Part shown: positions 1-12,754 of the stretch, piece after piece
How the letters are laid out: each line of letters starts with the position of its first letter
Position numbering within the stretch: the first letter of the stretch is position 1
From: an uncultured Lachnospiraceae bacterium
GTDB lineage: Bacteria > Bacillota > Clostridia > Lachnospirales > Lachnospiraceae
Direction: 5' to 3'
Assembly (NCBI GenBank): GCA_964386235.1
Contig: CAYLSH010000058.1
Location: 1-12,754 of the forward strand
DNA: 12,754 nt
Made by a program: the position numbers and the translations under genes
The notes under the pieces: generated by a model
Told to the model about the DNA's origin: nothing
Database searches by the model: none
The model's input: the letters and a program-made list of their open reading frames with translations, nothing else

Positions 1-36
1 TACGTAAGATAATACGTAAGATAATACGCAAGATGA
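1..36. repeat. Three direct 12-bp repeats (TACGTAAGATAA, TACGTAAGATAA, TACGCAAGATGA) abutting the window edge; the array may continue upstream
   Basis: Read directly: positions 1-12 and 13-24 are identical, 25-36 differs at 2 positions. Each unit contains the palindrome TACGTA. The 12-bp periodicity suggests a protein-binding iteron or operator. Confidence 0.55.
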
Positions 37-61
37 TGTGAAAAGTTATTGGAGGTATCTT

Positions 62-181
62 ATGGGAGATTATAAACCACCTTTACAATTACAAATGAGA
101 TATTGTCGTATGTATCATCCATCTCAGAGAAGATTGGTCGTATTTCAACTATCAGCAATTTGGAATCGAAACCGCATTTGA
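62..181 (+). CDS. Hypothetical small basic peptide, 39 aa (MGDYKPPLQLQMRYCRMYHPSQRRLVVFQLSAIWNRNRI)
   Basis: ATG at 62 lies 6 nt after a GGAGG Shine-Dalgarno (51-55). Open frame runs to TGA at 179-181. Too short for the ORF track. No recognisable family, so it could be spurious. Confidence 0.2.
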   Translation: MGDYKPPLQLQMRYCRMYHPSQRRLVVFQLSAIWNRNRI

Positions 182-238
182 CAAGCCTAATAGTAGGAAC
201 CAGAGATATGTTAGAGAATAATAGAAGTTAAAAGAATG

Positions 239-261
239 GTTGCCGACGGTCCACCGGCAAC
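239..261. other. Perfect 7-bp stem hairpin GTTGCCG-N9-CGGCAAC
   Basis: Reverse-complementary arms read directly. No U-tract follows, so it is not a canonical intrinsic terminator. Possible RNA structure or protein-binding palindrome. Confidence 0.3.
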
Positions 262-360
262 AATCAACCGATTTTGCGAATCATAAAAGATATCGTATCT
301 GATAAGCCGGACATGAATTCAGTACCCGGCCGAAAATGCAAAATGAACTGCCCTCGGAAA

Positions 361-389
361 CCTTAACAGGCTCATATTTGCTGTTAAGG
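361..389. other. Perfect 9-bp stem hairpin CCTTAACAG-N11-CTGTTAAGG
   Basis: Reverse-complementary arms read directly. An A-rich stretch follows rather than a U-tract. Possible leader or 3' structure of an upstream transcript. Confidence 0.3.
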
Positions 390-449
390 GAAACAAGGAA
401 AACACCATCTTTATCATTTTTCGTTGTGCTGTCTGCAGTTTAGTCATGA

Positions 450-479
450 TTGACAGAAGATATTAGGATTTGCTATAAT
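450..479 (+). promoter_or_regulatory. Sigma-A type promoter: -35 TTGACA (450-455), 18-nt spacer, extended -10 TGcTATAAT (471-479)
   Basis: Consensus hexamers with a TG extended -10 motif, read directly. Upstream region is AT-rich. The predicted transcription start near 486 is about 55 nt before the ATG at 540. Confidence 0.5.
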
Positions 480-539
480 GTGCTAGGTAATTTTGACAAA
501 TTATTACATATTTTTTATCAACAAATTGACGAGGGGGAC

Positions 540-1832
540 ATGGATATGCCTATAATGAATGTTATAAAAAATGATGCATTTGGAGATATGCTTTGTTCCA
601 AAATACCATGTGAGGACTTTAACATTGGCTCGCAGCTGATTGTAGCGGAATATGAAGAAGCCCTTTTTATGAAGGATGGAATCATAGAAGAAGTATTTGG
701 TCCCGGTAAATATACGTTGACAACGGATAATTATCCGTTTTTGACCAAAATGATGTCGAAATTTTTGACGGGTGGTGTGAGTGCTTATAGTTGTAAAGTT
801 TACTTTATCAATAAATCACATCATCTGGAATTGAAGTGGGGAACCGGTACACCGGTTCGAATCATAGATCCTGTCTGGAATATAGAAGTACATGTACAGG
901 CAAGAGGAACGTACTCTGCTGTTGTCAAGGATGGAAAGAAGTTCTTTTTAAAGATGGTAGGTGCAAATGTAGCAGCCGCAGAAGGAGATTTAGTCAAGAA
1001 TTTCAGAACGGCATTTATTCAGAACATTACGGATGCACTGGCAGAATATCTTACTACTTCAAGAGATGAAGTTCTGGTTGTCTGCAATCGAAAGAAAGCA
1101 TTGGCAGATGACCTGAAACAGAGTTTGAATACCATTCTGGATGAATATGGTATGGAACTGGTTAATTTTTATATAGAAAATATAGAAATTCCGGAAAATG
1201 ACGCCTGCATGCAGAGAATCCGCGAATTGCGTATTCTTCGTCAGGAAAAAATGTTTGAAAGAGAACAAAATATTGCAGATGAAAGAATGCAGTTTGGATT
1301 GCGGCAGGAAGAAGCGGATGCGGCAAGATATGTTTCCGGCCAGCACGCACAAGCTGATTATGAAAGAATGCATATTCGTGATCAGGATGGAAATAATGGA
1401 TGGGCAAGGCAGGAAGTTGCTGAGATTTTGAAAAAAGCAGCGGACAATGAAGGCAACGGCTCGGAAATGATGAACATAGGAGTGGGACTCGGAATGGGTT
1501 CGGCAATGGGTGGCGCAGTACGGAATATGGCAGATATGTTTCTTGCAAACAATGAAACGACCAATACCGGAAAGGCTCCTGATACGCAAGTGTGTCCTCA
1601 CTGTAATGCAGTTGTTCCTGCAGGCATGAAGTTCTGTGGCGGATGTGGAAAACCATTACAACAACCTAAAAAAACATGTGCAAATTGCGGAGCGGAGTTG
1701 ATTGCAGGCATGAAATTCTGTGGTGAGTGCGGAACTCCGGTTGCACCGCAGAAAATAGTATGCAAAAACTGTGGGGCGGAAATAGCCGCTGAGATGAAGT
1801 TTTGCGGTGAATGCGGACAAAAAGTTGAATAG
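540..1832 (+). CDS. SPFH/Band-7 domain protein (YdjI-like, Band_7_1 type) with three C-terminal tandem zinc ribbons
   Basis: The ORF track gives 450..1832, but 450 is a TTG codon that coincides with the -35 hexamer. A start at ATG 540 (or ATG 546) just after GAGGGGG (531-537) is more credible. The N-terminal ~300 aa carry the F-x-N...WGT...P core and a charged helical region typical of SPFH proteins, assigned from memory of the Band_7_1 family. The C-terminus carries 3 units of C-x2-C-x9-MKFCGxCG. Confidence 0.8.
   Translation: MDMPIMNVIKNDAFGDMLCSKIPCEDFNIGSQLIVAEYEEALFMKDGIIEEVFGPGKYTLTTDNYPFLTKMMSKFLTGGVSAYSCKVYFINKSHHLELKWGTGTPVRIIDPVWNIEVHVQARGTYSAVVKDGKKFFLKMVGANVAAAEGDLVKNFRTAFIQNITDALAEYLTTSRDEVLVVCNRKKALADDLKQSLNTILDEYGMELVNFYIENIEIPENDACMQRIRELRILRQEKMFEREQNIADERMQFGLRQEEADAARYVSGQHAQADYERMHIRDQDGNNGWARQEVAEILKKAADNEGNGSEMMNIGVGLGMGSAMGGAVRNMADMFLANNETTNTGKAPDTQVCPHCNAVVPAGMKFCGGCGKPLQQPKKTCANCGAELIAGMKFCGECGTPVAPQKIVCKNCGAEIAAEMKFCGECGQKVE
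1593..1832 (+). repeat. Three tandem 84-bp coding repeats (last truncated to 72 bp), each encoding one zinc-ribbon unit
   Basis: Units start at 1593, 1677 and 1761. Each encodes C(P/A/K)(H/N)C(N/G)A(V/E)...GMKFCG(G/E)CG... Confidence 0.7.
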
Positions 1833-1843
1833 GGGGCGTACAA

Positions 1844-2524
1844 ATGAATAGTAAGATGTATAAAGGGCTGATTGCCCTGATTGCGATGGTTGCGGCAAAT
1901 GTGGGCGTATTTCTTCTGGTAAAACATTTTACACCATTATTTTGGATTAATTACAGTTTTGCCATGATTGCCTGCATACTTACGATTTTTATTAATATTT
2001 TTTCGCTGGATAAGGAAAAACCAATCTTTGGATATACACTGGCAGCGGTTTCCTGGGCATATTTAGCGGTGGAACTGGTTGCTGCGTTTGTATTTTCTAA
2101 ACTTCTTCCGTTCTTTCTTCTGCCGGCCTTTTTGATTCAGCTGTTTATTCTGGCAGCATTCGGAATCTGCTATCTGCAGGTGAAGATGGTAAATGAATCG
2201 ATTAAAGACAGACAGGCAGTTCGCGGAAATGAGATTTTGAACTTTAAGTATATCCTGGAAAAAATGAAAGAGGTACAACGTAAGATTGCTTATTCGGAAT
2301 CGTATCGAAAGACAGTGGATCATGCATATGATTCACTTGCAAGCGGACAGACCAAAAGTAATGATATGGCTGTAGAAGTTGAAAAGGCAATATTGGGTAA
2401 GATCAGTGATCTGGATACAGCAGTGGAGAAACATGCAGAGGAAGAAATTCTGGCTGTTTGCGGAGAAATTGAAAAGTTGTCGGAAGAACGGAAACGGATT
2501 TTGACATTAAGACAGAATTTTTAA
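1844..2524 (+). CDS. Integral membrane protein (4 predicted TM helices) with a C-terminal cytoplasmic coiled-coil region
   Basis: ATG at 1844 lies 7 nt after GGGGG (1832-1836), only 11 nt after the upstream stop. Four hydrophobic ~20-aa segments are followed by ~110 aa of charged heptad-like sequence. Confidence 0.75.
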   Translation: MNSKMYKGLIALIAMVAANVGVFLLVKHFTPLFWINYSFAMIACILTIFINIFSLDKEKPIFGYTLAAVSWAYLAVELVAAFVFSKLLPFFLLPAFLIQLFILAAFGICYLQVKMVNESIKDRQAVRGNEILNFKYILEKMKEVQRKIAYSESYRKTVDHAYDSLASGQTKSNDMAVEVEKAILGKISDLDTAVEKHAEEEILAVCGEIEKLSEERKRILTLRQNF

Positions 2525-2561
2525 ATACGAAGAACATTTTCATGTTGGAAAGAGGTAAGAA

Positions 2562-3239
2562 ATGAACAATCAGAGACCGTGGTATTATTCCTGGGGAGTT
2601 ATTATTTTAGCATTTTTATTTTTCTGGCCGGTAGGTATCGTGCTTTTGGTAATGAGAAACCGTAATACCAATAAAGTTTCAAGACAGTCTTTATTTACAA
2701 ATACGAATAAGAAAAAATATATAACAATTGGAGTAATCCTGATTGTTATAGGTCTTACGACTATATCGGATAGTGCTTTGATGGGACTTTTCCTGATAAT
2801 CGGAGGAATTATACTGATTATTTATTCCGAAAAATTGGTTAAGGATGCGGCAAGAAGAAAGAAATATATGGATCTGATCGTAAATAATCAGGTATATAGT
2901 CTGGAAAAAATTGCAAGTATTTGTAATGTACAGTATTCTATCGTGCTAAAGGAATTGAATCAGTTGATTTCCTTTGGCGTACTGAAAGGTGCATACATAG
3001 ATGAAGGCAAAAGACAGGTTATGATAGCAGGCACGCCGAACACATCCGGCATCATTCCAATGACACAAACGCTGGAAGATGGCCTTGCTTCCTTCACACA
3101 GACTGTTACCGGCGCAGCTGCTGTACAGCAGCCAAAGATGGTTGCTGCTGTATGTCCCGGATGTGGTGCTAAGATGTCCATTCCGGAAGGCGCGGTTGTG
3201 GAGTGTGAATATTGTGCAGCAACGGTATCAGCCCAGTAA
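2562..3239 (+). CDS. Membrane protein with 2-3 N-terminal TM helices, a winged-helix-like segment and a C-terminal CxxC...CxxC zinc ribbon
   Basis: ATG at 2562 lies 6 nt after AAGAGG (2550-2555). Hydrophobic segments sit at about aa 10-30 and 54-88. The segment YSLEKIASICNVQYSIVLKELNQLISFGVLKGAYIDEGKRQVM looks like a helix-turn-helix with a beta wing. The C-terminus reads CPGCGAKMSIPEGAVVECEYC. Confidence 0.75.
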   Translation: MNNQRPWYYSWGVIILAFLFFWPVGIVLLVMRNRNTNKVSRQSLFTNTNKKKYITIGVILIVIGLTTISDSALMGLFLIIGGIILIIYSEKLVKDAARRKKYMDLIVNNQVYSLEKIASICNVQYSIVLKELNQLISFGVLKGAYIDEGKRQVMIAGTPNTSGIIPMTQTLEDGLASFTQTVTGAAAVQQPKMVAAVCPGCGAKMSIPEGAVVECEYCAATVSAQ

Positions 3240-3272
3240 ATAACAACATTATTATTACAATGGGAGACAGAC

Positions 3273-3737
3273 ATGGATATATTTAATAAGGCAAAAGAAT
3301 CTATTTCTATTGCGGGAAAGGGATTTACACAGAAAGCAAATGATGTTTCCGGTATTGCGAAAGTAACCATGAAGATCCGGGAAGAGGAAAAAGAAATACA
3401 GGAAATTTACAAAAATGTTGGGGAACAGTTATGTATGTTACATCCCGAGGACATGACGAAATTATTTCCCGAACAGGCATATCACCTGGAGAATCTTAGA
3501 AAGCAGTTGGAAAAGGATAAACAGGAACTGGCGATTTATAAGGGAATGTGTATCTGTCCCAATTGTGGTTCGGAGCAGGAAAAAGACGTTTTGTGTTGTA
3601 CCGAATGCGGTATGAATATGGAAGATGCACGGCGCATGCAGTTACAACAGCAGGAAGTAGTATTGTGCCAAAATTGTGGAACGGCATTGGCAGCAGGATC
3701 AAAATTCTGTATGAATTGTGGGCAAAAAGTAGATTAG
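3273..3737 (+). CDS. Small coiled-coil protein with a C-terminal double zinc ribbon
   Basis: ATG at 3273 lies 5 nt after GGGAGA (3262-3267). The N-terminal ~100 aa are charged and helical. The C-terminus reads CPNCG...CCTECG and CQNCG...SKFCMNCGQKV, the same FC-x-CG zinc-ribbon signature as in the first gene. Confidence 0.75.
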   Translation: MDIFNKAKESISIAGKGFTQKANDVSGIAKVTMKIREEEKEIQEIYKNVGEQLCMLHPEDMTKLFPEQAYHLENLRKQLEKDKQELAIYKGMCICPNCGSEQEKDVLCCTECGMNMEDARRMQLQQQEVVLCQNCGTALAAGSKFCMNCGQKVD

Positions 3738-3739
3738 AA

Positions 3740-3786
3740 AAAAAGGTATTGAAAGTCAGAAATGGGTTTCAATACCTTTTTTATGT
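3740..3786 (+). terminator. Rho-independent (possibly bidirectional) terminator of the four-gene operon
   Basis: Perfect 15-bp stem AAAAAGGTATTGAAA (3740-3754) pairs with TTTCAATACCTTTTT (3767-3781) around a 12-nt loop, and runs into a T-tract. It starts 3 nt after the stop codon at 3737. Confidence 0.7.
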
Positions 3787-3889
3787 TATATATTGGGGAA
3801 AAGTGAAATACAATGCCTAAAAAGACTAAATGGCTTATTGAGAGTTTTATCACCAAAGCGGGTTAGGATTAAAAAACAAAGAAAAATTT

Positions 3890-3918
3890 TTGACGATTGA
3901 CCCTATATAGCGTATAAT
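3890..3918 (+). promoter_or_regulatory. Sigma-A type promoter: TTGACG (3890-3895), 17-nt spacer, TATAAT (3913-3918), with an upstream A-tract
   Basis: Near-consensus hexamers with exact 17-nt spacing, preceded by an AAAAAACAAAGAAAAATTTT UP-like element. It predicts a leader of about 120 nt before the ATG at 4048. Confidence 0.5.
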
Positions 3919-3940
3919 AAAGGAATAGGACGGGGTAAAA

Positions 3941-3978
3941 ATAGAGGGATGGCTAGGAGGTTGTCCTTCTATTTTGCG
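3941..3978 (+). promoter_or_regulatory. Leader-RNA hairpin (9-bp stem with one G-U pair: AUAGAGGGA / UCCUUCUAU) followed by UUUUG; possible attenuator or cis-regulatory element
   Basis: Read directly in the predicted 5' UTR of the GGDEF gene pair. The U-tract has only 4 U, so termination would be weak. No known riboswitch consensus could be matched with confidence. Confidence 0.2.
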
Positions 3979-4047
3979 TACCTAATAGTGGGGAAGCACA
4001 AGCCGCGGACTATGGGAGAGAGAATATAGGAAGCAGGGGGACGTTAG

Positions 4048-5670
4048 ATGAAACGAAGTGTTTTTCACAGTATATGCTATGGGACATGGATTGTGATTGC
4101 CGTTTTGTTTTTCTTTCTTTTTGATTACATCAAGGTAAATGTTTCCGGCGGAGAGGCAAAGAAGGATTATGAGGTACTGGTGGACTATGATGTGGAAACC
4201 GGGCTGGATCCGGCGGCACCGACGGGAATACGCAAGATATACGATTTTACCTTAAATGGGATAGAAGAATCGTATTGCGAACTGGTTTTTTACTGTATCC
4301 ATCAGAATGCGGAAGTATATCTGGATGGAGAACGCATTTATGATATGCAGATGCCGGAAGGCGGCATTGCCGGCGGATCTCCGGGATATATGTGGAATGC
4401 CCTTTCCTTTTCGGAAGAGGACAACGGGAAGGAACTGCGGATAGAGATTGTGCCGGTATACAGTTCTTCCAATGACATCACGCCCATTTTGTATTTTGGC
4501 AACCGGTATGACATCGCAAGGGTTATTATCATGGATTCTTTATGGAATCTGCTCTTTAGCGTGATTGTAATTGCGCTGGGCCTTGTATACATATGTTTCG
4601 TGCTGTTTAATAATCGAAAAACAAAGGTGGAAAACAGTTTGTCCATGCTGGGCTTCTTTGCGATTCAGCTGGGACTGTGGAAAATTTCGGAGTCTGAGGC
4701 GGTCAATTTCCTCATTTCCGGACATCCGGCGTTTTCACAGGTTACCTTTGTATCCTTGATGTTTATGGGAATATCCATGATATTGTACATAAAGGAACTG
4801 TACAGTACACATGACAAATGGATCTGGTATGTGCCGTGTGTATTAGGATTTACCAATGTGATCCTCACACTTTTGTTACAATTTGCAGGCGTGGCGGATA
4901 TGCGTCAGATGCTGCCGGTTACGCATGGTGTGATTGGCGTGGGGATTGTGATTACCATCGTGATGACGGTTTATGAAGTGTTCTGCGTCGGCTGGACAAA
5001 GAAACTGAAATTGAATCTGGGATGTCTGGCGGGCTGCTTTGTGGGCGCCGGCATAGATATGCTTTTTTACTATGTCTCAAAGGGAAGTGCACCTTCTGTT
5101 TTTTCCATGGTGGGATTTTTGGTGTACATTCTTGTGCTGGGTATTGCGTCCATGCAGGATATTAAGGAATTGATGCGGTATGGGATCCGGGCCAAAAAAT
5201 ATGCGCAACTGGCATACCACGATCAGTTAACGGGCTTATATAACCGCACCGCATACGAAGAATTTACGAAAAGTCAGGAATTTGATCCGGAAGACTGCGT
5301 TGTTTTGATCATGGATTTGAACAATTTAAAAAGCTGCAATGATGTATTGGGACATGACAAAGGAGATATTTACATCAGGGAAGCGGCGGAAGCCATCAAA
5401 GAATCCTTCGGGAACGTGGGCAATTGCTACCGAATGGGTGGTGATGAATTCTATGTGTTGGCAAAAAGCGAGTCGGCGGATGAGTGTAAAAGAAGGATTG
5501 AACAGTTGCAGAAGCGCGTAGCTGCGTGCAAGGCAGTGGGCGAGGACTTTAAAATGGGGATCGCCTGTGGTTTCCAATTTTTTGACAGGGATATGGATCG
5601 CGATATCAGCGAGACAGTCAGACGCGCGGATAAGGCGATGTATCAGGATAAATTTGCGATGAAATCGTAG
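4048..5670 (+). CDS. Membrane diguanylate cyclase with 7TMR-DISM architecture: signal anchor, ~150-aa extracellular domain, 7 TM helices, C-terminal GGDEF domain
   Basis: ATG lies 7 nt after AGGGGGA. Seven hydrophobic segments span aa ~162-373. The GGDEF domain runs from YHDQLTGLYNR through MDLNNLKSCND..GHDKGD and YRMGGDEF to ADKAMYQDK. No RxxD I-site precedes GGDEF. Confidence 0.9.
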   Translation: MKRSVFHSICYGTWIVIAVLFFFLFDYIKVNVSGGEAKKDYEVLVDYDVETGLDPAAPTGIRKIYDFTLNGIEESYCELVFYCIHQNAEVYLDGERIYDMQMPEGGIAGGSPGYMWNALSFSEEDNGKELRIEIVPVYSSSNDITPILYFGNRYDIARVIIMDSLWNLLFSVIVIALGLVYICFVLFNNRKTKVENSLSMLGFFAIQLGLWKISESEAVNFLISGHPAFSQVTFVSLMFMGISMILYIKELYSTHDKWIWYVPCVLGFTNVILTLLLQFAGVADMRQMLPVTHGVIGVGIVITIVMTVYEVFCVGWTKKLKLNLGCLAGCFVGAGIDMLFYYVSKGSAPSVFSMVGFLVYILVLGIASMQDIKELMRYGIRAKKYAQLAYHDQLTGLYNRTAYEEFTKSQEFDPEDCVVLIMDLNNLKSCNDVLGHDKGDIYIREAAEAIKESFGNVGNCYRMGGDEFYVLAKSESADECKRRIEQLQKRVAACKAVGEDFKMGIACGFQFFDRDMDRDISETVRRADKAMYQDKFAMKS

Positions 5671-5718
5671 GGGATCAGACAGAGGGAATTAGTCAGAGAG
5701 AATTAGGGGGACTGAAGA

Positions 5719-7341
5719 ATGAAAAAGGACCTTTTGCATGGTGTCTGTTATGCGGCGTGGATAGGAATTGCCATCTTATTCTTTTGCCATTTAAAGTATA
5801 CCAATGTGGATGTTTATGGCGGGCAAGCCAAAGAAAATTATGAAATACTGACGGAATATGACATGGAAACCATGCAGGATTCAACGGCTCCGACGGGAAT
5901 ACGCAAGATCTATGATATTACTTTGGACGGGATTAAAGAATCGTATTGCGAACTGGTTTTTTTCACCATTCATCAGACTTCCAGGGTGTATTTGGATGAC
6001 ACCTGTATTTACAGTATGCAGATGAAGGATGGGGGAGTTATGGGCAGATCACCCGGCTATACCTGGAATGCCCTTTCTTTTTCAGAAAAAGATAACGGTA
6101 AAAATCTGCGGATAGAGATTACACCGGTATACAGTTCTTCCGATGACATCGTGCCCGTTTTATATTTTGGAAACCGGTATGATATTGCAAGGGATGTCAT
6201 CAAGGGGTCCTTGTTGGATCTGTTATTTAGTATAGCCTCAATAGTAGTGGGCATGGTGTACATCATTTTTGTGGCATTTAACAACCGTAAAACAAAAACA
6301 GAAAGCAGTCTTGCCATGCTGGGATTTCTGGCAATTCAACTGGGATTGTGGAGATTTTCCGATTCTGAGGCGGTTAACTTTCTGATTCCGGGCAGACCGG
6401 AGTTTTCCCAGATTACCTTTTTGTCCCTCATGTTTATCGCAACAGCAATGGGACTGCATATAAAACAACTGTATAGTACACGCAAAAAATGGATCTGGTA
6501 TATATCCATTGTGTTGGGGTTTGCCAATATCGTAATCTCGTTGTTGCTGCAGTGCTTGGGCGTGGCCGATATGCGCCAGATGCTGCCGTTTACGCATGTG
6601 GTGATGGCAATCTGTATAGTGGTTACCATTGTGATGACGATTTACGAAATACGTTATGTGGGATGGACGAAAAAATTAAAATTACATGTTGGATGTCTTA
6701 CGGGTTGCTTTGCGGGTGCCATAGTTGATATGGGACTCTATTACGCGACTAGTGGAGTGGCTCCCTCTACATTTACCATGCTGGGATTTATGGTTTATAC
6801 CATGGTGCTGGGAACGGCTTCGATGCATGAAGTTAAGGAACTGATGCAATTTGGTATCCGGGCAAAACGCTACGAAAAACTGGCATATTACGATCAGCTG
6901 ACAGGTTTATACAACCGTACCGCATACGAAGAATTTACCAAAAACCACGATTTTAACCCGGAAAACTGTGTCGTTCTGATCATGGACCTAAACAATTTGA
7001 AAAGTTGTAATGACACCTTTGGACACGACAAAGGGGATGTATATATCAGGGAAGCGGCAAAAACAATCGGCGAGTTGTTCGGAAATGCCGGCAACTGCTA
7101 CCGGATGGGCGGCGATGAATTCTATGTATTGGCAAAAAATGAAACAGCGGATGATCTGAAAGACAGAATCAAACAGTTGCAGGAACATATGGCGGCATGC
7201 AAAACTGTGGATGAAAACTTTGAAATGGGGATTGCCTGCGGTTTCCGGTTTTTTGACAAGAACATGGACCGTGATATCGGCGAGACTGTCAGACGCGCGG
7301 ATAAGGCAATGTATCAGAATAAATTTGCGATGAAGTCCTAA
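5719..7341 (+). CDS. Paralogous membrane diguanylate cyclase (7TMR-DISM plus GGDEF), tandem duplicate of the previous gene
   Basis: Same length (540 aa) and colinear along the whole protein, at roughly 65-70% amino-acid identity by eye. Identical nucleotide runs of 20-25 nt are shared, for example CCGACGGGAATACGCAAGAT. The same AGGGGGAC ribosome-binding context is present. The 48-nt intergenic gap has no terminator. Confidence 0.9.
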   Translation: MKKDLLHGVCYAAWIGIAILFFCHLKYTNVDVYGGQAKENYEILTEYDMETMQDSTAPTGIRKIYDITLDGIKESYCELVFFTIHQTSRVYLDDTCIYSMQMKDGGVMGRSPGYTWNALSFSEKDNGKNLRIEITPVYSSSDDIVPVLYFGNRYDIARDVIKGSLLDLLFSIASIVVGMVYIIFVAFNNRKTKTESSLAMLGFLAIQLGLWRFSDSEAVNFLIPGRPEFSQITFLSLMFIATAMGLHIKQLYSTRKKWIWYISIVLGFANIVISLLLQCLGVADMRQMLPFTHVVMAICIVVTIVMTIYEIRYVGWTKKLKLHVGCLTGCFAGAIVDMGLYYATSGVAPSTFTMLGFMVYTMVLGTASMHEVKELMQFGIRAKRYEKLAYYDQLTGLYNRTAYEEFTKNHDFNPENCVVLIMDLNNLKSCNDTFGHDKGDVYIREAAKTIGELFGNAGNCYRMGGDEFYVLAKNETADDLKDRIKQLQEHMAACKTVDENFEMGIACGFRFFDKNMDRDIGETVRRADKAMYQNKFAMKS

Positions 7342-7604
7342 GACGGCATCCGGAATCGGTGTGAAGGAGAATATGTGTATGGAGCGTTGGCTGATTGCGA
7401 CTGTAAACGTGATAGTACTGGTAGGGGGTGGCTTTTTGCTGTATCGCCACTTTGTTACAAACAGGATTATGGATAAGGACACAATTCTGTTTCCGCCGGA
7501 CGGATGGCAAAAATTATGCGGAACTCGAACTGGAGGATGGCAGAAAATGCCGGATTGAGATCGAATACCTTGAGGAAAGTCCCACGATCAATGGCATGTA
7601 TACA

Positions 7605-7636
7605 TTGACATTTTATACCGGGGGGGGGGGTAAAAT
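7605..7636 (+). promoter_or_regulatory. Candidate phase-variable promoter: perfect -35 TTGACA (7605-7610), 20-nt spacer containing the G11 tract, -10 TAAAAT (7631-7636)
   Basis: Hexamers read directly. The spacer (TTTTATACC plus G11) is 3 nt longer than the 17-nt optimum. Loss of 3 G would give a near-ideal promoter 86 bp upstream of the giant secreted protein gene. Confidence 0.35.
7620..7630. repeat. Homopolymeric G11 tract
   Basis: Read directly: g at 7620 plus gggggggggg at 7621-7630. This is very unusual in a genome that otherwise appears to be about 40-45% GC. It is a candidate slipped-strand mispairing site, or a homopolymer sequencing error. Confidence 0.9.
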
Positions 7637-7721
7637 GCAAAGTAATAGCGTGGGGCAGATGCCAACGCACAGAAAATAAGCCAAATGAGCTTAAATATTG
7701 TAGAAGAGGAAAGGTAAAAGG

Positions 7722-7799
7722 ATGAGAAAGACGAAACAATTTCTAGCATTTGCACTTGCCATCATGATGTTCATGACCAATACGGTGAGTGCTTCGGCA
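7722..7799 (+). other. Predicted Sec signal peptide (26 aa) of the giant protein
   Basis: Basic n-region MRKTKQ, hydrophobic core FLAFALAIMMFM, c-region TNTVSASA with an A-x-A-like cleavage context before TGTG. Confidence 0.6.
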
Positions 7800-10700
7800 A
7801 CCGGAACCGGCGTCACGCTTGGGCAAAGCGGTCAGAATGTGATTGCGACAACCGGAGAAACGGGAGTTCCGGAAACGGGTGAACCGGAGACGGGAACACC
7901 GGAAATGGGTGAACCGGAGACGGGGACAGCGGAAACAGGTGAAGTGGAAACAGGAGTTCCGGAAACGGGAACACCGGAAGCAACAGAACCAACCACCGAG
8001 GAGGCGACCGCTAAAGAGGCGACCACCGAGGAAAGTACGGAGGGGATGCTTGCAGCGGATGTGCTGAAGGATACCACGGTGGACTTTAGTACGACACAGA
8101 CGGGGGACTATGTGATCCCGGTCAGTGACGGCACTGCGACGGTTTATGTAAAGACACTTGCGGATGCGGTGGATTATGTGGATAAGATCGGCAATAACAG
8201 CACTGCATATACGATTAATTATAATCTCAAAGGTAAGACATACTCGATTGGAGAAAATGATCTGGTATCCGCTGAGAAAAGAAATATTACGCTGATTACG
8301 GATGAGATTTCACTTGATGGCAATGTAAATATCGCTATTCAGGCGTCCGCTATTTCCAGTGTGAAGGGGGATGAACTTACTATTCAGAGTGGGCTATATT
8401 CCACAAAACTCAGTGGCACAACGGATAATAAATGTACAATAGAAGGCGCTATTAGTATTGGGGAGGGTGCCTCTGTTACATTGGAGAATGTCATTCTGGG
8501 CACTGCAGATGAAGGAGTCGACATCACTGATTTAGGGACAGGCAATCATTCCATAACCATTATGGACGCTACGATTCAAAATTTGAATTCCATTTCTATT
8601 TCGGGTGCACTTGCACTTGTGGATATTACGGTAGCGGATGGAAAACAACTACCTATAGATTTGACTGATACTTATGCAAGTTCGGCTGATTATGAGGTGG
8701 GCAAAACGAAAACCAGGACGGTGTTTCAGGTAAGCGGAAGCCTGACGGTGGGAAGCGGCAATTCTACAAATGAAGAAAATGTCGCACCGATTAAAATTAA
8801 GAAAAGCGCCTCTGTAGACAATGATGGGTATTACACTGTCGCACCCGTTCATGGGGACCTCCTTGCCGTATACACGGGGACGGATCCGGAACACTCCGGA
8901 TGGACAGATCTTTCCCATTACGAGATAACAGGGATGACCAATCCGGAGAATTTTTCTATTGTGCCGGAGAAAACAGGGGAAGGCATCTACAATCTGATTT
9001 TGCAGGAAAAGAGTATTGTATCCCTTACGGAAGAGCCGGACGCTACGAATCCTACCGTAAAATATTATGGTAATATGGAGGCTTTAAAGACTTATCTGAC
9101 AAGCGATGCAGCAGAAAACAAGTCCTATCTGATTACCTTATTGGATGATGTGGAATCATTGGGGACGGAAACCTTGGACTTTTCTTCTTCAAAGGCGGCT
9201 TGTATTGATCTGAAAATGAATGAGCATACGATTTCCTTTTCAGATCAATTGGCGATTGTGGTGGATAAGGTAATCGGGGATGATAAGGCTCAGTTTATTG
9301 GAACCGGTAGCGGTAATTCACTCAGCATTGGATCAAGAACGGAGAGTAAAACTTACTGGAAAAAGGTTGCACTGAGTGGCATGGAATATCTTTCCATAAA
9401 AGGTAGTGTAACAATTGATAATGCCCTTACATGGGATGTGGACGAGGTCACTATAGATAAAGATATTGAAATCAATAGTCTGACGGCTGATAAAGTGGTG
9501 TATAAGAGTGAGTATACTACTCTGCGCATTAACACGGCATTGAATACGGATTACCTGGGATTTTACGACGATGAAGCCGGCAATTCGACCGCTCTTCATG
9601 CAGCGCCGGGGGCAACTTTAAACATCAAAGATGTTCAGTTTAGTGATAACACATCACTGACGATCTGTCTGGAATATAAGGATGGTACGCCCATTGCGGG
9701 GAATGCACTTACGATCACCGGAGATGTGACTTGTGGAACCCAAAACACACCGATTACGATCGTAAAGAGCAAACGCGCTCCTAGGACAGAGAATAATGTG
9801 GTAGTTAAGGATGACTTCGGCAATACGGTTTATGATGAAACCGAAGAACATTTTGCAAATGGGGAAACAATCGCAACCGTAACGAATATGGATGTGTCGG
9901 CTGATTGTTTTAAGATAAACGGAAAAACTGCGAGAGTGGAACGAAGCGGGGACAAAATGAAAGCCATTCTGCCCACCGTAGAAGTAACCGGCCTGAGATC
10001 GGGATTTACAAAGGGATATGCCAGCCTGAATGATGCCGTGAAGAATCTGGCGGCGGACACAAATAGTACTGAGGATTCTTATCAGTTTACGCTTCTTGCG
10101 GATGAAAAACTGACGGCGAATATGACACTTCCGTCATTTGTAACAGAAGCGACTTTCGTTACATTGGACGAAGCGGGTGTCTATGAGCAGCATAGCCTGG
10201 ATCTGAACGGAAAGACCCTGTCCTCTGCCGGCCTGATAAAGGTTACGGGGGGTGCCGGCATGTGCAGCACATCGGCAACAAGCGGTAAACTCGTAACCAC
10301 ATCCGGCGATTATAAGACTTTGCAACTCACACCGGGTAAAGTTAAGGGTGTAAGATCCCCCATGTTGGATAATGTGGCGGTAAGTGTTAAAAATGGTTCT
10401 GTCGTTTTTGACATAGAAAGCGGATGTGAGAAAAATGAAGAACACATACTGAACGCGACCTTTGATGTCAAGGAGTTTACTGTTTGGACGGAAAGTATCT
10501 GGAAGATTGAAAATCTAAATTCCAAGACCAAGGGCTATATTAAGACAGAAGCATACAACTTAAACGGTAGTATGACGGTTGATCAGTTGTATATTCAGGT
10601 GCCCAAAGGGGCAATGGCAGATATGTCGAGATTACATGGCAACCTGAATGTCAACACGATGACAATGCAGAATGCATACATGGTTAGTGACACTGCATCC

Positions 10701-12754
10701 AATGTTAGAGTGGGAACCTTAAAGGAAACCGAGTCCTCCCTTTCTTTGGAAGGCAATCTGCAACTGGGAAATGTGACATTAAACAATTCCGAACTGTATA
10801 TGGGATATTATACGGATTTTGAGGGTGAAAAAGAAAATGGGTATACTACGAATGCAGTGATTGGTACCCTTACTCTTTCCGGTGGCAGTGAATTCTGGTG
10901 CTATGGAAAATGTGAAGCGGAAAAGATTGAGTCCACTGCTTCACAGATTGCAACGTATTTCGGATTGATTGATATTGAGAATCTGACTGTTAATTCTGCC
11001 TATGCAGGTGAAAGTCAGAATAAATACACATTGTATAACATGGGTGATTCCGACTATGAAGGCGGCATCCGGATCTCCGGCACCCTGAACATGAAAGCCG
11101 GTACTTTATACAATGATGCCTACGGCAAGATGGAGATCGGCAAAGCAATTGTAAAAGATGTGGTCAATGGAGAATACGCGCAGATAATCTGCAATGATTT
11201 TACCAATACGGGCAAACTGACTCTGGAAAAAGAGAGTAAACTTCTGCTCAACAAAACGGCAGCATTAAACAATGTAAAAGAAGCAAAATGCGGGAATGAT
11301 GACTATGCAGCCATCGGACGCAGTGCGGATGCAACCGTTACGTTAAAAGGCAGCTTTACAACGGAATCTGAGGAAGACCGCATTTATGCCTTTGTAACGG
11401 ATAAATATAAGGATGCCGTTACAACGGATACTTTTGAAACGATTGTATTTCCGGCAAAGAATACGGCAGTTAATGGTGAAATAGATACTTTGAATGCAGG
11501 GGATACTCTTTTTAAGACTGAGATCAGGACTTTCCCGTCAGAGAGTATTCAGGTATTGCCGCAGTGGCTATCGAATGTAACAAACGAAAGAATAGCCAAT
11601 CCAAATGATGCCGTATATCAGCAGGACAAAGATCTTAAAATAAGCGGCAACTATATCACGGTGTATGTGAATAAGCCGGATGGAAAGGGAGAAACTAAAC
11701 TTCAGGCATTTTCCCAATGGAAGGATGCGGTTGCGTATATCAATACGCTGAATAATATGGAAGCTTCCTACACGATCGGTATCTCCAATCATGTGGATAC
11801 CATGGGAAAACTGGAACTTCCGACCAAAGCAGCCGGCATTACGGTGCGTAGTGACGTTGAGGACGGAGAAGGGGAAGAGACTTCAAGAAAGCCGGTTCTT
11901 CTCTACTACCGGGACGATATTGCACTGAATACGGACACAACCTTTGACAGTATTTATTTTGTACCGTATAAAGCGGGCACAACGAAAACAAAATATGTCG
12001 GTTCCATCGATACAAAAGGAAAGAGATTGGAACTGAAGGCAATCGGATCGCTGGCCTATTGTGAAGATTTAGACCCGGAACAGTTGGGCGAGGAGGACAT
12101 TGCTCCTTTCAAGGCGATCAAAGGAACCAAAACCACGGAAGTATATATAAACGACACTGATTTGATGATTACGGATAAGATGACCGGCATTCATCAGCTT
12201 ACACTTTTAAATGATGCATCTTTAAGTGCGCGCGGTGGTTTGTCCGTGGACGTTGTATACAGTGATCCGGGAGAAGATCATAATGAACTGTATGTACTCG
12301 GAGAAAAGAATGTTCTGGAAATAAAAGAGCAGCTCGTGATGAAGGGTGGGACTTCTCTTGTAAGTGACGGAAGCATAAAAGTGAAGGACGTTGTCACAAA
12401 CGGTTCCGGAAACTCTATGGTGACCTTAAAAGAAAACAACATTCTGATCACCGGAAGGGTGTATGCTAAGACGGGTACACAGCGTGATAATACAATTCTT
12501 ATCGCCACGCGGGATAATGGAAATATACTTGCGAATGCCAAACTGGTATCTCCGACCTGGTTTAAAACAGGGGAGCTCGATGGAGAGGGTAACTTCGGGG
12601 AAAGCACTTATTCGGTATATAAAGATGGCGATATGCTTGTGCGTACTTCACACGGGGAAAATATTCTTCTTTCTGTGAAAAACGCAAGCAGTGTGGATAA
12701 AATCAACCAGTTTGAAACATTGCAGGAAGCCTTTTTAGAGATCGATCGCCTTGG
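7722..12754 (+). CDS. Giant secreted or cell-surface repeat protein (5' partial, more than 1677 aa): signal peptide, acidic ETGxP linker, beta-helix-like modular repeats
   Basis: ATG 7722 lies 11 nt after GAGGA (7706-7710). The frame stays open to the window end, and the absence of any stop-delimited + strand ORF in the track agrees. The N-terminus MRKTKQFLAFALAIMMFMTNTVSASA is a Sec signal peptide. Low-complexity T/E/P-rich region. The body is rich in T/S/N/G/I/V with strand-like periodic motifs such as GNVNIAIQASAIS, CTIEGAISIGEGASVTLENVILG and SITIMDATIQNLNSISISG. Confidence 0.85.
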   Translation, partial: MRKTKQFLAFALAIMMFMTNTVSASATGTGVTLGQSGQNVIATTGETGVPETGEPETGTPEMGEPETGTAETGEVETGVPETGTPEATEPTTEEATAKEATTEESTEGMLAADVLKDTTVDFSTTQTGDYVIPVSDGTATVYVKTLADAVDYVDKIGNNSTAYTINYNLKGKTYSIGENDLVSAEKRNITLITDEISLDGNVNIAIQASAISSVKGDELTIQSGLYSTKLSGTTDNKCTIEGAISIGEGASVTLENVILGTADEGVDITDLGTGNHSITIMDATIQNLNSISISGALALVDITVADGKQLPIDLTDTYASSADYEVGKTKTRTVFQVSGSLTVGSGNSTNEENVAPIKIKKSASVDNDGYYTVAPVHGDLLAVYTGTDPEHSGWTDLSHYEITGMTNPENFSIVPEKTGEGIYNLILQEKSIVSLTEEPDATNPTVKYYGNMEALKTYLTSDAAENKSYLITLLDDVESLGTETLDFSSSKAACIDLKMNEHTISFSDQLAIVVDKVIGDDKAQFIGTGSGNSLSIGSRTESKTYWKKVALSGMEYLSIKGSVTIDNALTWDVDEVTIDKDIEINSLTADKVVYKSEYTTLRINTALNTDYLGFYDDEAGNSTALHAAPGATLNIKDVQFSDNTSLTICLEYKDGTPIAGNALTITGDVTCGTQNTPITIVKSKRAPRTENNVVVKDDFGNTVYDETEEHFANGETIATVTNMDVSADCFKINGKTARVERSGDKMKAILPTVEVTGLRSGFTKGYASLNDAVKNLAADTNSTEDSYQFTLLADEKLTANMTLPSFVTEATFVTLDEAGVYEQHSLDLNGKTLSSAGLIKVTGGAGMCSTSATSGKLVTTSGDYKTLQLTPGKVKGVRSPMLDNVAVSVKNGSVVFDIESGCEKNEEHILNATFDVKEFTVWTESIWKIENLNSKTKGYIKTEAYNLNGSMTVDQLYIQVPKGAMADMSRLHGNLNVNTMTMQNAYMVSDTASNVRVGTLKETESSLSLEGNLQLGNVTLNNSELYMGYYTDFEGEKENGYTTNAVIGTLTLSGGSEFWCYGKCEAEKIESTASQIATYFGLIDIENLTVNSAYAGESQNKYTLYNMGDSDYEGGIRISGTLNMKAGTLYNDAYGKMEIGKAIVKDVVNGEYAQIICNDFTNTGKLTLEKESKLLLNKTAALNNVKEAKCGNDDYAAIGRSADATVTLKGSFTTESEEDRIYAFVTDKYKDAVTTDTFETIVFPAKNTAVNGEIDTLNAGDTLFKTEIRTFPSESIQVLPQWLSNVTNERIANPNDAVYQQDKDLKISGNYITVYVNKPDGKGETKLQAFSQWKDAVAYINTLNNMEASYTIGISNHVDTMGKLELPTKAAGITVRSDVEDGEGEETSRKPVLLYYRDDIALNTDTTFDSIYFVPYKAGTTKTKYVGSIDTKGKRLELKAIGSLAYCEDLDPEQLGEEDIAPFKAIKGTKTTEVYINDTDLMITDKMTGIHQLTLLNDASLSARGGLSVDVVYSDPGEDHNELYVLGEKNVLEIKEQLVMKGGTSLVSDGSIKVKDVVTNGSGNSMVTLKENNILITGRVYAKTGTQRDNTILIATRDNGNILANAKLVSPTWFKTGELDGEGNFGESTYSVYKDGDMLVRTSHGENILLSVKNASSVDKINQFETLQEAFLEIDRL
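7857..7976 (+). repeat. Eight tandem 15-bp coding repeats encoding ETG(V/E/T)(P/A/V) pentapeptides (acidic linker)
   Basis: Read directly (ccggaaacgggtgaa, ccggagacgggaaca, and so on). It produces low-complexity frame artefacts: a + strand arginine-rich ORF (7843..8067) and a - strand S/P/V-rich ORF (7832..8077). Confidence 0.7.

What the first reader, a model, noticed from the sequence alone, without database searches (positions are those of the whole stretch)
450..3786. Self-contained four-gene SPFH / zinc-ribbon / membrane-protein operon resembling a PspA-less version of the Bacillus pspA-ydjGHI envelope-stress module
One promoter and one terminator bracket four tightly spaced genes, with intergenic gaps of 11, 37 and 33 nt. 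(1) An SPFH/Band-7 protein of the YdjI type carries a C-terminal triple zinc ribbon. (2) A 4-TM protein has a cytoplasmic coiled coil. (3) A membrane protein has a winged-helix-like segment and a zinc ribbon. (4) A ~100-aa coiled-coil protein has a double zinc ribbon. Three of the four proteins share the same FC-x-CG zinc-ribbon signature, which suggests one interacting set. In B. subtilis the SPFH protein YdjI is encoded with PspA, the zinc-ribbon protein YdjG and the membrane protein YdjH, and it is needed to recruit PspA to the membrane. Here no PspA/IM30-length coiled-coil protein is present, and the zinc ribbons are spread across three proteins. This is therefore an uncharacterised rearranged variant. 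Such SPFH-centred membrane modules are also candidate phage-defence or membrane-damage-sensing systems.
Basis: partly seen in the sequence, partly recalled or inferred. Interest (0 to 1): 0.65.

Follow-up and report, generated by a model that had tools for sequence, protein, structure and literature searches.

The report
SPFH scaffold operon with novel membrane partners
This four-gene operon of a gut or rumen Lachnospiraceae bacterium encodes a soluble SPFH scaffold protein with three zinc ribbons plus an uncharacterised membrane partner that travels with it across several bacterial phyla, so it resembles the Bacillus PspA-SamGHI membrane-stress module in design but shares only the SPFH protein with it.

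Summary
One perfect sigma-70 promoter (450-479) and one strong hairpin terminator (3739-3782) bracket four plus-strand genes with gaps of 11, 37 and 33 nt.

- g1: Band_7_1 SPFH plus three zinc ribbons, no transmembrane segment.
- g2: four transmembrane helices plus a cytoplasmic helical bundle.
- g3: three transmembrane helices, a winged helix and a zinc ribbon.
- g4: helical N-terminus plus a double zinc ribbon (154 aa, not about 100).

g1 shares family and architecture with B. subtilis YdjI/SamI (23% identity). g2 and g3 show no similarity to YdjH (TPM domain) or YdjG, and no PspA lies in the window or in 32 related loci.

The real unit is a g1-g2 pair:
- A g2-like gene directly follows the g1-like gene in 31 of 32 evaluable genomes, across Bacillota, Actinobacteria and Verrucomicrobia.
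- The g2 family has about 1,500 clusters at 50% identity and no Pfam or NCBIfam model.
- One member is fused to a Ser/Thr kinase beside a Band_7_1-SHOCT gene.

g3 always follows the pair; g4 is optional. I found no defence-system signal.

Verdict: a new variant of a known kind of SPFH membrane module, of moderate interest.

The parts
450..479 (+). Sigma-70-type promoter: -35 TTGACA (450-455), 18-nt spacer, extended -10 TGcTATAAT (471-479)
   Evidence: The consensus scan gives a 12/12 match with TG before the -10. Sequence read.
540..1832 (+). g1: soluble SPFH protein (430 aa from ATG 540; probably 428 aa from ATG 546). SPFH/Band_7_1 domain at about nt 621-1199, then a coiled coil, a Gly/Met-rich linker and three zinc ribbons at about nt 1581-1829.
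   Evidence: Pfam Band_7_1 6e-36, Zn_Ribbon_1 1e-18 (three stretches), DZR 1e-16. No hydrophobic segment. 23% identity to B. subtilis YdjI over the SPFH domain, E = 1e-14. 1,205 word-index homologs, named only 'SPFH domain-containing protein'.
1844..2524 (+). g2: 226-aa integral membrane protein with four transmembrane helices plus a cytoplasmic helical bundle. It is the conserved partner of g1.
2562..3239 (+). g3: 225-aa membrane protein with three transmembrane helices (N-terminus out, C-terminus in, by the positive-inside rule), a long helix, a cytoplasmic winged helix, a disordered linker and a C-terminal zinc ribbon.
3273..3737 (+). g4: 154-aa soluble protein with a helical N-terminal half and a double zinc ribbon. 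It is an optional accessory subunit.
   Evidence: DZR 4e-8 and Zn_Ribbon_1 6e-10; no PspA_IM30 hit at E <= 1. Eight invariant Cys in 7 homologs. Present in only 6 of the 12 complete close loci.
3739..3782 (+). Intrinsic terminator: a 16-bp A/U-rich stem with an inner 3-bp stem, followed by a U run
   Evidence: RNA fold -22.1 kcal/mol, z = -6.26, 0 of 200 shuffles fold as well.

Best explanation
The operon encodes a membrane-associated SPFH scaffold module.

Its core is a two-protein unit. g1 is a soluble Band_7_1 SPFH protein that, like other SPFH proteins, is expected to self-assemble into a ring or cage. g2 is a four-transmembrane-helix protein with a cytoplasmic helical bundle. I infer that g2 is the membrane receptor that docks g1 at the inner face of the membrane and is regulated by it.

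g3 (transmembrane helices, winged helix, zinc ribbon) is a clade-specific third subunit. g4 (helical region plus two zinc ribbons) is an optional fourth. All six zinc ribbons are cytoplasmic and probably act as small interaction modules.

Neither membrane protein has an extracytoplasmic domain, so any signal would have to be sensed within the membrane or in the cytoplasm.

By analogy with B. subtilis SamGHI, the likely role is membrane homeostasis or stress signalling. In SamGHI the cytosolic SPFH protein SamI is recruited by, and restrains, a membrane sensor pair, and PspA is dispensable for part of the phenotype.

The module is analogous to SamGHI, not orthologous: only the SPFH component is shared.

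Shown: gene content, folds, synteny and the kinase fusion. Inferred: physical g1-g2 binding, ring formation and the physiological signal.
For: - Operon structure.
- g1 domains and lack of a membrane anchor.
- g1-g2 adjacency: a g2-like ORF lies directly downstream of the g1-like gene in 31 of 32 evaluable genome loci. These include Lachnospiraceae, Paenibacillus, Bacillus timonensis, Anaeroplasma and uncultured Bacilli MAGs, Opitutaceae and Pseudoscardovia, plus a Butyrivibrio plasmid.
- Searching from the g2 side gives the same pairing. P0191 and P0310 sit immediately after Band_7_1-SHOCT genes.
- Fusion: P0191 joins a zinc ribbon, a Ser/Thr kinase and a g2-like module. It lies beside FHA, PP2C and two further kinase genes, which links the pair to signalling.
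- The g2 family is large and uniform in length at about 225 aa. Polar and aromatic residues in the transmembrane helices (N19, W34, Y37, Y73) and cytoplasmic residues (D163, S172, E180, R216) are conserved.
- g3 homologs at 30-33% identity still follow Band_7_1-ZnR plus a g2-sized gene.
- Folds of g2 and g3.
- SHOCT and zinc-ribbon tails alternate on Band_7_1 proteins (PMC3581485).
Against: - There is no experimental or structural evidence that g1 binds g2. I could not run complex prediction.
- The SamGHI analogy rests on a 23%-identical SPFH domain and non-homologous partners.
- The g3 model has only moderate confidence (pLDDT 65).
- A winged helix can bind either DNA or protein, so g3's role is open.
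- PspA could be encoded elsewhere in the genome. I hold only 12.7 kb.
- The tblastn search for PspA with the B. subtilis protein has limited sensitivity.
- No stress-type promoter is present. The promoter is a housekeeping consensus, and no sigma-W motif was found.
Confidence: 0.6

Rival explanations
1. One reading: the operon is a rearranged, PspA-less derivative of the Bacillus pspA-ydjGHI (samGHI) operon. g2 and g3 would be diverged YdjH and YdjG, and the complex would recruit a PspA encoded elsewhere.
For: g1 and YdjI share Pfam family and architecture. Both operons combine a soluble SPFH-ZnR protein with two membrane proteins and extra zinc ribbons.
Against: - YdjH is a TPM_phosphatase protein and YdjG has an N-terminal Zn_Ribbon_TF. 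g2 and g3 have neither, and BLASTP shows nothing beyond CxxC ribbons.
- g2 and g3 have almost no extracytoplasmic sequence, unlike YdjH.
- The g1 clade is 40% identical to a Bacillus g1-like protein but 23% identical to YdjI.
- The g2 family is absent from the B. subtilis locus.
- No PspA, YdjG or YdjH was found in any related locus.
Confidence: 0.12
2. A membrane-tethered transcription-factor circuit. g3's winged helix binds DNA, and the g1/g2 SPFH assembly sequesters or releases it in response to membrane state, giving a direct transcriptional output.
For: - SamI restrains signalling by SamGH.
- Other clades replace g3 with kinases or ZnR-TPR adaptors, which fits interchangeable output modules.
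Against: - No Pfam HTH model hits g3.
- No protease or release mechanism is encoded.
- The model has moderate confidence.
Confidence: 0.15
3. An anti-phage defence or abortive-infection system built on an SPFH membrane sensor.
For:
- One distant paralogous copy sits on a small Butyrivibrio plasmid near a restriction S subunit and a toxin-antitoxin pair.
- The accessory genes vary between clades.
Against: - None of the four proteins has a significant PADLOC hit (best E = 0.012).
- The 89 neighbouring proteins of the close loci are housekeeping: Rho, ECF/ABC transporters, SfsA, RhaA, RpoB. Their PADLOC hits are mostly spread thinly over many models (no model hit by more than five of them), with isolated strong hits to candidate models PDC-S01 and PDC-S03 that I did not trace.
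- Phage genomes hold only 22-24%-identical SPFH hits.
- No effector domain (nuclease, pore-former, NADase, protease) is encoded.
- The operon has a constitutive-looking promoter.
Confidence: 0.06
4. An HflK/C-like or stomatin-NfeD-like SPFH cage that regulates a membrane protease or channel encoded elsewhere, with g2 to g4 as substrates or adaptors.
For: SPFH cages commonly enclose proteases or channels (established knowledge of HflK/C-FtsH and stomatin-NfeD). In Butyrivibrio, HflK/C-like Band_7 genes lie close upstream.
Against: g1 has no transmembrane anchor. No NfeD, FtsH or other protease domain is in the operon or conserved nearby. The nearby Band_7 pair is seen in only two related genomes.
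Confidence: 0.05

Closest known systems
B. subtilis PspA-SamGHI (pspA-ydjGHI) module; SamI/YdjI SPFH protein
   Same: The SPFH protein belongs to the same Pfam family (Band_7_1). It has no membrane anchor, a Gly/Met-rich low-complexity linker and a C-terminal zinc ribbon. It is co-encoded with two integral membrane proteins and further zinc-ribbon domains. The likely logic is a soluble SPFH protein docked on a membrane partner.
   Different: - Only 23% identity to YdjI.
- Three ribbons instead of one.
- No PspA gene.
- The partners are not homologous: a 4TM helical-bundle protein and a 3TM winged-helix-ZnR protein, against the TPM-domain YdjH and the ZnR/NTF2-like YdjG.
- No extracytoplasmic domain.
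- Gene order is SPFH first, not last.
- A sigma-70 consensus promoter rather than sigma-W.
Band_7_1 (PF13421) SPFH proteins with C-terminal SHOCT or zinc-ribbon tails. From my own knowledge these correspond to COG4260, 'stomatin/prohibitin family, contains C-terminal Zn-ribbon'.
   Same: g1 is a clear member by score and architecture. Relatives with a SHOCT tail have the same g2-type neighbour.
   Different: The family is annotated only generically, and I found no paper describing the conserved g2 partner in four literature searches. The triple ribbon is typical of the Lachnospiraceae clade; other clades have two, one or none.
Flotillins FloA/FloT and HflK/C or stomatin-NfeD operons
   Same: They share the SPFH fold and probably oligomeric scaffolding at the membrane.
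   Different: Those proteins have their own transmembrane helix or hairpin and match Pfam Band_7 strongly. Their partners are NfeD or FtsH. g1 has no anchor, matches Band_7 only weakly (27.7 bits) and has different partners.

Membership tests
Band_7_1 SPFH family (PF13421) with a C-terminal zinc ribbon | Matches the Pfam Band_7_1 model above the gathering score | tested here: met
   124.5 bits against a cut-off of 24, E = 6e-36.
Band_7_1 SPFH family (PF13421) with a C-terminal zinc ribbon | C-terminal zinc ribbon(s) after a low-complexity linker, and no transmembrane anchor | tested here: met
   Three Zn_Ribbon_1 stretches, E = 1e-18. No hydrophobic window at or above 1.6. The Gly/Met-rich stretch is read directly and parallels YdjI.
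Band_7_1 SPFH family (PF13421) with a C-terminal zinc ribbon | Self-assembly into SPFH rings or cages | not testable with these tools
   Needs biochemistry or multimer prediction.
PspA-SamGHI (pspA-ydjGHI) operon of Bacillus | PspA/IM30 protein encoded in the operon | tested here: not met
   No PspA_IM30 hit at E <= 1 for any of the four proteins. No tblastn hit with B. subtilis PspA in the window or in the other loci held.
PspA-SamGHI (pspA-ydjGHI) operon of Bacillus | YdjH/SamH-type membrane protein with a TPM domain | tested here: not met
   YdjH matches TPM_phosphatase at 3e-23. g2 and g3 have no TPM hit and no BLASTP similarity.
PspA-SamGHI (pspA-ydjGHI) operon of Bacillus | YdjG/SamG-type protein: N-terminal zinc ribbons, a globular domain and a C-terminal transmembrane helix | tested here: not met
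   g3 has the opposite layout, with N-terminal transmembrane helices and a C-terminal ribbon. Similarity is limited to the ribbon (E = 0.04).
PspA-SamGHI (pspA-ydjGHI) operon of Bacillus | YdjI/SamI-type cytosolic SPFH protein | tested here: met
   Same Pfam family and architecture; 23% identity over 217 residues, E = 1e-14. This is membership of the family, not shown orthology.
PspA-SamGHI (pspA-ydjGHI) operon of Bacillus | Sigma-W-dependent stress promoter | tested here: not met
   No TGAAAC-N15-18-CGTA motif in the window; the sigma-W consensus used is from my own knowledge. The promoter is a sigma-70 consensus. How far sigma-W applies to Clostridia is itself uncertain.
Known or candidate anti-phage defence systems (PADLOC-DB 2.0) | At least one component matches a defence-system model, or the locus lies in a defence island | tested here: not met
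   Best hit E = 0.012. Neighbours in the 15 close loci are housekeeping.
HflK/C-FtsH or stomatin-NfeD SPFH operons | Membrane-anchored SPFH protein paired with NfeD or a protease | tested here: not met
   No transmembrane segment in g1. No NfeD or protease domain in the operon.

The most novel reading that the evidence does not exclude
The Band_7_1-g2 pair is a widespread, PspA-independent, intramembrane-sensing signalling module not described in the papers I searched. An SPFH ring gates a four-transmembrane-helix sensor (g2). The output is swapped between lineages: a membrane-tethered winged-helix-ZnR protein (g3) in Lachnospiraceae, ZnR-TPR adaptors in Bacillales and Opitutaceae, large ZnR proteins in Anaeroplasma and uncultured Bacilli MAGs, and Hanks-type Ser/Thr kinases with PP2C and FHA partners elsewhere. 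On this reading it would be a new class of bacterial envelope-stress or signalling system, parallel to Psp, Lia and SamGHI.
Probability: 0.25. Interest if true: 0.65.

Novelty: new variant of a known kind. Interest (0 to 1): 0.45.

Why it matters
SPFH proteins occur in all domains of life, but how they act is poorly understood. The only studied soluble, zinc-ribbon-bearing bacterial member is B. subtilis SamI.

This locus shows that a large sister clade of such proteins is tied to a different conserved membrane partner. That partner family has about 1,500 clusters at 50% identity and no Pfam or NCBIfam model. The pairing holds across several phyla, includes abundant gut and rumen Lachnospiraceae, has no PspA in the neighbourhood, and in places is wired to Ser/Thr kinase signalling.

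This gives a concrete two-protein unit in which to test how soluble SPFH scaffolds are recruited to membranes and what they regulate. It also gives a functional lead for two families of hypothetical proteins.

It is an incremental extension of a known theme, not a new principle.

Tried and rejected
- Homology of g2 and g3 to YdjH and YdjG. I recovered the B. subtilis operon from a metagenome contig using a published primer. BLASTP and Pfam show no relation.
- PspA nearby. None found in the window or in the other loci held, but only by tblastn with the B. subtilis protein.
- Defence system. PADLOC on the four proteins and on 89 neighbours, plus phage and plasmid searches, gave nothing specific.
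- Rfam scan of the window for riboswitches or leaders: no match.
- The two-transmembrane-helix, 225-aa proteins of the Bacillales loci as distant g3 relatives. A weak HMM hit (E = 2e-4) was not borne out; their globular domain is different.
- A link to the downstream GGDEF genes. It is seen only in the same species (L048) and is not conserved.
- The 336-aa upstream ORF in three relatives looked HTH-like by eye but has no Pfam hit.
- The word-index search for g2 was insensitive, with 8 hits. The exhaustive profile search was needed.


Full report
**1. Observation**

The window carries four plus-strand ORFs at 450/540..1832, 1844..2524, 2562..3239 and 3273..3737. The intergenic gaps are exactly 11, 37 and 33 nt, and each gene has its own Shine-Dalgarno sequence.

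Coordinate 450 is not a start codon. It is the -35 box of a perfect sigma-70 promoter: TTGACA, 18 nt, then TGcTATAAT ending at 479, a 12/12 match with an extended -10. The Shine-Dalgarno GAGGGGG lies at 531-537. Translation starts at ATG 540 or, by spacing and by the 428-aa length of the 96%-identical homolog P0009, more likely at ATG 546.

Directly after g4 a hairpin at 3739-3782 folds at -22.1 kcal/mol (z = -6.3) and is followed by a U run. The consensus scanner missed it because the stem is A/U-rich. The next genes have their own promoter-like site at 3890-3918. The operon description is therefore confirmed.

**2. The four proteins**

- **g1** matches Pfam Band_7_1 (E = 6e-36) and three Zn_Ribbon_1/DZR units (E = 1e-18). 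It has no hydrophobic segment. Between the SPFH and coiled-coil part and the ribbons lies a Gly/Met-rich low-complexity stretch.
- **g4** is 154 aa, not about 100. It has a helical N-terminal half and a double ribbon.

The F-C-x-x-C-G signature is present in g1 and g4 only. It is the generic consensus of these Pfam ribbon families and is also found in YdjI.

By the positive-inside rule, all the ribbons and the winged helix are cytoplasmic. Neither membrane protein has an extracytoplasmic domain (inferred from the sequences).

**3. Comparison with B. subtilis pspA-ydjGHI**

I recovered the operon on a metagenome contig (L043) with the published ydjI primer (PMC8581546). Pfam confirms the following:

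| Protein | Pfam match |
|---|---|
| PspA | PspA_IM30 |
| YdjG | N-terminal Zn_Ribbon_TF |
| YdjH | TPM_phosphatase |
| YdjI | Band_7_1 plus one ribbon |

g1 aligns to YdjI at 23% identity over 217 residues (E = 1e-14). g2, g3 and g4 show nothing beyond CxxC ribbons against YdjH, YdjG and PspA.

By contrast, g1 is 40% identical to the g1-like protein of Bacillus timonensis, which is itself only 23% identical to YdjI. So g1 belongs to a sister clade of YdjI within Band_7_1.

**4. Synteny**

A scan of one genome per species found 33 loci with a full g1 relative. One of them (L015) is cut off by a contig end.

- With a family HMM built from 159 g2 relatives, a g2-like ORF lies directly downstream of the g1-like gene in 31 of the 32 evaluable loci. 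Only L013 lacks it.
- The hosts are Lachnospiraceae, Paenibacillus, Bacillus, Gorillibacterium, Tyzzerella, Anaeroplasma and uncultured Bacilli MAGs, Subdoligranulum, Opitutaceae and Pseudoscardovia.
- The B. subtilis ydj locus has no g2.
- A paralogous copy on Butyrivibrio plasmid pNP21 also has a g2-like gene, there split across two reading frames.
- g3 follows g1-g2 in all 12 complete close Lachnospiraceae loci and is cut off by the contig end in L002. It also does so in three of three contexts of g3 homologs at only 30-33% identity.
- g4 is present in six of the twelve complete close loci and absent from Pseudobutyrivibrio and Butyrivibrio.

Other clades keep the pair but swap the accessories:

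| Clade | Accessory proteins |
|---|---|
| Bacillales | ZnR-TPR protein plus a two-transmembrane-helix protein |
| Opitutaceae and a Clostridia MAG | ZnR(-TPR) protein |
| Tyzzerella, Clostridia MAGs, Anaeroplasma and uncultured Bacilli MAGs | An N-terminal-ZnR protein of about 665 aa plus a membrane protein of about 600 aa |

**5. The g2 family**

An exhaustive profile search finds 1,493 representatives at 50% identity (436 at E <= 1e-10), almost all of about 225 aa.

One member, P0191, is a fusion of a zinc ribbon, a Ser/Thr kinase and a g2-like module. It is encoded immediately after a Band_7_1-SHOCT gene and next to FHA, PP2C and two more kinase genes. Another member, P0310, follows an ORF whose tail is the Band_7_1 Gly/Met-rich region plus SHOCT.

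SHOCT is known as the commonest tail of PF13421 proteins (PMC3581485). The C-terminal tail (zinc ribbon or SHOCT) therefore varies while the g2 partner stays.

**6. Defence and mobility**

- None of the four proteins has a significant PADLOC hit.
- The 89 neighbouring proteins of the 15 close loci are housekeeping: Rho, ECF/ABC transporters, SfsA, RhaA, RpoB. Their PADLOC hits are mostly spread thinly over many models (no model hit by more than five proteins), with isolated strong hits to candidate models PDC-S01 and PDC-S03 that I did not trace.
- Phage records hold only SPFH hits at 22-24% identity.
- Plasmids hold one 26%-identical paralog with full coverage.
- The module encodes no effector-type domain.

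**7. Mechanism**

The best-supported reading is a membrane-docked SPFH scaffold. Soluble g1 is inferred to assemble as SPFH proteins do. It is recruited to, and probably regulates, the 4TM helical-bundle protein g2. g3 and g4 act as lineage-specific cytoplasmic adaptor or output subunits, connected through small zinc-ribbon modules.

This parallels SamGHI. There the cytosolic SamI needs SamG and SamH for membrane localisation, restrains their signalling, and acts partly independently of PspA.

The kinase fusion points to a signalling role for the g2 module. With no outside domain, sensing would be intramembrane.

All of this beyond gene content, folds and synteny is inference. No interaction has been tested.

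**8. Verdict**

The locus is a new variant of a known kind: a YdjI-type SPFH module with non-homologous partners not described in the literature I searched. Interest is moderate. The main value is the conserved Band_7_1-g2 pair and its links to signalling.

PspA independence is shown only for the neighbourhood, not for the genome.

Noticed in passing
window 4048-5670 and 5719-7341: Two tandem paralogous 540-aa membrane diguanylate cyclases, 69% identical with an intact GGDEF motif and a multi-pass 7TMR-DISM-like region. They sit directly downstream of the operon with their own promoter-like site at 3890-3918. The same arrangement occurs in the same-species contig L048 but not in other relatives.
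   Followed up: partly
window 7722-12752 (runs off the end): An ORF of at least 1,677 aa with a signal-peptide-like N-terminus and 15/30-nt tandem repeats at 7857-7979. It has no Pfam hit at all and is probably a large surface protein.
   Followed up: partly
window 1-261: A 12-nt tandem repeat TACGTAAGATAA (2.8 copies) lies at the very start. A 39-aa ORF (62-181) has a strong GGAGG Shine-Dalgarno sequence. A G+C-rich hairpin lies at 239-261. Rfam finds nothing here.
   Followed up: no
L045 781-12174 (also L046, L047): A cluster of FHA, PP2C, TPR and small genes, then Band_7_1-SHOCT, then the fusion of zinc ribbon, Ser/Thr kinase and g2-like module, then two more Ser/Thr kinases. Here the SPFH-g2 pair is embedded in a Hanks-kinase signalling cluster.
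   Followed up: partly
L044 6001-9354 (Butyrivibrio fibrisolvens plasmid pNP21): A plasmid-borne paralog: SPFH-ZnR at 26% identity to g1, followed by a g2-like gene split across two reading frames (7169-7510 and 7492-7947, annotated only as a 145-aa hypothetical protein) and a 464-aa TPR protein. It lies near a restriction S subunit and a YoeB/RelB toxin-antitoxin pair.
   Followed up: partly
L004 6159-9861 and L009 6219-9849: In two Butyrivibrio MAGs a pair of membrane-anchored Band_7 (HflK/C-like) genes and rho lie immediately upstream of the g1-g2-g3 operon, so three SPFH genes fall within 5 kb.
   Followed up: partly
L002 1804-2814, L003 2875-3885, L005 59-1069: A conserved 336-aa ORF (75-88% identical among the three) lies directly upstream of g1 in Agathobacter and Lachnobacterium relatives. 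Its N-terminus looks HTH-like by eye, but it has no Pfam hit. It may be a local regulator.
   Followed up: partly
L022-L032 and L049 (e.g. L024 11854-15680): In Tyzzerella, Clostridia, Anaeroplasma and uncultured Bacilli MAGs the SPFH-g2 pair is followed by a conserved protein of about 665 aa with an N-terminal zinc ribbon and a membrane protein of about 600 aa. Neither has a significant Pfam match. In L049 a bPH_1 gene is inserted as well.
   Followed up: partly

What the first reader, a model, noticed from the sequence alone, without database searches (positions are those of the whole stretch)
7605..7724. G11 homopolymer in the spacer of a consensus -35/-10 pair upstream of the giant surface protein gene: a candidate slipped-strand phase-variation switch
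TTGACA (7605-7610) and TAAAAT (7631-7636) are, respectively, a perfect and a 5/6 sigma-A hexamer. They are separated by 20 nt, and the last 11 of those are G. With 8 G the spacer would be the optimal 17 nt, and with 9 G it would be 18. So length changes in the tract by polymerase slippage would move a potentially very strong promoter between off and on states. The promoter lies 86 bp upstream of the ATG at 7722 of a secreted protein of more than 1677 aa. Homopolymer-in-spacer switches are classic in Neisseria and Haemophilus surface antigens but are rarely described in Clostridia-like Firmicutes, where DNA inversion is the usual mechanism. A G11 run is also conspicuous against this genome's base composition. 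The same tract sits inside the upstream disrupted small ORF. With one G fewer, that ORF would terminate at a TGA overlapping the giant gene's ATG (ATGA at 7722-7725), which would translationally couple the two.
Basis: partly seen in the sequence, partly recalled or inferred. Interest (0 to 1): 0.8.

Follow-up and report, generated by a model that had tools for sequence, protein, structure and literature searches.

The report
Length-variable poly-G promoter switch
A run of G's between the two halves of the promoter of a giant secreted-protein gene in an uncultured gut-type Lachnospiraceae changes length (7 to 12 G) from sample to sample while the DNA around it stays fixed, which is the signature of a slipped-strand expression switch well known in Neisseria but not found described for this bacterial group.

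Summary

The core interpretation holds up in every test that sequence data allow.
- In 25 independent SRA assemblies of the same species plus the window, the tract is G7 (2), G8 (2), G9 (16), G10 (3), G11 (2) or G12 (1).
- It is the only indel site. Contigs identical over 6 kb still differ in tract length.
- A second giant-gene locus in the same samples has the same design (TTGACA-9 nt-G8/G9-TAAAAT) and is also polymorphic only at its tract.
- A third homologue has TTGCAA-9 nt-G9-TATAAT. Two more distant homologues keep the promoter but have interrupted purine runs there.
- The modal alleles give 17-18-nt spacers. The window's G11 (20 nt) is a predicted low or off state.

The mechanism is textbook (porA/opc type). 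The taxon, the gene family and the multi-locus arrangement are new. Promoter activity, within-clone switching and the effect on expression remain inferred.

The parts
7605..7610 (+). -35 hexamer TTGACA (6/6)
   Evidence: Invariant in all 26 locus-1 sequences. The TTG aligns with the -35 of four homologous giant-gene promoters (alignment A2).
7611..7619 (+). Fixed 9-nt part of the spacer (TTTTATACC)
   Evidence: Also 9 nt in the paralogous promoters: TTTGCCGTC in L071 and locus 2, TTTGCTTTC in L069.
7620..7630 (+). Hypervariable poly-G tract. G11 here (20-nt spacer, predicted low/off); G7-G12 in other samples
   Evidence: It is the only indel site. The alleles are G7 x2, G8 x2, G9 x16, G10 x3, G11 x2 and G12 x1. 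At least 5 and up to about 9 independent length changes are needed.
7631..7636 (+). -10 hexamer TAAAAT (5/6)
   Evidence: Scored 11/12 together with the -35 in G9 and G8 alleles. TA.AAT is conserved in all five homologous promoters.
7643..7721 (+). Predicted 5' UTR (start site inferred about 7 nt after the -10) with a purine-rich RBS GAAGAGGAAAGG at 7703-7714
   Evidence: Inference from promoter geometry. No Rfam family, including c-di-GMP riboswitches, matches it.
7722..12754 (+). 5' part of the regulated gene, a giant secreted protein. It has a signal peptide, an acidic P/E/T-rich linker and then all-beta, solenoid-like domains. It is open at the window end
   Evidence: Full-length homologues are 3385-4652 aa. 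There are no Pfam hits and no PDB sequence hit. The AlphaFold model of residues 656-1200 has pLDDT 87 and is almost entirely beta-strand. Its only structural matches are weak ones to beta-helix passenger/adhesin domains.
7379..7558 (+). Small ORF (59 aa, N-terminal TM helix, strong RBS GAAGGAG) that ends 62 nt upstream of the tract. This is context, not part of the switch
   Evidence: There are four protein variants and no homologues outside this species.
3890..3918 (+). Upstream promoter-like site TTGACG-17-TATAAT ahead of the two GGDEF genes (4048-5670, 5719-7341). It is a possible source of read-through transcription into the giant gene
   Evidence: 11/12 matches. No convincing terminator lies between 7341 and 7722. 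GGDEF domains were identified.

Best explanation
The G tract is a contingency locus, meaning a hypermutable simple-sequence repeat. It sits in the spacer of the sigma-A-type promoter that drives a giant secreted, probably surface-associated, beta-solenoid-like protein in an uncultured Lachnospiraceae. Slipped-strand mispairing during replication adds or removes G's. This changes the -35/-10 distance one base at a time: G7 = 16, G8 = 17, G9 = 18, G10 = 19, G11 = 20, G12 = 21 nt. It therefore changes promoter strength. G8/G9 (17-18 nt) are the expressed states and dominate in most host populations. G10-G12, including the window's G11, are low or off states. At least two, and probably three or more, paralogous giant-protein genes in this lineage carry their own tract and vary independently, which gives combinatorial surface phenotypes. 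Because no terminator separates the gene from the upstream GGDEF operon, the switch may act as a volume control on top of read-through rather than as strict on/off. SHOWN: the tract's position, a length polymorphism confined to the tract, its recurrence on different backgrounds, a second polymorphic locus, and conservation of the promoter and of the tract's position across diverged homologues. INFERRED: that this is the active promoter, that spacer length changes expression, that slippage happens at phase-variation rates within clones, and that the protein is surface-exposed.
For: (1) Geometry: TTGACA-20-TAAAAT with G11 abutting the -10. The pair is rare by chance (2 hits against 0.07 expected). 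(2) Population polymorphism: 25 SRA runs from four accession series plus the window carry G7 to G12 with the mode at G9. (3) Specificity: this is the only indel in about 73 kb of pairwise alignment, and 23 other homopolymers of 6 or more (up to A7/T7) never vary. All 25 contigs project onto the window without any other gap. (4) Recurrence: L006 (G9) and L009 (G7) show 0 mismatches in 6171 nt. The window (G11) and L002 (G9) are identical at all 38 SNP sites across 4379-7835. Fitch parsimony needs 9 changes against 9.8 for shuffled labels, so there is no phylogenetic signal, and the rate is about 200-360 times the per-site substitution count. (5) Alleles are heritable and reproducible: L007 and L008, from different accession series, share both haplotype and G10. 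(6) Not a library artefact: in 7 samples where both loci were recovered, locus 1 is G7/G9/G10/G11 while locus 2 is G9 or G7A. (7) Second locus: downstream of coaX in the same samples, TTGACA-TTTGCCGTC-Gn-TAAAAT is G9 x7, G8 x2 and G7A x1, and again the only indel is in the tract. (8) Family level: L069 has TTGCAA-9 nt-G9-TATAAT. L071 has a terminator followed by TTGACA-9 nt-G8-TAAAAT. In both, the promoter tract is the only G/C run of 7 or more in 15-16 kb. L072 and L070 keep the -35 and -10 at 18 and 17 nt but have interrupted purine runs (GGGAGGAGA, GAGAAAGG) at the tract position. (9) Observed lengths cluster on functional spacings (17-18 nt) at all loci. (10) Precedent: in the porA poly-G spacer, losing 1 G lowers expression 2.2-fold and losing 2 G lowers it 13-fold (PMC3639595).
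Against: No transcription start site, expression or reporter data exist for this uncultured organism. No read-level data were available, so within-sample heterogeneity and switching rate are untested. The only hint is one contig (L059) that ends inside the tract after 8 G. All sequences are short-read metagenome consensus contigs. SNP sites also show homoplasy (245 Fitch changes at 151 sites), so recombination or mixed-strain consensus inflates the count of independent tract events; the firm lower bound is 5, for six alleles. G tracts are prone to in-vitro polymerase slippage (PMC9187656), so a +/-1 error at G11/G12 cannot be excluded. A strong upstream promoter at 3890-3918 with no intervening terminator could supply tract-independent transcription. 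The modal allele is 18 nt rather than the optimal 17 nt.
Confidence: 0.7

Rival explanations
1. Neutral mutational hotspot. The G run really is unstable, but it has no regulatory role. Either the hexamers are not the working promoter, or expression comes from read-through from the GGDEF operon and is insensitive to tract length.
For: Long G runs are unstable whatever their function. A strong promoter-like site at 3890-3918 and the lack of a terminator before 7722 allow read-through. No expression data exist.
Against: Long G/C runs are almost absent elsewhere: none of 7 or more in the rest of the window, L069 or L071, and one of 8 or more in 450 kb of relatives. Yet three diverged giant-gene promoters keep a pure tract at exactly the same place, 9 nt after the -35 and abutting the -10. 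The -35 and -10 are conserved across five homologues whose flanks have diverged to about 62% column identity. In L071 the promoter follows a terminator hairpin, so there it must be the gene's own promoter. Allele lengths cluster on 17-18-nt spacings at every locus.
Confidence: 0.17
2. Sequencing or assembly artefact. The true tract length is the same everywhere, and the differences come from polymerase or base-calling errors at a long G homopolymer in short-read de Bruijn assemblies.
For: G tracts are hard to sequence and are subject to in-vitro slippage (PMC9187656). All data are Logan or ENA short-read contigs. One contig ends inside the tract.
Against: Differences of 2-5 nt (G7 versus G9 versus G12) are far larger than consensus errors. 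The same library gives G9 at locus 2 and G7, G10 or G11 at locus 1. Two samples from different accession series with the same SNP haplotype give the same unusual length, G10. Locus 2 includes a base-substitution allele, G7A. No other homopolymer varies.
Confidence: 0.04
3. Translational switch. The tract lies in a small upstream ORF, and its length sets that ORF's frame. The G10/G7 frame ends at the TGA overlapping the giant gene's ATG, so the two would be translationally coupled.
For: The arithmetic is right. G7/G10 end at 7725, G8/G11 at 7679 and G9/G12 at the TAA inside the -10. The frame-0 peptide (DGKNYAELELEDGRKCRIEIEYLEESPTINGMYTLTFY) looks protein-like.
Against: In all samples the called small ORF is in another frame and stops at 7558, 62 nt before the tract. 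The frame-0 ORF has no ATG or RBS of its own and starts inside the other ORF. A search with the conceptually repaired protein found only the 59-aa form and no longer homologue. The homologous tracts in L069 and L071 lie in non-coding DNA, after a stop codon or a terminator. The coupling frame (G7/G10) is a minority, 5 of 26.
Confidence: 0.04
4. Slowly evolving strain marker. Tract length differs between strains as a fixed lineage polymorphism and does not switch on ecological time scales.
For: Only one consensus allele per sample is visible. Some haplotype groups share a length (L007/L008 G10; L066/L067/L068 G9).
Against: Length has no phylogenetic signal (Fitch 9 against 9.8 for shuffles). 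Contigs with 0-3 mismatches over 3-6 kb differ by 1-2 G. Six alleles exist within a population that differs at only about 1.2% of sites.
Confidence: 0.1

Closest known systems
Neisseria meningitidis porA promoter (poly-G between -35 and -10); also opc and fetA poly-C promoter tracts
   Same: A G homopolymer of 9-11 nt lies inside the -35/-10 spacer of an outer-surface protein gene. Single-base slippage changes the spacing and grades expression: 11G high, 10G 2.2-fold lower, 9G 13-fold lower (PMC3639595). Tract length differs among isolates. Several such loci in one genome vary independently.
   Different: The organism is a Gram-positive-type gut Lachnospiraceae rather than a proteobacterial pathogen. 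The regulated genes are giant (3.4-4.7 thousand aa) beta-solenoid-like proteins of an uncharacterised family. Function here is inferred, not measured. The tract abuts the -10 directly. The modal allele gives 18 nt rather than 17 nt.
Mycoplasma hyorhinis vlp and related mollicute lipoprotein promoters (poly-A in the promoter spacer); Haemophilus influenzae hifA/hifB (TA repeats between -35 and -10). Recalled from my own knowledge; hif is cited in PMC5084427 ref. 18
   Same: A multi-gene family of surface proteins where each gene has its own repeat in the promoter spacer. The repeats switch independently and give combinatorial surface variation.
   Different: The repeat type differs (A or TA rather than G). 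The host lineages differ. Those systems have been demonstrated experimentally.
Bifidobacterium breve sortase-dependent pilus G-tracts (PMC9187656)
   Same: A gut commensal with a G10-G12 tract that controls a surface adhesion structure. Tract length is heterogeneous and is selected in vivo. The authors note other G tracts in promoter spacers but did not study them.
   Different: The studied tracts are intragenic and work by frameshift (translational on/off), in an actinobacterium. Here the tract is non-coding and would act on transcription.
Clostridioides difficile and Bacteroides invertible promoters (flgB, cwpV, cmrRST, pdcB/pdcC; PMC11868660)
   Same: Phase variation of surface or c-di-GMP-linked functions in gut Firmicutes and Bacteroidetes. 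The locus here also sits next to two diguanylate cyclase genes.
   Different: The mechanism is entirely different, being site-specific inversion. Here there are no flanking inverted repeats and no inverted orientation in any of 26 contigs.

Membership tests
Repeat-mediated transcriptional phase variation (promoter-spacer homopolymer, porA/opc/vlp type) | A mononucleotide tract long enough to slip (about 7-8 nt or more) | tested here: met
   G11 at 7620-7630. It is G7-G12 in other samples.
Repeat-mediated transcriptional phase variation (promoter-spacer homopolymer, porA/opc/vlp type) | [quoted passage not shown] | tested here: met
   This is met at the sequence level. The window has TTGACA-(9 nt + Gn)-TAAAAT. 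The site scores 11/12 in G8 and G9 alleles. The hexamers are conserved in five homologous upstream regions. In L071 the promoter follows a terminator. The start site is not mapped.
Repeat-mediated transcriptional phase variation (promoter-spacer homopolymer, porA/opc/vlp type) | Tract length varies among closely related genomes while the flanking DNA is stable | tested here: met
   There are six alleles in 26 sequences. The tract is the only indel site. There are 0 mismatches in 6171 nt between a G9 and a G7 contig. The same holds at locus 2.
Repeat-mediated transcriptional phase variation (promoter-spacer homopolymer, porA/opc/vlp type) | Changes are recurrent and go in both directions (expansion and contraction), not a single historical event | tested here: met
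   Lengths occur both below and above the mode on several haplotype backgrounds. Fitch parsimony needs 9 events, which is indistinguishable from shuffled labels. One caveat: recombination or mixed consensus inflates the count, and the lower bound is 5 events.
Repeat-mediated transcriptional phase variation (promoter-spacer homopolymer, porA/opc/vlp type) | High-frequency, reversible switching within a clonal population | not testable with these tools
   Raw reads and cultures were not available. The only hint is contig L059, which ends inside the tract after 8 G.
Repeat-mediated transcriptional phase variation (promoter-spacer homopolymer, porA/opc/vlp type) | Tract length changes transcription or protein level | not testable with these tools
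   This is inferred from sigma-70-type spacer rules and from the porA precedent (PMC3639595). No transcript data were available.
Repeat-mediated transcriptional phase variation (promoter-spacer homopolymer, porA/opc/vlp type) | The regulated product is a surface or host-interaction determinant (typical of the family, not strictly defining) | tested here: inconclusive
   There is a signal peptide and an acidic P/E/T linker. The confident model is almost entirely beta-strand. Only weak resemblance to autotransporter/adhesin beta-helices was found (best E = 0.016). There is no LPXTG motif and no known anchor; the family shares a conserved C-terminal motif of unknown role.
Intragenic (translational) repeat phase variation (B. 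breve pilus and Neisseria lgtG type) | The tract lies inside the reading frame of an expressed gene, so that its length sets the frame | tested here: not met
   The called small ORF stops 62 nt upstream. The frame-0 ORF has no start or RBS and no homologue. The homologous tracts are non-coding.
Invertible promoter (inverton) | The promoter is flanked by inverted repeats and is found in two orientations | tested here: not met
   Only 8-nt chance-level inverted repeats were found within 7300-7800. All 26 contigs are collinear.
c-di-GMP riboswitch-controlled adhesin (C. difficile type) | A GEMM-I or GEMM-II riboswitch in the 5' UTR | tested here: not met
   No Rfam match up to E = 1 anywhere near 7340-7722. 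The UTR is only about 79 nt long.

The most novel reading that the evidence does not exclude
An uncultured gut Lachnospiraceae runs a multi-locus 'phasotype' system. Three or more paralogous giant beta-solenoid surface proteins each sit behind their own poly-G promoter rheostat and switch independently. Different host populations end up dominated by different combinations. This would be a Firmicute commensal counterpart of the Neisseria Opa/Opc/PorA or Mycoplasma Vlp repertoires. One copy is physically linked to two diguanylate cyclases, so stochastic switching and c-di-GMP signalling might converge on the same adhesin.
Probability: 0.4. Interest if true: 0.72.

Novelty: new member of a known kind. 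Interest (0 to 1): 0.58.

Why it matters
Repeat-based contingency loci are regarded as a hallmark of small-genome, host-restricted pathogens such as Neisseria, Haemophilus, Campylobacter, Helicobacter and Mycoplasma. In gut commensals and Clostridia the documented route to phase variation is DNA inversion.

This locus suggests that abundant, uncultured gut Lachnospiraceae also use homopolymer promoter switches, and that they do so on their largest secreted proteins. That would add a second and much harder-to-detect layer of strain-level phenotypic heterogeneity in gut microbiomes.

It also has practical consequences. Such tracts break short-read assemblies, and they are routinely 'corrected' or ignored as homopolymer errors.

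The hypothesis can be tested directly with existing public reads from the 25+ SRA runs identified here.

Tried and rejected
**Searches for relatives that found little or nothing**
- The giant protein's N-terminal 600 aa found nothing in GTDB genomes and nothing in the 5.8-billion-protein word search. Only the exhaustive phmmer search found relatives.
- An exact DNA pattern with a variable gap had 0 hits in JGI metagenomes.
- A profile of the family's signal peptide against JGI metagenomes returned only L073, a GC-rich false positive.
- The orthologous coaX locus of a more distant relative (P0071, 88% identity; pig-gut and other assemblies) has purC downstream and no giant gene. The design is therefore lineage-restricted.
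- P0010 is not on record.

**Ideas tested and dropped**
- Longer ancestral small ORF: a search with the conceptually repaired 82-aa protein found only the 59-aa cluster.
- Minus-strand promoter sharing the tract (TTTGCA-17/18-TAAAAT, 9/12): it is not conserved in L069, L071 or locus 2, so I treat it as chance.
- The 7-8-bp inverted repeat (A)CATTTTA / TAAAATG(T) flanking the tract is also not conserved in the paralogues.
- c-di-GMP riboswitch or any other known RNA in the UTR: none.
- Inverton: no inverted repeats.
- The terminator-like hairpin at 7226-7247 lies inside GGDEF2 and has a paralogous copy in GGDEF1 at 5555-5576. It is coding sequence, not a terminator.

**Other dead ends**
- Sample origin: a text search for the SRR prefixes gave only an unrelated plant paper.
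- Structure search of the confident model gave no significant match. Pfam and PDB sequence searches were empty.

Full report
**1. The observation**

Reading 7200-7900 confirms every coordinate:
- TTGACA at 7605-7610
- a 20-nt spacer made of TTTTATACC plus eleven G (7620-7630)
- TAAAAT at 7631-7636
- a purine-rich RBS at 7703-7714
- ATG at 7722

That ATG opens an ORF that is still open at the window end (1677 codons). It begins with a classical signal peptide followed by an acidic P/E/T-rich linker.

The hexamer pair is unlikely to be chance. TTGACA-N16-21-TAWAAT occurs twice in the window against 0.07 expected.

The tract is the only G/C homopolymer of 7 or more in the window. A Markov-1 model expects 0.015 runs of G>=11. 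In 450 kb of related Lachnospiraceae DNA there is one G/C run of 8 or more.

The generic promoter scan misses the site in the window only because it allows 16-18-nt spacers.

**2. Organism and context**

The window encodes, in order:
- an SPFH/zinc-ribbon protein
- two unknown proteins and a zinc-ribbon protein
- two paralogous 7TM-GGDEF diguanylate cyclases
- a 59-aa membrane ORF
- the giant gene

The SPFH four-gene cluster is syntenic in many Lachnospiraceae genomes at 60-70% identity or below. None of them has the GGDEF pair, the small ORF or the giant gene. The source is therefore an uncultured Lachnospiraceae with no close GTDB representative.

**3. The tract is hypervariable in nature**

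I looked up contigs that encode exactly the same GGDEF protein or one of the four variants of the 59-aa ORF. This returned contigs from 27 SRA runs in four accession series, and 25 of them span the tract.

| Allele | Spacer | Count (25 runs + window) |
|---|---|---|
| G7 | 16 nt | 2 |
| G8 | 17 nt | 2 |
| G9 | 18 nt | 16 |
| G10 | 19 nt | 3 |
| G11 | 20 nt | 2 |
| G12 | 21 nt | 1 |

Nothing else in the locus changes length:
- In about 73 kb of pairwise alignment the tract is the only indel, and the other 23 homopolymers of 6 or more are invariant.
- All 25 contigs project onto the window with no other gap.

Tract length is uncoupled from the SNP background:
- The window (G11) and L002 (G9) share all 38 SNP states across 4379-7835.
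- L006 (G9) and L009 (G7) have 0 mismatches in 6171 nt.
- L063 (G8) differs from L064/L065 (G9) by one SNP.

On an NJ tree, Fitch parsimony needs 9 length changes. Shuffled labels need 9.8, so length carries no phylogenetic signal. That is about 200-360 times the per-site substitution count.

One caveat applies. SNP sites also show homoplasy (245 changes at 151 sites), so recombination or mixed-strain consensus inflates the figure. Six alleles set a floor of five events.

Alleles are reproducible. L007 and L008 come from different accession series and share both haplotype and G10.

One contig (L059) ends inside the tract after eight G. That is what a de Bruijn assembler would do with a mixed population, but it is only a hint.

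**4. The predicted 'on' alleles exist and are the norm**

In a G9 contig the scanner reports TTGACA-18-TAAAAT, and in a G8 contig TTGACA-17-TAAAAT, both 11/12. So 20 of 26 populations carry a 16-18-nt spacer, and 6, including the window, carry 19-21 nt.

**5. The design recurs**

An exhaustive phmmer search found full-length homologues of 3385-4652 aa at 32-41% identity over residues of about 660-1200. They have nearly the same signal peptide. Their upstream regions:

| Locus (protein) | Promoter |
|---|---|
| L069 (P0005, same SRA series) | TTGCAA-TTTGCTTTC-G9-TATAAT |
| L071 (P0007) | terminator hairpin, then TTGACA-TTTGCCGTC-G8-TAAAAT |
| L072 (P0008) | TTGCAT-18-TATAAT, with GGGAGGAGA at the tract position |
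| L070 (P0006) | TTGTTT-17-TATAAT, with GAGAAAGG at the tract position |

When aligned, the -35 TTG and the -10 TA.AAT are conserved while the flanks have diverged (A2). In L069 and L071 the promoter tract is the only G/C run of 7 or more in 15-16 kb.

So the hexamers behave like the family's real promoter. A pure G run at a fixed position (9 nt after the -35, abutting the -10) is maintained in three diverged members and is degenerate in two.

**6. A second polymorphic locus in the same organism**

The kinase gene upstream of the L071 giant gene has a 98%-identical version, P0055. It occurs in the same SRA runs as the window's species.

Downstream of it, the orthologous giant-gene promoter carries G9 (7 contigs), G8 (2) or an interrupted G7A (1). 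Again the only indels among these contigs are in the tract.

In seven samples where both loci were recovered, locus 1 is G7, G9, G10 or G11 while locus 2 is G9 or G7A. This shows that the two loci vary independently. It also rules out a library-wide homopolymer bias.

In a more distant relative (88% kinase identity) the kinase is followed by purC with no giant gene, so the system is lineage-restricted.

**7. What is regulated**

The protein has no Pfam match and no PDB sequence match. An AlphaFold model of residues 656-1200, built with five homologues, is confident (pLDDT 87, pTM 0.82) and almost entirely beta-strand.

Foldseek finds nothing significant. The weak top hits are beta-helix passenger or adhesin domains such as Hbp, EspP, IgA1 protease and Hap (best E = 0.016).

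Homologues lack LPXTG but share a C-terminal motif, KVVTGKYLD...W...Y..G.D...G. 'Secreted' is well supported. 'Surface adhesin' is plausible but unproven.

**8. Mechanism**

The best explanation is a porA/opc-type transcriptional contingency locus. Replication slippage changes the spacer by single bases. A 17-18-nt spacer gives an active sigma-A promoter, and 19-21 nt weakens it progressively. In porA, losing one G costs 2.2-fold and losing two costs 13-fold (PMC3639595).

The window would then be a snapshot of a low or off variant. A strong promoter-like site at 3890-3918 precedes the GGDEF genes, and no terminator lies before 7722. The tract may therefore act as a volume control over a read-through baseline rather than as a strict on/off switch.

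**9. Rivals**

- *Artefact.* This is contradicted by the 2-5-nt differences, the reproducibility across accession series, the discordance between the two loci within one library, and the G7A allele.
- *Neutral hotspot.* This is contradicted by the positional conservation of a pure tract in three diverged promoters, in genomes otherwise devoid of such runs, and by the clustering of lengths on functional spacings.
The called ORF ends 62 nt upstream. The frame-0 ORF has no start or RBS and no homologue. The homologous tracts are non-coding.
- *Inverton or riboswitch.* Both are excluded.

**10. Novelty**

The mechanism is textbook. The nearest gut-commensal precedent is the intragenic G tract of the Bifidobacterium breve pilus genes (PMC9187656). 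In Clostridia the documented phase variation works by inversion (PMC11868660).

Full-text searches found no report of repeat-mediated phase variation in Lachnospiraceae or related Clostridia. I therefore file it as a new member of a known kind. Its two distinctive features are a multi-paralogue arrangement and direct population-level evidence from public metagenomes.

Noticed in passing
L033:17435-17444 (Lachnospiraceae bacterium UBA7196, DKUU01000035.1): A G10 tract, the only G/C run of 8 or more in 450 kb of Lachnospiraceae relatives. It lies 20 nt upstream of a sigma-28/SigD-type -10 (GCCGATAT) and about 95 nt upstream of a flagellin ORF. It may be a second case of a homopolymer ahead of a surface-antigen gene in this family.
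   Followed up: partly
L075:2367-2374 (SRR22923251, locus 2): An interrupted tract allele, GGGGGGGA, in place of G8/G9. It keeps a 17-nt spacer and would be a naturally 'locked' variant of the switch.
   Followed up: no
window 7598-7607; L077 about 2344-2351; L069/L071 just downstream of the -10: A perfect 10-bp palindrome, ATGTATACAT, overlaps the upstream edge of the -35 in locus 1 (TGTATACA in locus 2). A conserved TGTATAAGT/TGTATAGGT motif follows the -10 in L069, L071 and locus 2. These could be binding sites for a regulator shared by the paralogous promoters.
   Followed up: no
window 4048-5670 and 5719-7341: Two tandem paralogous 540-aa 7TM-GGDEF diguanylate cyclases lie directly upstream of the giant gene with no terminator in between. 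This arrangement is absent from relatives. It suggests c-di-GMP signalling and the giant protein are functionally linked.
   Followed up: partly
window 7488-7633, frame 0: The frame-0 continuation past the small ORF (DGKNYAELELEDGRKCRIEIEYLEESPTINGMYTLTFYTGGG) looks protein-like. In the modal G9 allele it ends at the TAA inside the -10. It has no start, no RBS and no homologue, so it may be a decayed gene remnant or chance.
   Followed up: partly
window 450-479: A perfect extended promoter, TTGACA-18-TATAAT with a TG motif (12/12), ends one base before the called start (480) of the SPFH/zinc-ribbon gene. This implies either a leaderless mRNA or a mis-called start.
   Followed up: no
window ends (1 and about 12730-12754); L074-L083 about 270 nt after the locus-2 tract: Independent assemblies break at the same positions: about 1669-1677 codons into the giant gene, and in the P/E/T-rich linker of locus 2. 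This points to near-identical repeats shared among the giant-gene paralogues, which prevent assembly of full genes.
   Followed up: no
C-termini of P0005, P0006, P0008, P0010: The giant-protein family shares a conserved C-terminal motif of about 45 aa (KVVTGKYLD..W...Y..G.D...G). It has no LPXTG and no Pfam match, so this may be an undescribed anchoring or sorting domain.
   Followed up: no
window 1-3737 and L015-L043: The four-gene cluster (SPFH with multiple zinc ribbons, a 226-aa protein, a 225-aa protein, and a 154-aa zinc-ribbon protein) is syntenic across many Lachnospiraceae. The two middle proteins have no Pfam family.
   Followed up: no
locus-1 alignment, window 1-12754: SNP sites show substantial homoplasy on the NJ tree (245 Fitch changes at 151 sites, up to 6 per site). 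This indicates recombination among strains or chimeric consensus contigs in these metagenomes.
   Followed up: partly
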